From: Candidatus Thorarchaeota archaeon | GTDB lineage: Archaea > Asgardarchaeota > Thorarchaeia > Thorarchaeales > Thorarchaeaceae | Assembly: GCA_048882045.1 (NCBI GenBank) | Contig: JBHLRZ010000006.1 | Span: 1-64,000, forward strand | DNA: 64,000 nucleotides | Reading direction: 5' to 3' | Shown here: positions 1 to 64,000 of the stretch, in pieces | How positions within the stretch are numbered: the stretch's first letter is position 1 | Layout of the letters: the number at the start of each line of letters is the position of its first letter | Made by a program: the position numbers and the translations under genes | The notes under the pieces: model-generated | Databases searched by the model: none | Told to the model about the DNA's origin: nothing | Seen by the model: only the letters and a program-made list of their open reading frames with translations

Positions 1-579
1 ATCATGGGGCCTTCGGGATCGGGAAAGACAACCCTCCTGAACCTCATCGGAGCTTTGGACAGACCAACGAATGGAACTGTCTTTCTCGACAATGTAGATA
101 TCACACACATGAACGAAAGTGAGCTGACAAAGATCAGACGAAACAAAATCAGCTACGTGTTTCAGTTCTTCAACCTGCTTCCTGTCTTAACTGCCTACGA
201 GAACGTGGAACTCCCCCTCCTCATTGGTGGAGTGGAGGAAACCGCGCGAAGGGAAAGGGTTGACCATCTGCTTTCACTCGTTGGTCTGACTGAAAGAGCA
301 GACCATCGACCTGACGAGTTATCGGGCGGTGAACAACAACGCATCGCTATCGCACGAGCACTAGCCAAGCCTCCTGGAAGCACAAGTAGTATTGTGGTGC
401 TTGCAGACGAGCCAACTGGTGACTTGGATTATAGCACAGGCCAGGAGATTCTAGATGTGTTGATATCCCTGACAAAGGGTGAAGGCGGAACTCTGATCAC
501 AGTGACCCACGATCCTGAAGTAGGCGAAAAGATGGACAAAGTCTACAAGATGCGCGACGGTCAGTTTGAGAATAAATAG
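1..579 (+). CDS. ABC transporter ATP-binding protein, LolD/MacB-type (5'-truncated by window edge)
   Basis: Walker A GPSGSGKT, Q-loop VFQFFNL, signature LSGGEQQR, Walker B/D-loop LADEPTGDLD, H-loop VTHD; frame is open at base 1. Confidence 0.95.
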   Translation: MMGPSGSGKTTLLNLIGALDRPTNGTVFLDNVDITHMNESELTKIRRNKISYVFQFFNLLPVLTAYENVELPLLIGGVEETARRERVDHLLSLVGLTERADHRPDELSGGEQQRIAIARALAKPPGSTSSIVVLADEPTGDLDYSTGQEILDVLISLTKGEGGTLITVTHDPEVGEKMDKVYKMRDGQFENK

Positions 580-584
580 AGAGG

Positions 585-3389
585 ATGAGCATGTCTGCGG
601 TCCCAGCGGGCTATGAAGCGTTCCATAGCAGGAGAAGAAGGAGTGTCACATTACTCTGTTTCTTGCTGGCTTCAACCATGGCCATGGGAATCACTGTCTA
701 TGTGGATTCATATTCAGTACACGAGTGGGATGCAAATCTCGATGTTGGGCTAGTGGCAATCCAAGCTCAGGGAGAAGGTATTGAGAACTATGTTCCACAG
801 ATTAGAGCGATTGATGGAATAACAAAAGCAGTACTAGTACAGGGTGGATATGGAGAGATTGAATTACTGATGAATTCCACCTATGGACAATACATACAAT
901 ATATTGATGGGAACATCATGGCTCAGAGTCAGGAGCTGATGGAGGCTTTTGCAGGATATATCACTGTTGTAGAGGGAGTACTTCCTAATACGAACAGTTC
1001 ACAAATTGCTATAGATAAACACCTTTCAGATTTCTTTGGGATAGAAATAGGAGATATCGTCAACTTCACCGCAAGTTATTCGGGCTACAACTTCAACCCT
1101 GTCGAGATAATCGGAATCTACACTCAGGGTTCTGGAGATTCTGTCAACCCATATTATTGGTACTACGAGAGCTTTGCTATTGTTGCCCCAGATGTGATCG
1201 TAGATCCTGATTATAGGGTCTTCATTGACATTGACAGGAGTCGACTCACAGCCTTTAATGCTGCAGGTTCACTTGCATTCTCAAACGGGATAGACACCGC
1301 GATCATAGCTACTGATCCACAATATGACCCCCAATATCCGTGGAGGTCTCGGTTCTGGGTACAGAATCGAATAAGTTCTGGAATTACGACATACATGTAC
1401 TGGGTGTCGGCTCAGAGGATTTCACAGCTCTTCAGAGCATCGAGTATCATTATTCTCATTATCCTTGTGACCTTCCTCGCCATTCGTCATAATGTAAATG
1501 AGAGAAGGTTCGAATCGCATATTCTTCATTCGAGAGGAGCTTCACAGGGAGACTTGGACAAGATAGTCAATCGAGAGATAGTCATTCTTTCCTTGGCATC
1601 TTGTATTTTTGGCATTGCATTGGGTGTTGGAATAAGTAGAGTTGCACTTGCAGCCACTGGTTTCTTCAAGTTTGACATGATGCTCATGTTCACTGAACCA
1701 TTCTTGGTCAGTATCGAATCATTAATCATATCCATCATAGCTGGAATTGCTCTTCCCCTGTTAGCACTTGGGTGTTATCGAATAGTCTACTCAACTAAGA
1801 AATCAGTTGATGAGGACACTGGACGGCTATCGAAGATGGTAAAGGGTCTGAACTTCATAAAGTGGGACGTACTAATTGTTGCATTGTCTGGACTCTTTTT
1901 GATGTCGTTAATCTCTGGGGGAACAGAATTGCAGAGTAGCCCTTTCGTTAGTTTCATTTTGCCAATAATTCCCTTACCACTCTTCTTAGGTGTGGCCAGT
2001 CTCTCAATCAAGGGACTCAGACGAAGCTCAATGTGGATTTCTCGAGCTTTGGCAAGGATTGTGGGGCAAATTCCTGCTTCGGTTGGAATTCGAAGAATTG
2101 GTAAAGGAGCCTCCTCTGGTGGTGCCGCTGCAATGGTAATGGTCCTCGCAATCTGCCTATCTTGGAACAGTGCTATTGTTGATGCTTCTCTTCCTATGAC
2201 TAAGGTATACCAGGCTCAGCTTGATGTTGGAGCTGATATCACTTTTGCCCTAGACAATGGCAATATTGATCTTTGGGATGCTTTTGCAAATAATGTCACG
2301 TCCCATGTTAATGTGACCTCAACTACATTTGTTTCGCAGACTGTTCTGTCATTGTCAAGTGGGTATTCGGGGTACAAGACATTTCTTGCTGTAAATCCGA
2401 GGGAGTATTCCGAGATCGGATACCACTACGCAGGAATGAGACTGAACGATTCAGAGCTGGCAAGCAGTATTGAATCGTTGCAGACAATTCTTGATGGGGC
2501 AATCATTTCCGAGGATATTGCACGCGAGTATGATCTTGAAATTGGCGACATACTACGAGCGACTGACTTCAGCGAAGAAGCAATAGCTTTCTCATTCCGT
2601 GTAGTTGGTATTGCAACAGCACTTCCCGAGATGCCTGGTGATGACACCTTTTACTATTATGATTACTATATAGTACCTCCTCCCGGTCCATTTTATCCGA
2701 CAATGGGCATGATAGGCCAAGAGAGGGTAATGATCAATAGAGAATACCTTCGCACTCTTTATGGTACACTCAACAATACTGAAAACTTTCTATGTGTGAG
2801 TACTCGGGTAAACTCGAACGGAACAGAGATTGTCAATAGTCTCCTTGAGTCAGGAGGCAGTAGGGTTTTAGACCAAGATCTCTGGGAATCAGTAACTTCA
2901 GAGAGAGATGAATACCTGAATGATGCTACCTACAGGAATAACAGGTCAGTCGACACGATGATGACTGTCCTCACTGTCGGGACAATTATGGGAGCTTTTG
3001 CGATATATGCAGTTGAAGGTGTGAGAGCCAGAAAGAGAGAGATAGCACTTCTGAGGTCAACAGGAGCAGATACAGGTCTGATTGTCAGGGCGCAAGGCGC
3101 AGAAATGATGATTCTGATGCTGTTCAGCTTTGTAGTACTTGCAGGATATTCACCACTCTTCCTGAGTACTTCCGTTAGTTCAGCAGGCGCAAGTGGATCA
3201 TTCTACGTTTACCCAATCTCAGTATTCCCTCAAATCCCTTGGTTCACGATATTTACTGTCTTGGCATTCTTCGTGATATCCATTCTACTGTTTATTGGAA
3301 TCGTGTCAATATTGAGTTCAAGGATCAATCTTGCTGAAACACTGAATGCTTCTTGGTCAGAAGCAGCACCATATGGAGAGGATCTCTGA
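585..3389 (+). CDS. FtsX/MacB-like ABC permease (duplicated architecture)
   Basis: Two large extracytoplasmic loops, each followed by TM clusters with FtsX-type motifs ERRFESHILHSRGAS and RKREIALLRSTGAD; operonic with ATPases. Confidence 0.88.
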   Translation: MSMSAVPAGYEAFHSRRRRSVTLLCFLLASTMAMGITVYVDSYSVHEWDANLDVGLVAIQAQGEGIENYVPQIRAIDGITKAVLVQGGYGEIELLMNSTYGQYIQYIDGNIMAQSQELMEAFAGYITVVEGVLPNTNSSQIAIDKHLSDFFGIEIGDIVNFTASYSGYNFNPVEIIGIYTQGSGDSVNPYYWYYESFAIVAPDVIVDPDYRVFIDIDRSRLTAFNAAGSLAFSNGIDTAIIATDPQYDPQYPWRSRFWVQNRISSGITTYMYWVSAQRISQLFRASSIIILIILVTFLAIRHNVNERRFESHILHSRGASQGDLDKIVNREIVILSLASCIFGIALGVGISRVALAATGFFKFDMMLMFTEPFLVSIESLIISIIAGIALPLLALGCYRIVYSTKKSVDEDTGRLSKMVKGLNFIKWDVLIVALSGLFLMSLISGGTELQSSPFVSFILPIIPLPLFLGVASLSIKGLRRSSMWISRALARIVGQIPASVGIRRIGKGASSGGAAAMVMVLAICLSWNSAIVDASLPMTKVYQAQLDVGADITFALDNGNIDLWDAFANNVTSHVNVTSTTFVSQTVLSLSSGYSGYKTFLAVNPREYSEIGYHYAGMRLNDSELASSIESLQTILDGAIISEDIAREYDLEIGDILRATDFSEEAIAFSFRVVGIATALPEMPGDDTFYYYDYYIVPPPGPFYPTMGMIGQERVMINREYLRTLYGTLNNTENFLCVSTRVNSNGTEIVNSLLESGGSRVLDQDLWESVTSERDEYLNDATYRNNRSVDTMMTVLTVGTIMGAFAIYAVEGVRARKREIALLRSTGADTGLIVRAQGAEMMILMLFSFVVLAGYSPLFLSTSVSSAGASGSFYVYPISVFPQIPWFTIFTVLAFFVISILLFIGIVSILSSRINLAETLNASWSEAAPYGEDL

Positions 3390-6238
3390 TGTTCTTGTTG
3401 TCACGACTCTCAGCTCGGACTCCAGAGATGCTTGCCACTCTTCTTATCTTCTCACTATCGAGCGGAGTTCTTGGAGGAATCCTATTCTATATGGATTCGA
3501 CAGCACCCACTGTCCTCGAGGACATGACTGCGCAGGTCCCAATCGATATGCAGGTGTCTTTCAGCTATCCATTTTATTCCCAGAACACTTCATCACCGAG
3601 CTATACATCGATTGAAGATGTTCGAAACATTGTGGATCAACAAGAAAACGTGATTACGACCGAGATTGTGTCACTTGCTCAGTTCTATGATTATGAAGAA
3701 GAAGACTACATATACAGTCGAAAGGCATTCTTGGGTGTCAATCGAACTGTTTTGGATAGTTTTCCGCAAGCAATCAAGTTTGACTCTGGAAGCATGGATT
3801 ACGATAGCAGCTCTTGTATTGTTGAAAAAACAACTTTCATGCGGGAAGGTCTCAGGATAGGTGGGAATTACACTCTATCTTTCATACTTCATGATGAGAA
3901 TTGGACCGACGTCATTGTCGAACAAAGCTTCATAGTAGTGGGAACATTCACATCTCAAATCTACATGCATACTCCAATCTGGGGGCAACCAGAGCAAACA
4001 TATTTACAACTGATTACGACTCAAGACGCTATTCAATCGTTCTTTGGGATTCTGCCTCCTGATGAATACGAGGGATTGACAGAACGGATTTGGGTTGGTT
4101 TTGACAGGGAGGCAATTCTGGAAACAGACGCCCAGGTGATGATTGATTCTCTCGATTCAGCAAAGAAACGGATTGAGCAAGCAACATTGCCTTATGCACT
4201 GATTGGATACAATGATTTTGGACTCCTTGATGCAGTGATAGAATTTTCGGTCTGGTCAATCAGTGTAAGAGCGATAGCCCTTGCGTTCTCGCTACCATCT
4301 GTCATTATGGGAATTATGTTGATTCAATACAACACGAAGCTGTTAGGGGATGAACAGCGGAGAGATGTCGGGACTCTTAAGACGAGGGGATCTTCAGGCT
4401 TTCAAGCGTTCAATTGGGTCATGAGCAACGCCCTCTTCACTGGGATTATTGGAAGTTTTGGTGCAATTGTGACTGGGGTTCTCTCTGCTTTCCTCTCTGG
4501 TTCTGTCAGGGAACTTCTAGTGTTCAATCTAGAACAATTAGAAGGATTCTCTCTACTACTTCATCCTATTGCAATAATTGTCGTGTTCCTCTTCTCATTT
4601 ATTGCAGGAATCATCATTACCCTTCCAGGAGCGATCAAGGCTCTGATCATGACACCTACAGAGGCTCATGCAGTTCTCGAGGGTGAAGTGTTGACAGAAG
4701 CAGAGAAGATGGGAAGTGCATCAATAGATGTTCTGATAGTTATAGTGGCTGGAGTGTTACTCGTTCCAATGTTGGGTGTCGCTGCATCATACGGACTGAC
4801 TGCCATTGGACTTATCATCATACCGCTGTTCGCGATGTTCTTATTCTCATTCACACGAATCATGTCACGACCAACTTCGAAAATCAAGTCGTGGGTTCTA
4901 TCACACATTCGAGGATCCACTTTGATCATTGGATCTCGATTTACATCTCGTACTGTGATGATGTTCAAGAAATCAGAAACCATGGGAACAATGTTCATTG
5001 CGATGGTGTTCTGTGCAGGCCTCTTTGCCTCAATGTCAGCCACAACTGGTGACACCCATATGAAAAACTTGTACTATTTCCAAACTGGAGCAGACATCAT
5101 TGTTGATGTAAAAATAGACCTCGAAAATGTAACGACTGCGTTGGTCCAGAATATTACTGCAATCGAAGGAGTGTCCCAGGTAAGTCCGATGTACCAGACA
5201 ACAGGATATGTACAATATTATGAAGCGTACTATTTGGGGGCAGGGCATAATGTAAATCGGTCCATACCCGTGTTTGGAGTCCAAACGGATACCTGGGCAA
5301 GCACTGCGTTCTTCCTTGACTACTTCACAATGTCCTTTTCTCCTGCTGTATCAATTGCGCTCCTAAATCTGTCGACTGAAGAGAATACAAATGTCATGAC
5401 TACTTTCAAACCCATTGACAGCTACCTCGTTGACAGTGTTACTGGCATTCGGACTCCAGTCTACTCACCATACATCGATCTACAGGTCTTTAGTCCTACA
5501 TGGTATAATGAGTCCGAGTGTACAATTGTGGATGTGATGGTCAATACACTGGAGAGCAGTTGGATTCGTCAGACCTACTTGCCTGGAGAAAAAGATGCTA
5601 GTGATTTTGTCATCATGGATCTAAGTCTTCTTCATTCTTGGACCAATACATCAAGAGTAACGAAGTTCTATGTCGACTTGGAGCCAAATGCAAACTATAC
5701 TCAAGCCATGATTGATATTTACAACATCGCTCCAGATAGCTTCTCAAATGTCGAAGCGGCACAAGAATACATTGACGCAGTCCTAGATTCTAGAGCGACA
5801 CAATCAATCTATGGAGCTTATACTCTCAATGTCATCTTCTCACTGATCTACCTCACGATTGGCATGGTCATCGTTACTACGGTGAGAGTGAGAATCTTGA
5901 GAAAGCAATATTCAGTACTCAGAGCTTTGGGGACAGAACCCAGCTCAATACTCTATGCTGCAATTACGGACTCGTCCATTGGACTCCTCTTGGGAGCTTT
6001 AATTGGGGGAGGAATCGGTGCAACCCTAGCTTTCTTACTACTAAACTTTCCACTCTTGTATCTAGGTATAACAACTTCGCAATTGTGGTCAAGACTGCCA
6101 GTGTTTCTGATTATACCGTGGGAATTGGTGTTTGTCATTATAGGGATTGCAGCAGCGGTATCACTTATCGCGACCTATGTTGTCCTCTCGAGGACACTCA
6201 AGCTCAATATAGCGGAGGAAATACAATACACGGAGTGA
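3389..6238 (+). CDS. FtsX/MacB-like ABC permease, paralog of upstream gene
   Basis: ATG overlaps upstream TGA (TGATG at 3387-3391); motifs QRRDVGTLKTRGSS and RKQYSVLRALG; same topology as upstream permease. Confidence 0.88.
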   Translation: MFLLSRLSARTPEMLATLLIFSLSSGVLGGILFYMDSTAPTVLEDMTAQVPIDMQVSFSYPFYSQNTSSPSYTSIEDVRNIVDQQENVITTEIVSLAQFYDYEEEDYIYSRKAFLGVNRTVLDSFPQAIKFDSGSMDYDSSSCIVEKTTFMREGLRIGGNYTLSFILHDENWTDVIVEQSFIVVGTFTSQIYMHTPIWGQPEQTYLQLITTQDAIQSFFGILPPDEYEGLTERIWVGFDREAILETDAQVMIDSLDSAKKRIEQATLPYALIGYNDFGLLDAVIEFSVWSISVRAIALAFSLPSVIMGIMLIQYNTKLLGDEQRRDVGTLKTRGSSGFQAFNWVMSNALFTGIIGSFGAIVTGVLSAFLSGSVRELLVFNLEQLEGFSLLLHPIAIIVVFLFSFIAGIIITLPGAIKALIMTPTEAHAVLEGEVLTEAEKMGSASIDVLIVIVAGVLLVPMLGVAASYGLTAIGLIIIPLFAMFLFSFTRIMSRPTSKIKSWVLSHIRGSTLIIGSRFTSRTVMMFKKSETMGTMFIAMVFCAGLFASMSATTGDTHMKNLYYFQTGADIIVDVKIDLENVTTALVQNITAIEGVSQVSPMYQTTGYVQYYEAYYLGAGHNVNRSIPVFGVQTDTWASTAFFLDYFTMSFSPAVSIALLNLSTEENTNVMTTFKPIDSYLVDSVTGIRTPVYSPYIDLQVFSPTWYNESECTIVDVMVNTLESSWIRQTYLPGEKDASDFVIMDLSLLHSWTNTSRVTKFYVDLEPNANYTQAMIDIYNIAPDSFSNVEAAQEYIDAVLDSRATQSIYGAYTLNVIFSLIYLTIGMVIVTTVRVRILRKQYSVLRALGTEPSSILYAAITDSSIGLLLGALIGGGIGATLAFLLLNFPLLYLGITTSQLWSRLPVFLIIPWELVFVIIGIAAAVSLIATYVVLSRTLKLNIAEEIQYTE

Positions 6239-6243
6239 CCAAA

Positions 6244-7128
6244 ATGTCAGAGAATCTAGACGAAATCGCTGAACAGTACAAGATTGTTGTCCGAGACCTC
6301 ATGAAGGTCTACAAAAGAGGACAGAAGGAGGTCATCGCCCTGAGAGGTGTGGACTTTGAAGTCCGTCATGGGGAGTTCTTATCAATCATTGGACCCAGCG
6401 GATCAGGCAAGTCCACGTTGCTCAAGATGCTTGGAGCTCTAGACAAACCAACAGCTGGTATTGTCCTGTATGACGGTCATAGTGTCACTCTGTTGGATGA
6501 TCGAAGAGCCATGCTCTATAGAAGACAGAAAGTTGGATTCATCTGGCAACTTGGAAACCTCGTTCCCGGACTCACTGCCCTCAAGAATGTGACACTCCCG
6601 ATGAAGCTAGCTGGAGCTCCCTCAAATGCAGCGGATAAGAGAGCACGCATGCTTCTTGACACGATGGGGCTCGGTCCTAGGATAGACCACAAGCCTAGTC
6701 AGATGTCAGGAGGAGAAAACCAGCGCACTGCGATTTGTGTGGCTCTAGCGAACAATCCGGAACTTCTGCTTGGAGATGAGATTACTGGAGAGCTGGATAG
6801 TGAAACCACAGATATGGTCATGGAAGCACTCAAAATGACAAACCAAGAATTTGGTACAACGGTCATAAATGTCACACACAACCCACGTGTTGCTCAATAC
6901 GCAGACCGAGTCTTGCGTATTCGGGATGGACTCATAGAGGGTCAGAAACACACTCTCTATGGTGATATCACCGAAATCGATGCCAAGGGAAGAATGGTTA
7001 TTCCTGAAACTGTAAGAAGGCTTGCAGGCATCAAGAAGAGAGTAGTACTCCGAGCAACGCCAGAAGGATTGCTGGTAAGTCCCCTCGAGGGTGAAGAGGA
7101 GAACAACAACAATCAGACAAACCAGTAG
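6244..7128 (+). CDS. ABC ATP-binding protein (LolD-type) with C-terminal AbrB/SpoVT-like domain
   Basis: GPSGSGKS, MSGGENQR, LGDEITGELD, VTHN; tail EIDAKGRMVIPETVRRLAGI fits the AbrB swapped-hairpin pattern; start taken at ATG 6244. Confidence 0.9.
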   Translation: MSENLDEIAEQYKIVVRDLMKVYKRGQKEVIALRGVDFEVRHGEFLSIIGPSGSGKSTLLKMLGALDKPTAGIVLYDGHSVTLLDDRRAMLYRRQKVGFIWQLGNLVPGLTALKNVTLPMKLAGAPSNAADKRARMLLDTMGLGPRIDHKPSQMSGGENQRTAICVALANNPELLLGDEITGELDSETTDMVMEALKMTNQEFGTTVINVTHNPRVAQYADRVLRIRDGLIEGQKHTLYGDITEIDAKGRMVIPETVRRLAGIKKRVVLRATPEGLLVSPLEGEEENNNNQTNQ

Positions 7129-7175
7129 AAAATCTCTATATTGTGGTTTACACAGCAGCGTATTGTGAAACAACC

Positions 7176-7409
7176 ATGAGTCTGACTCGTTTACCCTGGT
7201 CATATTATGCAGTCATTCTGACCTTTGGAGTTTTCTTCGCGAGTCTGAATATCTACATCCTCACATTGTGGTTAGCACATCCATTTGCTAGTCCATATTG
7301 GCTCATTATTGTTGGGATTGGTGCGATTGGTTTAATCTATTCAATCAGGATGGTTCGCATCCACCAGGCCGAGCTGGTTGAGAAGAAGCAGGTAGAGAGA
7401 TCAAGTTGA
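7176..7409 (+). CDS. Small two-TM membrane protein
   Basis: Two hydrophobic segments and a charged tail; fills the gap between genes. Confidence 0.6.
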   Translation: MSLTRLPWSYYAVILTFGVFFASLNIYILTLWLAHPFASPYWLIIVGIGAIGLIYSIRMVRIHQAELVEKKQVERSS

Positions 7410-7469
7410 GAATTGAAACGGGTATTGAAAACATTCTGAGTGTATCTCCACGAGGGAGATACACACTTT

Positions 7470-8777
7470 CTAGGGATATATTCGACTGACAGTCCTTGGG
7501 AATGGAATGCAGTCTCGAATGTGCTCAAGCTCCAACATCCAAGTTATCAAACGATCCATGCCAACTCCAAAGCCAGAATGTTGTACACTTCCATATCTTC
7601 TGATATCGATGTACCATTTGTATTTCCCCGGATCATCACCTATTCTGTTTAGATTGTCGATAATGAGTTGAGCATCGGTTTCACGTTCGCTTCCACCAAT
7701 GACCTCTCCAAATCCACGTGGACCGAGAAGGTCACTGTTCTTGTAGGTTCGAGGGTCTTCTGGGTTGTGTTTCATATAGAATGATTTGATTTCTTTTGGA
7801 TAATACTCTACAAAGAGAAAGTTATCACTGTCTTTAGTGAGGAATTCTTCTGCGTCACTCCGAATATCATCACCCCACTTGATATCGATCCCAGCTTTCT
7901 GACAGATATCAATTGCCTCGGAGTAAGTCATACGGTCAAATGGAGGATCCACTGCAAGCAACCGTTTTGAATCAACACCAAGTTCAGTGAGCTCAGCTTT
8001 TCTGTTGTTGGCTACGGCATGGCACATATAGCTGACAAGTCCTTCTTGCCGTTTCAAGTTACACTCGTGGTCACACCATGCTTCTTCAGCTTCAAGGTGC
8101 CAAAACTCGGTTAGATGTTTCCGTGTCCTCGACTTCTCAGCTCGAAATGATGGAGCGAGGATGAACACCTTCTCCATTGCAAAGAGCTGAGGTTCTAGAT
8201 GCATCTGGCTTGTCTGAGTCATGTAGACCTTCTTTCCAAAGTACTCAACCTCAAATAGCTCAGACCCCTCTTCGCCCATTGTCGAAACAAACATCGGAGA
8301 GGTTGTTTCATAGAACCCTTCACTCCTGAGGTAAGCTCTAGCACTTCGGAATACCTCATCACGGATCTTGAGTACATTTGTGAGCTGGCGTGATCTCATC
8401 CATAGGTGACGATTATCATTCAAGAATTCAGTGCTTTGATGCTCCGTGATCGGGAACTCCTCTGCGAAGTGTAGAACTTCGAACTTCTCAACTTGAACTT
8501 CATATCCACCCTCTGCACGAGAATCAGCTTTAACAACACCGACCATCGAAACGAGGGATTCAATGAGCATCTTTTCTGCGTCAGTATATTCTCCTTCGCT
8601 GACGGATGTTTTCTTTATGACAGTCTGTACAACACCCGAGGGATCTCGAAGAAGTACGAAGACCATCTTCTTCTGTTTACGGATTCTATGGACCCATCCA
8701 CGAAGATGAACCTTCTTTCCTTCGTATTTTCCTTCAAGCACGTCACCGACGTGTATATAGCTCACTGTTATCACCAT
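7470..8777 (-). CDS. asnS: Asparagine--tRNA ligase
   Basis: OB-fold LRGWVHRIR..LRDPSGVVQ; motif 2 FRAEKSRTRKHLTEFWHLEAE; EVIGGSERE; motif 3 HSGFGVGMDR; PFPR. Exact start uncertain (8765-8798). Confidence 0.92.
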   Translation of the reverse strand: MVITVSYIHVGDVLEGKYEGKKVHLRGWVHRIRKQKKMVFVLLRDPSGVVQTVIKKTSVSEGEYTDAEKMLIESLVSMVGVVKADSRAEGGYEVQVEKFEVLHFAEEFPITEHQSTEFLNDNRHLWMRSRQLTNVLKIRDEVFRSARAYLRSEGFYETTSPMFVSTMGEEGSELFEVEYFGKKVYMTQTSQMHLEPQLFAMEKVFILAPSFRAEKSRTRKHLTEFWHLEAEEAWCDHECNLKRQEGLVSYMCHAVANNRKAELTELGVDSKRLLAVDPPFDRMTYSEAIDICQKAGIDIKWGDDIRSDAEEFLTKDSDNFLFVEYYPKEIKSFYMKHNPEDPRTYKNSDLLGPRGFGEVIGGSERETDAQLIIDNLNRIGDDPGKYKWYIDIRRYGSVQHSGFGVGMDRLITWMLELEHIRDCIPFPRTVSRIYP

Positions 8778-8830
8778 AATTCTTGAATGCACAGCCATAC
8801 GAGGTTGTGACTCTTCTGACCTTTCTTGCT

Positions 8831-8866
8831 AAAGATAAAAGGATGACGGCCTCTACGGACCGTCAC
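8831..8866 (-). terminator. Hairpin + T-rich tract after surface-protein gene
   Basis: TGACGG (8844-49)/CCGTCA (8860-65) stem, followed on the minus strand by CCTTTTATCTTT. Confidence 0.55.
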
Positions 8867-8871
8867 TGACT

Positions 8872-10785
8872 CTAACGATATCTTATGAACCAAACTAGTC
8901 CAATGACTACGATGGCACCCAACGTGATCAATCCAATGGCAAATAGATATGCGCTTTGGATTGATGCTGAAACATAAACATTCACTGACGATTCAGCCAT
9001 GTTTCCACCCAGGTCATAGACCTTCAACGTGACTACATGATTGCCCTGGATCAGTCCTGCAAAATCAAACTCGATGTCATCAGTAGTCCAATCTTCAGTC
9101 ACGATGACCTGACCATCAATCTCGATAGTGTAGTAATCCTTGAAGTCATCGGTCGCAGTCCAGTGATAGACCTGATTTCCAGCACCTTGTGCATAGAAGA
9201 TGTCAGCGGGTGCAAAGACGATTACAGGTACAACATCATCCCTGTTCACTGTCACGAGTACGCTGTGAGTGGCAATGTTACCACTGGTATCGTTTGCGAA
9301 AAGTGTGAAATTGTGAACTCCTATCTGAAGACCGTCTAGACTAATCGTAATGACTGGGTCATCAGGATTGATTGTTCCGTTCTGGAAATCTTGATCGTTT
9401 CGTGTGATTTCATAAGCCTGAATGTAGTCATCACTGACGTTCCAAGTAAGCGAGTATCCGGTTTCAGTGTAGTAAAACTCCACTGGGTTCGGACCTTCGA
9501 TGACAGGTGTCACGTTCTCATATAATCGAAGAGTTATGACATCCTCAGCGAAATTGGAGTTTTGGTCTATAGCTCTTACCTTTACTTCATACCTCCCAAT
9601 CAAGAACTCTGGAAATGATGCTGAAACATTATAGACAAATTCGTATGTGGAGTTTACCCATGTTGTAGTCATATTCAGAGAACCATCTACCCAGACCTCA
9701 ATTGAAGCAGGATAATCATCTTCGACAGTCCATGTCAGAGTGACATTCTCGGAATCAATCAGAATAGATTGGTCACCCGGTCCTGTGATGATAGGGTCGC
9801 GGATGTCTGCTGATGGACTAGTGAGGTTAAACCAATAATCTCCTTGGCCTACAGGTAGTCCCATGTAAGTCACTGTCCAGTTTATGAAGGCGACTGGGAG
9901 ATCAATGAACATGACTGTGCCATTGGCTGGAGTCACCCTAGTGTCAATCACAGTACCATTTTTGAAAGTGAGCTCAACATCTGCACCAGATATAGGGATT
10001 AAGCTGGTCTCATAGTATGTGAACAACTCGAGATCATAATAATCTGGGTTTCCAGTTATGGGACCAATACTCTGATGAACGAGGAGCTGAGTTCCATTTG
10101 ATTCGACATCATCCTCATCCAAGAGGTAGCCATCGTAGATCGGATCACCAAGAACAGTGAGTTTCCAAGTGTAATTGCCCGGAGTTATATCTACAAAGTC
10201 AGCCCTACCCCCAACGACTGCGACTTGATCGTAGAGTGACCCATCACTGACTCGGATTATAGAGAAATTGAGGTTGCTTGCAGGATTACCCTCGATGTCT
10301 TGGATTGTGGCATTGAGATCATCATCATCATTGTCCCAGTCTAAGTTTCCAAAGAGTATTGAAACAGTAGCCTCAGGTCCATCTGATACGATTTGACCTT
10401 CAGCAGCAGGAGAGATTGGATCTAAATCATGAGAAACATTCCAATTGTATGTTCCTACAGCAAGGTTGTAGAACGAAACGTAACCATTTCCATCGGTTTG
10501 ATCTTCTTGCTCGAGTAAACCTGAGGATGCGTTGTAAAGGCGAACCCATGCATTGTTCAGTGGGATTGTTCCATTCCTTACTCTGAATTCGAAATCATCA
10601 TCATTGAACGCCATCAAGTAATTGAAGGTTCTGACAACTACATTGTATGTAGTTTCAGCAGGCTCAAAGGATGTTTCTAGGAGTTTTGCATCAGATACAA
10701 AGTTGGTGTTTGCAACTGGAGCTGCCATAGTAGCTAAGAACAGCATCACGAAGAGAAATGCAAATACTCTATGTGTTTTACTCAT
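8872..10785 (-). CDS. Cell-surface protein with tandem beta-sandwich (Ig-like) repeats, signal peptide and C-terminal TM anchor
   Basis: N-terminal hydrophobic signal; repeated TDGNGYVSFYNLAVGTYNW-like and W(T/N)xxDD..Y.I..D..GN units; many NxS/T sequons; TM plus RYR tail. Confidence 0.8.
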   Translation of the reverse strand: MSKTHRVFAFLFVMLFLATMAAPVANTNFVSDAKLLETSFEPAETTYNVVVRTFNYLMAFNDDDFEFRVRNGTIPLNNAWVRLYNASSGLLEQEDQTDGNGYVSFYNLAVGTYNWNVSHDLDPISPAAEGQIVSDGPEATVSILFGNLDWDNDDDDLNATIQDIEGNPASNLNFSIIRVSDGSLYDQVAVVGGRADFVDITPGNYTWKLTVLGDPIYDGYLLDEDDVESNGTQLLVHQSIGPITGNPDYYDLELFTYYETSLIPISGADVELTFKNGTVIDTRVTPANGTVMFIDLPVAFINWTVTYMGLPVGQGDYWFNLTSPSADIRDPIITGPGDQSILIDSENVTLTWTVEDDYPASIEVWVDGSLNMTTTWVNSTYEFVYNVSASFPEFLIGRYEVKVRAIDQNSNFAEDVITLRLYENVTPVIEGPNPVEFYYTETGYSLTWNVSDDYIQAYEITRNDQDFQNGTINPDDPVITISLDGLQIGVHNFTLFANDTSGNIATHSVLVTVNRDDVVPVIVFAPADIFYAQGAGNQVYHWTATDDFKDYYTIEIDGQVIVTEDWTTDDIEFDFAGLIQGNHVVTLKVYDLGGNMAESSVNVYVSASIQSAYLFAIGLITLGAIVVIGLVWFIRYR

Positions 10786-10949
10786 CCAAAGTCACTCTCG
10801 ATAAAGCTTGAGACGGCAAATCCTTTTACTATCTTAGGCTTGGCGGCGTCGAACCCTCGGCGCGCATAAAAGGGTTTTCATAGTCCAAGTAGAGTATCAT
10901 GATAAACTTCAATCATGTTCGTAGATTCTTGCAAGGATTTTCATTAGTC

Positions 10950-10986
10950 AAAAAAAGGAAGAGCTACCTGAGATAGTAACTCCTCC
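10950..10986 (-). terminator. Hairpin + oligo-T terminator
   Basis: Minus strand GAGGAGTTACT-ATCTCA-GGTAGCTCTTC then CTTTTTTT. Confidence 0.65.
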
Positions 10987-10996
10987 TCAAACTATT

Positions 10997-11329
10997 TCAC
11001 TCTGATGTGCTCATTCCGATAAAAGCTAGTGCTTCTGAAACTGTATTTTGCACTTCTATTGAAAATTCGTATCCTTCGATATCGTGATACATTACCATAG
11101 CTTGTGTGGTTCGTCTCAAGGCTTCTTCCAGTTTTCCTTCTTTTACCAGTGATATGCCAATTGAAGCAATTCCTCGCTCTGTGGCTTTGACTGATGCAGG
11201 TACGATTTCTTCAATCAGTTTTTCATCTGGTGGAAATTTCTCTATCACCTTGAGATATCTCTTAGCTACTTCAGGTATCTTATGGGTCGGATAACGTGAG
11301 TGTGTAACAATATAAGGCATCTCTCTCAT
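10997..11329 (-). CDS. Hypothetical small alpha/beta protein
   Basis: Clean 110-aa ORF with protein-like composition, followed by a terminator. Confidence 0.7.
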   Translation of the reverse strand: MREMPYIVTHSRYPTHKIPEVAKRYLKVIEKFPPDEKLIEEIVPASVKATERGIASIGISLVKEGKLEEALRRTTQAMVMYHDIEGYEFSIEVQNTVSEALAFIGMSTSE

Positions 11330-11613
11330 CTCAAACTCAATTTGATTTTATAAAGTGTTGAACTGTTAGAAGTAGTTGTGCTCTCTCATCTGAGAGAGTC
11401 ATGAAGATGTATCATTGATATGACAACACTGTAGCTTAAACTATGCCTCTATCTTCAACATAAGGTTTCCGAAATTTCGTCAAAAGAGAATTGCTGAATG
11501 TAGTTTTTTGGGGGGGTTCTCTAGAATAGCATGTAAAAGGATTCTCATAGTTAAACACAGGAACTATGACCGTAAGGCAATCCTTATGACTGGGAGCAAT
11601 TGATGAATGAATC

Positions 11614-12030
11614 ATGACGGAAATCAAGTGGGATGATAGCCTTTCTGTACATGTTGAGCTGATTGACGAGCAACACAAGATGTTGATCCAGCGAATAAGA
11701 GACCTATCAGATGCAGTCAATTCAAGTAGAGGAGCAACTGAGATTGGTAAGACTCTTGGATTCATGATTGACTACACAGAGTTTCACTTTTCAACTGAAG
11801 AGAAACATATGAAGGAACTAGGCTATCCAGGATTCGATGTGCACAGAGGTCAGCATGATGATTTCAAGTCAACACTCAATGAGATGGTCATGGAATTTGA
11901 AGAAGATGGAGCAACTGCACAGCTCAGTGAGTGGGTAAACCAATATCTCATCAACTGGCTTGTTAACCATATCAAATCGATTGACACGAAGCTTGCAGTT
12001 TTCCTTCAGGACAAAGGATTCGAGGGATAG
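11614..12030 (+). CDS. Bacteriohemerythrin (di-iron O2-binding protein)
   Basis: W..S.SV...IDEQH, YTEFHFSTEE, HRGQH, WLVNHI...D: full hemerythrin ligand set. Confidence 0.93.
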   Translation: MTEIKWDDSLSVHVELIDEQHKMLIQRIRDLSDAVNSSRGATEIGKTLGFMIDYTEFHFSTEEKHMKELGYPGFDVHRGQHDDFKSTLNEMVMEFEEDGATAQLSEWVNQYLINWLVNHIKSIDTKLAVFLQDKGFEG

Positions 12031-12054
12031 AAAACTCAACCCCCTTGAATCCTT
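12014..12054. terminator. Inverted repeat between convergent genes
   Basis: AAGGATTCGAGGG (12014-26) / CCCTTGAATCCTT (12042-54), 13 bp with one G-T pair. Confidence 0.5.
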
Positions 12055-12056
12055 CC

Positions 12057-12941
12057 TTATCTCAATTTTAGAATTTTAGCGATATTTGCATTTGAATCAA
12101 TTATTGGATCAATCAGTCCTCTTGTTGATGTGAATAGAGTCGTTACGCCTGGACCGTGACCAGAGATTACACAATCACTGTGTACAACGATACCTACGGA
12201 AACAGCATCCTTCTTGTAGATTCGGCCATAGGAATGGTCGGCATCAATGATTGCTACTAGGTCTCCGAACCTCAGGTCCTCAAGTCCATATTCAGCAGTG
12301 GTTCCTTCATCAAAGAGCTGAATGTCATAGTCTCCAGAGTATACTTGATCCGCACCTAGTCCTGAACCCATTATTTTCGCTGGGACTAAGTGTGTGACTG
12401 GGATTCCCAGTTTATCGCCGCTGTCTTGGAAGTTAATTTTCTTGACAACTCCAGGGTCAATGTTCATTACTTTGATATCAGGATAATCAAGAAGCTCTAG
12501 ACCTTGCCCGTAAGCCTTGATCATCATCTTGTCACCGATAGCGAGTTTCTCCATTGTTTCCTCAGAGAAATCAACCATGACATGTTCTATACCACCATGT
12601 TTGCCAACTACTGTTCCAACCTCGTCTTTTGCATCACTTTTACCAATCACCTTGGCCTCGTTACCTACACAAGCGAGCACATTCAAGGATGTGTTTGCAG
12701 CTGTCTTGAATCTAGCATCATTCTCTTTGTTCTCAATACTCACACCGGGTTCGACATGGTCAGCTTTCCAGCCTGTGGCCAAATCTCCAACGCGAATGTT
12801 GTATGTGATTCCACCTACACCAGGCAGTGAAACAGGTCTTCCATCATGTGTAATTCGGTATGGTGAGCGCGCTACAGGACTCGCGACCTCACCCATTACA
12901 GAAATCTTCACAATTTTACTTTCGTTCGTTTTGACTTGCAT
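12057..12941 (-). CDS. DUF4438 / TM1086-like conserved protein
   Basis: PGVGGITYNIRVGD..GW.ADHVEPGVS, CVGNEA, KHGGIEHV, MGSGLG, GDYDIQ, GHGPGVT motifs recalled for this family. Confidence 0.8.
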   Translation of the reverse strand: MQVKTNESKIVKISVMGEVASPVARSPYRITHDGRPVSLPGVGGITYNIRVGDLATGWKADHVEPGVSIENKENDARFKTAANTSLNVLACVGNEAKVIGKSDAKDEVGTVVGKHGGIEHVMVDFSEETMEKLAIGDKMMIKAYGQGLELLDYPDIKVMNIDPGVVKKINFQDSGDKLGIPVTHLVPAKIMGSGLGADQVYSGDYDIQLFDEGTTAEYGLEDLRFGDLVAIIDADHSYGRIYKKDAVSVGIVVHSDCVISGHGPGVTTLFTSTRGLIDPIIDSNANIAKILKLR

Positions 12942-13010
12942 GTTTGAATCAGCTGTGTTAGATTGACATTATCTACCACATAAGAGTGATGATATCAGAA
13001 CACGAACCTA

Positions 13011-13841
13011 TCATAGATGTTTTTCAAGCCACTTGAACATATCACTGAATACTTCCTCGCCACCTTCCTCGTGGTATGGTTCATGATACAGCCCAGGATA
13101 TAGTTTCCAAGTTTTGTCCTCAGAAGCAATATTATCGAAAAACTCCTTGTTCCGATCAGGATCAAGAATCATGTCATCTCCGGATTGCTGGACCAACACC
13201 GGAACTGTGATTCTACTTGCTGATTCAAACGCTTCTTTACTGGCTTTGAGTCCTTCAATAGCATACCTAGGTGTCGCCTTGTCAAATCTAAGTGGATCCT
13301 CTCGATTGTCTTTGACAATATCTGCATTCCTCGATATCAATTCATGATCGAGACCATTGTCAATGTACATCTTCACATTCAGCTTTGACAGGAAAGCTCC
13401 CATTTTTCTCGTTGCAGCACTAACCTTGAGTCTCTCTGAAACTGCGGGAGCTGGGATAATGATTCCTTCAGCCTCACCCGGATGTTTCAGAATATAATGG
13501 ATTATGAATATGGCACCTAGAGAGTGACCCCATAGAAACAGCATCTTGTCTTGATGAAGGAGTTTCAAATAGGCGACCAATGATTCCATATCCTCAGTAT
13601 ATTCATCAAAACTCTCAACATGACCCTTACGACCAGGAAACGTACCAAAACCTCGCATATCGGGGGCGTAGAAAGTATATCCCTGATCGGTGAATCTTTC
13701 GCCCATGTATTCTAAACGACCACTGTGAGACCCCAATCCGTGCAAACCAAGTACAATTGCCTTGGGGTTTCCTTCTGGTTTCCAGATTCTCAATAACATT
13801 GTTGTGCCATCGAATCCCTGGTATGTACTCTCTTCGCTCAT
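13011..13841 (-). CDS. Alpha/beta hydrolase, lysophospholipase/monoacylglycerol lipase type
   Basis: LHGLGSHSGR, DMRGFG, nucleophile GHSLG, Asp in SGDDMI, His in YPGLYHEP. Confidence 0.9.
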   Translation of the reverse strand: MSEESTYQGFDGTTMLLRIWKPEGNPKAIVLGLHGLGSHSGRLEYMGERFTDQGYTFYAPDMRGFGTFPGRKGHVESFDEYTEDMESLVAYLKLLHQDKMLFLWGHSLGAIFIIHYILKHPGEAEGIIIPAPAVSERLKVSAATRKMGAFLSKLNVKMYIDNGLDHELISRNADIVKDNREDPLRFDKATPRYAIEGLKASKEAFESASRITVPVLVQQSGDDMILDPDRNKEFFDNIASEDKTWKLYPGLYHEPYHEEGGEEVFSDMFKWLEKHL

Positions 13842-13893
13842 CTAAGGAACCACAAAAACACAGCAGCTTCGTGCCCTATGTGTCTTCCGAAAC

Positions 13894-14703
13894 TCAGGAA
13901 TCTTGTTCATCAATAAATGCGAACTTCTTGTTCGGATAGTCAATAACAGTTTCATACTTCCTCAAGAAGTCGTAACCAATGATACCGTTCTCAATCAACT
14001 TTCCTTTGGGAGAAACACGTCCTAGATCGATGACAACCAATTGTGTATTTGCGATCATGGATTTGCCAACCGCTAGTGAGTCACATGGAGCAAGCTCCAA
14101 CGGAACATCACCACCAACACCTCGAGCAACCCCCTCCACTGCTTGAGATTGCAGCCCTAATTTCTTCGCGAGGGATGGTGTAACACATGAGTTACCAGCA
14201 CCTGTATCTAGAACGAAATCATATGGCCCATGACCATTGATATGAACGGGGATTCCCACAAGATGTGATTTATTGACATACTCAAAAGGAATCCAATCCA
14301 GATCAGGACTGGAATTCCCTTTACTCAGTTTGAATCTCTGTTTATTGTAGCTGAGTGACATTGTGCAATGTTTCAACGTGGTATATCCCAGAACACCATC
14401 TCGGTTTCCGCAACTAAGAATTTTGTCGAGGTCTAGAACATAGACTTCATCCTGTTCAAAATCGAGGGGACCGACACTGATAGAGGCATCAGCAAAGAGT
14501 GTGGGTACTCCCCCACCTAAGCCACGAGCGTCAGGTCGACCACTCTGCCTTGTAGGAATTCCCAGTTTCTCCGCTAATCCCACAGTCAGAGTGGTAGTCG
14601 ATGCCCCGGTATCTAGGTTGAAAGTGAAGGGGCCTTGCGAATTAACATGAACTGGGATTTTCACAAGACGTGTACTAGGTTCAATCTCGACTTCGAACTC
14701 CAT
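13894..14703 (-). CDS. Tandem two-domain retropepsin-like (clan AA) aspartic protease
   Basis: Two homologous halves, each with FxLDTGA, a flap ARG(L/V)GG and G(V/I)(L/I)GY; SD GAGGTG before ATG 14703. Confidence 0.88.
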   Translation of the reverse strand: MEFEVEIEPSTRLVKIPVHVNSQGPFTFNLDTGASTTTLTVGLAEKLGIPTRQSGRPDARGLGGGVPTLFADASISVGPLDFEQDEVYVLDLDKILSCGNRDGVLGYTTLKHCTMSLSYNKQRFKLSKGNSSPDLDWIPFEYVNKSHLVGIPVHINGHGPYDFVLDTGAGNSCVTPSLAKKLGLQSQAVEGVARGVGGDVPLELAPCDSLAVGKSMIANTQLVVIDLGRVSPKGKLIENGIIGYDFLRKYETVIDYPNKKFAFIDEQDS

Positions 14704-14718
14704 GTCAAAACACCTCAT

Positions 14719-15543
14719 TCACTCAGGCTTTGTACCAGCGATATATGCGCTGTAAGCACCATAGATGCTGTTTCCTGCCTTACTTGTGATTTTGGCATCA
14801 TTGAAACCAGCATCACGCATATGCTGCAGATACTCCTCATCGAGGATGGCTCCACCAATGCATCCAGTATAGGTGATGACTTGATCACGAACATCTTGTG
14901 GTAGTGGTTTTGAGAGCACTATATCTGAGACCATGACTCGACCACCTGGTTTCAGAACTCTGTAGGCTTCTCGGAAAACTTTCCCCTTGTCAGGGGCCAG
15001 ATTGATTACGCAGTTGCTTATCACAACATCAACCGAATTGTCCTCAACTGGCATATCTTCAATATCACCATATCGAAACTCAACATTTGTTATCCCAAGT
15101 TCCTCAGCGTTTTGTTTTGCTTTCTCAATCATGGCTGGGGTCATATCTACTCCAATGACCTTTCCAGAGTCACCTACTTTCTTACTAGCCACGAACATGT
15201 CGAGACCAGCACCACTTCCCAGGTCAAGAACAACCTCTCCTTCCTTGAGACTTGCCAATGCGACTGGATTACCACATCCAGCGAACGATTCTGTGGCTCC
15301 GGTTGGCATACCTTCAGTGTCATAACCAAGTGCACCTGCAAGGTTTACTCTTGTGACCTTGGTTTCCTCTTGGGGACCACAACAACTCGAACTGGTCTGA
15401 GCAGGTGCGCAACCCGGATCACTGCAACTTGGTGTTTGCTCTTCAGCAGTCCATGTTCCTTCAGCAACACGTGAGTAGGCATCACGGACAGCTTCTTTGA
15501 TCTCGTCGGATTTCATTTCACTGACTTTCTTCGTATTAGCCAT
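14719..15543 (-). CDS. arsM: Arsenite S-adenosylmethionine methyltransferase
   Basis: GCGNP, LDLGSGAG.D, GVDMT..M, ISNCVINL, GCIGGA; Cys-rich N-terminal arm (SCSDPGC..SSCCG). Confidence 0.92.
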   Translation of the reverse strand: MANTKKVSEMKSDEIKEAVRDAYSRVAEGTWTAEEQTPSCSDPGCAPAQTSSSCCGPQEETKVTRVNLAGALGYDTEGMPTGATESFAGCGNPVALASLKEGEVVLDLGSGAGLDMFVASKKVGDSGKVIGVDMTPAMIEKAKQNAEELGITNVEFRYGDIEDMPVEDNSVDVVISNCVINLAPDKGKVFREAYRVLKPGGRVMVSDIVLSKPLPQDVRDQVITYTGCIGGAILDEEYLQHMRDAGFNDAKITSKAGNSIYGAYSAYIAGTKPE

Positions 15544-15547
15544 AGAA

Positions 15548-15709
15548 TCACCTTTTGTCAGATGTTGCTTTCACTGGTTTCGATGCGGATGAACCACAGC
15601 AACCAGTAGTAGGTTCTTGATTGTTTTGTCCTTCAGCTATGTTTGAGTAAGCTTCTTTCACAGCTTTCTTAATTTCGTCGGTTTTATTTTCACTAACCTT
15701 CTTCGTCAT
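15548..15709 (-). CDS. 53-aa microprotein paralogous to the ArsM N-terminus (not in ORF track)
   Basis: MTKKVSENKTDEIKKAVKEAYSNIAEGQNNQEPTTGCCGSSASKPVKATSDKR; SD GGTGA; its TGA lies within the arsM SD (AGGTGA). Confidence 0.8.
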   Translation of the reverse strand: MTKKVSENKTDEIKKAVKEAYSNIAEGQNNQEPTTGCCGSSASKPVKATSDKR

Positions 15710-15846
15710 ACAATCACCATATTGTTTGGATTATGATATTCCACTATGTCGTCAATACATTGTGACTGACATGTGAATCTAGACCTAGTTTTCTTACGTT
15801 TTTCAGAACTCGAAAGACTATCTTTGACAACTTTGTCTTCAGCCAT
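15706..15846 (-). CDS. 46-aa microprotein with CxxxC (not in ORF track)
   Basis: MAEDKVVKDSLSSSEKRKKTRSRFTCQSQCIDDIVEYHNPNNMVIV; SD GGTGA; ATGA stop/start overlap with the next ORF. Confidence 0.6.
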   Translation of the reverse strand: MAEDKVVKDSLSSSEKRKKTRSRFTCQSQCIDDIVEYHNPNNMVIV

Positions 15847-15860
15847 TCAATCACCAGACA

Positions 15861-15907
15861 TATTGGGTATCCAATACATCTTGAAAATATTGGAATTCCA
15901 ATATAAA
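15861..15907. promoter_or_regulatory. Tandem palindromic operators next to the TATA box of the arsM operon
   Basis: TATTGG-GTAT-CCAATA (15861-76) and perfect 18-bp ATATTGGAATTCCAATAT (15887-15904); minus-strand TTTATAT at 15901-07. Confidence 0.8.
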
Positions 15908-15955
15908 CCTTGCTTTCAGAGAAACAAGTAATGCAGATGAGATATTATTTATTAG

Positions 15956-15973
15956 ATATAGGACATTCAATAT
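15956..15973. promoter_or_regulatory. Degenerate third operator in front of padR (autoregulation)
   Basis: ATATAGGACATTCAATAT: two mismatches to ATATTGG-N4-CCAATAT, ending 6 nt before the padR ATG. Confidence 0.6.
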
Positions 15974-15979
15974 GTCATT

Positions 15980-16351
15980 ATGACAGAGCAATCCGATGAT
16001 ATACTGTGTTGCCCACCAGATTGTTGCGAAGGCTTAGCTAGAGGATTTCTTAATTTCCAAATTCTATGGGAGCTCGGGAAGGAGCATCTCAATGGTCAGC
16101 AGATAGCTGAAAGGATTGCGAAGAGAAGAGGTACAAAGCCAACTCCAGGTACAATATATCCAGCACTCAAAGAATTGAAGAAAGGGAAGTATATAGCTGG
16201 AACAAAGGAAGGACGTGAGGTCGTATACCGTCTGACAGCTAAGGGAGAAGACGCACTACTTGATGCATCCAAATATTTCCATCAGGCGTTTGGTGACATT
16301 GCTGAGGATGTCAAGGTGAAGGTTGTAGTAATCAGAAAAGAGGACTTCTAG
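15980..16351 (+). CDS. PadR-family winged-helix regulator with N-terminal CCPPDCC motif
   Basis: GFL...IL..L......G..I; PGTIYPALKEL; VYRLT.KG wing. Confidence 0.9.
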   Translation: MTEQSDDILCCPPDCCEGLARGFLNFQILWELGKEHLNGQQIAERIAKRRGTKPTPGTIYPALKELKKGKYIAGTKEGREVVYRLTAKGEDALLDASKYFHQAFGDIAEDVKVKVVVIRKEDF

Positions 16352-16415
16352 AACAGGTTGGAGACCCGAGGATGGAGGGGAGGGGATTCCAGAGCCTCGG
16401 AATCTCCTGATGTTC
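16351..16415. other. GC-rich structured intergenic element (long interrupted hairpin)
   Basis: GAACA/TGTTC, GGAGA/TCTCC, CCGAGG/CCTCGG, TGGA/TCCA nested stems with a GGGGAGGGGAT loop. Confidence 0.55.
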
Positions 16416-16486
16416 GAGTACGAAAGACCAATGCGGGACCGACGAAGACGGAAAACTCTGTGAGTGTAAAACTGCCGACCATATTC

Positions 16487-16786
16487 TTAGTATAGGGAGT
16501 TCATACTCACTGTCGATCTAGTATTTCTAAGCTCCCAATTATCAGGAATATCTTTCTTCGATAATTGATAGTAGAATTGAGGTGATCGACAACAAGTATC
16601 ACATGGACTTTGTTTCCAATAGTAGTACTTGGTGAGATGGTGGTTACAATTGAAGCAACCTTTAGCAACCTGTTTAACAACAGATTTGTTTTGTTTGGTC
16701 TCTCGATGAAACCGGGATTTTTTGGTGGGAGATAGCTCCTTCAAGACTCCCGGCGAGCTAATAGCAGCCTCATTTGTAGCACTCAT
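16487..16786 (-). CDS. Small basic protein with putative Zn-binding motif
   Basis: CFNCNHH...PCDTCC; Lys/Arg-rich; divergent from an RHH gene; start taken at ATG 16786. Confidence 0.55.
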   Translation of the reverse strand: MSATNEAAISSPGVLKELSPTKKSRFHRETKQNKSVVKQVAKGCFNCNHHLTKYYYWKQSPCDTCCRSPQFYYQLSKKDIPDNWELRNTRSTVSMNSLY

Positions 16787-16813
16787 GTATACCACCGTAT
16801 ACTTAATGTATAC
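16787..16813. promoter_or_regulatory. Three phased GTATAC boxes (probable RHH operator)
   Basis: GTATAC at 16787, 16797 and 16808 (10 and 11 bp spacing). Confidence 0.65.
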
Positions 16814-16862
16814 GAATTGTTAAATACTTGTCTATGAACTAGAATGGTTGGTTGAGCCTCGT

Positions 16863-17000
16863 ATGACTGATACAATGATTCGAATACCCAAAGCTCTTCA
16901 GGATCGGTTTGAAAAATTGGAAGTAAAGGATTCATGGAAATCCTTCCCAGCTTTTGTGAGAGAGGCTGTTCGACAGGCTCTCGACAAATATGAGAAGTAA
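16863..17000 (+). CDS. Ribbon-helix-helix (CopG/Arc/MetJ-like) DNA-binding microprotein (not in ORF track)
   Basis: MTDTMIRIPKALQDRFEKLEVKDSWKSFPAFVREAVRQALDKYEK: beta-strand T-M-I-R-I-P, helix A, S....FVREAV helix B. Confidence 0.8.
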   Translation: MTDTMIRIPKALQDRFEKLEVKDSWKSFPAFVREAVRQALDKYEK

Positions 17001-17112
17001 GTGACTAGTGTTTTTTCAAAAAGAGATCTTGATAGGAGATAGTAAACTCACTCCTTCCTTTTCTCACGATTGCTCACATTTAAAAGGCCTCTATATAGAA
17101 TCGTCAGGTCCC

Positions 17113-17130
17113 TTATATACTATATAAAGG
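17113..17130 (+). promoter_or_regulatory. TATA box(es) of tbp
   Basis: TTATATA-C-TATATAAAG about 30-40 nt upstream of ATG 17157. Confidence 0.6.
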
Positions 17131-17156
17131 CGAGAGAGCAAGCGGAGTTATAGCAG

Positions 17157-17762
17157 ATGCCACGTCCCGAACCTAAAACTAAGATTGAGAATGTCGTCGC
17201 CTCAGTCGTTCTCAACCAGCGTCTCGACCTCGATGAGATTGCTGCTACGATGCCCAACGTAGAATTTGACCCTGAACAGTTCCCAGGTCTTGTGTACAGA
17301 TTGAAGAAGCCAAAAACAGCTACGCTAATCTTCAACTCAGGCAAGATGGTATGCACAGGAGCGAAGAGTGAGAAAGAGGCGAAGCGTGCAGTTCACAAGA
17401 TTGTCAAGAACATCAAGGAGGCTGGAATCGAGATCTCAGGTAAGCCAGAGATCATTGTTCAAAACATTGTAGCCAGCGCAAGCCTTGGAGCAGAGTTGAA
17501 TCTCGAACTAGCAGCAATGAAACTTGAGAATACACTATATGAGCCAGAGCAGTTCCCAGGTCTAATATACAGAATGCGAGACCCGAAGGTTGTCATTCTT
17601 TTGTTCGGTTCTGGAAAGCTCGTCATCACTGGAGCCAAGTTTGAGCCACAGATTGATGAGGCTGCATTGAAGGTCATGGACCGACTCCTCGAACTCGGAG
17701 TCATGAGAATCCCAGAGGGTGAAGACTGGGGTTTAGAAGACTACGAAGAGGGCGAGTGGTAG
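17157..17762 (+). CDS. tbp: TATA-box binding protein
   Basis: Two direct repeats IENVVAS/VQNIVAS and PEQFPGL(V/I)YR, LIFNSGK/LLFGSGK; acidic tail. Confidence 0.98.
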   Translation: MPRPEPKTKIENVVASVVLNQRLDLDEIAATMPNVEFDPEQFPGLVYRLKKPKTATLIFNSGKMVCTGAKSEKEAKRAVHKIVKNIKEAGIEISGKPEIIVQNIVASASLGAELNLELAAMKLENTLYEPEQFPGLIYRMRDPKVVILLFGSGKLVITGAKFEPQIDEAALKVMDRLLELGVMRIPEGEDWGLEDYEEGEW

Positions 17763-17769
17763 ATGGTCA

Positions 17770-17822
17770 GGTGGGTTCCTGGAAATATCCAGGAGCCATC
17801 TTATCCTTTTTTCACTTTTTTT
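17770..17822 (+). terminator. Hairpin + oligo-T terminator of tbp
   Basis: GGTTCCTGGA-AATA-TCCAGGAGCC stem then CCTTTTTTCACTTTTTTT. Confidence 0.75.
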
Positions 17823-17882
17823 CGAAATTGATATTACGCACCCTAGGTTATAGAATTGTATAACTTTGGGGATTTGTACATA

Positions 17883-18791
17883 ATGAAGATTGTAGAGGGC
17901 GAAATAATCAAGTCCGACTTACAAGAGACTGAAGGATTCACGTATGGTACAATAACAATTCGAAATGATGAGATACAATTCGACATTCGCATCACAAGGG
18001 AAACCTTAGGGGAAATTCCTCCAAAAGGATCAACTGTGAGGGTAGAATACGAAGGGGACGTCTTTTTCAGGGCTCTCACTGTCCACATGATCAGCTTTCC
18101 AGATCTAGAAAAGGTAGAGCCTCCAAAGATACCGATGGACCAGTTTCATTGGCCAGCATCTTGCGCTTCTTGTGGGAGTGAAGAAAACCTCACTAGGTAC
18201 GATTATGTTCACAGAAGCACAGAAACCACAGGATTCACACCCACAGGATACTCAATGAGAAGACAAACAACAACACATTCGTTGAATGTGACAGGGTACC
18301 TTTGTCCAGTATGCAAAACTCGAACAGAGAAAAAGGTAAACAGACCCGCATACATCTCGTTTGTATTGGCCATGGCTGGCATAACCCTTGGGTTCATTTT
18401 TCCGTTCATCCCGGGTCTTGTGGAATTCACTCCAATGATTCAGAGCTGGAACATCTATAGTCCATCGGTAGTAGGAATAATCCTCTACACTGTAGTTGCA
18501 GGAATCCCATCTCTACTTTGCTGGATATATTATGACAGGAGGGAATATCCTTTTCTGGAATATATTGGCATCTACGCATCGTTCCTCACTACAAGACGGT
18601 ACAAGATTATACTCAAATCACCAAAATACAAAGAACGATTCCTCAGATTCAATGACCCGGACTCTGTGGGAGACACTGCAGGTTTTCGAAGATTTACATT
18701 TGACTATGAAAATCTCTGTGTAGGTGTATGCTGCTTTGGATGTATCCTACCAATAATAGCGGCATTATTGTTCCATATAATCATGGGTTAG
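17883..18791 (+). CDS. Hypothetical membrane protein with Zn-ribbon (CxxC..CxxC)
   Basis: WPASCASCG...YLCPVC followed by two TMs and a C-terminal Cys-rich TM. Confidence 0.7.
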   Translation: MKIVEGEIIKSDLQETEGFTYGTITIRNDEIQFDIRITRETLGEIPPKGSTVRVEYEGDVFFRALTVHMISFPDLEKVEPPKIPMDQFHWPASCASCGSEENLTRYDYVHRSTETTGFTPTGYSMRRQTTTHSLNVTGYLCPVCKTRTEKKVNRPAYISFVLAMAGITLGFIFPFIPGLVEFTPMIQSWNIYSPSVVGIILYTVVAGIPSLLCWIYYDRREYPFLEYIGIYASFLTTRRYKIILKSPKYKERFLRFNDPDSVGDTAGFRRFTFDYENLCVGVCCFGCILPIIAALLFHIIMG

Positions 18792-18836
18792 TGTGAGTTG
18801 ATAGTTTTCCAGAGAATCGGTGTTCTCTGGATGCCA

Positions 18837-19982
18837 TTACTTCTTTTTCTTCTTGTTCTGTTTCTTCTTGGTCTGCTTCACAGACTTTCGAGACGTCGTG
18901 ACATTGGATTTTTCTTTCTTCTTCTTGCCATCATCTTTCTTAGACTTGGAAGATTTTGCGACTGAGGCGGGCATAGTTGCTCTTGCCCACAGCTCAATGT
19001 TTGCGCTCTCATCTACTGCTGCTACAGTTGTAGGTCTCTTGATCTCTTCAATTCTTTCTCTTCTAACAATAGTTGCCCCTAGACGACGTGCTAGTTTCAG
19101 AATCCTGATTGTTGATCTAGATTGCATTACCTCGTTGAAGCCAATTACTGGAATTATAAATGCCATGACAAAGAAGGGGAGTCCTAATGTCCATAGGAAT
19201 CCAACAATTGCTTCAAATAGGAAGGCATTCGCTTCGGCAGGTATTGCTAGGTTGATGTCACCCTGAAACAAAGGAATTAGCAACGGTTCATAGAAGTGGT
19301 TTACGAACATCGTAATAGGAAACGCAAGAATGGCATAACCCCCGAGCATGTTTGAGATCCAACGACCAACTCCCTGAGTGTCTGGGCACTGCCTTACATC
19401 CATACGGTCGGACTTCAGATGTGTGACTACTCCAGCGTCATTGAGTACCCATGTTGGCATAAACAGTAGAAGGGCGATTGGCATGAAAAGCAATGCACTC
19501 ATCAATGACACTACGATTGGGAAAAAGGCCGCAATCTCAGGGGGCGCTGTGAAGTCAGTTCCAAACAAGAAATCTCTGAGAGGCGTACGAAACATACCTG
19601 CGAATGCGACACTAAACAGTGCCGGTAGAGCAGCCCTTCTAATCATCTGTGCGCCTCCAAAATGAGAAGCAATGTTCATGATGTTCAATTCATATCTAGT
19701 AGTCTTGGCAACCTTTGTGAAGACTAGGATTAGTGCTGCTATTGGAACAGCAAAGAGGTAGTACTCAAGGAATAATATTGGAATTGCAAGTAGTATAATG
19801 AACATGATATCTAGCCCTAAGGTTGCATCTGTCAAAGCCAAAGTAGAATTCCAATCAAACCAATTAGTCGGAGCCATATTCTCTGTAATCATAAAGATCA
19901 GCTGCATAGATACAAGGAAACCAAGTAGAAAGAAACCTACTGGAGCCGCGAACCGTCTAGCACCCATCGTAAAGACCTGCAA
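18837..19982 (-). CDS. Polytopic membrane protein with Lys-rich C-terminal tail
   Basis: About six hydrophobic segments; tail ends KKKQNKKKKK; start uncertain (likely ATG of MGARRF). Confidence 0.75.
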   Translation of the reverse strand: MQVFTMGARRFAAPVGFFLLGFLVSMQLIFMITENMAPTNWFDWNSTLALTDATLGLDIMFIILLAIPILFLEYYLFAVPIAALILVFTKVAKTTRYELNIMNIASHFGGAQMIRRAALPALFSVAFAGMFRTPLRDFLFGTDFTAPPEIAAFFPIVVSLMSALLFMPIALLLFMPTWVLNDAGVVTHLKSDRMDVRQCPDTQGVGRWISNMLGGYAILAFPITMFVNHFYEPLLIPLFQGDINLAIPAEANAFLFEAIVGFLWTLGLPFFVMAFIIPVIGFNEVMQSRSTIRILKLARRLGATIVRRERIEEIKRPTTVAAVDESANIELWARATMPASVAKSSKSKKDDGKKKKEKSNVTTSRKSVKQTKKKQNKKKKK

Positions 19983-20042
19983 TCAGGCTAACATGAACCA
20001 ATGTATATCTTTTGGAAATCGGTCCCGTCTATTGAAAGTTGA

Positions 20043-21233
20043 TTAATAGAAGATGCCCCATAATGGAGGAATACTAAGGACCAAGATTATCATTGATATT
20101 ACGAAGATTACTATTTTTGCCTTAGATATCTGCACTGTATCATTTAGAGGACCAGGATGGCCTCCTCCTGCGGACATCAAGAGTATGAGTATCGCCATAG
20201 TGAAATATCCAGCCAATACCATGAGCATGAGTGCAATCCAACCAATCTGCTTGTGATACTTAGGACCAACAATCGCTCTCAAGGCATGACCGCCATCAAG
20301 CTGGGCTATTGGAAACAGGTTCAATGAGGTTACTAGTAAACCCACCCATGCAGCAAAGGCTACTGGATGCATGTAGAGTGTGCCTCCCGCTGGTATGAAC
20401 TCAGTAAAGAGGTATCCAACAAGCGTGAAGAGTAACGGAACTCCAATTTCACCTGATTGACCGGGGAATGTTTCCTCAATAGCAATCAGCTGTTGAGCAG
20501 TGACAGGCATAGACATCGCATAGCCTATGAAGAGCACGACAAGCGTCACAGCGAATCCTGCGAGGGGTCCCGCGAGACCTAGATTGATTAAATCCTCTCT
20601 GTTGTTTGGAGGACTCTTCTGTTGGATGAACGCACCGAATGTACCACCCAACTGGGGTATTCCAGGTATGAAGTAAGGCAGTGTTGCAGCTATACCTCGT
20701 TTCTGAGCCATCTTGTAGTGTCCCATCTCATGAGTGAAGATGATACCCATGAGTGCCAACATGAATGTGATGACGACAAATGCGAGGTCTATCAGTGAAA
20801 GACCCTCAGGGTAAAAGAGTGTGATGAATACTGGACTAGTTGCTTGGAGAATACCTGCGATTGCTATTGTACACAATGTAACCACAAACAAAACATAGTT
20901 GATCCTCTCGTTACTCTTGCTTGGTGTTTGAACTGGAACAAAACGAATGAAATACTCACCTTCCGCCTTGTTACGCCAACGGACCATTGGCCAGACCTTG
21001 AGTGACTTGGTCTTCTCTGACAGTTCTTTGAAGATTCGGTCTTGCTCCTCATTGCTTGGAATGATACCGCCCTCAGGCCAGCGAACCACAAAGGTCGGCA
21101 TTCCATATTCAAGGACACTCATCACTATTTGGAAATAAACAGTAAGTATGGAATTTAATTCAGCAAACGTCGGGTATGAAATAACGGTGCTGACATGTTC
21201 ATCGTCAATAGCCAAAATGTTCGTTTCTCCCAA
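20043..21233 (-). CDS. Site-2 protease (peptidase M50)
   Basis: HEMGH, PYFIP, GTFGAFI, AGPLAG, NLFPIAQLDGGH. Confidence 0.93.
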   Translation of the reverse strand: MGETNILAIDDEHVSTVISYPTFAELNSILTVYFQIVMSVLEYGMPTFVVRWPEGGIIPSNEEQDRIFKELSEKTKSLKVWPMVRWRNKAEGEYFIRFVPVQTPSKSNERINYVLFVVTLCTIAIAGILQATSPVFITLFYPEGLSLIDLAFVVITFMLALMGIIFTHEMGHYKMAQKRGIAATLPYFIPGIPQLGGTFGAFIQQKSPPNNREDLINLGLAGPLAGFAVTLVVLFIGYAMSMPVTAQQLIAIEETFPGQSGEIGVPLLFTLVGYLFTEFIPAGGTLYMHPVAFAAWVGLLVTSLNLFPIAQLDGGHALRAIVGPKYHKQIGWIALMLMVLAGYFTMAILILLMSAGGGHPGPLNDTVQISKAKIVIFVISMIILVLSIPPLWGIFY

Positions 21234-21307
21234 TGTCTAGGACAGTCTGGATTTCCTACTGAGCCATTATAAGAATTATCGCTAAGGCAGACTTGTACTA
21301 GGAATTA

Positions 21308-23224
21308 TCAGAGTTCAAGATTATTGGCAAAATCGTAAGACCCATGGATTATCTCAAGGATGTTTAAAGCAGGCTTTCTCGCTGACCCAATCACTTCGAC
21401 CCTAAGACCTGTTCCATCAAGTTGCTTCAATATTCGATCGCGTGGTTGTGGATTCGTTGCTACAACCACAGTATTTGCTGTCACTAGGTCATTTACTCCG
21501 TCTATCAACACTGAGAGGAGATTACTATCAATCGTGGTAACCCTTGAATTGGTGTGCATATGAACACCCTTCTTCTTCATTTCCTGCAAAATCACCCATC
21601 TCGTTGTTCGACCAAGATCTATTCCCATAACCTCGTCAGCATCATAAACATGAACAGAATCAGCCCTTGACGCCAGGTAGAGTGCGGTATAGCATCCAAG
21701 TGCACCTCCACCGACGATAGCAACATCTCTGAGGTCGTCCAATCCAAGAGATATTGCATCATATGCACTTGTCACATGGGACATCTCAACGCCATCAACC
21801 TCAGGAGCGCTAGCTACTGTACCACTTGCGATGACAACGACATCGTACATTCCTTCGACAAGAGCCTTAGCTGTTGCGATTTGATTGAGTCGTATGTCAA
21901 CTCCTAATCGGTCTAACTCCCGACCCATATACGATACATAAGCTGCAAATTCACCACGACCTGGAATTTTGGCTGCAAGATTCAAGAGACCTCCCAGCTT
22001 GTCTTTCTCTTCGAATAATGTGACAAAGAATCCTCTCAAAGCCAGAACGCGGGCAGCTTCCATACCAGCTGGTCCTCCACCAACAATTGCAATGTTCCCT
22101 GAATCCGACCTCCTGAGTGCTCGCTCCGCTTCATAACCAGCCAACGGATTGATTGCACATGTAACTGGTTCTAACATGAAGACCTTGTCAAGACAACCTT
22201 GGTTACATCCGATACATGGACGTGTAAGAAGGTGTTCACCAGCCTGAGCCTTTGTTGGTAGTTCAGGATCTGCGATTAATCCCCTTGACATGCCAATGAG
22301 CTGAACCTTACCTCGTGAAAGGATTCTTTCAGCAACACTCACACTGTTTATCCTGTTGCATGCCACGACTGGCACATCGACAGTTTCTGCTATACCCTCA
22401 GCAAGATACGCATATCCACCTCGTGGAACGTTCATTGTTATCTGAGGTACCCGTGTTTCGTGCCATCCTCCAGTGACATTGATAGCATCGACGCCTCGTT
22501 TGACAAGGATTGGAGCAAAGGTCTTGTTATCCTCAAGAGTGAGTCCATCAGGTACAAAATCTTCTCCACTCATCCGGTAGAATATTGGATACTTCGACCC
22601 TACTGCCCTCCTTACTGCATCAACAACTTCGAGCGCGAATCTTGAACGGTTTTCGAAACTTCCACCGTATTCATCGGTCCGCTTGTTTGTAGCTACTGCA
22701 AGAAATTGGTTGATGAGATAACCAGCAGAGCCAATGATTTCCACAGAATCAAAACCTGCTTGTTTTGCTCGCTTGGCCGCCGTACCAAAATTCCCTGTTG
22801 TCTGATGAATTTCATCTATGTTGAGAGCCCTTGGTGTCTCTCGAGTCAGTCTACAACGCTCTTCAGACGCTGAAACAGCCTGTTCACCTAGGACCAGTGA
22901 ATGTGCATATCGCCCTGCATGATAGAGTTGAGCTGCTACCGGGATCCCGAACTCATGAATTGCTTCAACAAGTTGACTGAGACCCTCAATGTGTTCGTCC
23001 TTGCTAATTCCTATCATCGTAGGAGTACTCATCCCTAGATGCTCTGTGTAGCAACCACCAACTATGATCAAACCGGGTCCATGTTTTGCTCGTTCTCTAT
23101 AGAAGTTGACAACACGATTATTGACCACTCCGTCCTCCTCACAATGATTCAGATGAGTTGCAAGCATCACCAGTCGATTCTCTAGTTTGAGATCACTGAG
23201 AGAAACTGGGTCCCAAAGTCGCAT
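21308..23224 (-). CDS. NADH:flavin oxidoreductase / 2,4-dienoyl-CoA reductase (FadH-like)
   Basis: OYE barrel (QLYHAGRYA, GYLINQFL..TNKRTDEYGGS), 4Fe-4S CIGCNQGC..C, FAD GGGPAGMEAA. Confidence 0.9.
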   Translation of the reverse strand: MRLWDPVSLSDLKLENRLVMLATHLNHCEEDGVVNNRVVNFYRERAKHGPGLIIVGGCYTEHLGMSTPTMIGISKDEHIEGLSQLVEAIHEFGIPVAAQLYHAGRYAHSLVLGEQAVSASEERCRLTRETPRALNIDEIHQTTGNFGTAAKRAKQAGFDSVEIIGSAGYLINQFLAVATNKRTDEYGGSFENRSRFALEVVDAVRRAVGSKYPIFYRMSGEDFVPDGLTLEDNKTFAPILVKRGVDAINVTGGWHETRVPQITMNVPRGGYAYLAEGIAETVDVPVVACNRINSVSVAERILSRGKVQLIGMSRGLIADPELPTKAQAGEHLLTRPCIGCNQGCLDKVFMLEPVTCAINPLAGYEAERALRRSDSGNIAIVGGGPAGMEAARVLALRGFFVTLFEEKDKLGGLLNLAAKIPGRGEFAAYVSYMGRELDRLGVDIRLNQIATAKALVEGMYDVVVIASGTVASAPEVDGVEMSHVTSAYDAISLGLDDLRDVAIVGGGALGCYTALYLASRADSVHVYDADEVMGIDLGRTTRWVILQEMKKKGVHMHTNSRVTTIDSNLLSVLIDGVNDLVTANTVVVATNPQPRDRILKQLDGTGLRVEVIGSARKPALNILEIIHGSYDFANNLEL

Positions 23225-23225
23225 A

Positions 23226-24068
23226 TCATTCACCATAGAACTTGTACCAATGTTGAATTGATCGTTCAGCAAAGCGCTCTGCACCTGTAGATATCTGAGG
23301 AGGTATTTTTGTAGAATCGAGAAATGCTTCTAACGATAATTCCGAAGCAAGTGCTTCTTTGACGTTGTCCCTTAGTGAAGATAAGGCATCAAGGTACTCC
23401 TCAACCTCCTTCAAACCACATACTTGACCATGCCCCGGGATAACGGTCTCATATCCCATAGCCAAGACATCTTCCAGAGCCATAATCCATCGATCCGGAT
23501 TACAGGATCTGTCACCAGCATATGGAAACCTCCCGTTGAAAATCAAGTCACCAATGAAAATCGTGTTGTGCGTTTCTGATATGATGACTGATGAACCAGC
23601 AGTGTGTCCCCCCATGAGTTTAACCAAGACCTCTTTATTGTTACCAAGAATAAGTTGATTCTTGAAGACGATGTCTGGCAACCTGATAGATAAGTCATCA
23701 AGAGATTTCCAAAGCTCCGGACGCTCATCCTTCATCCCTTCATAATTCTTCTTCAGGATTTCAATCTTCCAGTCATTTTCAAGGTTCTCCTCACACCCTT
23801 TCCTCATCAGCTCAGATGCAATAAGACTGACTGGTTCAAAGGCTTGAGCTCCAAATACATGATCACTATGGTAATGAGTGAAAATAAGTTTGAGAATTGG
23901 CAACCCACTTTCCTGTTCGAGAAAGTCCTTGGTCACTCGACTCTTCTGATGAACCATCCCTGCATCAATCATGATGACTTCATCCTCAAGGACAATAGCT
24001 CCATGGTTACCTCCATTAGTCCCGTCAGTTGATGCATAGATTCCATCTGCAAGTTTGGATAAAGACAT
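23226..24068 (-). CDS. MBL-fold metallo-hydrolase
   Basis: IDAG, THYHSDH, GHT, GD, PGHG. Confidence 0.9.
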   Translation of the reverse strand: MSLSKLADGIYASTDGTNGGNHGAIVLEDEVIMIDAGMVHQKSRVTKDFLEQESGLPILKLIFTHYHSDHVFGAQAFEPVSLIASELMRKGCEENLENDWKIEILKKNYEGMKDERPELWKSLDDLSIRLPDIVFKNQLILGNNKEVLVKLMGGHTAGSSVIISETHNTIFIGDLIFNGRFPYAGDRSCNPDRWIMALEDVLAMGYETVIPGHGQVCGLKEVEEYLDALSSLRDNVKEALASELSLEAFLDSTKIPPQISTGAERFAERSIQHWYKFYGE

Positions 24069-24112
24069 ACGTACGACTCGTCAGTCTTGCAGATATAGTT
24101 GTCCACTCAAGG

Positions 24113-24763
24113 TCAGTGATTTGAAAGAGTGCGAAGAATTCCATTCATGGCACCTTCAGGCCCTTTGAAGACTCGTACCCTGAAACCGACACCAAGTCGA
24201 TCTGCAATTCCTCTGCATGCATCAATATCGACACCTGGAATGTCTACAGCTGAAAGTTCCACTTTCATCAGAAGTTTGCATCGTTCCGTGAACTCAAGTA
24301 TAGACTCGAATGCTCCTCGACCCATCTTTGGTTTGCACAGTTGGAAATAGGTTTCAGAATCAGGTGCATTAAGTGAAATCTGGATTCTGTCAAGTCCTGC
24401 ATCTACTAGTTCTTGAGGAACATCACGAGTTGGGTGAATCAAAAGTGCTTGACCATTCGTATTCATTCGGACCTCAGTATCAGTGAGTTCCTTTATTCGT
24501 AGGATTGCTGCGAGGACTGTATCCAGATTGAGTATTGGTTCGCCGAAACCAACAATTGCCACATCATCGAAATCAGGATTCCATGATGTGTTTATTGCAT
24601 CTATCATCTCCTCAGGTGTAGGGTCGTTCTCTAGAAGTAGATTAAATCCAAATACTCCATCTCCGAAGTTACGAACACAAAAGAGACAGTCGTTCATACA
24701 TTGGGATGTTGGGTTAAGGTAGAAACTAGTTCCACGCCAGTATGTCAGATCACCACTTGACAT
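24113..24763 (-). CDS. Radical SAM protein, TatD-associated type
   Basis: YLNPTSQCMNDCLFCVR (CxxxCxxC), GFGEP, RMNTNG, ISLNAP, FRVR. Confidence 0.85.
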   Translation of the reverse strand: MSSGDLTYWRGTSFYLNPTSQCMNDCLFCVRNFGDGVFGFNLLLENDPTPEEMIDAINTSWNPDFDDVAIVGFGEPILNLDTVLAAILRIKELTDTEVRMNTNGQALLIHPTRDVPQELVDAGLDRIQISLNAPDSETYFQLCKPKMGRGAFESILEFTERCKLLMKVELSAVDIPGVDIDACRGIADRLGVGFRVRVFKGPEGAMNGILRTLSNH

Positions 24764-24839
24764 CAGGACAACACATCTTTCTAGGAACGGCTGAATACAC
24801 TAACGAAGAAGGTCACATTTAACCTTCTCGAATGGGGGA

Positions 24840-24853
24840 GTCGATTTGTTTAT
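24840..24853 (+). promoter_or_regulatory. Conserved 14-bp promoter element, copy 1
   Basis: GTCGATTTGTTTAT starting 46 nt before the ATG; identical copy at 26370. Confidence 0.65.
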
Positions 24854-24885
24854 CTCAAAAAAAGGCGATATTCTCTTGACAGGTT

Positions 24886-26289
24886 ATGTCTTCGCTAAGA
24901 GGTCGAGTGGGTAATAAAAAGTCAATGGATGCATTGATAATTGTTGCAATCATTGTTTGTTCCACAATCATTACGATACCACTCTGGATTCCGAGACCAC
25001 CTCCTGAGGTGACCCTGCGAATTCTGACATTCTTAGATATAGATAGTCAAATCCTTTTCGAAGAACCGTTTCTTAGCAGCGCTTTCGCTGATGATCACAA
25101 TATTGTAGACATTGAATGGATTGGTTTCAATAGCGACATAGGGCAGTTTATGATTGGTTCGGGAAATCTGGATCTGGTGATGGTTCCATCTGAAGTCATA
25201 GAGAATTACGCTGAGCTGGGTTACCTAAAACACATTGACAGGAACGTAACTATCGGTCTCAATGAAACAATTGCTGGTGTACCACTCAAAGGATATGATG
25301 GACTTCATGCAATTTGGTGTACCTACGGGTTCTATATTGCAATATATGAGCTACTAGTGAACACAACCATGCTTCAGGAGTATGGATTATCTGTTCCAAC
25401 TACTATCGAGGATCTAGCGTCACCCCAATATGCTCCAAATGGACCCAACTCGTCACTTATCGGATATGGCTTTGTTGATCGACTCTCAGAAGAACATGAG
25501 TTCCAACATTTACTCACAAAACAGATGGGGTGGGAAGAGGGAATCAAAATGCTGACAACGATCTATGCAAACTCAAGAGTCTATGAGGATATGAGTGAGG
25601 CTGAACTTGCTCTAGAGGGAGGAGAGATAGCAATCACTATGTCGACATTTACCGGAAACCCACACGAGCCTCTTCCTTTCGGAATTGTCCGGACTCATCT
25701 TGAAGACCAAGTTGCCATTATCCGAGATGCAGTGGGTATAGATAACGCTACACAACATCCCGAAGAATCAGAGGGGTTCGTGAAGTACCTTCTCTCTCCC
25801 GAGTGTCAATCCAATATATTGCACTACGCTGGATCCCAGATGCCTATTCGTCGTGAAGCTTTTGAAATCAACCCAACTATCAGTGATTACTCGATATATT
25901 CAGAGTTCAACTGGACCGCACGATCCGAAGGAATGGGAATAGAATCTCTCCTGGATATTGAGGACTTAGCATTGTGGTACTATTTGAACTCAACAGCTTT
26001 TGCTAGTCGCAGAAACCTTACGATTTGTTGGGAGAATCTGTATGAGTCCTTTAATAACGGGTCCATAACACAAACTCAGTTTGAGAACTTCAGAGATGGG
26101 ATGGGAGAATTACTGAATATTACTGATCCTTTGACTAACGACAGTGAAACCTTCACTGAGGAATACGCTGTTAGAATAGCTCTTGACCTGTACATAGTTG
26201 ATTATGAACAGGAGTTATCTCGTCGTTGGAGATTAGCTGCGAACCTAAGGTATGATCAAATTCTGTTTGAGCTATCAGCCCTTTTGTAA
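24886..26289 (+). CDS. Membrane-anchored extracellular solute-binding protein (class II, Fe3+/thiamine-like)
   Basis: N-terminal TM, VNTTML..YGL.VPTTIEDL, GEIAI, FVKYLLSPECQ, MPIR. Confidence 0.8.
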   Translation: MSSLRGRVGNKKSMDALIIVAIIVCSTIITIPLWIPRPPPEVTLRILTFLDIDSQILFEEPFLSSAFADDHNIVDIEWIGFNSDIGQFMIGSGNLDLVMVPSEVIENYAELGYLKHIDRNVTIGLNETIAGVPLKGYDGLHAIWCTYGFYIAIYELLVNTTMLQEYGLSVPTTIEDLASPQYAPNGPNSSLIGYGFVDRLSEEHEFQHLLTKQMGWEEGIKMLTTIYANSRVYEDMSEAELALEGGEIAITMSTFTGNPHEPLPFGIVRTHLEDQVAIIRDAVGIDNATQHPEESEGFVKYLLSPECQSNILHYAGSQMPIRREAFEINPTISDYSIYSEFNWTARSEGMGIESLLDIEDLALWYYLNSTAFASRRNLTICWENLYESFNNGSITQTQFENFRDGMGELLNITDPLTNDSETFTEEYAVRIALDLYIVDYEQELSRRWRLAANLRYDQILFELSALL

Positions 26290-26369
26290 TATAACTCGGA
26301 TATTCAAAGGAGTGACAATGTTATGAGAATACTGGTATGAAAGTTCACTCGAAACTATCTATGTCACAT

Positions 26370-26383
26370 GTCGATTTGTTTAT
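26370..26383 (+). promoter_or_regulatory. Conserved 14-bp promoter element, copy 2
   Basis: GTCGATTTGTTTAT starting 47 nt before the ATG. Confidence 0.65.
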
Positions 26384-26416
26384 TTCCAATCTTACCGGAG
26401 GGAGTATGGTTAAGTT

Positions 26417-27811
26417 ATGTCTAGCTTGAGAGGGAAAGCCATCGACGCAAATAAAATAGATGGGATTCTCGTTCTGGCAATTATTGTCTGTGCTTCGATA
26501 GTTGTAACACCATGGATTATACCAAGACCTTCTCCAGAACCTTCAGAAGTTGTATTGCATATTCTTACTCAGGATGACATTCAAACTCAGATTGCTATTG
26601 AGGGAGGATTTCTCAACAGCCAGTTAGCAGAACAATATAACATCGTTGATATCAAATGGACTAGTCTTCCCAGTAATTTGTGGTATGACAGGGTTGGTGA
26701 GGGATATTTCGATGTGGTCATGGGAACTAAAGAAAGAGTTTTGCTGATCAGTAATCTATTGAGCCCTCTAAATCAGAGTCTATCGGAAGGTGTAAATGAT
26801 TCAATTGCAGGAGTCGGAATGAAGGCATATCATTGGAGCTCCTACGGATTTTATGTAGCAATCTTCGAACTGCTAGTCAATCAAACGCTGCTTCAAGAAG
26901 AAGGGGTTCCCATCCCTAGGACTGTTGATGAACTTCTGGATCCACAATATCATCAAAGTGAAGTTAACTCATCACTAATTGGCATGGATATACCGCATGA
27001 CCTTTCAATAGGACATCAATTTCAACACCTGGTGACAAGGGAAAATGGATGGGAGATTGGAGTTCAGAAACTCACTGCACTATATGCTAATTCAAGATTC
27101 TATGAGCATTGGGGTGATGCAAAGGAAGCTCTTCTCAATGGAGAAATCGCCATCACTTTGACAGTATTTACAGGTCGTTTGCATGAAATGCTTCCTCTCT
27201 CACTCACATATAGTCACCTTGAGAATCAAGTCGTGGTAGTTCCTGATGTCGTCGGTATAGATAGTTCAACACAACACAACGACGAATCAGAGGTATTTGT
27301 AAGATATCTTCTCTCACCTGAGTGTCAGGGCATTATACTGCAGGAAGGAGGAACACGAATGCCAGTTCGACGAGAAGCATTTGATATGAATCCAGGAGCA
27401 GTAGATGAGCGCATATATGCAGAGTACAACTGGACAGCTAAATCAGTCGGCGCTGGTGTGGAAGACCTTCTGACCTCGGGGGATTATGCGTTGTGGCTCT
27501 ACATGAACTCAACCACCTTCTCAACTAGAAGTAATCTGACAAACTGCTGGGAGAACATATACAAGGCATATGAGAACGCATCAATTGATTATGAACAGTT
27601 CATTGATTTCAGGGACAGCTTGGGCGAATCCCTAACTGTTATCGATCCATGGTCTCTAGATAACGAAACTTTCGGTGAAGATTATGCATTCTATCTCTAT
27701 TTGTACTTTCCATTAGGTGGTGAATATGAATGGGAATTATGTAGACGATGGGAGGTCGCTGCAAATTCGAGGTTTGAAACTATATTGATTGCGCTATCAG
27801 AAGTGATTTAG
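26417..27811 (+). CDS. Solute-binding protein, tandem paralog of 24886..26289
   Basis: Colinear shared motifs: MSSLRG, YGFY.AI.ELLVN, YLLSPECQ, NWTA, LW.Y.NST.F, CWEN.Y, RRW..AAN. Confidence 0.8.
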   Translation: MSSLRGKAIDANKIDGILVLAIIVCASIVVTPWIIPRPSPEPSEVVLHILTQDDIQTQIAIEGGFLNSQLAEQYNIVDIKWTSLPSNLWYDRVGEGYFDVVMGTKERVLLISNLLSPLNQSLSEGVNDSIAGVGMKAYHWSSYGFYVAIFELLVNQTLLQEEGVPIPRTVDELLDPQYHQSEVNSSLIGMDIPHDLSIGHQFQHLVTRENGWEIGVQKLTALYANSRFYEHWGDAKEALLNGEIAITLTVFTGRLHEMLPLSLTYSHLENQVVVVPDVVGIDSSTQHNDESEVFVRYLLSPECQGIILQEGGTRMPVRREAFDMNPGAVDERIYAEYNWTAKSVGAGVEDLLTSGDYALWLYMNSTTFSTRSNLTNCWENIYKAYENASIDYEQFIDFRDSLGESLTVIDPWSLDNETFGEDYAFYLYLYFPLGGEYEWELCRRWEVAANSRFETILIALSEVI

Positions 27812-27838
27812 GTTTTGAGCAAATATGTGATTAGATGA

Positions 27839-28189
27839 TTGACTATGACCAAAACAAGGAAAGAACTTGCACAACTCACCTGTACACCATGTAGAGGAGA
27901 TGTACCACCTCTAAAGCAGGAACGAATAAAGAAGATGCTTGAAGTTGTACCAGGATGGAAAAAGACAGAGGATGATATCGACAAGATAGAGAAACAATTC
28001 AAGTTTAAAAACTTCTCAGAATCGATGGATTTTGTCAATAGAGTCGCAGAGATAGCTGAGGAACAAGGCCACCATCCAGACATCTACATACATTGGAATG
28101 AGGTCACTTTAACGCTCTACACTCACGCAATCAGGGGTCTTTTCGACAACGATTTCATTTTAGCGGCTAAGATTGATGAGATCATGTGA
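27839..28189 (+). CDS. Pterin-4-alpha-carbinolamine dehydratase
   Basis: CTPCRG, FKFKNF, AEEQGHHPDI, YTHAIRGL..NDFILAAKID. Confidence 0.92.
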   Translation: MTMTKTRKELAQLTCTPCRGDVPPLKQERIKKMLEVVPGWKKTEDDIDKIEKQFKFKNFSESMDFVNRVAEIAEEQGHHPDIYIHWNEVTLTLYTHAIRGLFDNDFILAAKIDEIM

Positions 28190-29792
28190 AAGCCCACAGG
28201 AATGTCAGTATAGCAGTGACTAATGTCATCATGACTGCCACTACAAGACCATAACGAATGACTTGGCCTTCGATTCCAATCTCATCAATTACAGCAGCAG
28301 CATTTTGGATTTTCGCAGGACTGAGTACACTCGCTAATCCTCCTCCAATTCCATTTGAAGCGGATACTACAATCGAATTTGCACCAATCAGATTGCTGGT
28401 TTCAACATGGTACTTAGTGAACATAGCTATAGCTGACGTTTCAGAACCTGATATGAATCCGCCAAGCAATCCCAAGAATGGGGCTAGCAATGGATAGAGT
28501 AAGCCCAAACCTGCAGTCAATGATGCAAGAAGGAAGATCATATTATTGGTAGGATCTAGTCCATTCACGAGGTCAGTCGGATTCAACCAAGTACCACCTG
28601 AATCAATAACCCAACCACTGAAGTTCATGACATCAGCCATAGCAAAGAAAATAGCTGCAGCAAGGACTGGTCGTGGAGCCCTCTGTCTGAAACTAGTGAA
28701 AGTCCGTTTCAACACATCTCTATCCGATTTCAAGAATGGCATTGATACAATGGTGGAAATCAACATTAGCGTGTAAGCCTGCCAGAGGAATCTGGTTCGT
28801 ATGACATTCGGGTATGCCCCAATCTGAACTGGAAATGCAAGGTCGACGAATAGAAACTGGAAGACCTGTGGTATCATGTTTGTAAATAGACTGAGAATGA
28901 CAAGTACAACCCAAGGAATACTTGCGCGTTTGAGACTGATTTGGGATTCAACTGTCAGATCATTTTCGTCCAGAATAGATCTGTCGATGAGCGGTTTTCC
29001 AATCCCCTTTGTATAAAGGAACAGGACTAGAAGCACAGCAGCTCCAGCAAAGACATCGGTCAAGGTAGTTAGGGGTAAAATCACATTGCACACAATAGCC
29101 AACAGTCCTGCAGTGATTCCACAGATTCCAGCAAGAATCAATCCATCACGACTAAGCAGAAGCTTTCGTCCTCCAGCAATCCAAAGCATCGAGATGGCAA
29201 TTCCCAAGCTAACCAATGGCATGAACCAAGCGAAGACAGCCCCAGCCTCTGGCAATGTCACCGTTGTAGCCCATGCACTGTATTCCCCAGTGAAGACAAC
29301 TGCTGGAACACCGAGTAAGGCAAACGTGGTGAGGGGATCATATCCAATTGAGGGGAGAGCAACTGCAACCATTGGAGAAAATCCGAGTGCGAGCATCACT
29401 GGTGGTAACATAGAAACCGGTGTGGCTCCAATCCCGACCAAGAAGAGTCCGAGACCAAAACTAATCATTAAGATCTGCATAGGCCGACTCCCCCCTCCGA
29501 GTGTTTTGAAGAACACAATCAGTCTTTGAAGAGCACCTGTTTCCTGCATGTAAGTCATCATGAGAATAGATGTCGCAACCATCAAAGAAATGGGAAATGA
29601 CTTGATTATCCCAGCAAGACTAGCTGTCAGTGCGATCGTGATGTCAGTCTGAAATGCGATGATAGCAATGATAAGAGTAACAAACCAAACGATAACACCT
29701 GTCACATCCGCTGCTTTATGCAAGAAAACTAACAGAACTAATGCCAAAACTATTGGCAGGATTATTAGGATAAAGCCAAGAAGGGCATCCAT
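28182..29792 (-). CDS. L-lactate permease family transporter
   Basis: Many TMs; ALGFSP..A, LAPFLGLLGGFISGSETSA.AMF, SPAKIQNAAA. Confidence 0.8.
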   Translation of the reverse strand: MDALLGFILIILPIVLALVLLVFLHKAADVTGVIVWFVTLIIAIIAFQTDITIALTASLAGIIKSFPISLMVATSILMMTYMQETGALQRLIVFFKTLGGGSRPMQILMISFGLGLFLVGIGATPVSMLPPVMLALGFSPMVAVALPSIGYDPLTTFALLGVPAVVFTGEYSAWATTVTLPEAGAVFAWFMPLVSLGIAISMLWIAGGRKLLLSRDGLILAGICGITAGLLAIVCNVILPLTTLTDVFAGAAVLLVLFLYTKGIGKPLIDRSILDENDLTVESQISLKRASIPWVVLVILSLFTNMIPQVFQFLFVDLAFPVQIGAYPNVIRTRFLWQAYTLMLISTIVSMPFLKSDRDVLKRTFTSFRQRAPRPVLAAAIFFAMADVMNFSGWVIDSGGTWLNPTDLVNGLDPTNNMIFLLASLTAGLGLLYPLLAPFLGLLGGFISGSETSAIAMFTKYHVETSNLIGANSIVVSASNGIGGGLASVLSPAKIQNAAAVIDEIGIEGQVIRYGLVVAVMMTLVTAILTFLWAFT

Positions 29793-30787
29793 TATTCATC
29801 CCTCTTTAGAAGTCCTTGCTCGAAATACCATGCGATAGCACGTCTATATCCCTCCTCCATAGACACCTCAGGGGCCCATCCAAGTAATCGTTTTGCCTTC
29901 TCATTTGAATAGACGCGATTCGCATACATCATATCTACAGATTTTGTATGCCAGAAGAAAGTCATTTTCTTCCTGTTCTTGATTGGACTCAGGATAGCCA
30001 TCCCAAACTTGGCAACTATCTTTGGAACACGGAGTCGTGGTGGTTTCACTCCTAGTTCTTGAGTCATCAATGTAAGAAACTCCTCCCAGCTCATGGAATC
30101 ATCCGGACAAATAATGAATGTGTTATTCAAAGCCGCCATTGGTGTCAATGCAGATATGAAGGCTGAAGCCACATCATCTATGTGAGTGTACATATAGCGG
30201 GCACTGAGGTCTCTTGGAAGTGCGAAGACCTTGCCATTGTACAATTCCTGTACGACCTCGAACATGACATAGAGGTCACCTTCTCCAAGGACACCAGTTG
30301 GACGGAGAATGATATGAGCTAGATCTGTGTCATTGGTTATTGTCGTAATCGCCTGCTCTGCGAGAACCTTGCTCTCCCCATAGCTGAATTCTGGTCTAAG
30401 TTCCGTATCTTCTGTTCCAGGTGGGAAACGTATCCCACCCATGGTTTCTGCACTTGAACAGTAGATGAATCGTTCAACACTAGTCCCCACACAGGCATTC
30501 ATGAGGTTTTTTGTGCCTTCAACGTTCACCTTAAACATTAGTTCCTCATCACTTGGGTAGAAGTCAAAATAGGCCGCACAGTGGATCACTACATCGACTC
30601 CCTGAACTGCCTTCTCTAGACTTTCGATTTCAAAGAGGTCAGCCTCTCTGACCTCGATATTCTTTGAGAGAGATTCTATATTGCTCGTGGATCTAACCAT
30701 AGCAACTACATCATGGCCATTTTCAAGAAGCAATAGAACAATCCGTCCACCAATGAAGCCTGTTGCTCCAGTGACCAAGACCTTCAC
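29792..30787 (-). CDS. NAD-dependent epimerase/dehydratase (extended SDR)
   Basis: VTGATGFIG, VIHCAA, NVEGT, YGESK, LRP. Confidence 0.9.
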   Translation of the reverse strand: MKVLVTGATGFIGGRIVLLLLENGHDVVAMVRSTSNIESLSKNIEVREADLFEIESLEKAVQGVDVVIHCAAYFDFYPSDEELMFKVNVEGTKNLMNACVGTSVERFIYCSSAETMGGIRFPPGTEDTELRPEFSYGESKVLAEQAITTITNDTDLAHIILRPTGVLGEGDLYVMFEVVQELYNGKVFALPRDLSARYMYTHIDDVASAFISALTPMAALNNTFIICPDDSMSWEEFLTLMTQELGVKPPRLRVPKIVAKFGMAILSPIKNRKKMTFFWHTKSVDMMYANRVYSNEKAKRLLGWAPEVSMEEGYRRAIAWYFEQGLLKRDE

Positions 30788-30821
30788 TTAGAGTTACCTC
30801 GGATGCTTCCTGATTTGTCCT

Positions 30822-31565
30822 TCATTTATCTGTTACCTCTAGAAGCGAGTCAAGTGAGGGCATGATCTCTCCAGCCTTGCCCATCAGGTGAACGTCCGCA
30901 ATAGAGGTCAGCATTGTCTGTTCGACATTGATCTCAATTAAACGTCCTCCTTGCTGTTTCACTACTAAAGGGAACGATGCAGCTGGTTGGACAAAAGCAG
31001 AAGTTCCTATGACGATACAAGCATCAGCTCGTTCGAGTTGAGCGTAGACTTGTTCTATGATGTAGGGATCTAAAGACTCTCCAAACCAGACAACATCTGG
31101 GCGTAAAAGATTGTCACAAATGGGACAAATAGGAATTCCAGATGCAGGAGAGTTTAGTCTCTCTGTATAGTCGCAGAATATGCATTTCAAAGACCATAGG
31201 TCCCCATGGACCTCCAGTACATTCTTGGATCCTACTCGGCGATGAAGTCCATCTACATTCTGCGTTATTAGCGACTTGAGAATGCCTCGCGCCTCCCACA
31301 TGACTAAAGTAGTATGCGCTGGATTCGGCTCACACTCAGCGATCAGCCCTTGTCTCCAGATGTACCATTCCCACACCAGATTTGGATTCCTAGCAAAGGC
31401 GGACGATGTAGCAAGCTCCATTGCATCATACTTTCTCCAAAGCCCATCCTTTCCTCTGAATGTAGGAATATTGGATTCCTTGGAGATTCCTGCGCCAGTC
31501 AGGGCTATCAGATATTCAGACTTATTGATTATGTCAGCAGCTACTTGGAGATTCAGACTTGTCAT
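30822..31565 (-). CDS. cobB: NAD-dependent protein deacylase (sirtuin)
   Basis: TGAGISKES.IPTFRG, PNPAH, TQNVDGLH, HG, CxxC..CxxC, RPDVVWFGE, GTS..VQPAA. Confidence 0.93.
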   Translation of the reverse strand: MTSLNLQVAADIINKSEYLIALTGAGISKESNIPTFRGKDGLWRKYDAMELATSSAFARNPNLVWEWYIWRQGLIAECEPNPAHTTLVMWEARGILKSLITQNVDGLHRRVGSKNVLEVHGDLWSLKCIFCDYTERLNSPASGIPICPICDNLLRPDVVWFGESLDPYIIEQVYAQLERADACIVIGTSAFVQPAASFPLVVKQQGGRLIEINVEQTMLTSIADVHLMGKAGEIMPSLDSLLEVTDK

Positions 31566-31716
31566 GATATACTCTTATCAAGCTAGAAAGCAATTTCTTA
31601 AACATAACCGTTCCTTCAGTTGCAGTTTGATTGACCACGCCATCATGCTTATTAGGTGAACATGTGCATTTAGGTTCACTATTGTGAATAAGTAACGGTC
31701 GTTAAGGGGAAATACA

Positions 31717-32217
31717 ATGTCTGCTGATGCGGCAAAGAGAGACAAGCAAGTCAAGCGTAGAACTTGGATGATGCCTCAAGAGGTTGAAGTTTGGTATGTG
31801 ATACCAGCCATCAGAAGGGAACTGGCAAAGGTCATGAAGACCAAGGTCGTAAAGAGGGCTGATGAAGATGGCGAGATGAAAGATCATAAGATCACCCAGA
31901 AAGAGATTGCTAGAATGCTTGGTGTGACAGAACCAGCTATCACGCAATATTTGTTGAGGAAAAAAGGACAGAGATCACGAGGAGATCAGGTAGACCTTCC
32001 GAAGGATATCCTAATGGAAATTGACAAGTCTGCTGACAAGATGATTGAAGAATATGAGATGGCGCGAATAAGTGATGACCAGGAAATCTATCAGGTCATG
32101 ACAAAAGAAATCAATAGAATAATCAGAACCATGCGCGATGCAGGAGTAATGTGCGACATCCATAAGGAGTTCTGTGCTCACCCCCAAGACACGTGTGATG
32201 CTTGTGACACCAAATGA
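31717..32217 (+). CDS. Archaeal HTH transcriptional regulator with Cys-rich C-terminus
   Basis: PQEVEVWYVIPAIRRELAK, TQKEIARMLGVTEPAITQYL..K..R; C.IH...C....C..C. Confidence 0.82.
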   Translation: MSADAAKRDKQVKRRTWMMPQEVEVWYVIPAIRRELAKVMKTKVVKRADEDGEMKDHKITQKEIARMLGVTEPAITQYLLRKKGQRSRGDQVDLPKDILMEIDKSADKMIEEYEMARISDDQEIYQVMTKEINRIIRTMRDAGVMCDIHKEFCAHPQDTCDACDTK

Positions 32218-32296
32218 TTTCACCAATCGAGAAAAGACCAAGTGTAGAAGGTTTTATTCGAGAATACTGTACACCTGATAATCATAAGTAGGGTGT

Positions 32297-33034
32297 TTGC
32301 TATTGACAGGAGAAATCAAAGTCGAAATCAAGGATGCTTATGCAACAATCACTATATCACGACCGGACAAGTTGAATTCAGTCACCAAAGAGATGTTGAT
32401 TGATTTCAATGAACAGGTCATGCAAATCGCGAATAATCCCAACATTCGAGTGATTATATTCACAGGTGAGGGAGACCGTGCTTTTAGCGCAGGGTTTGAT
32501 CTTGAGATGATATTGGGGCTCGAGAAAAAAGAGACCACAGAATTTTTCAAATTGCTTGAACGTACAATGCTCCTTATTCGTGAGAATCGAACTTGTGTGA
32601 CCATTGCCTCAGTCAATGGATACGCTGTTGGTTTTGGGGCAATGACGGTACTAGCGTGTGACATTCGTATATTTGCAGAAAATGCAGTCTTCAGACTTCC
32701 TGAGGTTGATCTAGGCGTCTTTCCTGGAGCTGGAGCCGCTTCAAACCTGTTACATCTAGTAGGACCATCACGTGCCAAGGACATCGTGATGACTAGTAGG
32801 AATGTTTCTGCTGAGGAAGCGTATAGGATAGGCCTTGCTGACAAACTCGTAAGTCAGGAAGATTTAGCTAAGACAACTCAGGATTATGTGGAGGACCTTT
32901 TGAGTAAAGATCCCACAGTCCTCATAAGATCTAAAACCATGATAGATGGAATGACAGGGAAAGATATCGCTGATGCTGATGAGGTAGAAACAGCCTACCT
33001 TGATGAGTGGCTACGTGAGAGAGAACAGTCCTAA
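32297..33034 (+). CDS. Enoyl-CoA hydratase/isomerase family protein
   Basis: RPDKLNS, AFSAGFDL, IASVNGYAVGFG, ACDIRI, LPEVDLG. Confidence 0.9.
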   Translation: MLLTGEIKVEIKDAYATITISRPDKLNSVTKEMLIDFNEQVMQIANNPNIRVIIFTGEGDRAFSAGFDLEMILGLEKKETTEFFKLLERTMLLIRENRTCVTIASVNGYAVGFGAMTVLACDIRIFAENAVFRLPEVDLGVFPGAGAASNLLHLVGPSRAKDIVMTSRNVSAEEAYRIGLADKLVSQEDLAKTTQDYVEDLLSKDPTVLIRSKTMIDGMTGKDIADADEVETAYLDEWLREREQS

Positions 33035-33048
33035 TCTGTCATAGTTGC

Positions 33049-34062
33049 TTACTCTGGCTCATTTGATACTTTGACCATGAGTTTGCCCATATTGGTTCCA
33101 TCAAACAATTTTCCAATTGCAGTGGCAGCATTTTCGAGACCATCAACGATGTCTACACGATATTTTATACGCCCTTCATCAAGCCATCTCTGAAGGTCTG
33201 CAACTGCCTCCTTCCTTCTATTGAAATAATCAGTGACAATGAATCCCTCTATACGAGCTCGTCTTGTGATTACGTTAGCTAGATTTGGGCCGGAACCTGA
33301 AACATTGTACTGAGAGATTAATCCACAAAGTACAATCCGAGCTCGAAGGTTAATTTGATTCAAGACCGTCTGGAAAAGTTTTCCACCCACATTTTCAAAG
33401 TAAATATCAATTCCATTGGGGCAATTCTTTCGTAGACTTTTATGAAGGGATTCAGTCTTGTAATTGATTGCACCATCAAATCCGAGCTCTTCGGTAAGCC
33501 ACTTACATTTTTCATCTGTTCCAGCTGTACCAACCACATAACACCCATTTATCTTCCCAATTTGGCCAGCAATAGATCCTACAGCTCCTGCCGCAGCTGA
33601 AACAACCAATGTTTCTCCGGCCTTGGGTTTTCCAATATCGAGTAGTCCAAAATAGGCTGTAAGTCCAGTGAGCCCAAAGATACTCAGATATGCAGGAAGT
33701 GGAGCGGAGATTTTTTCTGGCAATCTCATCAGACCCTTTCCATCAGTCACAGCGTAGTCTTGCCATCCAAGCAAACCATATACAAGAGTACCTGGTTGGT
33801 ACTTTTCAAGATTTGATTCTTCAACGACACCCAAAGTGATTCCATGCATGACATCACCAATCGATAATGCAGGCACGTAAGAAATCCATTCTTGCATCCA
33901 ACCCCAAGATGCTGGGTCGAGTGAAAGGTAGATATTCCGGACGAGAATTTCTCCTTTGCCAGGAATTGGTTTTGGAACCTCTTTCCAACTGAAATTCGAT
34001 GAATCGATAGTTCCTTCTGGACGTGTTGCAAGACACCACTGGCGATTTAATTCAACAGGCAT
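33049..34062 (-). CDS. NADP-dependent oxidoreductase (prostaglandin reductase/CurA-like)
   Basis: YLSLDP, GWQDY, GLTGLTAYFGL, VSAAAGAVGS, YFENVGG, CGLISQYN. Confidence 0.9.
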   Translation of the reverse strand: MPVELNRQWCLATRPEGTIDSSNFSWKEVPKPIPGKGEILVRNIYLSLDPASWGWMQEWISYVPALSIGDVMHGITLGVVEESNLEKYQPGTLVYGLLGWQDYAVTDGKGLMRLPEKISAPLPAYLSIFGLTGLTAYFGLLDIGKPKAGETLVVSAAAGAVGSIAGQIGKINGCYVVGTAGTDEKCKWLTEELGFDGAINYKTESLHKSLRKNCPNGIDIYFENVGGKLFQTVLNQINLRARIVLCGLISQYNVSGSGPNLANVITRRARIEGFIVTDYFNRRKEAVADLQRWLDEGRIKYRVDIVDGLENAATAIGKLFDGTNMGKLMVKVSNEPE

Positions 34063-34260
34063 TGGTCAATGCTCCAACACTATAATTGAAATCATATCTG
34101 GACTGCTAACGTAAGGCTTCTGTAGCAGATTTCATCTTTGATAGAAATTACTGAGATATGATAGTAGTAAAGATGCCTCTTGCTAGTTAAAAACATGGAT
34201 ACACACGTTTAAATTGTCAATAGATTTTCTTCAGGGTCCCAATAGAGGAGATGAACTATC

Positions 34261-35235
34261 GTGACCAAAACGGCGGTAATCGCAATCGGTGGAAATTCGT
34301 TAATAAAAGACAAGGCACACAAAACGGTACCGGATCAATATGCCGCCACAGCTGAAACCTGTAAACACATTGCAGACATGATTCAGCAAGGCTGGAATGT
34401 AGTAATCACTTCAGGAAATGGCCCTCAGGTTGGATTCATCCTGAGAAGGTCAGAGCTGGCAGAGCATGAGCTGCATCCAGTTCCCCTTGACTATTGTGGA
34501 GCTGATACTCAGGGTGCTATTGGATATATGATTCAGCGAGCTTTGTATAATGAGTTTCACAAGCGGGGTATGAATAGATATGTTGCGTCAATTGTTACAC
34601 AGGTACGAGTATCAAAGGACGACCCTGCATTCGAGAATCCAGCGAAGCCAATTGGTTCGTTCATGGATGAGAAAGAGGCTAAGAAAAAAGCAGATGATGA
34701 GGGCTGGAATGTCAAAGAAGATTCTGGGAGAGGTTGGAGGAGAGTAGTAGCATCACCAATCCCAAGAGAGATTGTTGAGCTTCCAGGAATCCAAGCACTC
34801 CTAAATGATGATATCATAGTCTATGCAGTAGGCGGTGGAGGAATCCCCGTTGTTGCCAATGAGAAGGGAGAACTTGAAGGAATAGCAGCGGTGATTGACA
34901 AAGACAGAGCTTCTGCACTTCTTGCAACGAACCTCCAGGCTGATGTCCTACTCATCTCAACAGCAGTGGAGCAGGTATACCTGAATTTTGGCAAGGAAAA
35001 TCAAGAGGCTATCGATAAGATGGACCACATCGAAGCCCAGCGATATATGGAGGAGGGGCACTTCACACCCGGAAGCATGTATCCAAAGATTGAGGCATGT
35101 GTCCAATTCATCAAGGATGGAGGAGAAATGGCAATCATTACTGATCCTCCTAACATCATTAGGGCACTGAATGGCGAAACCGGCACTCGAATTGTTCGGG
35201 GTTTTGCGGTCCCTCCGCCGCCAGAAAGAAGGTAG
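34261..35235 (+). CDS. arcC: Carbamate kinase
   Basis: [59 protein letters not shown]. Confidence 0.95.
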
Positions 35236-35284
35236 AAACCATTACATTAATCGAGAAGTAGTGCATCGACCAACTCGAATCACT

Positions 35285-35665
35285 ATGAAATTCGAACAAG
35301 TTGTTACAGAGAATGCACCAAAAGCAATCGGTCCATATTCTCAGGGAACCAAAGGAAATGGGTTTGTATTCTGTTCAGGTCAGATTCCGATAGATCCAAA
35401 GACTGGAGAGATTGTAGAAGGATCAATTACTGAACAAACGAAACAGTCACTGTCGAATGTTAAAGGAGTCATCGAGGCAGCTGGCTCTTCGATGAACCGT
35501 GTTATGAAGGTCACTGTGTTCCTCAGAGATATGAACGATTTCAGTGAGATGAATGAAGAGTATGCGAAATGGTTTTCAGATCCTCCTCCTGCAAGAGCCG
35601 CTGTTCAGGTAGCCAGGTTGCCAAAAGATGTTGGGATAGAGATCGAAGCAATAGCCATTCTCTGA
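35285..35665 (+). CDS. ridA: RidA reactive-intermediate deaminase
   Basis: [31 protein letters not shown]...IEIEAIA. Confidence 0.93.
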
Positions 35666-35797
35666 TTATTGGTGGTTATAAGGTTCAGACTCCCTGATGA
35701 ATGTGGGAGTAGAAGGGCTGAGCCGCGTCACTATATACCCAACCCTTTTTAGTAGGTTCGAATGGCACAGTTGTGCATATCGAATACGGTGGAACAT

Positions 35798-36952
35798 ATG
35801 AGTTCAACTCAAAGGAATCTCTATGCACTCATTGTTGTCGCATTAATCTTAGGTGGGGTAGCTTTTGGAATAATGTACATCATGGTTCCTAACATACCTA
35901 ATCTTGACGAAGTTCCTGAAGTTACAATAACTGGATCTACAGGCACTTCAGTGAACGTTACTCTCACAGAGATGACAGCGATGTCAACAATTTCAAGGAA
36001 TGGTTCGTTCCAGAATTCCTACGGGAACGTCAGGGGTAGTGGTGAATATTCTGGAGTATTGATTTCAGATCTAATCGAACTCGTAGGGGGCATGGAAGAA
36101 AACGACACAGTCAAGGTGATTGCATCTGATGGGTACAGTCAGACATTCGAGTATAGTAAGGTGTATCCAAATGCAACCATCTGGGGGATTCAAGGAGATA
36201 TGGTGCTAGCCTACAAATTCAATGAAACAATCGTTCCTGATTACGAGGAAGGATTCAGACTAATGTTCCTACCTGAAGATGGGTACTATTCAAATGCGGA
36301 TGCCAATGCAACAACAGACCCGGATCCATATGCTGCTGGACCTCAGTGCGTTTCTGATGTAAACCAGATCGTGGTGATACCAGAACCAGGTCCTGAGCCA
36401 GTCCTTTTCATTCTAAATTATAATGATCAGACACTCCAATACACAATGAGTGAACTAGTTGCACTGGGATCTGTCAGTGGAGAAGGTGGATACAAACGAA
36501 ACTCTGGAGCAATAGTTGGGCCCGATTCATATCAGGGAGTTCCATTCACAACATTGATGACACAGGTTCTATCTCTCCCGTCTAACTACACAGTAATTGT
36601 GAGGGCAGGAGATGACTGGATTAGTGAATACTCGAAAGCAGTCATTGAAGGCACAGTGAATGGCTACAGTCCGACCGGGGATTCGATTGGTGACATAGCA
36701 TGCACCATGATACTTGCTTATGAGATGAACAGTGCACCGATTTCGATTGGTGATGGAGGACCATTGCGAGTCGTGTTTCTAAATGAGGATGGCAATCTGA
36801 CTGATGGATTCAACTGGGCAAAGAATGTAGTGAACATAACAATCGTGGAGGAGCCACTGTCCGCTGAACTACTCTCTCTCCAGGAAGCGCGTGGCCACAT
36901 CAGTGTTGATTTCATGTGTGCAACGCTCATCTCTGAGGACGAAAACAAATAG
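35798..36952 (+). CDS. Membrane-anchored protein with two molybdopterin-oxidoreductase-like (sulfite oxidase/YedY fold) domains
   Basis: N-terminal TM; duplicated YSGV..ASDGY..LAY / YQGV..AGDD..LAYEMN....GGPLRVV..WAKNV. Confidence 0.7.
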   Translation: MSSTQRNLYALIVVALILGGVAFGIMYIMVPNIPNLDEVPEVTITGSTGTSVNVTLTEMTAMSTISRNGSFQNSYGNVRGSGEYSGVLISDLIELVGGMEENDTVKVIASDGYSQTFEYSKVYPNATIWGIQGDMVLAYKFNETIVPDYEEGFRLMFLPEDGYYSNADANATTDPDPYAAGPQCVSDVNQIVVIPEPGPEPVLFILNYNDQTLQYTMSELVALGSVSGEGGYKRNSGAIVGPDSYQGVPFTTLMTQVLSLPSNYTVIVRAGDDWISEYSKAVIEGTVNGYSPTGDSIGDIACTMILAYEMNSAPISIGDGGPLRVVFLNEDGNLTDGFNWAKNVVNITIVEEPLSAELLSLQEARGHISVDFMCATLISEDENK

Positions 36953-37016
36953 TGCGGTCAGAACAAGGGTTAAAACCGTACAGTCTTGCGCGCAATCAAT
37001 AATGGAGTAATGGATT

Positions 37017-37643
37017 TTGTCTTCTAGCAATCAATATTCAAAGGCAGAGGTTCTTGTCAAACAGGCCGCCTCATTGATCGAGAAGAAACAGTTCAGTAAG
37101 GCTTTGTCTAAACTGAAACACAGCCTTGCTATGGATCCAAGTAACACGCGAGTCTGGGAAGAGATAGTTGCCTGTAATCTTGAGATGGGGCAACCAAAGC
37201 AAGCAATAGAGGCACTGAATAATCTTCTGAAGATCGAACCAAACTCCTCATCGAGATGGGGTGACAAGGGTCTCATCCATCTTTTGTTGAATGAAAATAC
37301 TCAAGGGATTGAAGCGATTAAAGAGAGTCTGAGGATTCAGCCACGAAATGTGCATAAGTGGGAGCTACTGGCCACAGCCCTCATTGCTGACGAAAGATGG
37401 GATGAGGCGATCGATGCATTGGAAAGAACGCTTGATCTCAATCCTAACTCCGCTGTGACATGGTACAATCTCGCAGTTTGCTATCTCTATTATGAAGATT
37501 TCGGTGCAGCTCTCGAAGCCGTGGAATATGCCATTGCTCTTCAACCATCACTTGAAGATCTTGCGGAACCGTGGGTCGAACTCATTAGTGACGAAATGAT
37601 CGAGGAGGCATACTCACCACTTTCAGGGATAGCTGCTTCATAA
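37017..37643 (+). CDS. Tetratricopeptide repeat protein
   Basis: About five 34-aa repeats ending (D/E/Q/N)P; W..LA..Y......A....ALxLxP pattern. Confidence 0.9.
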   Translation: MSSSNQYSKAEVLVKQAASLIEKKQFSKALSKLKHSLAMDPSNTRVWEEIVACNLEMGQPKQAIEALNNLLKIEPNSSSRWGDKGLIHLLLNENTQGIEAIKESLRIQPRNVHKWELLATALIADERWDEAIDALERTLDLNPNSAVTWYNLAVCYLYYEDFGAALEAVEYAIALQPSLEDLAEPWVELISDEMIEEAYSPLSGIAAS

Positions 37644-37649
37644 CATAAT

Positions 37650-39551
37650 CTAAGATTTTTCTCCTTGAGGAGGTTTGATTTTATCCAATTCTTCTTGGAG
37701 CTGTTTCTCAATCTTACCAAGTTTGAAGTTCTTGGCTGATGCTATCGCCTGTTCTAAGGCAGATATGATTCTCTGCTCTTCTAGCTCTTTCTCAGTATTA
37801 TCTGCAATTTTTGGGAGTGCTTCGATCTTTCTTGGTATGACAGCAAGTAGACTCTCAATTGCGCTCTTCGCTTCATCTCGATTCGTAAATGACGAGTCTT
37901 GCTCAGTATCATAGGATGAAACAATTCTGTCAATCTGACTATAGAGACGTCTATACTCCTCATAGGCTCCAGACAATATCTGCCTTACCTCTCCTTCAGA
38001 ATCTGCTTCTTCAAGTGCATCAGAGAGTTTCTTCATAGCATTCTCAAGGAACTCCTTTCTCTCAGCAAGTTTAGTCCGTTTCCTTTCCATCCATCGCCAT
38101 TCATTCGAGATCTGTCGGGATAGGGTAAGTGCCTCGGTGATTGTTTCTCGAAACTCCGCAAACAGTTCCATTGCTTCCTTAAGTTCCACTTCAAGAGTTT
38201 CTATAACATGAACAAGTTGGTAGCTCAGCATATCACCTGCTTGGGCCTCAGCAAGAACCCTGCTCTCCTTGACGGTTCGTTCAGTATTAGCCCAGAGCTT
38301 CTCTACATCATCAGGATCACGATCTGTCCTCTTTCGGACCTCAAGTTCCTCTGAGAGTTGATGAATGTCATGATTGAGAGCTTGGAGTTCCTGGATCTTT
38401 GCTTTCAACAATGCCTTGCCAAGTCGGACGTTGAGCTCATCTGTGAGTAATTGTCGCTCTTCTGGAACCTCCAAGAGGGCGTGAGTGTTATCAACGAGAG
38501 TCTGAAGAGCGTTCTCATAATCCAAGACTGACTCGTGAAACAGACCCTCTTGATACCTATCATCACCCCTCTTCTCCAACTCAAGAGCGCTCTCTAGAAC
38601 ATCATAGGGAGAAGTTTTCAATAAGCTGTCTGCCCACATCGGAGGGATGTCAGTACAAATGTCGAGTGGTTTTCCTGCGATTCGTAAAAGAATGACTAGA
38701 ATCGATTCTGCGGTTGCTACATAGAGTTTGTCTTGATCCGCAGATATCCAGTTGATCTTCTGACCGTTGAGCTTCACAAGACCTACTTCTTCACCCCTCT
38801 TCAAATCCCAAACAACAATCGATCCTGAAGTCATTGCAGCGACCAGATAAAACTCACTAGCCCACATTGATGAAATAGAACTTGAGTGACTTGGTTCTAA
38901 TGTACGTAGAAGACTCCATTCAACTCTATCATAGACTGCTATCTCACCGGTAGATAATCCTACTATCACAAATTCATTATTACCCGATATTACACCGCCT
39001 TTGCCCTTCTTGTCTAGACTAGCAAGCTCTGAAGGAGCAGAGTTCTGGGACTTTAGCCATACCTTCGGTTCTTCCTTCTTCGTACTAGTACAGATGATTC
39101 GAGCGTCCGACCAGAGGTCCGTGATATCAGACTTATGTAGTTGCCAGCTTGAGGTTTCATGCGTATTCTTCTTGATGGAAACCAATCGTCCCTCTCTCGC
39201 ACCCACGTAGAAGTAGTCACCAGAAAGTGTCGATGTAAGAGCGTGGTAGCTCAGTTCAAACCAACCTTGGAGACCCCAGGTTTCTTTGTTCCAGACATAT
39301 ACTCTTCTCTCACAGGTAGCAAAGACTTGTGTTTCATCAACGTCGACAACCAATGGAGGAGTATCAGTTTCACCGAGTTCAGCTACTAAATGCCAATCTT
39401 CCTTCGACCACACACGGACTCGTTGATCCTCACAAGCAGTGTACAAGTACTTGTCATCATAAGTAATGTCAACTGCTGATGCATCTAGTGTATTAATTAC
39501 CTCATGAGTCAATGTCCTAAGATCATTGGAACTCGATGATCCTTTTTCCAT
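37650..39551 (-). CDS. 7-bladed WD40 beta-propeller + MIT/TPR-like helical bundle + coiled-coil protein
   Basis: Seven blade-like units (LYTACEDQRVRVW, VFATCERRVYVW, FYVGAREGRL, ICTSTKKEEPKVW, VIVGLSTGEIAVYD, LVAAMTSGSIVVWD, LYVATAESIL), then an all-helical E/K/L-rich half. Confidence 0.82.
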   Translation of the reverse strand: MEKGSSSSNDLRTLTHEVINTLDASAVDITYDDKYLYTACEDQRVRVWSKEDWHLVAELGETDTPPLVVDVDETQVFATCERRVYVWNKETWGLQGWFELSYHALTSTLSGDYFYVGAREGRLVSIKKNTHETSSWQLHKSDITDLWSDARIICTSTKKEEPKVWLKSQNSAPSELASLDKKGKGGVISGNNEFVIVGLSTGEIAVYDRVEWSLLRTLEPSHSSSISSMWASEFYLVAAMTSGSIVVWDLKRGEEVGLVKLNGQKINWISADQDKLYVATAESILVILLRIAGKPLDICTDIPPMWADSLLKTSPYDVLESALELEKRGDDRYQEGLFHESVLDYENALQTLVDNTHALLEVPEERQLLTDELNVRLGKALLKAKIQELQALNHDIHQLSEELEVRKRTDRDPDDVEKLWANTERTVKESRVLAEAQAGDMLSYQLVHVIETLEVELKEAMELFAEFRETITEALTLSRQISNEWRWMERKRTKLAERKEFLENAMKKLSDALEEADSEGEVRQILSGAYEEYRRLYSQIDRIVSSYDTEQDSSFTNRDEAKSAIESLLAVIPRKIEALPKIADNTEKELEEQRIISALEQAIASAKNFKLGKIEKQLQEELDKIKPPQGEKS

Positions 39552-39767
39552 AATGTCTCCCCAAGAGAACAGTGTGATGAATGGATATTCTGGGTTTTGC
39601 AATACTTAAGGCAGTTTCTTTCTTGGCTAAACAGCGATAGAATGCAATAAAATGACATCTGGAGGAGGGGATATACATGATAAATTCGTTAAAATGGGAG
39701 GACCCACACAGAAAGAACTTAAGACATCCACCGCCAAATTAGCCCACATTAGACGGAGGTAGGCATC

Positions 39768-42458
39768 TTGGACACTAGTGGCTGGCGCCGAGAATTAGAC
39801 AAAATGGCTGAACTGAAAGGAATCCTAGTCTCAGTCAATCCTGCGATGGAAGAACAGTCAGATCGTCAGGTCAGACAGCTCTATGACATCTTCGCGAACT
39901 TGACTAAGATGGAGAACGATTTAGCAACTTCTGGATTTATGAAAAAGAGAAAGGTTCAGACTCAGGTCGAGAAGACAAGGAGTGATCTTGAAACCGATTT
40001 CATGAGAGTCACACGTGATTTCGCTGAGTACTTCCGGAAAGAACACAAAGATACTCTAGCTATCGCACCGAAAGTCCAGGCCCTAAAACCTTCTGAGGTC
40101 AAAGGGATTTCGACACTTAATTTTCCAGGCATCGGAGCAGGCGACCTCAAGGACTTCGAGAAGTTGCACGAGTTTGCAAAGGCATTTTCAAAGTTGTATC
40201 TTGTTATTCATGAGGATGTAGAACGCGATGTGAAATCTACCCTTGATGAGAACAAGGCTACAGTTGACACGTACGAACGTCACATATCTATCGATAAGAG
40301 TGAGGTTTCCACAACAGTTGCAAATGACGATGTTGCTGGAATGTCATTAAAAGACCTCATAATCCTGAATGACAAACTTCAGGCAGACCGTCAGTTCCTT
40401 GATGGCAGAAAGGACGAGGTGAGTAAACTCCTTGGTTCATCCCTTGTGGGTAAAACGGAATCACTACAAGCTTCTGTGGAGACTGCATCCAGACTAGGAC
40501 TTGAGTTGCCGATCGAATTCTCAAAGGAGTTGAGAATAATTGCCAGAGATGCATCAAAGGCCGAAACTCTGACTGCGCTGATTGCGTTGGAGAATCAACT
40601 GCATGCAGCAGAGGTCAAGATGGCAAATGCACTTCGTGACAAGATAATCAACATCAAGCATGATGTCACAGCCAAGATAGTGGAGGGCGGCATACCAACG
40701 ACTGCTGATGTGATACCTCCAGCACCTCCAGTTACAGTTGAAGGAGAGGGCATTGCTAGCCTGCTTTCCAGCTATCAGAGAATGGTCGAATGGGAAGGTC
40801 AGGTCAAGATCGCTCTCAGAGAACGCTTGTTCGAACTCCTTGATGATGTTGAGAAGGCGACTGAAGCGCCCGAAGACGCAGGTATCAAGGATATTGTTGC
40901 AGTACGTCAATTCATCGCGGATTCAAAGAAGAAACTGAAGCAGGTAGAGATTGACGAGATGGTGAGAGTCTACCTCCAAGCAAAACAGATGGATGATGAG
41001 TACCGAAGGAACATCACTGAGGCCATCCGCAACTATCTCTCAAGATTCAATGAACTAGCAACTTCAGCAGACAGAGTACTTGACCACGCACAGCTAAGTA
41101 AGAAGGCTCCGAAGGTCGAGGAACTTGAAGGAGGTATTGTCTACTTACTAGGTTCTCTCACGAGCCTCAGAGAAGCAGTTGACAGCGGAGTGGCAACTTT
41201 TCGCACCGCATGTCAACAGGAGATTGATGCAATAGTTCATGATCTTCAGACCGTCAAACCTGCATATGCTGAGATATTCATGCCCATTATTGTAGAACTC
41301 GATGAAGGATCAACCAGGATACAGGGGATGGATGACTTCTCTGAGATAAAATCAGAGATGCGCTCCATCAAAGATGGTATCCTTGTGAAAGCACAGGACG
41401 CACTTGAGAACCTCAGATATAGACTAGGTGTGAAGATCAGACTTGCAGCTGCAAAATTGATGGGTGCTGGTGTGGAGATCCCGCCAGACGCACAAGAAGC
41501 CATCAGCGAACTGAACAGCGTGGGTGTTGCAGCTGATAATGTGTTTAGTCTTCCAGCCATAGCCAGGAAGATGGTTGAGATCTATGAGAAGAAGATCCAA
41601 GACAAGATAATTGAGAAACTTGGAGTAGAAGTCGATTCTCTAATCACGAGTCTCGATAGAGCAAGCAGCATCGGAGTGAAGTTAGGAAAAGAACTCAAGA
41701 TGCTCAATGGTCTAAAAGCCAAACCACCAGCAGAGCTTGAGGAAGCAGCTGATGCATTTGACAAACTCCAGAATCTGACAACATCACCCAACGTTCACAA
41801 GAAGATCAGAGAGCGTGTTGATGAAGCCTATGTTCAGATCAAGGGAGCTCTGTCACTCTTTGAAGACCAAGGAATGTCTGAATTCGTCGAGCGGCTACAG
41901 ATTCTCATTGACCAAGTTCCTGCCAAGCTCGAAACTGACTCACCACATGTCAATGAGGCACTTGATGTGTGTCTCACTCTTGCCAACATCCAGGAAGAAA
42001 TGCTTCAGATGATTAAGAGCATAGCTGAGAAGAATGGTGAGGCTCATACTGCTGAACTCAAGGATAGAAGCCAGTACTTTTCGACAATCGAGAGAGTAGT
42101 AGCGAAGTATCCTGATGAATTCAGCAAGATAGTATTTGATGTCAAGAAGATGGACTCTCTAGAGTCTGGCCTCACAGAGGCGGTCGATCTTGATGTGGCC
42201 ATTGCTAACTTCCATGAATTGGGCGATATGAGAAAGCAGTGGCTGGAGAAAGCAGTCGCGATGGATGACTGGCACAAGTCCCTCAGAATGTTCATGACTG
42301 GTTTCAGTCCGACTGACAAACCTGATACACGTGACAAGTTCATCGACGACGCAATACGAAAGATTAAGGAGACCTACAGCCGTGAGGACATAAGTTCGTA
42401 CCTAAGTTGGGCCATAAGAGAGAGTGCCCAGGCGTTGGTCGATTCGAGGAAGAAATAG
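39768..42458 (+). CDS. 896-aa all-helical rod protein with degenerate ~65-aa repeat; first gene of tubulin-like operon
   Basis: Strong SD GGAGGT before TTG; long amphipathic helices; periodic G-hydrophobic turns; no TM or NTPase motif. Confidence 0.8.
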   Translation: MDTSGWRRELDKMAELKGILVSVNPAMEEQSDRQVRQLYDIFANLTKMENDLATSGFMKKRKVQTQVEKTRSDLETDFMRVTRDFAEYFRKEHKDTLAIAPKVQALKPSEVKGISTLNFPGIGAGDLKDFEKLHEFAKAFSKLYLVIHEDVERDVKSTLDENKATVDTYERHISIDKSEVSTTVANDDVAGMSLKDLIILNDKLQADRQFLDGRKDEVSKLLGSSLVGKTESLQASVETASRLGLELPIEFSKELRIIARDASKAETLTALIALENQLHAAEVKMANALRDKIINIKHDVTAKIVEGGIPTTADVIPPAPPVTVEGEGIASLLSSYQRMVEWEGQVKIALRERLFELLDDVEKATEAPEDAGIKDIVAVRQFIADSKKKLKQVEIDEMVRVYLQAKQMDDEYRRNITEAIRNYLSRFNELATSADRVLDHAQLSKKAPKVEELEGGIVYLLGSLTSLREAVDSGVATFRTACQQEIDAIVHDLQTVKPAYAEIFMPIIVELDEGSTRIQGMDDFSEIKSEMRSIKDGILVKAQDALENLRYRLGVKIRLAAAKLMGAGVEIPPDAQEAISELNSVGVAADNVFSLPAIARKMVEIYEKKIQDKIIEKLGVEVDSLITSLDRASSIGVKLGKELKMLNGLKAKPPAELEEAADAFDKLQNLTTSPNVHKKIRERVDEAYVQIKGALSLFEDQGMSEFVERLQILIDQVPAKLETDSPHVNEALDVCLTLANIQEEMLQMIKSIAEKNGEAHTAELKDRSQYFSTIERVVAKYPDEFSKIVFDVKKMDSLESGLTEAVDLDVAIANFHELGDMRKQWLEKAVAMDDWHKSLRMFMTGFSPTDKPDTRDKFIDDAIRKIKETYSREDISSYLSWAIRESAQALVDSRKK

Positions 42459-42470
42459 GAGTAAACACCA

Positions 42471-43862
42471 ATGTTCGGAAGTAGTCCACCTAGAACCCCC
42501 ATTGAAGACGATACCACAAAAGCAGCCGAGGTTTTCGCCATTGGAATTGGCGAATGTGGCTCAAACATCGTGGGATCCTACCTTCAGACAAGCAGGGACA
42601 AGAAACTACCCTCAAGAGTGAGGGGCTATCTACTCATCAACACTGACAGAGCAGACCTGACAAAGGTACGCCAAAAATATGGCATACCAAAAGAGAACAC
42701 ACTCCTATATGGTGCCAGCGAAATCGGTGTCGGTGGCCGGTTCATGGATGGTTATAATAGTATCATGGAATCAAAGGACATCATCTTCGACCAGCTCAGT
42801 AACTTGGGTTTCGAAGGCGTTTCAGGCTTCTGTATCTTCACAAGCCTTGGCGGTGGAACTGGTTGCGGAGGTACACCAGCACTCATCGAGCTGCTCAAGC
42901 AGAGATTCCAAGAAGAAGAAGGACGACGTATCTTTGTATATGTCATAGGAATCTTGCCCTTCGAGGGACAGTCTAGTGAGGCACTGAATTCAATCTGGGC
43001 TGTATCGAAGTTGCTTCGAGCTCAGCTCCAAGAACGTGGTGCAGACCTTACAATTCTACTATCAAACAGAACAATGCTGAAGAGAATCCTTCAATGGAGA
43101 AAGGGTGATACTGTAGACTACCTGCAGCGAGAGCTAGAGGTGGACATTGCAGACATCGAATCAATCGAAAAAATGGTCCCATCTACACTTGAGGAAGCGA
43201 GTGCAGCTGACGCGAGAACCGAACAGGCATTCGTCGAACTCGTCAACCCACTTGCTCTTGATGTCGTGGAGGCCATGTTATCACCAGGTGTGTGGGAAAA
43301 ATCAAAGGATGTCTTTCCAACCACAGATCTTGCAGACTATGCTAGAAAGCTAGATCCTGTTGTAGTACCTGCGCTCTATACTGACATTGGTCTCATACCT
43401 GACGCTGGGAGTATGCCCAAGCAGTTGAGGACAATGATTGACTATGCTGTGAAGGAGTGTTCATACGCTGACGTCGGTGAAGAACCGAATGCCGAGAGTG
43501 TCTACTATGTGATGTCAGGTCCAAGGCATGTTGCGAAAGCAGAATTTGGGATGCATGTGAAGGAAGCACTGGACAAGTTCATTGCTCCCGGTGCAGCTAT
43601 CACACCTTGTTACGTCCAATACCTTGACCAAGACCCTAAGACCAACCTGCTTCTTCTCCTTGGCTTGCCAAAGATACCTGAACTTGTTCAGATCATCAAT
43701 GAAGCTACCCAGCTGGTGAATCTTCACAGTGGTGCCTCACCACTCAAGCAAGGATGGTTCATGAGGTCGAAGGGTACTACTCGAAAAGAACTCGTTGATG
43801 CTATCAATGACTTCCGTGAACTCTTCAGTTACTACATGACTCCAGGAGAAACAATGGAATAG
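42471..43862 (+). CDS. Divergent tubulin/FtsZ/CetZ-superfamily GTPase
   Basis: T1 IGIGECGSNI, T2 LINTD, T3 GVGGRFMDG, T4 SLGGGTGCGG, T5 ILPFEG, T6 LLSN, T7 TTDLADY. Confidence 0.92.
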   Translation: MFGSSPPRTPIEDDTTKAAEVFAIGIGECGSNIVGSYLQTSRDKKLPSRVRGYLLINTDRADLTKVRQKYGIPKENTLLYGASEIGVGGRFMDGYNSIMESKDIIFDQLSNLGFEGVSGFCIFTSLGGGTGCGGTPALIELLKQRFQEEEGRRIFVYVIGILPFEGQSSEALNSIWAVSKLLRAQLQERGADLTILLSNRTMLKRILQWRKGDTVDYLQRELEVDIADIESIEKMVPSTLEEASAADARTEQAFVELVNPLALDVVEAMLSPGVWEKSKDVFPTTDLADYARKLDPVVVPALYTDIGLIPDAGSMPKQLRTMIDYAVKECSYADVGEEPNAESVYYVMSGPRHVAKAEFGMHVKEALDKFIAPGAAITPCYVQYLDQDPKTNLLLLLGLPKIPELVQIINEATQLVNLHSGASPLKQGWFMRSKGTTRKELVDAINDFRELFSYYMTPGETME

Positions 43863-43878
43863 AAACGGTGGTGTCAAA

Positions 43879-44946
43879 TTGTCTGACTCTTCATTCCACT
43901 ACGAGGACCTTATCGATAGGCTTCTTCTTATAATCACCCTGAACTCGACACTGATCCACTTTCTCTTAGGCTCACAGGTTGAGGACAGCATAGATCCGGA
44001 CCGGGTTGATTCTTTGACTCAAGGACTTGTTAGAACCCGGAAGTGGATGGAAGAGGCAACCACAATGAAAGGCATCCCTCCTTCAACACAGAATATCATG
44101 AGCCTCATTGTAAAGCGACTCTCACAGGTTGAGAGTCTTCTGCCCAAGCTATCAAACAAAGCGAAGCAAATGGAGTCTGGTGCCGCAACACAGGAGATCC
44201 TCTCCCTATTGGATGGAGCTGAAGCTGCTCCGAGAGCTGCTAGTGCAAGTCCTGATTCTTCAACAACAACTGCAGATGGCGAGATTATCCCACTTGTTGG
44301 TGGTGAAACAGCCAAGCCAATGGAGGCATATCGTAAGGTCGATGTCGAAGATGACCAGTTTGGTCTCATCGGACAGAGTCAGCGGCTCATTCAGCAGAAG
44401 AGTGCTTCTTGTCACGTGCTGCTTCCAACATTTTGGTTAGAAGTCCTTAGAGAGATCCATAGGTATCGCTCAGATTCGCCCTATTTTGGAGACGTAGTTG
44501 AGTTACCCGCTCGCATACTAGTAAAGACAGCTAAGGGACTTCTGACAGAGGCCCCAGGTGCAAGACTTCTCCAGGATCTAATGAAGTCAAGACAACAGGA
44601 GAATTACCTCAACCCATCAGAAATGGAACGAATAGAACGTGCTGTCGCAAAATACTACCAGGGAGTTGAGCCCATACTGAGAGAGAAAGAGGTTGAGGTC
44701 AAAGACAAGATACTCGAAGCCCAGACAGCTTTCGATGGGTTCAACTGGGGTGGTCCAGAATTGGAAAAGAGGATCATAAAGCGATTGAATCAGCAGGTAG
44801 AAGAAGCAATTCAAGCAGCTGAAACAGGAACCGATACCGCTCGTCAGGTCATCCATGCAGAAATTGCTAAGTTACTCTGCAAACTTCAACATGCTCTTCT
44901 GGCTGAACCGAGACCCCGAGAGATCCTCACTCAGATGAAACCATAG
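43879..44946 (+). CDS. Helical hypothetical protein, third gene of tubulin-like operon
   Basis: 16 nt after the GTPase, SD GGTGGTG; N-terminal helical bundle, A/S/T/P linker, C-terminal helical domain. Confidence 0.78.
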   Translation: MSDSSFHYEDLIDRLLLIITLNSTLIHFLLGSQVEDSIDPDRVDSLTQGLVRTRKWMEEATTMKGIPPSTQNIMSLIVKRLSQVESLLPKLSNKAKQMESGAATQEILSLLDGAEAAPRAASASPDSSTTTADGEIIPLVGGETAKPMEAYRKVDVEDDQFGLIGQSQRLIQQKSASCHVLLPTFWLEVLREIHRYRSDSPYFGDVVELPARILVKTAKGLLTEAPGARLLQDLMKSRQQENYLNPSEMERIERAVAKYYQGVEPILREKEVEVKDKILEAQTAFDGFNWGGPELEKRIIKRLNQQVEEAIQAAETGTDTARQVIHAEIAKLLCKLQHALLAEPRPREILTQMKP

Positions 44947-45027
44947 ATGTAGTAGTTCAGCTCAATTTACAGGCACAGCTCATATAAGGGAAAGTCAGAT
45001 TCCTCACAACATACACGAGGTTGAGAG

Positions 45028-46434
45028 ATGACTGGCCTAAAGACTATGTTGAATCCAAAAGTGACTGCTGTTGTAGGTGTTTCGACTACTAATCCTTTCA
45101 GTCCAGGTAATGTAATCTTCAGAAAATTGGAATTCGAAAATGGTTTGCCTACATACCCCATTAATCCTAAGGGAGGGAAGGTCGAAGGGATTCCTGTCCA
45201 CAAGTCCATCACTGCTGCACCTGATGACATTGAGTTGGCAGTGATCTCGGTTCCTGCAAAATATGTACCAGGTGTGTTAAGGGAGTGTGGAGAGAAGAAG
45301 ATACGGTCAGTCATAGTGGTCTCAGGAGGATTCAGTGAAGTTGGAGAAACCGGTGCAAATCTTCAATCAGAAATTGTCGAGATTGCAAACCAATACAAAA
45401 TATCCATGGTCGGACCAAACTGCATTGGTGTGTTTGTCCCAGATGTCCTAGATACATTTTTCCTTCCCTCTGAAAGGGTTGCACGACCTAGAAAGGGGAA
45501 AGTAGCAGTCATATCACAGAGTGGAGGTTGGCTGATCGAGCGACTTGAAGAGTTTGCAGATAGAGATGTAGGTATTGCTGCTGCAATTTCAATTGGTAAC
45601 TCTGCTCAGACAAAAGTGACTGATTTCATCAGGTACTTTGGAAATGAAAAGACTGTGGATGTCATTTGTGCATATATTGAAGGCTTCGGACAAGATGAAG
45701 GGAGAGAGTTTGTTGAAACATGCAAGGAGATTGTACTGAAAAAGCCAGTTATTGTTCTGAAAGGTGGAGAATCGGAAGCTGGTCACCGAGCGACACAAAG
45801 TCACACATCATCTTTAGCTGGAGACAATGCAATAACAAATGCAGCTTTCCAACAGTATGGGGTGATTCGTGCACTCGATGAGGATGAGGTGATGGCATAC
45901 TCGAAGGTGTTTTCGTTCAAACCGAAACCTATGCTTGGACCTCGTATCGGCACATTGACCGTGAGCGGTGGTCATGGAGTCATAGCCAGTGACGAAGCGT
46001 CTCATTATGGTCTCACAATGCCGCCATTCAGTCAGGAAGAACAATCTATAATGAGAGCACAGATGACGCCAGCATATCAAGGGATTGCATCATTTAGGAA
46101 TCCATGTGATCTCACTGGTAGTGCTGCAGATGTTGATTACGAACGTGTCTTGGATAAAATGCTCAGTTTTGATTCAATAGATGCTGCACTTCTACTGTTA
46201 CTACCATATGCTCCAGGTATCTCACTTCAGATTGGCGCGAGAGTGGCAAATGTTGCAAAAAGTCATGACAAGACTATTGTAGCTTACGTTCCAGACCTTG
46301 ACAAATACGAAGTGATCATTCGAGGATTTGAGTTGAACGGTATTGCAGTCGGGGATACAATTGAAGAGGCTGTCCAAATGGTGAATGCGATCCGGAAGAG
46401 GACGAAATATCTTCAACGCTTAGGAAAGTTATGA
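45028..46434 (+). CDS. acdA: Acetate/acyl-CoA ligase (ADP-forming) alpha subunit
   Basis: AVVGVS, YPINPK, SGGFSE.G, GPNCIG, SQSGG, SIGN, YIEG, phospho-His SHTSSLAG, NP.DLTG. Confidence 0.88.
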   Translation: MTGLKTMLNPKVTAVVGVSTTNPFSPGNVIFRKLEFENGLPTYPINPKGGKVEGIPVHKSITAAPDDIELAVISVPAKYVPGVLRECGEKKIRSVIVVSGGFSEVGETGANLQSEIVEIANQYKISMVGPNCIGVFVPDVLDTFFLPSERVARPRKGKVAVISQSGGWLIERLEEFADRDVGIAAAISIGNSAQTKVTDFIRYFGNEKTVDVICAYIEGFGQDEGREFVETCKEIVLKKPVIVLKGGESEAGHRATQSHTSSLAGDNAITNAAFQQYGVIRALDEDEVMAYSKVFSFKPKPMLGPRIGTLTVSGGHGVIASDEASHYGLTMPPFSQEEQSIMRAQMTPAYQGIASFRNPCDLTGSAADVDYERVLDKMLSFDSIDAALLLLLPYAPGISLQIGARVANVAKSHDKTIVAYVPDLDKYEVIIRGFELNGIAVGDTIEEAVQMVNAIRKRTKYLQRLGKL

Positions 46435-47565
46435 TTAGATCCCACTGGCAATCTTTAGGTAGTCTATGCCTAAGGACTTCAGAGACTCAACAAGCTTGCC
46501 ACTTAGGATAAGTTTCTTGGATGAAAGTTCCTCAACCTTTTGTGAACCTGTCAGGTACATTGCGACTCTCAGTCCTTCTAGCATTCGTTCTAACTCTATA
46601 ACAACATCAAGGGCGCTTCCATGTACTGCAGGACGCAAGAGGGGATGGGCGACTCCAGCGGCAATTGATCCGAGAGCAAGAGCCTTGGCAATATCAAGTC
46701 CACTCCGGATCCCACCAGTAGCTATTACATCGAGGTCAGTGGCATCCAGCACCATCAATACACTGAGTGCAGTGGGTATTCCCCAATCCCAGAATTCTAG
46801 TCCAAGCTGTGCATTTAGGTCATCATCTTCTTTCAATGCTCGATAGTATTCAACTCCAGCCCAGCTTGTTCCTCCGACTCCACCCACATCGACACCTACA
46901 ACACCTGCATCTTCCAAACTCTTTGCTACCTCTCCGGATATACCCGCACCAGTTTCCTTTATGATGACTGGAACGTCAACGGAATCAACAATCATGGCGA
47001 TACTCTCTAGAGCTCCTTCAGAGTTACAGTCCCCCTCAGGTTGAATAGCTTCTTGGAGTGGATTGAGATGAACCGCAAGGATGTCAGCTTCTATCATTGA
47101 TACTGCTTCTGGAGCAACCTTGACATGAGTGGCACCGATATTAGCAATTATTGGAACAGATGGTGCGGTTTCCCTGACAATTCGGAATGTATCGGCCAAT
47201 GATGGATCCTCCACTGCAGCTCGTTGGCTACCCACACCTATGGGGAGCCCCAGCTCCTCCGCAGCACTAGCGAGTTTCTGGTTTACATTCAAGGTCTGGG
47301 GATGTCCACCAGTCATTGCAGCAATTATGAGCGGTGCACCAGCACGAAGTCCAAAGAAGTTTGTAGTGAGGTCAATACTGTCCTTATCAATCTCAGGTAG
47401 TGCGTTATGAACGAAATCTATGTCCTCAAACATTGTAGATCGTTGGCACTGGACATCCTCATCAAGGCAGATCTCGATGTGTTCAATCTTTCTTCTTCTT
47501 GTCAGTGAAGACTCAGAAGATTCATCCTCTGAACTTGAATCTGAATATGACCGTCCTTCAACCAT
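46435..47565 (-). CDS. fni: Isopentenyl-diphosphate isomerase type 2 (FMN-dependent)
   Basis: RKIEHI, MTGG, GVGSQRAA, NIG, HLNPLQE..QPEGD, KETGAG, GGTSW..VE..R, WGIPT, GGIR.G.D..KA. Confidence 0.95.
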   Translation of the reverse strand: MVEGRSYSDSSSEDESSESSLTRRRKIEHIEICLDEDVQCQRSTMFEDIDFVHNALPEIDKDSIDLTTNFFGLRAGAPLIIAAMTGGHPQTLNVNQKLASAAEELGLPIGVGSQRAAVEDPSLADTFRIVRETAPSVPIIANIGATHVKVAPEAVSMIEADILAVHLNPLQEAIQPEGDCNSEGALESIAMIVDSVDVPVIIKETGAGISGEVAKSLEDAGVVGVDVGGVGGTSWAGVEYYRALKEDDDLNAQLGLEFWDWGIPTALSVLMVLDATDLDVIATGGIRSGLDIAKALALGSIAAGVAHPLLRPAVHGSALDVVIELERMLEGLRVAMYLTGSQKVEELSSKKLILSGKLVESLKSLGIDYLKIASGI

Positions 47566-47709
47566 TGAGGTTCCTCCAGTAGGATGATAGAAGAATTAAT
47601 TCGTAGATAGGAGTTGTGGTTGTGCGTTTGAACCCTCAGAAATAGAAACTTGCGTGATGCGAAACCCTTAATCAATGACTTCAGCTACTCGCAGCACAGT
47701 GTGTGAACT

Positions 47710-48252
47710 ATGGCTGATGATGAGAAGATAAGAACCGAAGCTCCTGATGAAGAATCCGAGGAGAAGAAAGGTTTCTTCAGACCACTTCCAGAATCGGAAG
47801 AGCAGACACGCTTGGGGAAGGATGGTCGACCCCAACCCACAGTGAAGCTTCTGGGCATTTCAATGGCGGAAAGGACTCGGGACAGACTTATGCTCATACT
47901 CATTCCTGCACTAGTTGCGTTCATGAACACAACAATGTATTCGATGATTATCACTAACCAGATTACCAGCGATGCAATGTACCTCTTCTTTGTGCCTATA
48001 ATTGTAGCAATACCAATTGGATTAACAGCGGCTGATGTTGGTCGAGCCCTGATGGGAGGATTCTTTGCAGCTATTTTCTTCATGTTCTTCTTCATTTTTT
48101 TCCTAATCAATCCAGGATTGTTCATCCCTGAGCTCGGTGTGGAACAATTCATCTTCAGTGCTTTTCTGATAACTGTGGGGTACTTCATCCTCGTTATAGT
48201 GGCTAATTTGATAGGAGCAGCTGTTGGCATTATACTCCGGGAATTCTTCTGA
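47710..48252 (+). CDS. Hypothetical four-TM membrane protein
   Basis: Charged N-terminus followed by four hydrophobic segments. Confidence 0.75.
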   Translation: MADDEKIRTEAPDEESEEKKGFFRPLPESEEQTRLGKDGRPQPTVKLLGISMAERTRDRLMLILIPALVAFMNTTMYSMIITNQITSDAMYLFFVPIIVAIPIGLTAADVGRALMGGFFAAIFFMFFFIFFLINPGLFIPELGVEQFIFSAFLITVGYFILVIVANLIGAAVGIILREFF

Positions 48253-48326
48253 AAGCAAGTTCAGTGTTCACTATTCACTGGATATTCAGAAAGAGTAATG
48301 TGTCGGATTGTTTCGATGATAGTGAA

Positions 48327-49472
48327 ATGAGAGGAAAATTAGTTTATCCCTATTCTGATGCACTGCTAGGCTATGAGTTTCGACAGGATCATCCACTAAA
48401 ACCAGAAAGGCTAAAGCTCACCTATCTCCTTTCTAAGGAGCTTGGACTCCTTGACAAAATCGAGGTACTCGAACCAAATCATGCTACCCGGGAGGAACTC
48501 GAACTCTTTCATTCTCCAGAGTTTATTGATGCTGTAGAGGATAGTGGAATGAACAACAATCCACATCCAAGGTATGGATTGGGAACTTCTGATAATCCGA
48601 TTTTTCCTCAGGTTCATGACACTGGATTGAGGTATGTTGGAGCAACCCTGGATGCTATGAGAGCCATAATGGAAGGAGCATCCAATGCATTCTGTATCTC
48701 TGGAGGACTTCACCATGCACACAAGAGTCTAGCCTCTGGATTTTGTATCTATAATGATGTAGTAATAGCAATCAAATTGATGCAACAGCAAAGGAAGGCA
48801 AAGGTGCTCTACCTAGATATTGATGCACATCACGGCGATGGTGTCCAGAAGGCTTTCTTCGATTCGAAAGATGTATTGACTATTTCCATACATCAAACAG
48901 GGCAAACTCTCTTTCCAGGAACAGGATATGTCTACGAAACTGGAAGTGGAGAAGCAGCAGGTTATTCTGTAAACGTTCCTCTCTTGCCTGGTGCAGGAAC
49001 GCCAGAGCTCAATCAAATTTTCGAGGAGATAATTATACCATTGTTTGAGTCCTACAAACCCGATTTACTAGTGACTCAGCTTGGAGTTGATGGGCATTTC
49101 TTGGATCCACTTGCTCAGCTAGCATATACATCTCATGGCTTTGAGAGTATACTTGAAAGACTACGAGATATGTCATCTAAGAAATGTAAGATGGGATGGC
49201 TGGCGGTTGGAGGCGGAGGATATCATCCTGTCAATGTTGCTCGACTCTGGACCCTCTTTCTAGCCATTATGATAAAGGAGAAGGTGTCTGATGAGATTCC
49301 CGATACATTTCGTGAGATGAGTTCCGAAATGGGTTACAAAAATATTCCTGACCTGATGAGAGATGAGGAAGAAGTTGTTCAGATGTATGTTCCCAGAGAG
49401 GTGGTTTCACTGGAACTTGACCGGACCATCAGGAGGATAAAGGAACTGATATTCCCCTATCACGGTCTGTAA
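48327..49472 (+). CDS. Zn-dependent deacetylase, AcuC / class I HDAC-like
   Basis: HPLKP.R, DNP.F, GGLHHA, SGFCIYND, DIDAHHGDGVQ, FPGTG, NVPL, G.D...DPL, GGGGY. Confidence 0.92.
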   Translation: MRGKLVYPYSDALLGYEFRQDHPLKPERLKLTYLLSKELGLLDKIEVLEPNHATREELELFHSPEFIDAVEDSGMNNNPHPRYGLGTSDNPIFPQVHDTGLRYVGATLDAMRAIMEGASNAFCISGGLHHAHKSLASGFCIYNDVVIAIKLMQQQRKAKVLYLDIDAHHGDGVQKAFFDSKDVLTISIHQTGQTLFPGTGYVYETGSGEAAGYSVNVPLLPGAGTPELNQIFEEIIIPLFESYKPDLLVTQLGVDGHFLDPLAQLAYTSHGFESILERLRDMSSKKCKMGWLAVGGGGYHPVNVARLWTLFLAIMIKEKVSDEIPDTFREMSSEMGYKNIPDLMRDEEEVVQMYVPREVVSLELDRTIRRIKELIFPYHGL

Positions 49473-49475
49473 AAC

Positions 49476-50105
49476 TCATACATCAGACATAGCAAGTTGT
49501 GCGTCAATCCATTTTCGAATCATCTTCACAACAAGATCTGATGCAGCTACCATGATCACAGAGTCTGCATCTTCACTCAGAATTGAAGACGGATCAATTC
49601 CAGATTTAGCTACCCTGAGCAAGGACGGGTAGCACAGAAATCCTAAACCTTCGACTATATCCATCGAATCAGTTCCAGAAATGTGGAGTTTGTCCCCTAA
49701 TACTTCAGTCGGGGAGAGCTTCGGATCACTGTTGAAGAGTTTCACTAGCAAGTCATTCTCAGAGGAAATGATGACATCGGGCTCAACACACTCATCGAAT
49801 ACCGAAGCTCGTCCTTTGTCAAATACCACAGAATACTCTTCATCTAGGTCTATGGCCTTGATACAAAAGGTAATCTCCTTGTAAGAGTCGGTGACAGAGC
49901 TTATGTGCTGTTCAAAATCATCCTCAGACATCTTACTGAGTTCTTGTACCATATCTATGCTAACGTTGAGAGCCGCCCTGCAACCATCAACGACTGGACC
50001 TAAGTACTCCATCAACATGAATTGGTCATTATTGATGTTGTTGGCTATCTCAAGAAGACTCCTTTCCAGACTCTTTGGAAGTTCATCATCACTCAAATCA
50101 AACAA
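49476..50105 (-). CDS. Hypothetical protein with SCP2-like domain
   Basis: F.I....YSVVFDKG.......EPDVII......L.KL....L.ISG resembles the SCP2 fold pattern. Confidence 0.5.
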   Translation of the reverse strand: MFDLSDDELPKSLERSLLEIANNINNDQFMLMEYLGPVVDGCRAALNVSIDMVQELSKMSEDDFEQHISSVTDSYKEITFCIKAIDLDEEYSVVFDKGRASVFDECVEPDVIISSENDLLVKLFNSDPKLSPTEVLGDKLHISGTDSMDIVEGLGFLCYPSLLRVAKSGIDPSSILSEDADSVIMVAASDLVVKMIRKWIDAQLAMSDV

Positions 50106-50211
50106 CTCAGCTATCCTGAATGATTCTCGTATTTAGAGATGCTGATAGGTCATGTATTCGTGCAACATTCATAGAAAAGTGAATCTGTAAAGTTTTCAAT
50201 GAGGTATCCGA

Positions 50212-50967
50212 TTGACTACCGACATTCATACGCATTTGGGCTATGGCCAAAATGAGGTAGCTGATGTCACCTTCGACAATCTCGAAGAGCATGTTGATTT
50301 GTTGGTTTCTCGCATGGATACATTCGGAATTGCCAGAGCTGTTCTAACGCCACATGAACCTGTCATCAGCACAGAACTGTATCTGAAGGCATCTGAGATC
50401 TACCCTGACCGCTTGTTCTCCGCTTGTTCAATAGTACCCAGACCAATTGACTTGGCAAAAAAGAAACTTGCAGAATATGTTGATCGGGGATGTAGAGCAC
50501 TTGTTCTTGATGATGCAGTGTACCATCCAAAGGATCCTGCTGCTGAGTCATTGGTTGTAGATGCTGTGAATAGTGAACTTCCGGTCTATCTTCATAACGA
50601 GGTCATGACTTCTGAAACAATCACATTTCTTGACAGAGTATCGACACTATACGATGAAGGCAAATTTGTGGTCCTTAGTATGGGCGGACTCTTCGGATTC
50701 CCACAAATCATTCCGATGATGTCGAGGGCCAACATTTGGCTAGAATTGTCAATGACATTCATCCGACTTGTTGAATCACCGCTTCGAGTATTTCTAGATG
50801 CAGTACTCCAGGATATCGGTGCGAGAAAACTGGTGTTTGGTTCAGGGTATCATAGTCAGTATCCTGACATGATGGATGCACTCAACATGATCAACCTAAA
50901 CATAGAAACATCGAGGTTGATTACCAAGGAGAATGCTTGGTTAATCCTTGGTCTCGCTTTTTCATAA
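50212..50967 (+). CDS. Amidohydrolase_2-like TIM-barrel protein (degenerate metal site)
   Basis: DIHTH, MD..GI.RAV, LPVYLH, NIWLELS, KLVFGSG. Confidence 0.75.
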   Translation: MTTDIHTHLGYGQNEVADVTFDNLEEHVDLLVSRMDTFGIARAVLTPHEPVISTELYLKASEIYPDRLFSACSIVPRPIDLAKKKLAEYVDRGCRALVLDDAVYHPKDPAAESLVVDAVNSELPVYLHNEVMTSETITFLDRVSTLYDEGKFVVLSMGGLFGFPQIIPMMSRANIWLELSMTFIRLVESPLRVFLDAVLQDIGARKLVFGSGYHSQYPDMMDALNMINLNIETSRLITKENAWLILGLAFS

Positions 50968-50970
50968 TCC

Positions 50971-51300
50971 CTATCCTGCAAGCACTTGCTGATGAATCAG
51001 GAATTCGATATCTTCATTCTTGGGTAGTCCAATAATCTGAGCACTACCAACGAGTATCATTGGCAGTGCAATCGCATTGTAAGCCTCGATAATCTCTGGA
51101 TTTTCTTCAACAGCTGTTTCTATAACCTCCACTGGCAGGTTGAGATGATTGAACTTTTCAGCTACCTCTCGAGCGGCATCAAGAGCCTCTTGACAGAACG
51201 CACAGTTTGAACTCGTGAAGACATTAACCTTCAAAGATCCTGAGCCTGAACAGATATCCTCCATTTGAGGCTGGGCCTTGAATTGGTTTCGCTGCATCAT
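50971..51300 (-). CDS. Thioredoxin/glutaredoxin-like protein
   Basis: VFTSSNCAFC, cis-Pro ALP, IIGLP. Confidence 0.85.
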   Translation of the reverse strand: MMQRNQFKAQPQMEDICSGSGSLKVNVFTSSNCAFCQEALDAAREVAEKFNHLNLPVEVIETAVEENPEIIEAYNAIALPMILVGSAQIIGLPKNEDIEFLIHQQVLAG

Positions 51301-51322
51301 GGTTTCATACTCCTGTCGAGAG

Positions 51323-51556
51323 TCACTCCGCAAAAGTAGGTGGTTTGAGTCTCACATACTCAGCAACCGAGTCAACAGATCGAAGAGGAATAGCTTCCCA
51401 AGATCGTTTGGTTTCCTTATCCGTTCCTCTCTCAATTATGACGAATGGTCCGTTGGCATCGTCAAACCAGACTTTCTTGACCTTCCCAACAGGGAATCCT
51501 CTAAAGTCAGTAACTATCTTTCCTTTCAAAAGCCATTTCATTTCGTCGCTTTCCAT
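51323..51556 (-). CDS. Single PRC-barrel domain protein
   Basis: LKGKIVTDFRGFPVGKVKKVWFD...AIPLRSVDSVAEYVRL is the PRC-barrel pattern. Confidence 0.8.
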   Translation of the reverse strand: MESDEMKWLLKGKIVTDFRGFPVGKVKKVWFDDANGPFVIIERGTDKETKRSWEAIPLRSVDSVAEYVRLKPPTFAE

Positions 51557-51724
51557 TGTCCTCAACGAGAATTACTTGACGAAGACATAGAATAGGGTGT
51601 GTACTACACCCGCAATTCTAACGTAACACTAACTCGGGTTGGAAATGTGGTCATCCTCGAGACCTGACTACCTCAACAACTCCCGAAGCGCCACATTCTA
51701 TGAGAGCATAGGCCTTATGGACAT

Positions 51725-52327
51725 TCAATTGTCCGTGTATAGGTCTTCATCCTTTTCCTCGTCGTAGCCCCACTCCACTATCGTGTCACTGTCAGTTGGG
51801 AGGAAAGTACCAGCTACAAAGTATCCACCGATAGCCATGATTAAACCGATAATGTTCATTGATCCTCCAATTCCAACATAGATTTTTGAATCGCTCATCT
51901 GCTCAATTCCCAAATCGACAAGTGAAGTGCCATAAACACGGTCCATCGTCAGAGTGTAATTACCTGGATCGATATCAATTATCATACTCGCTTCGTAGAA
52001 GGTTGAATCAGGCGTTTCCACAATGTGCTCTGCAGTAAGCGTGAAATTCACTGTATATGTGTCAAGAGTCGAGTTCTCAACAAAGACTATGTCTATGTAT
52101 ATTGGCGTAGTATTTCCAGGACGCACAGAAACTGAAACCTCGAGTTGTGGATAGTACCCCTGCGAATCCCATACGGAAAAGGTTCGTTGGGCATTCTGGG
52201 TTACTGCGAGATTCACATAGTGATAAGGCGCCATTAGAACAATGGCACCACCCAACAGAATTATGAAAGCTCCGCCAAAATAGAGGAACGCTTTCTTGCT
52301 TAACCAGATACTACCCATTCGCATCAA
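51725..52327 (-). CDS. Hypothetical membrane protein (TM - beta domain - TM)
   Basis: Two TMs flanking a beta-rich domain (IDPGNYTL); acidic tail. Confidence 0.7.
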   Translation of the reverse strand: MMRMGSIWLSKKAFLYFGGAFIILLGGAIVLMAPYHYVNLAVTQNAQRTFSVWDSQGYYPQLEVSVSVRPGNTTPIYIDIVFVENSTLDTYTVNFTLTAEHIVETPDSTFYEASMIIDIDPGNYTLTMDRVYGTSLVDLGIEQMSDSKIYVGIGGSMNIIGLIMAIGGYFVAGTFLPTDSDTIVEWGYDEEKDEDLYTDN

Positions 52328-52396
52328 CTATATTCAGCCCTGCGTAATTAGATATAGATGTAACGACCTGTGTAATCTTATGGAGAGGCTTCTAAA

Positions 52397-54061
52397 GTGA
52401 CTGACTTTGTTGAACTGGCAAAGGTGCTTGATAGCATAGCAGATACAACAAAGCGAACTCTGAAGATTAGAATAGCAGGAGAATTCCTTCGAGGAGTAGA
52501 TCCGGATGAGATAGGCCAGACTGCTTTATTTTTGAGTGGAAGAATCTTCGCTGAGAGAGATCAACGTGTGTTGAATTTATCATGGAGGGGACTTCTCAAT
52601 GCCATAGGATCTCTGATGGATTTGAAAGATGACAGTGTTTCCAGTGTATATGAGGGAGATGTTGGAGAAGCAATAGCAACATTAGTTGAGGAATATGGAA
52701 AGACTAGGCAGACAACACTATTTTCGGAACCTCTCACGATTGGATCTGTTTGGAAAACTGCACTGAAGATTGCTGATACCAAAGGTAAAGGATCTGTTAA
52801 AGAGCGAGAAGCACTCATTGCTAGTCTCTTCGTGGAGGCATCTCCAAGAGAAGCTAGGTATCTCGCAGCTCTCTTCCTGGCAGATATGCGTACAGGACTG
52901 TCTGAAGGACTCCTGGTAGAGAGTATAGCATTTGCCTACGAAATCAGTCCCACGATTGTAAGACGTGCATGGAGTTTCATCGGAGACCTCGGAGAAGTAG
53001 CCAGACTCGCATATGATGGTGAAGCACTAGACAAAATAAATGTAAAAGTGATGCGTGCAGTGAAACCAATGCTTGCCAGCCCCTCTGATGATGTTGGATC
53101 CTTGCTTGATTCTACAACCGGATTCTCCTTTGAAATGAAACTAGATGGAGCAAGAGTACAGATTCATAAAGAGGAGGATAGGGTGAAGATCTTCTCTAGA
53201 AGACTCATTGATGTAACTGAGAGTCTTCCAGACATAGTTGAGATTGTCCAGAACACCATTTCAGCTAGAAGGATAATTCTTGATGGTGAAGTACTCGCCG
53301 TTGATGAATCTGGAAAACCGTATCCATTCCAGGTTGTTATGACTAGATTTGGTCGGACACGTGATATTGATGTTGCACATCAAGACACCAGGCTGAAACT
53401 GGTGCTATTTGACATCCTTCTCCTTGATGATGATCATCTTGTAGACAGCCCTTATTCTGAGCGACGGCTAAGTCTTGAGAATTCTGTATCAAGTGAATTT
53501 GTCATTGAAAGGTTGGTTTCGGACGATGTTGAAGAAGTGAATGATTACTTCAGAAAGAGTCGAGAGTCAGGTCATGAAGGACTTGTTGCCAAGTCAATGC
53601 AATCTCCATATGAACCGGGAGTCAGAGGAAAACATTGGTTCAAAATAAAACACACACTCGAAACAATGGATCTGATGATTATTGCAGCTGAGTGGGGTCA
53701 TGGGAGGAGGAATAAATGGCTGTCAGACTATCATCTCGCCGTAAGAGATGAGGCAACTGACCAGTTCGTGATGATTGGGAAAACCTACAAAGGCCTCACG
53801 GATGCAGAATTTGAACAGATAACACAGGACCTCAAAAAGTTAGAGATCTCACAGCGCAGAGGTGTTGTCCAAGTCAGACCGGAGATAGTTGTCGAAGTCC
53901 TTGCGGCTGAAATCCAAGAGAGTCCCACTTACTCTTCTGGATACGCACTTAGGTTTGCACGCATTATCAACATTCGTGAAGACAAAGGTCCTGAGGATGT
54001 GATGACACTTGAAGAACTCGAGAAGGTGTTCAATGACCAGTTCAGATACAAGGCTCGTTGA
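52397..54061 (+). CDS. lig: ATP-dependent DNA ligase
   Basis: KPMLA, EMKLDGARVQIH, FSRR, LDGEV, FDIL, EGLVAK, YEPGVRG..WFKIK, LRFARI...REDK. Confidence 0.97.
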   Translation: MTDFVELAKVLDSIADTTKRTLKIRIAGEFLRGVDPDEIGQTALFLSGRIFAERDQRVLNLSWRGLLNAIGSLMDLKDDSVSSVYEGDVGEAIATLVEEYGKTRQTTLFSEPLTIGSVWKTALKIADTKGKGSVKEREALIASLFVEASPREARYLAALFLADMRTGLSEGLLVESIAFAYEISPTIVRRAWSFIGDLGEVARLAYDGEALDKINVKVMRAVKPMLASPSDDVGSLLDSTTGFSFEMKLDGARVQIHKEEDRVKIFSRRLIDVTESLPDIVEIVQNTISARRIILDGEVLAVDESGKPYPFQVVMTRFGRTRDIDVAHQDTRLKLVLFDILLLDDDHLVDSPYSERRLSLENSVSSEFVIERLVSDDVEEVNDYFRKSRESGHEGLVAKSMQSPYEPGVRGKHWFKIKHTLETMDLMIIAAEWGHGRRNKWLSDYHLAVRDEATDQFVMIGKTYKGLTDAEFEQITQDLKKLEISQRRGVVQVRPEIVVEVLAAEIQESPTYSSGYALRFARIINIREDKGPEDVMTLEELEKVFNDQFRYKAR

Positions 54062-54124
54062 GTGGTTTATATACTCAAGAAGATACACTAAATTGTAGTC
54101 AATTAGACTGTAGGTCGGGGGCAC

Positions 54125-55219
54125 ATGTTAATGGGACGGAAACAGCAGATATCACATCTAATTCCAAAGAACCATTTCTGCTCACTATCGATGTTCCGTG
54201 AAGAGCCACTGATCAATTGGACTTTTACAAGATCTGTTCTCTTCACTGCTTACGATGTATATAGGAGCAACGACTTCTGGTTAGATTCAGTCATCAGTTC
54301 TGGAGTCACATTGAAGGAGGCATTGGTCGAACTCGGCTTTCCTAAGACCAACACAATCATAGCAGACACAGGCATCTTCGAGATGGAAGCAAAGAGGGCT
54401 GGAATCGCGCGAAATCTTGGAATCCACGTTGATATCGAACTGTCAAACGACCAAATCTTCGAAGCCTATGAACTATCGGGTGCTGATTATTTTGTGTCAC
54501 CTGATGTGATTGTACTTCCTACCGATCAACCAGATACAATACACAACAAAATCAACACTATGATGTCTAACTTGAACGATCTGCTGGAGAGAGTCAGTCC
54601 CACCAAGGTGATTGCAGTAATTCAGGGACATCAACAAAGCATCATAGACAATCAGCTTGATTTCTACAGAGAGAATGATGTCAGATGTTATGCTATGGGA
54701 GGGGTAATTCCGTTGTATCATCATGATAAGAAGCTGTTAGAGAAAACACTGGAATATGTTAGAGGAGAAACTCGGGATGACTGGCTACATGTTTTTGGGC
54801 TTCCAAGAATCGGGCTATTATCGTACTATCTAAGAGATATGGGATTTGACAGCGTCGATACCTCAATGCTGTTGTATATGTCAGCTAGGAGAAAGTATAT
54901 GGAAGGTCTAAATCCAATAACTGTGAAGGATGCAACATTCGAAAAGTGTGGTTGTCCAGGTTGTACTGAGCTTGTTGCTTTGAAGCATGCGGCTCAAAGT
55001 TCGGAATTCTTTGTCAATCTATATATCCATAACATCATTACAGCTGCGAGGGAGTCGCTTCGCCTTTCAAATGGGAGTTCAAAGTTGCAAGAAGTTCCGC
55101 TTAAAGTCTATCCAGAGAATGCAAGGTCTATTTCAAACATCGACGAGAATCCAATATCGGGAACCTATGAATTGGAATGGATGAGAGCGGATGAAACAAT
55201 GTCTGAGAACAGAGAATAG
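54125..55219 (+). CDS. Divergent tRNA-guanine transglycosylase (TGT)-family protein, catalytic + Zn domain only
   Basis: ADTGIFE (DSGGFQ equivalent), SPD, VIQG, MGGVIP, LHVFG, DSVDTS, CGCPGC..HN. Confidence 0.8.
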   Translation: MLMGRKQQISHLIPKNHFCSLSMFREEPLINWTFTRSVLFTAYDVYRSNDFWLDSVISSGVTLKEALVELGFPKTNTIIADTGIFEMEAKRAGIARNLGIHVDIELSNDQIFEAYELSGADYFVSPDVIVLPTDQPDTIHNKINTMMSNLNDLLERVSPTKVIAVIQGHQQSIIDNQLDFYRENDVRCYAMGGVIPLYHHDKKLLEKTLEYVRGETRDDWLHVFGLPRIGLLSYYLRDMGFDSVDTSMLLYMSARRKYMEGLNPITVKDATFEKCGCPGCTELVALKHAAQSSEFFVNLYIHNIITAARESLRLSNGSSKLQEVPLKVYPENARSISNIDENPISGTYELEWMRADETMSENRE

Positions 55220-55291
55220 GTGACTCGAACCGCAGTGTTTATAATTAGTACATGCCGGCTGTTGGTGCATACGCACACGGAGTCCCCCGAA

Positions 55292-55681
55292 ATGTGGACA
55301 GAAATAACGCTATTACCTTTCTTACTCATCCTGATAGTCTTCTTCCTGCTTTGGCTGACCCATGAGGGACAACGCTGGCAGAAGCATCCTCAGTTAGGCA
55401 TTTTTGGCCGGTTCATTCAGGCATCTCCGAAAAGGGCGTTCCTTTCGTTCTTGTTCTTGTTCTTGCTATTGATTCCTGCGTCACTTCTTCTCATGTCAGG
55501 AGTCTGGTTGGATGCTTTAGGGACACCTCTAGGTCCGCAGAGAGTTGACGTTGTAAACGTGATGTTGTCGCTGTTCTTGGTCTTAGCATTCACATTTCCA
55601 GTAATGTGGAGTTCACTCGGAACTTGGCGTCAGGCTAAGCGTGCAGAAGCTGAGATGAGAGTTCGACCAACTGGAATGTAA
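55292..55681 (+). CDS. Hypothetical three-TM membrane protein
   Basis: Three hydrophobic segments; start taken at MWTEIT. Confidence 0.7.
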   Translation: MWTEITLLPFLLILIVFFLLWLTHEGQRWQKHPQLGIFGRFIQASPKRAFLSFLFLFLLLIPASLLLMSGVWLDALGTPLGPQRVDVVNVMLSLFLVLAFTFPVMWSSLGTWRQAKRAEAEMRVRPTGM

Positions 55682-55758
55682 TTTCCATATTGACTATGGC
55701 TGATAGTCCAACTGCTGGGCTATCTCGCCATTTCGTTGTGTAGGGAGAGGATGTTACT

Positions 55759-56670
55759 TTGGTCTTCACCAAAATTGCTGATTCAGTCTTTGTTGTTATT
55801 GGTGGTTCCTTCCCTAGATGCAACACGGTTGTTGTACTTGCTGATGAGGTTGTGGTAATCGATCCAGGATGCGCAGTTGAGGACCTTAGAGGATTCCTAA
55901 TGAAACAGAATCTCGAACTCAGAAATATAGGTACAATCATTCTTACTCACATACATCCAGACCACATCATTCATACCATGAGATTGAACAGACTCTCAGG
56001 ATGTAGGATAGCAGCCAATGAGATTACAGCTCCATTGTTCAATGAGAAAGAAGAGATGAAGAAGTTCCTTGGTTTTCACAAGGGAAATCCGGTTCGAAAG
56101 ATGTGGGAAAAACTAGTCAACGAGAAAATGTATGGAGCTCTTGATGAGGGACGAGTTGATGAGATTGTCAAGAATAGAAGTAGTCTTAATCTTGGAACAA
56201 TAACACTGAGAACCCTCTACACACCAGGACATATCCCGGATCACATGTGTATAGAGATTCTCGAACCAAACATTATCTTTGGTTCAGATCTGGACCTCAC
56301 AGAGTTTGGACCATACTATGGTCATCCCAATAGCTCCATACCAGATTTTAAGGAGTCAATACGCAAAGTGCAGCATGGAAAGTATAAGGGACTCATAAGT
56401 GGGCATCTTAGAGAACCTCTTGTCTTGGACTATCAGGACCGTTTGTCCGCATATGCACGTCAGATTGGAATGAGGGAGGACTTGGTCTACTCAGCAATTC
56501 TGGAGGGTGCCAAATCGATCCCAGAGATTATTGTAAATCCTATCATCTACCCCTCGTTAACAGATCCAGTATACCTCCAATTCGAAACGTGGATGATTGA
56601 ACACCATGTCGCTTCATTGATTGATAACGGTCTCATAGAGGATGACCGTGGAAAGCTGAAGCCAGTCTAG
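55759..56670 (+). CDS. MBL-fold metallo-hydrolase
   Basis: IDPG, THIHPDH, TPGH..DH, SGH. Confidence 0.88.
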   Translation: MVFTKIADSVFVVIGGSFPRCNTVVVLADEVVVIDPGCAVEDLRGFLMKQNLELRNIGTIILTHIHPDHIIHTMRLNRLSGCRIAANEITAPLFNEKEEMKKFLGFHKGNPVRKMWEKLVNEKMYGALDEGRVDEIVKNRSSLNLGTITLRTLYTPGHIPDHMCIEILEPNIIFGSDLDLTEFGPYYGHPNSSIPDFKESIRKVQHGKYKGLISGHLREPLVLDYQDRLSAYARQIGMREDLVYSAILEGAKSIPEIIVNPIIYPSLTDPVYLQFETWMIEHHVASLIDNGLIEDDRGKLKPV

Positions 56671-57329
56671 AGAATCACTGGCAGACCAAGTAAAATTTGC
56701 ATGATTACAATAGGGATTAGTGCACAGAGGAGTCCTTCTACCAAGTTTGACCTGAAACGAACAAGGGGAATAAGAAATCCAACTCTTTGTCGGTAGTCCT
56801 TCCACTCATCTCCAAATGTATTATCAAGATGAGCCTCTTCAATCCAAGCAATAGCAACATATGCGAAGAGCGTTGCATACCACAACACCAGGGTCTGGTC
56901 TGCAGAAAGCCAGCCCATGCCGAAAGTGTTTCTCAGGATCCAAACACTTGGATAAGTCATCATGGTTGTGAAGATGATAAGTGCAAAATATTGAGGATGA
57001 CGAACGAATCTATAGGGTCCTGTTGTTACGAGGCCCCCAGTTTTTGTTCGCCAGAGATGAATAACAGAGTATAGCAGCAGTACAAATCCCAACGCAGCAA
57101 CGATGAGAACGACCCAGTTTTCTAACCTTGTGTAATCAGGTAAGGTAGGGGGAGCAACTGAGATGTTACCGAACATTAGCATCAGGTAAACGATGAATGG
57201 TACAGTCATAAGACCGCTCCATGCAGCAAGTGGAGGTAAAGAAGACATCAGAGGTAATAGATAACCAACAATACCAGTAAGTTTCTGAACTATTCTGTCG
57301 CGAAGATTCTTGATCTCCATTATGGTCAC
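56667..57329 (-). CDS. Isoprenylcysteine carboxyl methyltransferase / PEMT-family membrane methyltransferase
   Basis: LVTTGPYRFVRHPQY, EEAHL...FG.EW..Y...V...IP. Confidence 0.85.
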   Translation of the reverse strand: MTIMEIKNLRDRIVQKLTGIVGYLLPLMSSLPPLAAWSGLMTVPFIVYLMLMFGNISVAPPTLPDYTRLENWVVLIVAALGFVLLLYSVIHLWRTKTGGLVTTGPYRFVRHPQYFALIIFTTMMTYPSVWILRNTFGMGWLSADQTLVLWYATLFAYVAIAWIEEAHLDNTFGDEWKDYRQRVGFLIPLVRFRSNLVEGLLCALIPIVIMQILLGLPVIL

Positions 57330-57420
57330 CTATCCACGATTTGAACATATATAGCTCCGTTGGAACGCTTATCTACTGTAACTTCCAAGCATGAATGTAG
57401 TATTTGACTGAGGGATAATT

Positions 57421-57990
57421 ATGCTACAAATGAGCAATGGTGAACCTGAAGCAGGACTTCCAGTCTGGAGATTAAATCAGATTCTTCTGATTCTTCAGGT
57501 CAGATTGGAATCCATAATGTATGACAAAAATAGAGAGTCAAAAATTCCAATCTCGTGGAGTGTTTTGCACATGCATACAACAACTCAACTGGCGAAACTA
57601 CTTGCCATTAAACGAGGATTTGATGTTGAGCTTGCTGCAATGATTGCTGCATTTCACGATGTCTATTCGTATCATACGGGCAAGTGGGAGAATCATGGAA
57701 AGTTGGCTAAGCCATATATTCATGAGATTGTCAACGAATACAATGAGGTGTGGGGGGATCAGCTTGGCATAATCACCGAAGAAGAGGTCAAACACATCGT
57801 CAAGGCAATAAAAGACCATTCTAACAAAGAGAAGGTTGTCAAAGACCGATATACTGAATTGCTGAAAGATGTCGATTGCTTTGACTCATATCTCCACGGA
57901 TTCGAACCAACGGGATTCCATCTTGAAAGAGTGTCGAGAGTATTTGAAGAGCTTGGGTTTTCCCAAGAAGAAAGTAGCTTCGTTCTATAG
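57421..57990 (+). CDS. HD-domain phosphohydrolase
   Basis: H...T..LA..LA..RG.D.ELA...A..HD, H, AI..HS.K, L.D.D. Confidence 0.85.
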   Translation: MLQMSNGEPEAGLPVWRLNQILLILQVRLESIMYDKNRESKIPISWSVLHMHTTTQLAKLLAIKRGFDVELAAMIAAFHDVYSYHTGKWENHGKLAKPYIHEIVNEYNEVWGDQLGIITEEEVKHIVKAIKDHSNKEKVVKDRYTELLKDVDCFDSYLHGFEPTGFHLERVSRVFEELGFSQEESSFVL

Positions 57991-58521
57991 TAGAAGCTCC
58001 ATTTGGGTGTGCTGTGTTTCTGGTTGTGCTTCACCCAAGTTATCCAGCGGCACTTCAATAAAACCAGCAGACTGGTATAGTTGAATTGCATATGGAAAAT
58101 GCTCTGAAGTATCAAGTCGAAGTTTCTTGAAACCGAATTCCTTTCCCTTTGAGATAAGCTGATGAAGTATCTCAGTGCCTACTCCTCTACCTCGATACGA
58201 TGATTGGAGGAACATTCGTGTAATTTCTCCAACACCGTGAAGAAATTCATGTATTGCTCCCATTCCTACTATTTTTCCTTGGTCCTCAATCAAGAGGATA
58301 ATACCAGAGGGAGGGTGGATTTTCACAAATTCTTCAAGGAAACTAGATACGTATCCCTCAATTGTATCTCCTAGAACTTTTTCAAAATCAAGATTCAATG
58401 CAGTCCGAAATCTATCAGCCACCCATGTAACATACTCTACATTCAATCGGTACAAATCGGACTCCTGAGCATCACGGTTGAACTCGATAATCTGCACCAA
58501 TTTAAGCCTCTCCAAAAACAA
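57985..58521 (-). CDS. GNAT acetyltransferase
   Basis: GEITRMFL..SYRGRGVG, LRLDT, AIQLY...GF; start uncertain. Confidence 0.85.
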   Translation of the reverse strand: MFLERLKLVQIIEFNRDAQESDLYRLNVEYVTWVADRFRTALNLDFEKVLGDTIEGYVSSFLEEFVKIHPPSGIILLIEDQGKIVGMGAIHEFLHGVGEITRMFLQSSYRGRGVGTEILHQLISKGKEFGFKKLRLDTSEHFPYAIQLYQSAGFIEVPLDNLGEAQPETQHTQMELLL

Positions 58522-58574
58522 CCTGATAACAATAGTTAAAATTCTTTCCGAGGTCGTTTGTCCGAGGGGTCATT

Positions 58575-60692
58575 ATGACTAGTACTGATAAGAAAAAGAA
58601 GAACCGATTATCGAAAGAGAAGAGTCCGTACCTCCTGCAGCATGAAGACAATCCAGTGGACTGGTACCCCTGGGGAGAGGAGGCATTCGACAAGGCAAAG
58701 AAGGAGGACAAACCAGTGTTTCTTTCGATAGGCTACAGTACTTGTCACTGGTGTCATGTGATGGCACATGAGTCGTTTGAAGACGATGAGGTTGCCATTT
58801 TAATGAATGAGGTGTTTGTCAACATAAAGGTTGACAGAGAGGAACGACCTGACATCGATGGCGTTTACATGGAGGTCGCCCAGATGATCACCGGTAGGGG
58901 CGGCTGGCCTCTTACCATAATCATGACTCCAGATAAACAACCATTCTTCGCTGGAACATACATCCCAAAAGAGAGCAGATACAGCAGTCTAGGGATGAAG
59001 GAACTCATCCCACGAATCAAGGAGATATGGGAGAGTGACCGGGACAACATCAATGAAACCACCAGTCGAATCAAGGACGCTCTTTCAGAAACAAGATATG
59101 CAGGAGAGAAGGAGGACCTATCATTAGACTCAGTTGACCTTGCTTTTTCCCATCTCTCTCAAAGATTTGATGAGAAACAGGGTGGGTTCGGGTCAGCGCC
59201 TAAGTTTCCATCACCTCACAACTTGATGTTAATACTCAGGTACTGGAAGAGGACAGGTGATGAGTGGGCTCTCTTCATGGTGGAGAAGACGCTCCAGGCA
59301 ATGAGGAACGGAGGAATCTTTGATCATATTGGTTTCGGATTCCATCGGTATTCCACCGATGAGAAATGGTTGCTACCACACTTCGAGAAAATGCTATACG
59401 ATCAAGCCAGTCTCATGATGGCTTATACTGAAGTATATCAAATCACGAAAAAACAGGAATACGCCGACATTGTCCGAGAGATCTTCGAATATGTGACTCG
59501 AGACTTGACAGGCCCCGAAGGAGCATTTTATTCAGCTGAAGACGCAGATTCAGAAGGGGAGGAAGGCAAGTTCTACACATGGACAAAGAGTGAGATAGAG
59601 GATATAATCAATGATAAGAATGAAGCTTCAATATTCATGCAGGCCTTCAATATCCATGAGGAAGGAAACTTCGAAGACGAAGCGACTCGAGAAATGAACG
59701 GGCTGAATATTCCTCACCTCAAAGAAAAGGCTGACTTAGATACAGACCTGGGGATAACTAGGGAAGAACTGAAACTACTGCTTGATAAAATCAAGACAAA
59801 CATGTTCGTCCGTAGAGAGATGCGAGTCAGACCTAGTCTTGATGACAAGATATTGACTGACTGGAATGGATTCATGATTGCTGCACTCTCCAAGGCTGGA
59901 GCCATACTAGGAGATGCAAAGTTCATAGAAACTTCAGAAAGAGCACTCAAGTTCATTCTTGATACTATGCTCGATGATGAACGTCGACTCTATCATAGAT
60001 ACAAGGATGGAGAGATAATCATCCAGGCATTTCTCGATGATTATGCGTATCTAGTCTGGGCACTCTTGGAAACTTATGAAGCCACTTTCAAGCCAGAGTA
60101 CTTAGAACAGGCAATAGACCTGACGTTAGACATGCTGGAACATTTCTGGGATGAAGAGGAAGGGGGTCTGTATTTCACTGGTACATATTCAGAGGATCTT
60201 CTAGTCAGAAAGAAGGACGTCTACGATGGGGCAATGCCTTCTGGAAATTCAGTGGCTGCTCTCAACCTGATACGCCTCGCTCGGTTCCTTGGTGATACAA
60301 AACTGGAAGAAAAGGCTGCTGAAACTGTACGAGCATTTTCAGGCATCGTTCCTCGAGCGTACTCAGGTTTCACTATGTTGTTGACCGCAGTGGAGTTCGC
60401 TTATGGCGACTCCTACGAAATTGTGATTGCTGGTAATCCTGATTCAGAAGACACACAGGAGATGATCAGAGCAGTCCGTGACCAATTCATACCCAATCGA
60501 GTCATTCTCCTGAAGGGAACAGAACACCAATCAAAAGAGGTGTCTCAGCTTGCTCCCTATACCAAATTCCATGATACTGTTGGAGGTAAGGCAACAGCAC
60601 ATGTCTGTATCGACTATAACTGTAAGCTTCCAACAAATGATGTAGCGCAACTACTGAAGCTCATCGGAGTTACTGAGATGGCTTCTTCTTGA
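58575..60692 (+). CDS. Thioredoxin-domain + six-hairpin glycosidase-like protein (YyaL/SPATA20 family)
   Basis: [67 protein letters not shown]. Confidence 0.93.
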
Positions 60693-62154
60693 CCCACCAG
60701 AATGTCACAATCACAAGTGCTGCAACTCCAGCTCCAACGAAAGCGATTATAGGTCCATACACCTGCAGGATTCCACTTGGCCAAATTTGATCAAGTGCCT
60801 CTCCTGCCGCCTGCCATGAATCAGCAATGGTCAACAGCTTTTGACTGATGTCAGTCAGATCCGATTCGTAGGGTGATAATGAGGCATCAAGATCACCAGA
60901 GGCGTTGTAGGAATCTGCAATCCCTCGAAAAGTAGACGCAACATATCCATTTGCTTGTGTTAGATTTCCAGGATAGATGAGAGTTGAGTTGTCTGCGATT
61001 GCATCAAATGCTGGTAAGGCTGCCTCACCCGCTATGATGAAATCTGTGAGGTCAGTATCAGGCATCAGTGATGGGAGTGCATAGAGAGCTGTTCTGAATG
61101 AAAGATATTGTAGTGTTACCTGTGCCTCCACACCAAGACCGATGGTATAGAGAAGGGCTGCTTTGAATCTTACTTCGTCTTCAACTCCATCAAAGAGACT
61201 GAGGTATGATTTCAATCCTTCAGAAGTGAGACCTGTACTAAGCCCGCTGAATCCATTATACCCGAATTGACCAACATAGGCATTTACTGATGTTGGGAAG
61301 TAAATCGTTCCGACACCGAGTAGCTTGTCCCTGATCATTGGTCCCAGCTGACTGTCTATAGAAGCCACTGGTGTAGTGAGAGGCAAGAAAGTACTCGCAA
61401 TGTAGTAACGAGCTGACCAAGCATCAAGCAAGAGTGTATACGAGATTGTCGTGTAGTTCCCTCGACCATCTGAAGGATATCCATAGTTGTCCCCAAATGA
61501 CCCCACACCTGGATCTATGATAGTTGCTAGATTGGCTGTGTCATTGTATCCGACTACAAGAATTCCATGAGCACCACCAGTAAGTCCTTGATCACGAAGG
61601 TAATCGTAATCGGAGGAGGGTAGAAACATTGGATTGACACTGATCAGAAGGGGATATCCACTGTCAACTGTTTGGCGCATAAAGTCCATCGCATGAGTCT
61701 GCCCATCAATGAGTCCGATGTTAATTCCTTGACTGTCGTAGACTTGGACCATCTGTTCAAGATCAGGGATGTCGGTCCCCAGATATTGAGTATAGTTCAC
61801 TCCATAGAGGTTAGCAAGGAAGTGTGTTGGTTCTACCTGCGTAAGTAATGCTCCTGGGAAAACAAGAAACGTGTCATCGAACCGGAAATATGCGAATGAG
61901 AATCCTATTGTCGACAATGCAAAGACATCGTAGAGGTTGAGATCAACTCCTGCGTATTGCATAGCTATTGCGGTAGCGGCCCATGCGCAGAAACCATTGA
62001 TCTCCTGCCAAACATAGTCCCGAGGTTCCAGAAGAGCATCAGTGGATGATGTGATTGTAGGTTCATGTATAGTAACTCCTTGAACACTGATAGGAATTAA
62101 TAGAATCAAGAGGAGTGTGAGGACTGCAATAGAAGAGGAATTCAATCGGGACAT
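60670..62154 (-). CDS. Surface-anchored C39-like (papain-fold) cysteine peptidase
   Basis: Signal peptide, [10 protein letters not shown] (Q..C), [15 protein letters not shown]-terminal TM + KKK. Confidence 0.75.
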
Positions 62155-62278
62155 ATCGAATTCAAATCGTAACCAAGCAATCATAAGGATGTCGATGAGG
62201 ACCTCATCTTCATCCTTAGGCTTGTAGAAAGAAACCTTATTGCACAGGTTTCTAGCATTACTTTATCTGGTGACTTGA

Positions 62279-62707
62279 GTGTCTGTCTTTGCACGAATAG
62301 CTGCAGTTGCATTGGCGTTAGTAGTGATTGGGATTGGAGTAGGATACTTCTTTTCGCCATTAATCCCCTCAAGTCCCACATCTGTTCTCATTCAAAATCC
62401 TGAGGAAGGAGTTTACAGATTCACGGGAACTTTGTCTGGTGACGATACTTATCTAATACACTCGTTCCATGTGAACACTAGCGCAACTAACATGCATGTC
62501 ACGCTAGATTGCGGGTTTAATGACTTTGATCTCTACCTTGCGCAAGGCTATACTCCTACATTATATGATTATGATTGGCGTGGATTTGATGTTGGAGGGG
62601 AGGACATTACAATTGATTTTCCCGTGAATGGCATCTGGCATGTCATGGTCAACTCATACACTGGAGCTGGAAACTACTTACTGAATATAGACATCACGTA
62701 CGGATAG
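62279..62707 (+). CDS. Membrane-anchored PPC (pre-peptidase C-terminal) domain protein
   Basis: N-terminal TM; DFDLYL..G..PT...YD.R......E.I....P..G.WHVMV.SY.G. Confidence 0.8.
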   Translation: MSVFARIAAVALALVVIGIGVGYFFSPLIPSSPTSVLIQNPEEGVYRFTGTLSGDDTYLIHSFHVNTSATNMHVTLDCGFNDFDLYLAQGYTPTLYDYDWRGFDVGGEDITIDFPVNGIWHVMVNSYTGAGNYLLNIDITYG

Positions 62708-62753
62708 AAAGAGCACTATTTATCAGGTGATTCTTGAGGGTTGCGAGTGACCA

Positions 62754-63545
62754 GTGATGACAAATCTGCGTAAGAAGATTCGCTGCTTTCTGTTTGATAT
62801 GGATGGCACTATTTACCTGGGAAACAAGTTGCTTCCAGGGGCAAAGATGTTCCTTAGAGAGCTCGAGATAAGGGATGTGCCATATTATTTCCTGACAAAC
62901 AATTCGTCACGGTCAAGAGCAGACTATGTTACGAAACTAGAACGGTTGGGACTAAACACTCCTGCTGAGAAAATATTTTCTTCAGGAGAAGCGACTGCGA
63001 CCTACTTGAAGAAAAAGGGAGGAGGTAGCCGTATCTTCCTGGTAGGAACACCCTCGCTTGAAAATGAATTTGAACAACACGGATTCCAACTTGTTCAGAA
63101 CAACCCGGATTATGTAGTGCTGGGATTTGACACGACACTCACCTACGAGAAACTCTGGAAGCTTTGTGATTTTGTCAGGAGAGATATTCCCTATATCGCT
63201 ACTCACCCAGACATCAATTGTCCTACTGAAACTGGATTCATGCCTGATATCGGTGCAATGATAGCTTTCGTTGAAACTTCAACAGGCCGAAAACCCGATG
63301 AGATTGTTGGGAAACCCAACCCTCCAATCATCGAAGCTATTTTGGAGAAGACAGTGTATAATGTAAATCAAATCGCAATGGTTGGAGACCGTCTCTATAC
63401 TGATATCGCCATGGGGAAAACAGGAATCACTACAATCCTAGTCTTAAGTGGGGAAACAAAGGAAAGTGACATAGAATCTGCGAATCAAAAACCAGACTAT
63501 GTTGTCAAGAATATCCAAGGTCTAAGAGAACTCTATTTTTCATAG
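62754..63545 (+). CDS. HAD-IIA family phosphatase (NagD-like)
   Basis: FDMDGTIY, LTNNSS, ATHPD..CP, GKP, VGDRLYTDI, VLSGET. Confidence 0.93.
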   Translation: MMTNLRKKIRCFLFDMDGTIYLGNKLLPGAKMFLRELEIRDVPYYFLTNNSSRSRADYVTKLERLGLNTPAEKIFSSGEATATYLKKKGGGSRIFLVGTPSLENEFEQHGFQLVQNNPDYVVLGFDTTLTYEKLWKLCDFVRRDIPYIATHPDINCPTETGFMPDIGAMIAFVETSTGRKPDEIVGKPNPPIIEAILEKTVYNVNQIAMVGDRLYTDIAMGKTGITTILVLSGETKESDIESANQKPDYVVKNIQGLRELYFS

Positions 63546-63655
63546 CAGAAATCAATCAAAAGACATGTCTATTTCACATCTGCGTTTAATGCTTTGAAGG
63601 CATAGAGTAACGTTTATGCGGTTGATGAGTAGAGAGGGCTCGGAGCGCTGTCTTG

Positions 63656-64000
63656 TTGAACTATCATCTAGTCCTGACCCGAAGGTGCAATCTCAACTGC
63701 CTGTACTGTCATGGCGGCGAGGAAACTGGACCAGATACAGAGATACAGTACTCGCTTGATGACTTGGAATCTTTCTTGGAGAAGGACAACAACGCTCAGC
63801 TCATGCTGTACGGTGGAGAGCCTACATTACGACCAAATCTCATTATCGAACTAATGGATCGTTTTCCTTCTACTCGTTTCATGCTTCAGACCAATGCGCT
63901 TCTCATGGACAAACTGCCAGAGGACTATGTCAAACGATTTCATTCCATCCTGGTTTCCATTGATGGGACTGAAGCAACCACTGACCGATATCGTTCACAG
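63656..64000 (+). CDS. Radical SAM protein (3'-truncated; not in ORF track)
   Basis: TTG start: MNYHLVLTRRCNLNCLYCHGG...LYGGEPTL...MLQTN...LVSIDG; open to the window end. Confidence 0.88.
   Translation, partial: MNYHLVLTRRCNLNCLYCHGGEETGPDTEIQYSLDDLESFLEKDNNAQLMLYGGEPTLRPNLIIELMDRFPSTRFMLQTNALLMDKLPEDYVKRFHSILVSIDGTEATTDRYRSQ

Follow-up and report, generated by a model that had tools for sequence, protein, structure and literature searches.

A cysteine-armed PadR regulator as a candidate arsenic switch for arsM in Thorarchaeota and other archaea

We found that padR and its divergent neighbor arsM in a Thorarchaeote (Asgard archaea) genome form an arrangement that is probably, judging from sequence comparisons, an archaeal arsenic switch based on a family other than ArsR. 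An initial annotation had proposed that arsM has its own PadR regulator and that the operator is readable from the sequence, and gene pairing, operator conservation and covariation in presence and absence lend this proposal strong support. From the observed family membership, gene pairing, operator conservation and regulon, we infer that PadR binds DNA and represses arsM through sites of the O1 to O3 type described below, a reading that is well supported; the cysteine arm of the protein, the arsM link and a published bacterial analogy suggest that the effector would be As(III), MAs(III) or Sb(III). All coordinates are positions in the window, by which we mean the whole 64,000-nt stretch of contig JBHLRZ010000006.1 that was analyzed. 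The genes of the locus are as follows.

15980-16351, plus strand: padR, encoding a 123-aa single-domain PadR-family winged-helix regulator
16007-16027, plus strand: codons of the CCPPDCC arm (padR residues 10-16), the proposed thiol sensor
15706-15846, minus strand: 46-aa microprotein ORF, ending in NPNxxVVI and containing a conserved SCQxSC motif
15548-15709, minus strand: 53-aa ORF that repeats the ArsM N-terminal arm as a separate unit and carries an invariant CCG motif
14719-15543, minus strand: arsM, SAM-dependent arsenite methyltransferase with Cys54/55, Cys90, Cys178 and Cys228
13894-14718, minus strand: two-domain retropepsin-like aspartic protease (PF13650 twice, E value 7.8e-32), translationally coupled to arsM
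13011-13841, minus strand: alpha/beta hydrolase (Hydrolase_4, PF12146, E value 4.5e-63)

The operon divergent from padR was as initially annotated: the 46-aa ORF, the 53-aa ORF, arsM and the aspartic protease are tightly coupled, with GGTGAT lying 3 to 5 nt 5' of the first three ATGs and an ATGA overlap joining the first two ORFs. The arsM product scored 318 bits against NF008823 (cut-off, 263) and matched Methyltransf_31 (E value 3.7e-42); its top PDB matches were the ArsM structures 5evj and 4fr0, and its segments GCGNP, SNCVINL and TGCIGG aligned to 5evj. With this model score, a SAM-binding fold and four conserved cysteines, which are kept in 65 to 70 of 70 PadR-linked ArsMs, the protein has the characters of ArsM/AS3MT and is predicted to methylate As(III); arsM is the single copy above the family cut-off in the whole genome. 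The 53-aa ORF aligned to positions 2 to 41 of NF008823 (E value 5.6e-6), and N-arm ORFs are also separate in loci L026, L027, L038, L041 and L054. The 46-aa ORF, conserved in 7 Thorarchaeota loci, had no match in Pfam or NCBIfam. The protease, which probably starts at Met6 (14703), after GAGGTG, instead of at 14718, lies downstream of arsM in about 25 loci, all in Thorarchaeota. The alpha/beta hydrolase follows it with synteny kept in Thorarchaeota loci, and its membership in the operon is uncertain because of a 52-nt gap to the protease.

Next, we looked at the regulator itself. The padR product belongs to the PadR family (PF03551, 41 bits, cut-off 27, E value 1.9e-10), and its AF2 model, with pLDDT values of 82 to 95 across the core, has a winged helix-turn-helix and a long C-terminal dimerization helix (helices at residues 19-34, 39-50, 56-68 and 87-110; wing strands at 72-85). 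Residues 1 to 19 have a pLDDT below 50, so that the Cys arm appears as a flexible segment just N-terminal of helix 1. The protein had been annotated as Cys-headed, and we located CCPPDCC at residues 10 to 16. We found 281 homologues; in the alignment the arm is invariant in every full-length Asgard homologue, and its variants outside the Asgard phyla always end in CC-D-M-R-G. Each monomer in the family has 4 to 6 Cys, arranged as CC, CxC and CxxxC motifs. A second Cys site, a C-terminal D-C-x-C, is present in most Thorarchaeota homologues and variable or absent across the family; it is lost in the window's copy, which ends in RKEDF, and this variability counts against a metalloid effector. Against the ArsR/SmtB model NF033788 the protein scored 17.5 bits (cut-off, 55), and the Pfam matches listed up to an E value of 0.1 include none of ArsR type (HTH_5). 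A marginal match to Penicillinase_R (CopY/BlaI) stayed just under the cut-off (22.5 versus 22.6 bits), and the C-terminal CxCx4CxC motif of CopY/BlaI is absent.

Scanning for the 18-bp pattern ATATTGG-N4-CCAATAT while counting mismatches yielded the following sites in the padR-arsM spacer.

15887-15904, no strand assigned: O1, ATATTGG-AATT-CCAATAT, 0 mismatches
15860-15877, no strand assigned: O2, ATATTGG-GTAT-CCAATAC, 1 mismatch
15956-15973, no strand assigned: O3, degenerate ATATAGG-ACAT-TCAATAT, 2 mismatches

The remaining four matches within the window have 3 mismatches each. The initial annotation had placed two palindromes, 27 bp apart, between the operon TATA box and the first ATG; both sites and their center distance of 27 bp stand, but O1 extends into the TATA box of the arsM operon (TTTATAT, minus strand, 15901-15907). 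O2 is placed downstream of the predicted transcription start and ahead of the Shine-Dalgarno sequence belonging to the operon's first ORF, and the same 27- to 28-bp operator spacing was seen again in loci L036, L047, L049, L050, L068 and L073. The third, degenerate palindrome expected before padR is O3, which sits 3' of the padR TATA box (TTTATTAG, 15948-15955) and 5' of the padR ATG and is proposed as a candidate autoregulation site of padR; in other loci, exact-core sites lie at about -14 from padR. O1, O2, O3 and both TATA boxes were conserved blocks in a spacer alignment.

We then compared 80 archaeal loci with a related PadR, from Thor-, Hermod- and Bathyarchaeota, Methanomethylicota, Hydrothermarchaeales and Methanosarcinaceae. 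The co-occurrence anticipated between PadRs with this arm and ars genes was borne out, with arsM as the divergent neighbor of padR in 73 of the 80 loci. Furthermore, 32 of 121 sampled Asgard genomes were PadR positive, 31 of these 32 had arsM, and the two genes were adjacent in 29. The exact core TTGG-N4-CCAA occurred at 4.17 sites per kb in the shared spacer versus 0.021 per kb outside (~200-fold enrichment), and the flanking TAT/ATA bases were conserved around it even though the scan had left them free. An exact core site was missing from 24 of the 80 loci, which counts against the metalloid reading. The exact operator was confined to the padR-arsM spacer in three whole genomes from other phyla; five same-family genomes without PadR had 0 exact operators, and four of five PadR-bearing genomes had 1 to 4. 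Among the 81 Methanosarcinaceae genomes checked, PadR was present in one, which also carries arsM and the operator. This covariation of a conserved palindrome with the gene suggests that PadR would bind the operator as a dimer and be released by a ligand.

A whole-genome motif scan, also suggested by the initial annotation, returned 5 sites with at most 1 mismatch, every one just 5' of genes, and the reversed pattern in the same genome returned 0; sites with 2 mismatches were mostly intragenic and taken as chance. Behind the sites with at most 1 mismatch were the arsM operon, an ORF for a CxxC protein of 115 aa (orf115), a DUF2284 gene and a nitroreductase/flavin-reductase operon. The operator was upstream of orf115 orthologues in 10/10 cases and of close nitroreductase orthologues in 8/8. 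We rejected DUF2284 as a conserved regulon member, since it was under the operator in 2/12 cases only (the window's genome and one close relative); NCBIfam NF041536 describes DUF2284 fused to ArsM. The WCDGC motif of orf115 brought thioredoxin to mind, an assignment that we rejected, the AF2 model (pLDDT 72) having no significant PDB match; orf115 had no match in Pfam, NCBIfam or Atlas. The nitroreductase and the flavin reductase are equally compatible with an electrophile or redox-stress regulon. Two ArsR/SmtB proteins above cut-off and many weaker wHTH proteins are encoded in the genome. The ArsR with a Cys motif (CQC) pairs with acr3 on another contig in a classical acr3-arsR operon, in which the genome-wide scan found no PadR-type operator, and the earlier label "ArsR-independent" fits this arrangement. 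Across the 80 loci, acr3 or arsR was near the padR-arsM module in one; the distance in the other 79 counts against the metalloid reading.

The explanation that we consider reasonably likely as a whole is that PadR with free thiols represses the arsM regulon and that a trivalent metalloid bound to the Cys arm releases it from DNA. As a dimeric winged-helix protein, PadR would bind the 18-bp (A)TATTGG-N4-CCAATA(T); occupancy of O1 would cover the TATA box and that of O2 the transcription-start region, excluding TBP/TFB and RNA polymerase. At padR, a putatively leaderless gene, O3 would be bound between the TATA box and the ATG, and the same PadR would hold three further units, those of the CxxC 115-aa protein, the DUF2284 protein and the nitroreductase/flavin-reductase operon. 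Thiophilic As(III), MAs(III) or Sb(III) would bind cysteines within CCPPDCC on the flexible N-terminal arm, and the loaded arm, reshaped beside helix 1, would make PadR leave the DNA and thus turn on methylation and the accessory proteins. The acr3 efflux gene would remain under its separate classical ArsR.

The Cys arm could instead be a general thiol switch for oxidants, quinones or electrophiles, of the YodB, NemR or RosR type, with a regulon of detoxification flavoproteins plus a methyltransferase and arsenic as at most one of several triggers. The nitroreductase, Flavin_Reduct and CxxC proteins of the regulon suit such a switch, as do the outgroup PadRs without arsM, which adjoin genes for FMN_red (FMN reductase), nitroreductase and flavodoxin, and the presence of the oxidative-stress regulator hsRosR among the PDB relatives of the PadR profile. 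We nevertheless consider it rather unlikely, because arsM with all four arsenic-binding cysteines is the usual neighbor of padR and because the arm carries two vicinal Cys pairs, the typical set of As(III) ligands, as established in ArsR and ArsD. The published PadRars, moreover, responds to trivalent metalloids according to its title (PMID 35880613).

That the cysteines bind another metal, in a CopY-like Cu(I), Zn or Cd cluster or in an Fe-S cluster, and report metal or redox state appears improbable: the Cys content of the family, the marginal Penicillinase_R/CopY match and the occurrence of the PadR relative Rv3488 among PDB matches and in NCBIfam would agree with it, but the genes found behind the operators include none for copper, zinc or iron, CxCx4CxC is missing, and the arsM link is overwhelming. 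It is very improbable that the palindromes are bound by a different protein, for instance an ArsR from elsewhere in the genome, and that PadR is a mere neighbor. The genome does offer candidates in its ArsR/SmtB and weaker wHTH proteins; yet operator and PadR covary in presence across genomes, PadR, arsM and operator move together into unrelated phyla (as in the single Methanosarcinaceae genome with all three), the padR promoter itself contains a site, and the acr3-arsR operon has none.

A metalloid-binding PadR repressor would stand close to several known systems. Like the ArsR/SmtB repressors (R773 ArsR, A. ferrooxidans ArsR and C. glutamicum ArsR1), the Thorarchaeote PadR is a small, predicted dimeric winged-helix protein encoded beside ars genes, with vicinal cysteines as proposed As(III) ligands, and CgArsR1 likewise uses an N-terminal Cys pair; unlike them, it comes from a different family, as the NF033788 score shows. 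The PDB relatives of the protein include 3elk, 5dym and 6qfd. Fold, length and the proposed palindromic DNA target match TA0346 (3elk), hsRosR (6qfd), Rv3488 (5zhc) and LmrR-type regulators. These are distant relatives (E values 7e-9 to 2e-5), and their alignment to the profile leaves out the Cys arm, starting at about position 13 to 19. Structurally solved single-domain PadRs sense phenolics, drugs, oxidative stress or Cd. PadRars reportedly uses vicinal cysteine pairs; in the archaeal protein the cysteines sit on the N-terminal arm of a 123-aa single-domain PadR. A metalloid-responsive PadR is not wholly new, since PadRars of Azospirillum halopraeferens Au 4, a bacterial PadR repressor titled as acting on a trivalent-metalloid resistance operon (Zhang, Wu, Tang, Chen, Rosen, Zhao 2022, Environ Microbiol 24:5139-50, PMID 35880613), is already published and is cited in PMC11566425 and PMC12817078. 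Both regulators are encoded beside metalloid-handling genes. The PadRars operator, as quoted in PMC12817078, is CCTTGA-N11-TCAAGG, whereas the archaeal loci have TATTGG-N4-CCAATA; the bacterial target is by title a resistance operon and that proposed for the Thorarchaeote PadR is arsM plus flavoproteins. Our literature search on PadR with arsenic methylation or DUF2284 returned nothing directly relevant. Tentatively, the archaeal PadR may be an arsenic sensor of independent origin on the PadR scaffold, sharing only the fold with bacterial PadRars and controlling a methylation-centered regulon parallel to ArsR efflux, possibly with MAs(III) as effector.

Sensor motif, operator and regulon are all legible across several uncultured archaeal phyla, Asgard included, and the candidate switch, a 123-aa protein and an 18-bp site, is directly testable and a possible compact biosensor part. 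It ties to arsenic methylation two Cys peptides of 46 and 53 aa, the 115-aa protein with its CxxC motif, DUF2284 and a pair of flavoproteins; if the tentative proposal is true, these and arsM would constitute the methylation-centered regulon. Prokaryotic arsenic sensing is taught as an ArsR/SmtB affair, and arsM control in anaerobes is poorly understood. These results indicate that one genome can hold efflux and methylation under two different regulators, and MAs(III) as the effector, if true, would make for a two-channel arsenic response in anaerobic archaea.

padR lies divergent from the arsM operon in a compact arrangement.

Features of the padR-arsM region
15980-16351, plus strand: padR, 123 residues; PF03551 match above the cut-off; CCPPDCC at residues 10-16
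minus strand, opposite padR: tightly packed operon of a 46-aa ORF, a 53-aa ORF, arsM and a gene for a two-domain retropepsin-like protease
17157-17762: TBP gene, alongside other archaeal features of the window

The 53-aa ORF overlaps the 46-aa ORF by ATGA, arsM begins 4 nt past the 53-aa ORF, and the protease gene abuts arsM with zero gap. The first three operon starts are each preceded by GGTGAT; the protease probably starts at Met6, with GAGGTG ahead of it. An alpha/beta hydrolase gene lies 52 nt downstream of the protease gene and is followed by a gene for a DUF4438 protein (12057-12941; both domains, E values of 1e-55 and 1e-49). Immediately before the TBP gene, a small ORF with a weak ribbon-helix-helix (RHH_1) hit and a 102-aa ORF, basic and rich in Cys, point away from each other (16487-17000). 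ArsM scored 318 bits on NF008823 (cut-off, 263), its gene being the only one above the cut-off in the 3.6-Mb genome, and by alignment its cysteines in GCGNP, SNCVINL and TGCIGG match positions in solved ArsM structures. The 53-aa ORF is a free-standing copy of the ArsM N-terminal arm. The 46-aa ORF (15706-15846), with motifs SCQxSC and NPNxxVVI, is kept in seven Thorarchaeota loci; the copy in locus L034 carries an in-frame stop.

The palindrome ATATTGG-N4-CCAATAT reported in the initial annotation is real and is present as a perfect copy at 15887 (O1), a copy with 1 mismatch at 15860 (O2) and a copy with 2 mismatches at 15956 (O3), all within the single 133-bp padR-arsM spacer; the remaining four hits in the window have 3 mismatches each. 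Two sites had been placed between the operon TATA box and the first ATG: O2 does lie downstream of the box, but O1 overlaps it (TTTATAT, minus strand, 15901-15907). A transcription start about 25 nt downstream of TTTATAT would place O2 right after the start and before the ribosome-binding site. On the padR side, O3 comes next after TTTATTAG (15948-15955) and the ATG lies 6 nt beyond O3, so that the padR mRNA would be leaderless. In an alignment with seven related spacers, O2, O1, O3 and both TATA boxes formed conserved blocks. Judged from the sequence, these operator positions would suit an archaeal repressor, not an activator.

The genome-wide scan that had been proposed as a check yielded only five sites with at most 1 mismatch, all closely upstream of genes, and a reversed-pattern control over the whole genome yielded none at that threshold.

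Genome sites with at most 1 mismatch
arsM operon: two sites, before the operon
contig C44: one site, 18 bp before a 115-aa ORF (orf115) with a WCDGC motif
contig C56: one site, 32 bp before a DUF2284 gene
contig C79: one site, before a nitroreductase gene followed by a Flavin_Reduct gene; a 2-mismatch partner site lies 16 bp off

Most of the 2-mismatch sites in the genome are intragenic and were put down to chance. Within the genus, orthologues of orf115 had an operator 24 to 34 bp upstream in 10 of 10 cases, and close nitroreductase orthologues had paired operators 16 bp apart in 8 of 8. DUF2284, a known ArsM fusion partner (NCBIfam NF041536), had an operator only in the source genome and one close relative. 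A complete Thorarchaeota chromosome has an additional exact site before its Flavin_Reduct orthologue, and Hermodarchaeota hold the same four genes in one cluster, with Flavin_Reduct and arsM on one side and padR and nitroreductase on the other. A sister genome carries a pair of exact operators 36 bp apart (G022, C177:5398-5449). The orf115 product (C44:21750-22097; L008:4751-5098) has an invariant LWLEGWCDGC motif, and family and fold searches with it found no match; it is a putative core member of the regulon.

The Cys-headed character of PadR also held up, CCPPxCC being invariant among full-length Asgard homologues. Homologues from other phyla have variant arms (CCPx3-5CC, Cx4CPPxCC), always ending in CC-D-M-R-G immediately ahead of helix 1. 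A second Cys site is variable: most Thorarchaeota have a terminal D-C-x-C, Hermodarchaeota a terminal Cys and Bathyarchaeota an A-C-x-Y-F-C stretch in the final helix, some loci have none, and the window's protein, ending in RKEDF, has lost it. The N-terminal arm is thus the constant element. An AF2 model gave a confident wHTH and long C-terminal helix, with residues 1-19 disordered.

A comparative scan with one genome per species gave 80 loci spanning Thor-, Hermod-, Promethe- and Bathyarchaeota, Methanomethylicota, Hydrothermarchaeales, Methanosarcinaceae and Methanoperedenaceae. The co-occurrence that had been proposed as a check was evident for arsM, which was the divergent neighbor in 73 of the 80, and among 121 sampled Asgard genomes PadR occurred in 32, with arsM present in 31 of these and adjacent in 29. 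Another 28 of the 121 lack this Cys-armed PadR (CC-PadR) and carry arsM of a longer type. The longer type, found in other Asgard families, often has one in-frame TAA/TAG within the family match (G094, G117, G100, G077, G068 and others); there the N-terminal arm may have become a separate ORF, as with the 53-aa gene. Spacers totalling 16 kb held 67 exact TTGG-N4-CCAA cores and flanks totalling 728 kb held 15, an enrichment of about 200-fold, and the outer TAT/ATA bases, though not demanded by the scan, were almost invariant. Among same-family genomes, four of five with PadR hold one to four exact operators, and five without PadR (each 91 to 98% complete) have none; in three genomes from other phyla the exact operator is confined to the padR-arsM spacer. 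PadR was found in 1 of 81 Methanosarcinaceae genomes, where it adjoins arsM and the operator; PadR, arsM and operator therefore seem to travel as a unit.

Control independent of ArsR, as first suggested, agrees with the location of a classical acr3-arsR operon on another contig (C40:13492-14766; L106:1147-2502), in which helix 3 of ArsR contains CQC and the genome-wide search found no PadR site; efflux and methylation thus appear separately regulated. Of the 80 loci, 79 have no acr3 or arsR closer to the module than 6 kb.

Taken as a whole, the initial observation was confirmed. The comparative evidence argues strongly that CC-PadR recognizes the palindrome and acts as a repressor of arsM, of its own gene and of a small regulon, which we regard as very probable. 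That trivalent metalloids are its effector is plausible, and the whole chain is somewhat favored. The main alternative, to which the flavoproteins within the regulon point, is that the protein responds more broadly, as a switch for thiol chemistry or electrophiles. In loci L103 to L105, from Methanoperedenaceae and from a Methanobacteriota MAG, distant relatives of the protein with a Cys arm are divergent from FMN_red, nitroreductase and flavodoxin genes in place of arsM. Of these, one whole genome was scanned (L105, Methanoperedenaceae), and it lacks an exact TATTGG-N4-CCAATA site.

Literature searches on PadR together with arsM found nothing. A bacterial metalloid repressor, PadRars of Azospirillum halopraeferens Au 4 (Zhang et al. 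2022, PMID 35880613; listed in the references of PMC11566425 and PMC12817078), is published, so a metalloid-responsive PadR is already known in kind. The archaeal family differs from PadRars, whose operator is quoted as CCTTGA-11N-TCAAGG (PMC12817078), in its operator, in where the cysteines sit, in its target (arsM) and in belonging to another domain of life. The proposal for CC-PadR is directly testable.

Follow-up and report, generated by a model that had tools for sequence, protein, structure and literature searches.

A conserved three-gene operon around the CetZ-like Asg.Tub GTPase of Asgard archaea

Closest described systems

Several polymers of the tubulin superfamily are bundled, anchored or stabilised by proteins of helical or repeat type, including FtsZ with EzrA, ZapA and SepF, and BtubA/B with BtubC, the BtubABC genes forming an operon. 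TubZRC is a small operon in which a divergent tubulin-like GTPase is accompanied by small partner proteins. CetZ genes are mostly euryarchaeal and, to our knowledge, do not occur with partners of the type described here (ROD and HEL, Table 1).

A CetZ-like group of Asgard archaea, Asg.Tub, was named in 2023 on four sequences by Santana-Molina et al., who placed it outside the supported canonical CetZ node of their trees, described it as 'CetZ-like' and mentioned unknown neighbours of coiled-coil type (PMC9871819). That study contained no partner families, synteny analysis or function for the group, whereas in the present analysis the family was found in 115 of 301 Asgard genomes together with two obligate partners. 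No functional study of the Asg.Tub GTPase and no account of the conserved trio were found in the literature. The initial annotation of the system as undescribed therefore holds for the trio and not for its GTPase, already known as Asg.Tub since 2023 with a mention of its coiled-coil neighbours (PMC9871819).

Halo.Tub is, like the GTPase studied here (TUB), a non-canonical CetZ-like protein encoded in a dedicated multi-gene locus, and its locus includes WD40-type propeller proteins (PMC10936438). The Halo_adaptin locus also encodes a Vps4-like ATPase and PspA/ESCRT-III-like, winged-helix and Ig-like proteins (PMC10936438), all of which are absent at the trio locus. The logic proposed here for the trio, a polymer with helical or repeat partners, is the same as for FtsZ/EzrA/ZapA/SepF and BtubA/B/BtubC, but EzrA, ZapA, SepF and BtubC showed no sequence or specific fold match to ROD or HEL.

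Organisation of the locus and identity of the GTPase

The window analysed was a 64,000-nt stretch of contig JBHLRZ010000006.1, from a Thorarchaeota-type Asgard genome, in line with the Asgard host first supposed. The gene coordinates of the initial annotation (Table 1), the gaps of 12 nt (ROD-TUB) and 16 nt (TUB-HEL) and the three ribosome-binding sites were all present: GGAGGT at 39755-39760, 7 nt 5' of the TTG start of ROD; AGGAGT, overlapping the ROD stop codon, for TUB; and GGTGGTG ahead of the TTG start of HEL. The TPR gene, seen earlier to converge on the WD40 gene, ends 6 nt from the stop of the latter. The divergent orientation of the WD40 gene was likewise found, and the shared intergenic region, put earlier at about 215 bp, measured 216 nt when the WD40 gene is taken to start at ATG 39551 and 165 nt when counted from its longest ORF. 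As most of the best 120 of 216 homologues are about 633 aa long, the start at ATG 39551 was favoured, and the gene likely encodes a 633-aa product. Within the intergenic region, ACACAGAAnnACTTAAGA (39706-39724, about 45-60 nt 5' of the ROD start) was kept among Thor loci (12 upstream regions aligned) and represents a candidate promoter.

Table 1. Features of the Thorarchaeota locus, with positions in the window.
Feature	Position	Strand	Basis
TPR protein, 208 aa	37017..37643	+	TPR_2 E 5e-23; converges on WD40 gene
WD40 beta-propeller + helical/coiled-coil protein, 650-aa ORF	37650..39602	-	Pfam WD40-type propeller matches
Divergent intergenic region	39603..39767	.	Sequence; 12 aligned Thor upstream regions
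ROD, all-helical protein of 896 aa, first operon gene, TTG start	39768..42458	+	ORF
TUB, 463-aa tubulin/FtsZ-superfamily GTPase, 'Asg.Tub' (CetZ-like) group	42471..43862	+	PF00091 E 1.2e-19
HEL, 355-aa helical protein, TTG start	43879..44946	+	ORF; alignment; AF2 model

The operon was chromosomal, in single copy and surrounded by metabolic genes, away from division genes, ribosomal genes and tubR/centromere elements, which agrees with the absence of a canonical ftsZ or tubZ context remarked on earlier. No ESCRT-III, Vps4 or membrane protein was encoded within about 12 kb on either side, and no iterons or tandem or clustered repeats were found in or around the operon. PADLOC and PHROGs searches returned insignificant matches only (JetD being the sole match in the defence library), with no phage signal.

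TUB matched the PF00091 Tubulin family over residues 20-204 (E 1.2e-19; 71.8 bits for a cut-off of 33), as expected from its first assignment to the tubulin superfamily. Across 15 sequences of 50-100% identity, the motifs GxGECGxN, GVGG, GGGTGCGG, PF, SN and TDxxD were invariant, covering the T1, T3, T4, T5 and T6 loop positions and TDxxD, and the T4 signature carried a Cys in place of the Ser/Thr of GGGTG(S/T)G. With both the PF00091 match and the T-loop signature in its sequence, TUB is a member of the tubulin/FtsZ superfamily. It is the third gene of that superfamily in the genome, where two canonical ftsZ genes lie elsewhere, and its score against the FtsZ equivalog TIGR00065 (31 bits) was far below the cut-off of 295.2. 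CetZ too is an extra tubulin-superfamily gene beside FtsZ1 and FtsZ2.

The invariant residues P283, T285, D286 and D289 ('PTTDLADY') follow a helix resembling FtsZ H7, and this TDxxD is a putative T7 loop by motif, the hhalign alignment with the genome's own FtsZ covering only residues 18-144, short of the TDxxD region. An alternative T7 loop at 'VNPLAL', with the catalytic acids missing, was rejected because an invariant TDxxD lies farther along the sequence and the 'AFVELVN' helix resembles H7 of FtsZ. In MAFFT alignments the FtsZ T7 was wrongly placed onto a non-conserved part of the TUB insertion, which separates T6 from H7 and is about 45 residues long.

The closest sequences of solved structure were CetZ1, a Methanosaeta CetZ and CetZ2 (E 9e-12 to 2e-6; CetZ structures 4b46, 4b45 and 3zid, not listed in the order of the names), all matching the N-terminal GTPase domain only, with a further weak, co-linear CetZ match over the final strand and the helix after it. 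The similarity to CetZ is confined to about 150 N-terminal residues, whereas the T6-H7 insertion and the C-terminal half, which is family-specific and matched no other tubulin family, are TUB's own. Eukaryote-type tubulins (AtubA/B, OdinTubulin, BtubA/B) matched more weakly than CetZ and in the T3-T5 region only (E 5e-5 to 5e-4), so that TUB does not appear close to alpha/beta-tubulin over its full length. Among its relatives, P0112 (50% identical to TUB) is OLS26264.1, a sequence of the Asg.Tub C-terminal alignment (PMC9871819), and the C-terminus of OLS30664.1 from Thor AB-25 matched that of TUB almost letter for letter. Sequence comparison thus assigns TUB to the same orthologous group as the founding sequences of Asg.Tub, OLS26264.1 and OLS30664.1 included.

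Partner families and conservation of the trio

Both flanking proteins had been described as all-helical, and their AlphaFold2 models bear this out (pLDDT 86 for ROD and 83 for HEL). The ROD model comprised about 33 helices in antiparallel bundles (pTM 0.39), and that of HEL a three-helix bundle (residues 8-111), a disordered linker (103-144) and, at residues 150-355, a helical C-terminal domain in which the motif LLxEAPGARLLQ is conserved. Neither protein belonged to a Pfam or NCBIfam family or contained a DNA-binding domain from these libraries, and sequence and profile searches of the PDB gave no match. The HEL family had only 50 representatives among 1.84 billion proteins, with no detectable relative outside these 50 clusters. 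At the structure level, Foldseek returned nothing for HEL or ROD from the PDB at E <= 0.001, the best TM for HEL in the ESM Atlas shape search was 0.38, and the Atlas feature search retrieved nothing for HEL and only its own cluster for ROD. VIA-align wide gave only generic three-helix or helical-bundle rows (Z to about 11-12), as expected for helical models, in a comparison with little coverage of the C-terminal domain of HEL or of the greater part of ROD. A periodicity of about 65 residues in ROD was considered and set aside, as profiles of 130-residue segments reached 56% probability (E 1e-4) with no solid repeat signal. ROD, TUB and HEL are acidic, probably soluble proteins lacking any transmembrane segment; if they are connected to a membrane at all, the connection would have to be indirect. 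Complex prediction for TUB and HEL gave ipSAE values of 0.00 and 0.01, which count neither for nor against binding.

The trio was found at 80 loci in genome contigs, and HMM searches recovered it in four further lineage groups (five loci); L090 has it as well. Overall, ten lineage groups, among them Thor, Hermod, Borr/Sif and Heimdall-like, carry the arrangement at 80+ loci, a recurrence beyond chance. In all ten lineage groups compared, the genes run in one order on one strand and lie close together, either 0-19 nt apart or with stop and start codons that overlap; ROD always lies directly upstream of TUB, and HEL, where present, always adjoins TUB. The one exception was a second ROD-TUB pair without HEL in Heimdall-like genomes, indicating that HEL can be dispensed with in some cases; upstream of that pair lies a 311-aa gene, which was ruled out as a HEL relative. 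In neighbour clustering, ROD, TUB and HEL were common to 9-10 of the 10 lineage groups and every other family to at most 3.

HEL was present in 114 of 301 genomes and ROD in 53 of 121, and all three occurred in the same genome families (f1, f2, f6, f8, f12, f15, f16 and f22; f29 lay outside the ROD sample), with none of them in f9 (0/68), f5 (0/28), f14 or f27. Each lineage examined showed orthologues of both flanking genes linked to the GTPase gene, and no case of either in the absence of the GTPase gene was found, so the unlinked occurrence that would have spoken against the initial annotation was not observed.

Outside Thor, identity was 20-29% for ROD and 25-28% for HEL, compared with 56-63% for TUB. 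Relative to genome G000, TUB was 57, 62 and 63% identical in G259, G041 and G060, where FtsZ1 was 45, 59 and 62% identical. Between Asgard classes, the sequence conservation of TUB therefore appears to be about that of FtsZ1, while the partners diverge to 20-29%; the constraint is uneven, since in families f15 and f8 TUB was 43-45% identical and FtsZ1 64-65%. On these comparative sequence data, ROD, TUB and HEL are regarded as one operon unit, conserved across part of the Asgard archaea.

The two remaining genes of the locus behaved differently. The WD40-coiled-coil gene lay upstream of the operon in 38 of 41 Thor loci and at no locus of other lineages, and the TPR gene, present in all 41 Thor loci with enough flank, was absent at loci of other lineages. 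The synteny of three to five genes first envisaged was consequently retained for a core of three genes, not five, the linkage of the WD40-coiled-coil and TPR genes being confined to Thorarchaeota. In the WD40 protein, residues 40-305 gave matches to numerous Pfam families of WD40 beta-propellers, with E values of 1e-10 to 1e-5 and scores that all stayed under the cut-off of the family concerned, and nearly all of its best 120 of 216 homologues were Thor-labelled or without lineage label. Its C-terminal half is helical and gave no match in PDB sequence and profile searches, and the 'MIT-like' character initially ascribed to it had no Pfam or PDB support.

Proposed function and alternatives

As the genes stay together where they are found in Asgard archaea, the trio was interpreted as an uncharacterised cytoskeleton-type module. 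In the most likely reading, and a probable one, TUB forms a GTP-dependent filament served by two partners dedicated to it; the divergent CetZ-like GTPase and its partners form a self-contained operon. TUB would bind GTP and assemble head-to-tail into protofilaments, in which each subunit would use its invariant TDxxD loop to trigger hydrolysis in its neighbour, by analogy with FtsZ, CetZ and tubulin. From its model, ROD, a multi-bundle protein of about 900 aa, may extend along filaments or between them as a scaffold or cross-linker, and HEL, with its bundle, flexible linker and globular helical domain, could act as an adaptor or regulator tethering the filament to another structure. Since ROD and HEL have no recognisable domain, these roles are guesses from shape. 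Thorarchaeota may have added two proteins of their own to this system, the WD40-coiled-coil and TPR proteins, whose genes lie across the shared intergenic region from the operon.

A stoichiometric complex would also fit the strict 1:1:1 linkage of the genes and their overlapping stop and start codons. In this alternative TUB, without forming a filament, would join ROD and HEL in a defined hetero-oligomer and work as a switch controlled by nucleotide, as a nucleator or as an assembly factor, with a logic like that of gamma-tubulin and its GCP proteins, which are helical, or of Misato. The T6-H7 insertion and family-specific C-terminal half of TUB, and the size of helical ROD, in the class of GCP proteins, are consistent with this; however, the invariant TDxxD loop is important for polymer-dependent hydrolysis, no GCP/GRIP Pfam match was obtained at E up to 1 and GCP chains were absent among the fold matches, which makes such a complex unlikely. 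An accessory role in membrane remodelling or protein sorting, such as has been proposed for Halo.Tub (the 'Halo_adaptin' ESCRT-like locus) and FtsZl1, overlaps with the filament interpretation and is similarly improbable. Asg.Tub branches beside Halo.Tub in published trees (PMC9871819), Halo.Tub is accompanied by WD40/PQQ-propeller 'adaptin-like' proteins (PMC10936438) and the Thorarchaeota operon is paired divergently with a WD40-coiled-coil gene, but that WD40 link is restricted to Thor, the flanking 12 kb are devoid of ESCRT-III, Vps4 and membrane proteins, no such neighbour is conserved, and the three proteins have no transmembrane segment.

TubZRC type III partition is likewise organised as a small operon around a divergent tubulin-like GTPase with small partners, and one of the helical proteins might then serve as a centromere-binding adaptor for DNA segregation. 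Centromere repeats and a DNA-binding partner are features of TubZRC, and the trio, which has neither centromere iterons nor a TubR-like DNA-binding partner, does not appear to be a member. The missing tandem repeats, the single chromosomal copy in housekeeping surroundings, the conserved Thor synteny and the lack of phage signal likewise make DNA segregation very unlikely. That the three genes are neighbours without common function is least credible, given their identical phyletic patterns and the order, strand and tight spacing kept across ten lineage groups at 20-29% partner identity.

The filament system of a GTPase with two dedicated partners thus remains the favoured reading. Its furthest extension is doubtful: a third tubulin-superfamily cytoskeleton, found in some Asgard archaea with Heimdall-like lineages among them, that is independent of the FtsZ division genes, as conserved as FtsZ and equipped with two obligate partners of new fold.

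The actin, ESCRT and true tubulin systems of Asgard archaea are under intense study, while the Asg.Tub GTPase family has, as far as we know, figured merely as an outgroup or oddity in tubulin trees. The present findings are partly new: the GTPase family itself was already known, and the conserved trio and the partner families are added here. With ROD and HEL, two sizeable families with confidently predicted folds (AF2 models) join the candidate cytoskeletal accessory proteins. Experimenters gain a defined three-protein system, as the GTPase occurs widely across several Asgard classes, is constrained like FtsZ and is locked to two partners without known relatives. If the furthest extension given above is true, the trio would represent an unrecognised filament system of cell architecture and an early partnership between a tubulin and its dedicated binding proteins, later elaborated by eukaryotes.

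Conservation of the ROD-TUB-HEL trio

The genes encoding a tubulin-like GTPase (TUB) and two helical proteins (ROD upstream, HEL downstream) form a three-gene unit, inherited and held together across deep divergence. Scanning one genome per species yielded 80 loci, where partners were checked by tblastn with the window proteins. In every locus with enough flank, TUB was adjoined directly upstream by ROD and directly downstream by HEL, in lineages including Thor (Thorarchaeota), Sif, Borr, Hermod and Heimdall; five further loci from four more lineage groups, drawn from whole-genome hits, were shown by profile HMM to carry the trio as well, as was locus L090. At non-Thor loci, identities to the window proteins were 56-63% (TUB), 20-29% (ROD) and 25-28% (HEL). 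Gaps within the trio were mostly 0-19 nt, with stop/start codon overlap in several lineages. After clustering all ORFs from 21 representative loci (10 lineage groups), only ROD, TUB and HEL were common to 9-10 groups, and no remaining neighbour family occurred in more than three.

TUB was matched in 115 of 301 Asgard genomes and the HEL profile in 114 of the same 301, while the ROD profile matched 53 of the 121 genomes at least 90% complete. Genome families possessing all three were f1, f2, f6, f8, f12, f15, f16 and f22; f29, outside the ROD sample, possessed TUB and HEL. None of the three was found among the genomes searched in, for example, f9 (0/68), f5 (0/28), f14 and f27, these family numbers carrying no named-class assignment. 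The initial annotation had regarded the flanking genes as dedicated to the GTPase, and no unlinked copies were found, as ROD and HEL matches stay beside TUB on its contig, in the same families, save at contig breaks. Among 1.84 billion proteins, the HEL family comprised only 50 cluster representatives, with no tail of distant relatives.

Between classes, TUB is about as conserved as FtsZ1 in three lineages (57/62/63% vs 45/59/62% identity to the proteins of the window genome). Two genomes of families f15 and f8 (G029, G007) had a TUB only 43-45% identical to that of the window but an FtsZ1 64-65% identical, the opposite trend to Heimdall-like G259 (57% and 45%). TUB and FtsZ1 do not diverge in step, a mismatch that points to unequal rates, to paralogy that is hidden, or to transfer between Asgard lineages.

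Several variants were also observed. At locus L090 (GCA_054014235.1) both partners were longer, ROD reaching 1311 aa and HEL 602 aa; the 286 residues added at the N-terminus of HEL had no Pfam match. In one Thor genome (G037, contig C69), ~8 kb separated TUB from HEL, comprising an unknown gene of 618 aa in the operon's orientation, followed by genes for HEAT-repeat, TPR and esterase-like proteins on the opposite strand; this spacing was only ~200-400 nt in two same-genus sisters. Several f22 genomes possessed, at a distant site, a second, more divergent ROD (~1140 aa) and TUB (~441 aa) pair, with a convergent 740-aa gene downstream instead of HEL. A 311-aa gene upstream of this second ROD was rejected as a HEL relative, being unrelated.

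Coordinates of the operon, its surroundings and the variant loci
Feature	Position	Strand	Description
Sir2-family deacetylase	30822-31565	-	~8 kb upstream of operon
TPR	37017-37643	+	208 aa, ORF
WD40 plus helical gene (WD40-CC)	37650-39602	-	ORF
Second CTTAAG palindrome	~39605-39612		WD40-gene end of intergenic region
Motif ACACAGAAnnACTTAAGA	39706-39724		~45-60 nt 5' of ROD start
ROD	39768-42458	+	896 aa, ORF
TUB	42471-43862	+	463 aa, ORF
HEL	43879-44946	+	355 aa, ORF
HDAC-family deacetylase	48264-49472	+	~3.3 kb downstream of operon
HEL N-terminal part	residues 8-111		three-helix bundle (AlphaFold2)
HEL linker	residues 103-144		disordered, variable in sequence (AlphaFold2)
HEL C-terminal part	residues 150-355		helical domain, well predicted (AlphaFold2)
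Trio with enlarged partners	L090:541-7809		
Locus with TUB-HEL insertion	L092:4643-12857		G037
Second ROD-TUB pair	L081:8420-13180 and L086:5560-10331		Heimdall-like G259 and G139

The GTPase and its helical partners

TUB matched PF00091 above threshold (E 1.2e-19), supporting its original assignment to the tubulin superfamily, and scored 31 bits vs 295 with the FtsZ equivalog model, below cut-off. Two canonical FtsZ genes are located elsewhere in the genome, on other contigs, and hhalign to the genome's own FtsZ aligned residues 18-144 only. The closest solved-structure sequences were CetZ1, Methanosaeta CetZ and CetZ2 (E 9e-12 to 2e-6), a likeness confined to the first ~150 residues, whereas true tubulins, AtubA, OdinTubulin-like sequences and BtubA/B gave E 5e-5 to 5e-4. 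The GTP-binding loops are intact, with GxGECGxN, GVGG, GGGTGCGG, PF and SN invariant among 15 aligned members (50-100% identity). Likewise invariant was P-x-T-D-x-x-D (T285, D286, D289), preceded by a helix resembling H7 of FtsZ; at the motif level, TDxxD would correspond to the T7 loop. An acidic, poorly conserved insertion of ~45 residues lies between loop T6 and the H7-like helix.

Both partners gave confident all-helical AlphaFold2 models (pLDDT 86 for ROD, 83 for HEL), as anticipated. ROD consists of ~33 helices chained in antiparallel bundles, its low pTM (0.39) fitting an elongated multi-domain shape; internal repeats were looked for and were not demonstrable. In the three-part HEL, the family's invariant residues (H179, P183, E224-A225-P226, G291, E296, R298) all fall in the C-terminal domain. 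ROD, TUB and HEL are all soluble, acidic proteins, without transmembrane segments in ROD or HEL, and no relatives of either partner beyond generic helical bundles were found in Pfam, NCBIfam, PDB sequences, Foldseek, VIA-align or Atlas.

Genomic surroundings

The genome carrying the window is 3.6 Mb and 93% complete, and window proteins are 85-97% identical to Candidatus Thorarchaeota MAG proteins. WD40-CC, the divergent WD40-coiled-coil gene, and the TPR gene converging on it were beside the operon in 38/41 and 41/41 Thor loci respectively, and absent from all non-Thor loci examined; WD40-CC homologues were essentially Thor-only (best 120 of 216). Of the three to five genes considered initially, the ROD-TUB-HEL core is conserved, while WD40-CC and TPR accompany it only in Thor loci: the core is three genes, not five.

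The gaps of 12 and 16 nt and all three ribosome-binding sites were found as described. Since most WD40-CC homologues are ~633 aa long (best 120 of 216), translation more probably begins at the ATG at 39551, leaving a divergent intergenic region of ~216 nt, close to the ~215 bp first estimated. Within it, ACACAGAAnnACTTAAGA, common to Thor loci, and the second CTTAAG palindrome may represent a pair of promoters facing opposite ways, or an operator common to both sides.

Genes around the operon are of metabolic or housekeeping types (lactate permease, epimerase, Sir2, enoyl-CoA hydratase, ADP-forming CoA ligase, FMN-dependent dehydrogenase family enzyme, HDAC-type deacetylase, DNA ligase). Eukaryotic Sir2-family and HDAC-family members include tubulin deacetylases; their flanking of the operon here is probably coincidence.

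A candidate tubulin-superfamily system

The conserved module is a real and robust finding, and the trio is most likely a system built on a tubulin-superfamily GTPase and accessory proteins dedicated to it. TUB would polymerise in a GTP-dependent manner, ROD would serve as an elongated scaffold or cross-linker, and HEL as a two-domain tether or regulator. Among the rival readings, the GTPase and its partners could form a complex without filaments, or act in membrane remodelling, for which the related haloarchaeal Halo.Tub locus offers a parallel. No division, ESCRT or partition genes were found near the operon, nor iterons within or around it, which together with the metabolic neighbours bears out the context initially described; DNA partition, like chance linkage of the genes, is very unlikely.

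The TUB family had been noticed earlier. P0112, a 50%-identical TUB homologue, is OLS26264.1, which with OLS30664.1 (Thor AB-25), KXH77455.1 (Thor) and PWI48967.1 (Heimdall) makes up Asg.Tub (supplement of Santana-Molina et al. 2023, PMC9871819), called CetZ-like, with an unstable tree position between CetZ and tubulins and adjoined by genes for unknown proteins with coiled-coil regions (PMC9871819). The term 'undescribed' thus does not suit the GTPase family, already named, and suits the rest, full-text literature searches having returned no functional work on Asg.Tub and no conserved operon; the family and its partners are all still uncharacterised.

Follow-up and report, generated by a model that had tools for sequence, protein, structure and literature searches.

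The origin of tubulin from FtsZ/CetZ-like ancestors has been sought in Asgard archaea (OdinTubulin, AtubA/B). A further clade, Asg.Tub, was named by Santana-Molina, del Saz-Navarro and Devos (2023, Front Microbiol, PMC9871819) from four sequences, two from Thorarchaeales and one each from Heimdall LC-3 and Heimdall B3-JM-08. In the published trees it lay between CetZ and tubulins. Indels, together with midpoint rooting, led those authors to regard Asg.Tub as CetZ-like and artubulins as the closer relatives of tubulin, and an HMM of the Asg.Tub C-terminus matched no other family, showing only "limited similarity to CetZ" (PMC9871819). A 2026 study of Asgard tubulins used the family, described as an Asgard clade related to CetZ, for its outgroup (bioRxiv 10.64898/2026.02.15.705738 / PMC13394414). 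Asg.Tub has never been studied since it was named, and has so far been treated solely as a long-branch outgroup. Our results concur with the founding paper on the unstable position of the family between CetZ and tubulin and on its helical or coiled-coil neighbours; to that account, which gave no structure, H11′-H12 comparison, defined cassette or partner interface (PMC9871819), we add a predicted structure, the H11′-H12 comparison, a cassette and a predicted partner interface.

Results

Identification of an Asg.Tub gene

In the window (the whole 64,000-nucleotide stretch of DNA analysed), one open reading frame encodes a tubulin-superfamily GTPase, P0001 (Table 1). P0001 matched PF00091 with E = 1.2e-19 and 71.8 bits, where the cut-off is 33, and contained the motifs GIGECGSN (T1), NTD (T2), GGGTGCG (T4), LPFEG (T5) and TTDLAD (T7). 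These columns were invariant or nearly so in an alignment of 34 orthologues, with T285, D286 and D289 of T7 invariant. All of the T-loop motifs listed in an earlier note on this DNA were present; the mosaic of FtsZ and tubulin motifs that it had read in them is general among CetZ-like proteins.

The motifs GIGECGSN, GGGTGCG and TTDLAD are the same in Asg.Tub (PMC9871819) and in the P0001 family, and the founding sequences KXH77455.1, OLS30664.1, OLS26264.1 and PWI48967.1 share their N-terminus and motifs with it. The counterpart of OLS26264.1 (Heimdall LC-3) in our alignment is P0116; it shares 50% identity with P0001 across 97% of its length. The named homologues of P0001 were all from Asgard archaea, and Asg.Tub was found in 76 of the 201 Asgard genomes sampled. 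P0001 is a member of Asg.Tub, an Asgard-restricted clade of the tubulin superfamily.

Table 1. Positions of the Asg.Tub gene, its neighbours and the protein segments discussed in the text.
Feature	Position	Strand	Remarks
Upstream partner gene (P0002)	39768..42458	+	896 aa, all-helical rod of helix bundles
P0002 C-terminal bundle, residues 834-875	42267..42392	+	Conserved; predicted contact with P0001
Asg.Tub-family tubulin-superfamily GTPase gene (P0001)	42471..43862	+	463 aa
GTPase domain, residues 20-204	42528..43082	+	PF00091; T1, T2, T4 and T5 loops within
T7 loop TTDLAD, residues 284-289	43320..43337	+	Both catalytic-type aspartates
S7 end, S7-H9 loop and H9, residues 303-329	43377..43457	+	Where the P0002 C-terminus is predicted to dock
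H11, residues 403-419	43677..43727	+	AF2 helix, pLDDT 86-90
H11′-like helix and turn, residues 424-435	43740..43772	+	Pairs with the tubulin "AF.HWY..G" segment (hhalign)
H12-like helix, residues 438-455	43782..43835	+	AF2 helix, pLDDT 88-90
Downstream partner gene (P0003)	43879..44946	+	355 aa; helical N-terminus, variable linker, conserved C-terminal domain

The core of P0001 is CetZ-like

Profile-profile alignment (hhalign) paired Asg.Tub with CetZ at a probability of 99.8 (E = 5.9e-28) over 359 columns, from residue 21 to residue 421 of the query, that is, through H11. The alignment with tubulin (E = 3e-10) covered 109 columns and the GTPase domain only. The top PDB sequence matches of P0001 were CetZ1, CetZ and CetZ2. 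The GTPase and activation domains of Asg.Tub are homologous to those of CetZ through H11, and the core of P0001, "partly FtsZ-like" in the earlier note, is better described as CetZ-like than as FtsZ-like. P0001 scored 31 bits with the FtsZ equivalog TIGR00065 (cut-off 295) and had no match to the FtsZ_C domain, and its genome also carries two separate FtsZ genes (L001 and L002).

P0001 is nevertheless distinct from CetZ, a group of archaeal tubulin-like proteins of cell shape (PDB 4b46, 4b45 and 3zid), from which it differs by a Glu in T1, a Cys in T4 and an insertion of approximately 40 residues before H7; its gene neighbourhood is also different. CetZ_C (PF21011) was matched in 12 of 12 CetZ representatives tested (6e-11 to 1e-68) and did not match P0001 at E ≤ 1, although homology to the CetZ C-terminal region was still visible by profile-profile alignment. 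Tubulin_C (PF03953) likewise had no match on P0001 at E ≤ 1, nor in its genome at E ≤ 1e-5. The tubulin T7 consensus is N-x-D-x-x-E/K; P0001 instead has D-x-x-D, with no Asn, and it has no acidic C-terminal tail.

The C-terminal tail resembles tubulin H11′-H12

Residues 401-455 (nt 43671-43835) in the translation of 42471-43862 (+) read IPELVQIINEATQL ... WFMRSKGTTRKELVDAINDFRELFSYY, as in the earlier note. This tail was strongly conserved in the 34 orthologues. In an AF2 model of P0001 built without templates (pLDDT 80.6, pTM 0.83) it formed three helices, at residues 403-419, 424-434 and 438-455. The near-invariant residues of the second segment were K426, W429, F430, R432, S433, K434 and G435. 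In the third helix a single face was conserved (L441, A444, D447, L451, F452 and Y455): the solvent-facing positions 439, 440, 443, 446, 449, 450 and 453 differed among orthologues and the buried face was kept.

VIA structural alignments of the model with Odin, Atub, Btub, beta- and gamma-tubulins extended to model residues 457-463, which were matched to chain residues 424-440 (356-368 residues superposed at 3.1-3.9 Å). Those with the CetZ crystal structures ended at 417-426. CetZ itself ends at H11, as the aligned ranges also indicate. The tail of P0001 is predicted to adopt an H11, H11′, H12 arrangement that superposes on tubulins to the end of H12, as the earlier note had anticipated, and to continue in ordered form beyond the point where the CetZ structures stop; the packing of H12 is read from the aligned ranges of one AF2 model. 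In that model the segment added after H11 lies where H11′-H12 of tubulin lie, and the predicted topology is common to P0001 and the tubulins (alpha, beta, gamma, OdinTubulin 7evb, AtubA/B 9f6t and BtubA/B 2btq).

The earlier note had set the tail beside that of beta-tubulin. We repeated the comparison with a set of tubulin sequences (beta-tubulin P0277:230-674, AtubA/B, Odin-type, BtubA/B and gamma-tubulin), and by eye the key positions again corresponded with one gap: P0001 and the tubulins share a W-aromatic ... G ... A ... Y pattern in H11′-H12. A profile of the family tail only (residues 399-463) was then compared with tubulin tails by hhalign. The score was 27.0 (probability 70%), with K426-Y455 matched to H11′-H12, and it lay above every control: 300 column shuffles gave 9.2 ± 2.0 (maximum 16.8), the reversed tail profile 12.1, and 35 natural helical windows 10.5 ± 2.6 (maximum 18.4). 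The register of W429-F430 differed between the two methods; hhalign set these residues against tubulin "AF", with a gap of three residues, and the alignment by eye set them against "WY". The similarity of the Asg.Tub tail sequence to tubulin H11′-H12 is weak, and above chance. It is confined to the H11′-H12 part; hhalign paired residues 403-419 with H11 of CetZ and not with H11 of tubulin.

A tubulin H12-like motif, "R..NL..Y", was also considered in another non-canonical family (P0143, P0144, P0147 and relatives) and rejected. The tails of this family scored 12.5 against tubulin tails (own null, 8.2 ± 1.7; maximum 13.1) and were kept as a negative control for the tail comparison.

Position of Asg.Tub between CetZ and tubulin

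A careful tree was calculated without P0187, P0153, P0137, P0154, P0271, P0272, P0200 and P0159 (long or unstable branches), from a sequence set with neither artubulins nor eukaryotic alpha-tubulin. Asg.Tub formed its own clade (99/95), outside the CetZ clade (98/87) and the tubulin clade (100/100). FtsZ and CetZ clustered together (94/87), a split that has Asg.Tub and tubulin on its other side. A metagenomic sister lineage of Asg.Tub includes P0128 and P0139; the names of the clusters that hold the closest hits outside the family carried no taxonomy. The family thus belongs to neither the CetZ, the FtsZ nor the tubulin clade in their canonical sense, and OdinTubulin and AtubA/B are different from it, in agreement with the suggestion of a separate lineage, except that this lineage had already been published as Asg.Tub.

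The same tree bears on an alternative that we regard as possible, if doubtful, namely that Asg.Tub is sister to tubulin proper or an intermediate of it that has survived, and that H11′-H12 is a shared derived character which both inherited from an ancestor whose core was already CetZ-like. Besides the branching order, and the published trees with Asg.Tub between CetZ and tubulins (PMC9871819), the specificity of the tail comparison points this way (27.0 for Asg.Tub, against 8.0 for CetZ and 12.5 for the other non-canonical family), as does the lower cost of forcing Asg.Tub with tubulin (1.2 lnL; AU test, p = 0.226) than with CetZ (7.0 lnL; p = 0.086). However, neither AU test rejects its grouping, the whole-profile similarity is much higher to CetZ, Tubulin_C finds no match, and artubulins, which Santana-Molina et al. 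place nearer to tubulin than the CetZ-like Asg.Tub (PMC9871819), were outside the set compared. Furthermore, the stem of the tubulins is very long, at 2.7 changes per column, so that attraction artefacts are likely. Since neither grouping is rejected, and with a profile far closer to CetZ, the "mosaic or intermediate lineage" of the earlier note may be correct, and we put it no higher.

Somewhat less probable still is that P0001 is simply a divergent CetZ, whose likeness to tubulin in the tail arose by convergence or from predictor bias, without common descent or tubulin-like function. The hhalign match to CetZ spans the whole C-terminal domain and H11, and the Asg.Tub tail scored 22.5 against CetZ tails, over H11 plus a terminal D/E-x-x-L-F-like motif. 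In the CetZ of M. thermophila (3zid) the C-terminus includes a long stretch of helix, which phmmer paired weakly and non-significantly with residues 410-452; short amphipathic helices converge easily, and the training set of AF2 contained many tubulin structures. Against this, the AF2 model was built without templates, CetZ tails have no similarity to tubulin tails, and the score of the Asg.Tub tail exceeded the shuffled, reversed and natural-helix controls. The lack of a PF21011 match at E ≤ 1 and the CetZ clade that leaves the family out also speak against this reading.

A conserved three-gene cassette

The Asg.Tub gene is the middle gene of a conserved cassette that encodes a rod protein, Asg.Tub and a helical protein of approximately 350 aa. 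In 21 of 22 other loci a P0002 homologue directly preceded the Asg.Tub gene, and in the last one it stood 4 kb upstream; a P0003 homologue lay directly downstream in 19 of the 22, and the complete cassette was kept in 19, from at least 7 Asgard families. A divergent WD40-like gene at 37650-39602 was rejected as a part of the cassette, which it adjoins in three close relatives only.

The AF2 model of P0002 (pLDDT 85.8, pTM 0.38) consisted of helices only, and in the alignment W835 and H836 were invariant, with W825, P848 and I866 nearly so. No Pfam or NCBIfam model reached its cut-off on P0002. In a Foldseek search of the PDB its model found generic long helical proteins only (best E = 0.06); a relationship to gamma-tubulin-complex (GCP) proteins was unsupported, with a yeast gamma-TuRC chain (7m2w_G) only at E = 1.4. 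P0003, whose C-terminal domain contains the motifs EAP.ARLLQ and FNWGG.DLEKR, matched no Pfam or NCBIfam family. The ESM Atlas returned for P0002 its own cluster only and for P0003 no usable lead.

Prediction of the complex placed P0002 residues 834-845 and 865-875, which include the invariant W835 and H836, against P0001 residues 303, 305-309, 311-314, 317-329 and 391. This region of P0001 comprises a strand (297-306) and a helix (315-329) in the AF2 model, and D305, P310, G313 and Q318 are conserved. The complex had an ipSAE of 0.63, against 0.36 for the best control. Of 80 solved complexes 58 reached the mark applied, as did 2 of 110 mismatched pairs; these counts hold only roughly here, because the prediction used three chains and our own alignments. 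The runs had at least 59% of their contacts in common, and the partner pLDDT was at least 77. The value of 0.36 was obtained with P0002 replaced and P0003 kept, which means that P0003 or an unspecific signal may contribute to the complex score. The C-terminus of P0002 is predicted to sit on the S7-H9 loop and H9, and not on H12. The S7-H9 loop occupies the position of the tubulin M-loop, which acts at the lateral face in microtubules.

That the operon partners instead dock on the H11-H12 ridge, as MAPs and motors do on microtubules, was proposed in the earlier note and now seems improbable. The tail is strongly conserved and the partners are conserved with it. In addition, residues left unnamed by the complex model are uncertain rather than excluded, and contacts could also involve P0003 or residues 1-656 of P0002. 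Yet the sole confident interface of the complex run is at 303-329 and 391, and the H12 positions that a partner would meet are the variable ones. The run gave no confident contact at H11-H12, which does not in itself count against one.

Discussion

We consider it probable, by a modest degree, that these results are jointly explained by an Asg.Tub GTPase with a CetZ-like core and an added H11′-H12-like segment, working with the products of its cassette in the following way. We infer that Asg.Tub polymerises, hydrolyses GTP and binds its partners. Polymerisation would be head to tail and GTP-dependent, for which the invariant GTP loops and T7 aspartates are prerequisites only. By what is known of FtsZ and tubulin, D286 and D289 would activate hydrolysis in the next subunit. 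H11′ of tubulin lies at the nucleotide-side longitudinal interface, and by analogy with it the W429-F430-x-R-S-K-G435 turn may occupy the same place. H12 would be mainly a structural strap, because its conservation is limited to the buried face. The C-terminal bundle of P0002 would clamp the S7-H9 loop and H9, that is, the lateral M-loop face, and the rod could then decorate or bundle filaments or limit their lateral association, with P0003 as a putative accessory of the main cassette. That P0001 is a non-polymerising GTPase, a soluble switch or regulator acting with the two helical proteins, is very unlikely, although the insertion between H6 and H7 (about 210-245) is acidic and modelled with low confidence.

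The proposed arrangement recalls BtubA/B-BtubC, TubZ-TubR/Y and other tubulin-like operons with dedicated partners. Common to them and to the Asg.Tub cassette is a prokaryotic gene of the tubulin superfamily that is co-transcribed with the gene for a helical partner, which is predicted to bind the lateral or outer surface of the polymer. BtubC is a TPR/kinesin-light-chain-like protein. The partners of Asg.Tub (a rod of 870-1185 aa and a protein of 300-366 aa) have no detectable relation to BtubC, TubR or TubY.

If the tail is a true equivalent of H11′-H12, it would be a discrete structural character with which to root or order the radiation of CetZ, Asg.Tub, artubulins and tubulin, and the outer ridge of tubulin would be older than microtubules. 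It is conceivable, though we would not expect it, that no living lineage is a closer outgroup of tubulin than Asg.Tub, or that Asg.Tub is an intermediate that has survived, in which H11′-H12 was first added to a CetZ-like core and MAP-like partners bound the M-loop face. In that case the H11′-H12 ridge would have its origin in Asgard archaea and predate the remodelling of the tubulin core, and the rod and its accessory would represent a primitive, dedicated filament-binding (MAP-like) system. Through the cassette and the predicted lateral-face clamp, this unexplored cytoskeletal module of Asgard archaea can be approached in concrete, testable terms. Among the sampled genomes, those families that have true tubulins (f3, f14 and f21) were without Asg.Tub and vice versa, and Asg.Tub was common across genomes of the Thor-, Hod- and Heimdall-types, which carry no true tubulins in the sample searched.

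A conserved tubulin-like tail on a CetZ-like core

P0001, the tubulin-superfamily GTPase of the window, carries the C-terminal tail that an earlier note had described: its residues 401–455, at the 3′ end of the ORF, match the reading given there. We confirmed that Asg.Tub, the family of P0001, has a conserved, tubulin-like H11′–H12 tail on a CetZ-like core, which is not stated in the Asg.Tub literature examined. The interpretation attached to this observation was borne out in part, the lineage having been named already, its intermediate status not being demonstrated and the docking of partners being unsupported. The source genome carries two ordinary FtsZ genes in addition to that of P0001.

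In the Pfam search, the GTPase domain was the sole match, and no Tubulin_C, FtsZ_C or CetZ_C was found in P0001; the FtsZ equivalog model scored 31 bits (cut-off, 295). The closest solved structures by sequence were CetZ1, CetZ and CetZ2 (E 1.4e-10 for 4b46, ahead of 3zid and 4b45), followed by AtubA, BtubB and alpha-/gamma-tubulins near E 1e-3, restricted to the N-terminal domain of P0001. Full-length hhalign comparison with 12 verified CetZs, all with CetZ_C, gave a probability of 99.8 and E 5.9e-28 over 359 columns (residues 21–421), and comparison with 15 tubulins gave E 3e-10 over 109 columns (residues 86–205); the CetZ and tubulin profiles matched each other at E 1.3e-16. Judged by its full-length profile, P0001 is CetZ-like. 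The mosaic of tubulin-like and FtsZ-like motifs pointed out earlier is real (T1 G-x-G-E-C-G, T2 NTD, T4 GGGTGCG, T7 D-x-x-D), but it is the same mix as in CetZ-like proteins, the exceptions being the family-specific Glu in T1 and Cys in T4. The acidic insertion between H6 and H7, of variable length and with a pLDDT of 52–64, is absent in CetZ and in tubulin.

Coordinates of the tubulin-like gene, its neighbors and the elements of P0001
Feature	Window position	Strand	P0001 residues	Description
WD40-like neighbor	37650–39602	-		650 aa, divergently transcribed
P0002	39768–42458	+		rod protein, 896 aa
P0001	42471–43862	+	1–463	Asg.Tub GTPase, 463 aa
PF00091			20–204	Tubulin/FtsZ GTPase domain, E 1.2e-19
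H6–H7 insertion	43100–43205		~210–245	acidic, ~40 residues
Last strand			391–398	AlphaFold2
H11			403–419	AlphaFold2
H11′-like helix			424–434	AlphaFold2
H12-like helix			438–455	AlphaFold2
P0003	43879–44946	+		downstream partner, 355 aa
Acyl-CoA synthetase	45028–46434	+		ADP-forming, alpha-like; CoA_binding_2 + Succ_CoA_lig
Dehydrogenase	46435–47565	-		FMN-dependent dehydrogenase-like

Among 34 orthologues, the tail is one of the best-conserved stretches of P0001, with P400, E404, A412, L415, H419, S423, W429, F430, K434, G435 and L451 invariant and K426, R432, S433, L441, A444, D447 and F452 nearly so. The beta-tubulin alignment that the earlier note gave holds by eye, W429-F430 pairing with W-Y, G435 with G, A444 with A and Y455 with Y, with one gap. 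The tail profile (residues 399–463) was then compared by hhalign with a profile of tubulin tails drawn from beta-tubulin (P0277:230-674, P0276:254-695), gamma-tubulin (P0212), AtubA/B, Loki Atubs, BtubA/B, and the Odin-type and f21-type tubulins of loci L007–L014. It scored 27.0 (probability 70%), with K426–Y455 matched to H11′–H12; the H11 part lay outside this alignment and paired with CetZ H11 instead. Column-shuffled profiles scored 9.2 ± 2.0 (maximum 16.8; 0 of 300 reached 27.0), the reversed profile 12.1, 35 natural-helix windows from the two families of cassette partners (those of P0002 and P0003) 10.5 ± 2.6 (maximum 18.4), and CetZ tails 8.0. Another non-canonical family, considered as a second bearer of a tubulin-like tail, scored 12.5, inside its own null. 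Because 27.0 exceeds the shuffle, reversed, natural-helix, CetZ and other-family controls, the profiles indicate a tail similarity between Asg.Tub and tubulin that is modest but specific.

AlphaFold2, run on the 34-orthologue alignment with no templates, modeled P0001 with a pLDDT of 80.6 and a pTM of 0.83, the last strand being followed by three helices (pLDDT 86–90). In a Foldseek search with this model, CetZ 3zid, OdinTubulin, and gamma- and beta-tubulins ranked together at E about 1e-17. From the three-helix tail and the structural comparison, judged by aligned ranges, the C-terminus of P0001 is predicted to have elements of tubulins that are missing from CetZ crystal structures.

Distribution and phylogenetic position of Asg.Tub

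Homologues of P0001 at 50–97% identity were exclusively Asgard (Thor-, Hod-, Heimdall- and Hermod-archaeota, and ‘Asgardarchaeia’). Among 1.8 billion representatives searched, family members scored 731 and 487 bits and a metagenomic relative came next at 156 bits, beyond which matches covered the GTPase domain alone; by sequence, the family is isolated in this set. The lineage is not a new one, as the family had been named ‘Asg.Tub’, a CetZ-like Asgard paralogue, by Santana-Molina et al. 2023 (PMC9871819). These authors reported an unstable placement between CetZ and tubulins, neighboring coiled-coil genes and a C-terminal HMM without a match in any other family, and concluded that Asg.Tub is nearer to CetZ. 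The four Asg.Tub sequences in their supplement, a Thorarchaeales pair and the Heimdall sequences of LC-3 and B3-JM-08, plainly belong by sequence to the family of P0001, and the LC-3 protein is our P0116. No structural or functional studies of Asg.Tub were found in the literature.

Of the 201 Asgard genomes sampled, 76 yielded Asg.Tub, which was near-universal in family-level groups f1 (39/43), f12 (15/19), f15 (4/4), f16 (5/5) and f22 (9/10); it was not found in f5 (0/21) or f9 (0/40). In this sample, PF03953 tubulins were confined to f3 (4/4), f21 (2/3) and f14 (1/7), where Asg.Tub was not found, and none was found in the Asg.Tub-bearing groups. The two may be complementary in distribution, a pattern rather than a test, given the small counts and the relatedness of the genomes.

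A tree was inferred with IQ-TREE (LG+C20+F+G4 PMSF; 57 rows, 394 columns) from a set without artubulins, with eight long or unstable rows omitted. Tubulins (100/100), FtsZ (100/99), CetZ (98/87) and Asg.Tub (99/95) were recovered as clades, and the metagenomic proteins P0128 and P0139 formed the sister of Asg.Tub (100/99). These two have a T1 of ‘GIGEGG’ and tails without the WF..SKG motif. FtsZ and CetZ were united (94/87), with Asg.Tub on the opposite side of the split together with tubulins and another non-canonical clade. The outcome named earlier as refuting, a family inside canonical CetZ/FtsZ with an unconserved tail, did not occur: Asg.Tub lies outside both and its tail is conserved. 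An intermediate position is not demonstrated, because in this artubulin-free set the AU test left both groupings standing, Asg.Tub+CetZ at p 0.086 (delta lnL 7.0) and Asg.Tub+tubulin at p 0.226 (delta lnL 1.2).

A three-gene cassette and its predicted complex

We compared gene neighborhoods around 22 further members of the family, which represent at least seven Asgard groups at family level. In 19, a P0002 homologue (870–1185 aa), the tubulin-like gene and a P0003 homologue (296–366 aa) shared one strand and a constant order, any overlap or gap between them not exceeding about 40 nt; the gaps in the window are 12 and 16 nt. The P0003 homologue was missing at three loci, two of them intragenomic second copies and the other L004. 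Some Hod/Heimdall-type genomes have such a second, more divergent copy (about 50% identity; L026 in G139:C10, L030 in G136:C85, and L004), made up of the rod and tubulin-like genes only. At one of the 22 loci, the P0002 homologue (L028:11635-14250, minus strand) lies ~4 kb from the tubulin-like gene, suggesting that an insertion has interrupted the cassette. P0002 is predicted to be all-helical (pLDDT 85.8, pTM 0.38), with no significant fold match in PDB; in P0003, a variable linker connects a helical N-terminal segment to a conserved C-terminal domain. No family match was found for either. P0001 most likely functions as a GTP-dependent cytoskeletal filament with two dedicated helical partners; we infer all mechanistic steps.

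A complex of P0001 (18–463), P0002 (657–896) and P0003 (143–355) was predicted with P0001 scored as partner. It gave an ipSAE of 0.63, versus 0.36 for the best control. Of 80 solved complexes, 58 came up to that mark, as did 2 of 110 mismatched pairs; these counts apply only approximately here, given our own alignments and the use of three chains. Runs had at least 59% of contacts in common, with partner pLDDT of at least 77. The predicted interface joins P0001 303–329 and 391 (the end of S7, the S7–H9 loop at the tubulin M-loop position, and H9, with conserved D305, P310, G313 and Q318) to P0002 834–845 and 865–875, which contain the invariant W835 and H836. This model supports, but does not show, binding of the rod C-terminus to the lateral face of P0001. 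The proposal that H12 may dock the partners gained no support, the confident interface lying elsewhere and H11–H12 making no confident contact in the prediction. Independently of the complex model, H12 is conserved on one face only (L441, A444, D447, L451, F452, Y455) and its remaining positions vary, a pattern more in keeping with a packing role than with a conserved ridge for docking. A functional surface is more plausibly sought in the near-invariant W-F-x-R-S-K-G turn. In tubulin, H11′ is at the longitudinal interface, and by analogy the turn may belong there.

The WD40-like neighbor has weak WD40/beta-propeller matches in its first ~300 aa, all under family cut-offs, and a helical C-terminal half; its place next to the cassette is conserved in no more than three close relatives (L015, L016, L017). 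The two genes downstream of the cassette are ordinary metabolic genes. Elsewhere, one f14 Asgard genome has a tandem AtubA/AtubB-type tubulin pair (L007/L014, G148:C52), and at Odin-type and f21-type loci (L008–L013) a helical protein of 443–470 aa lies beside each tubulin gene.
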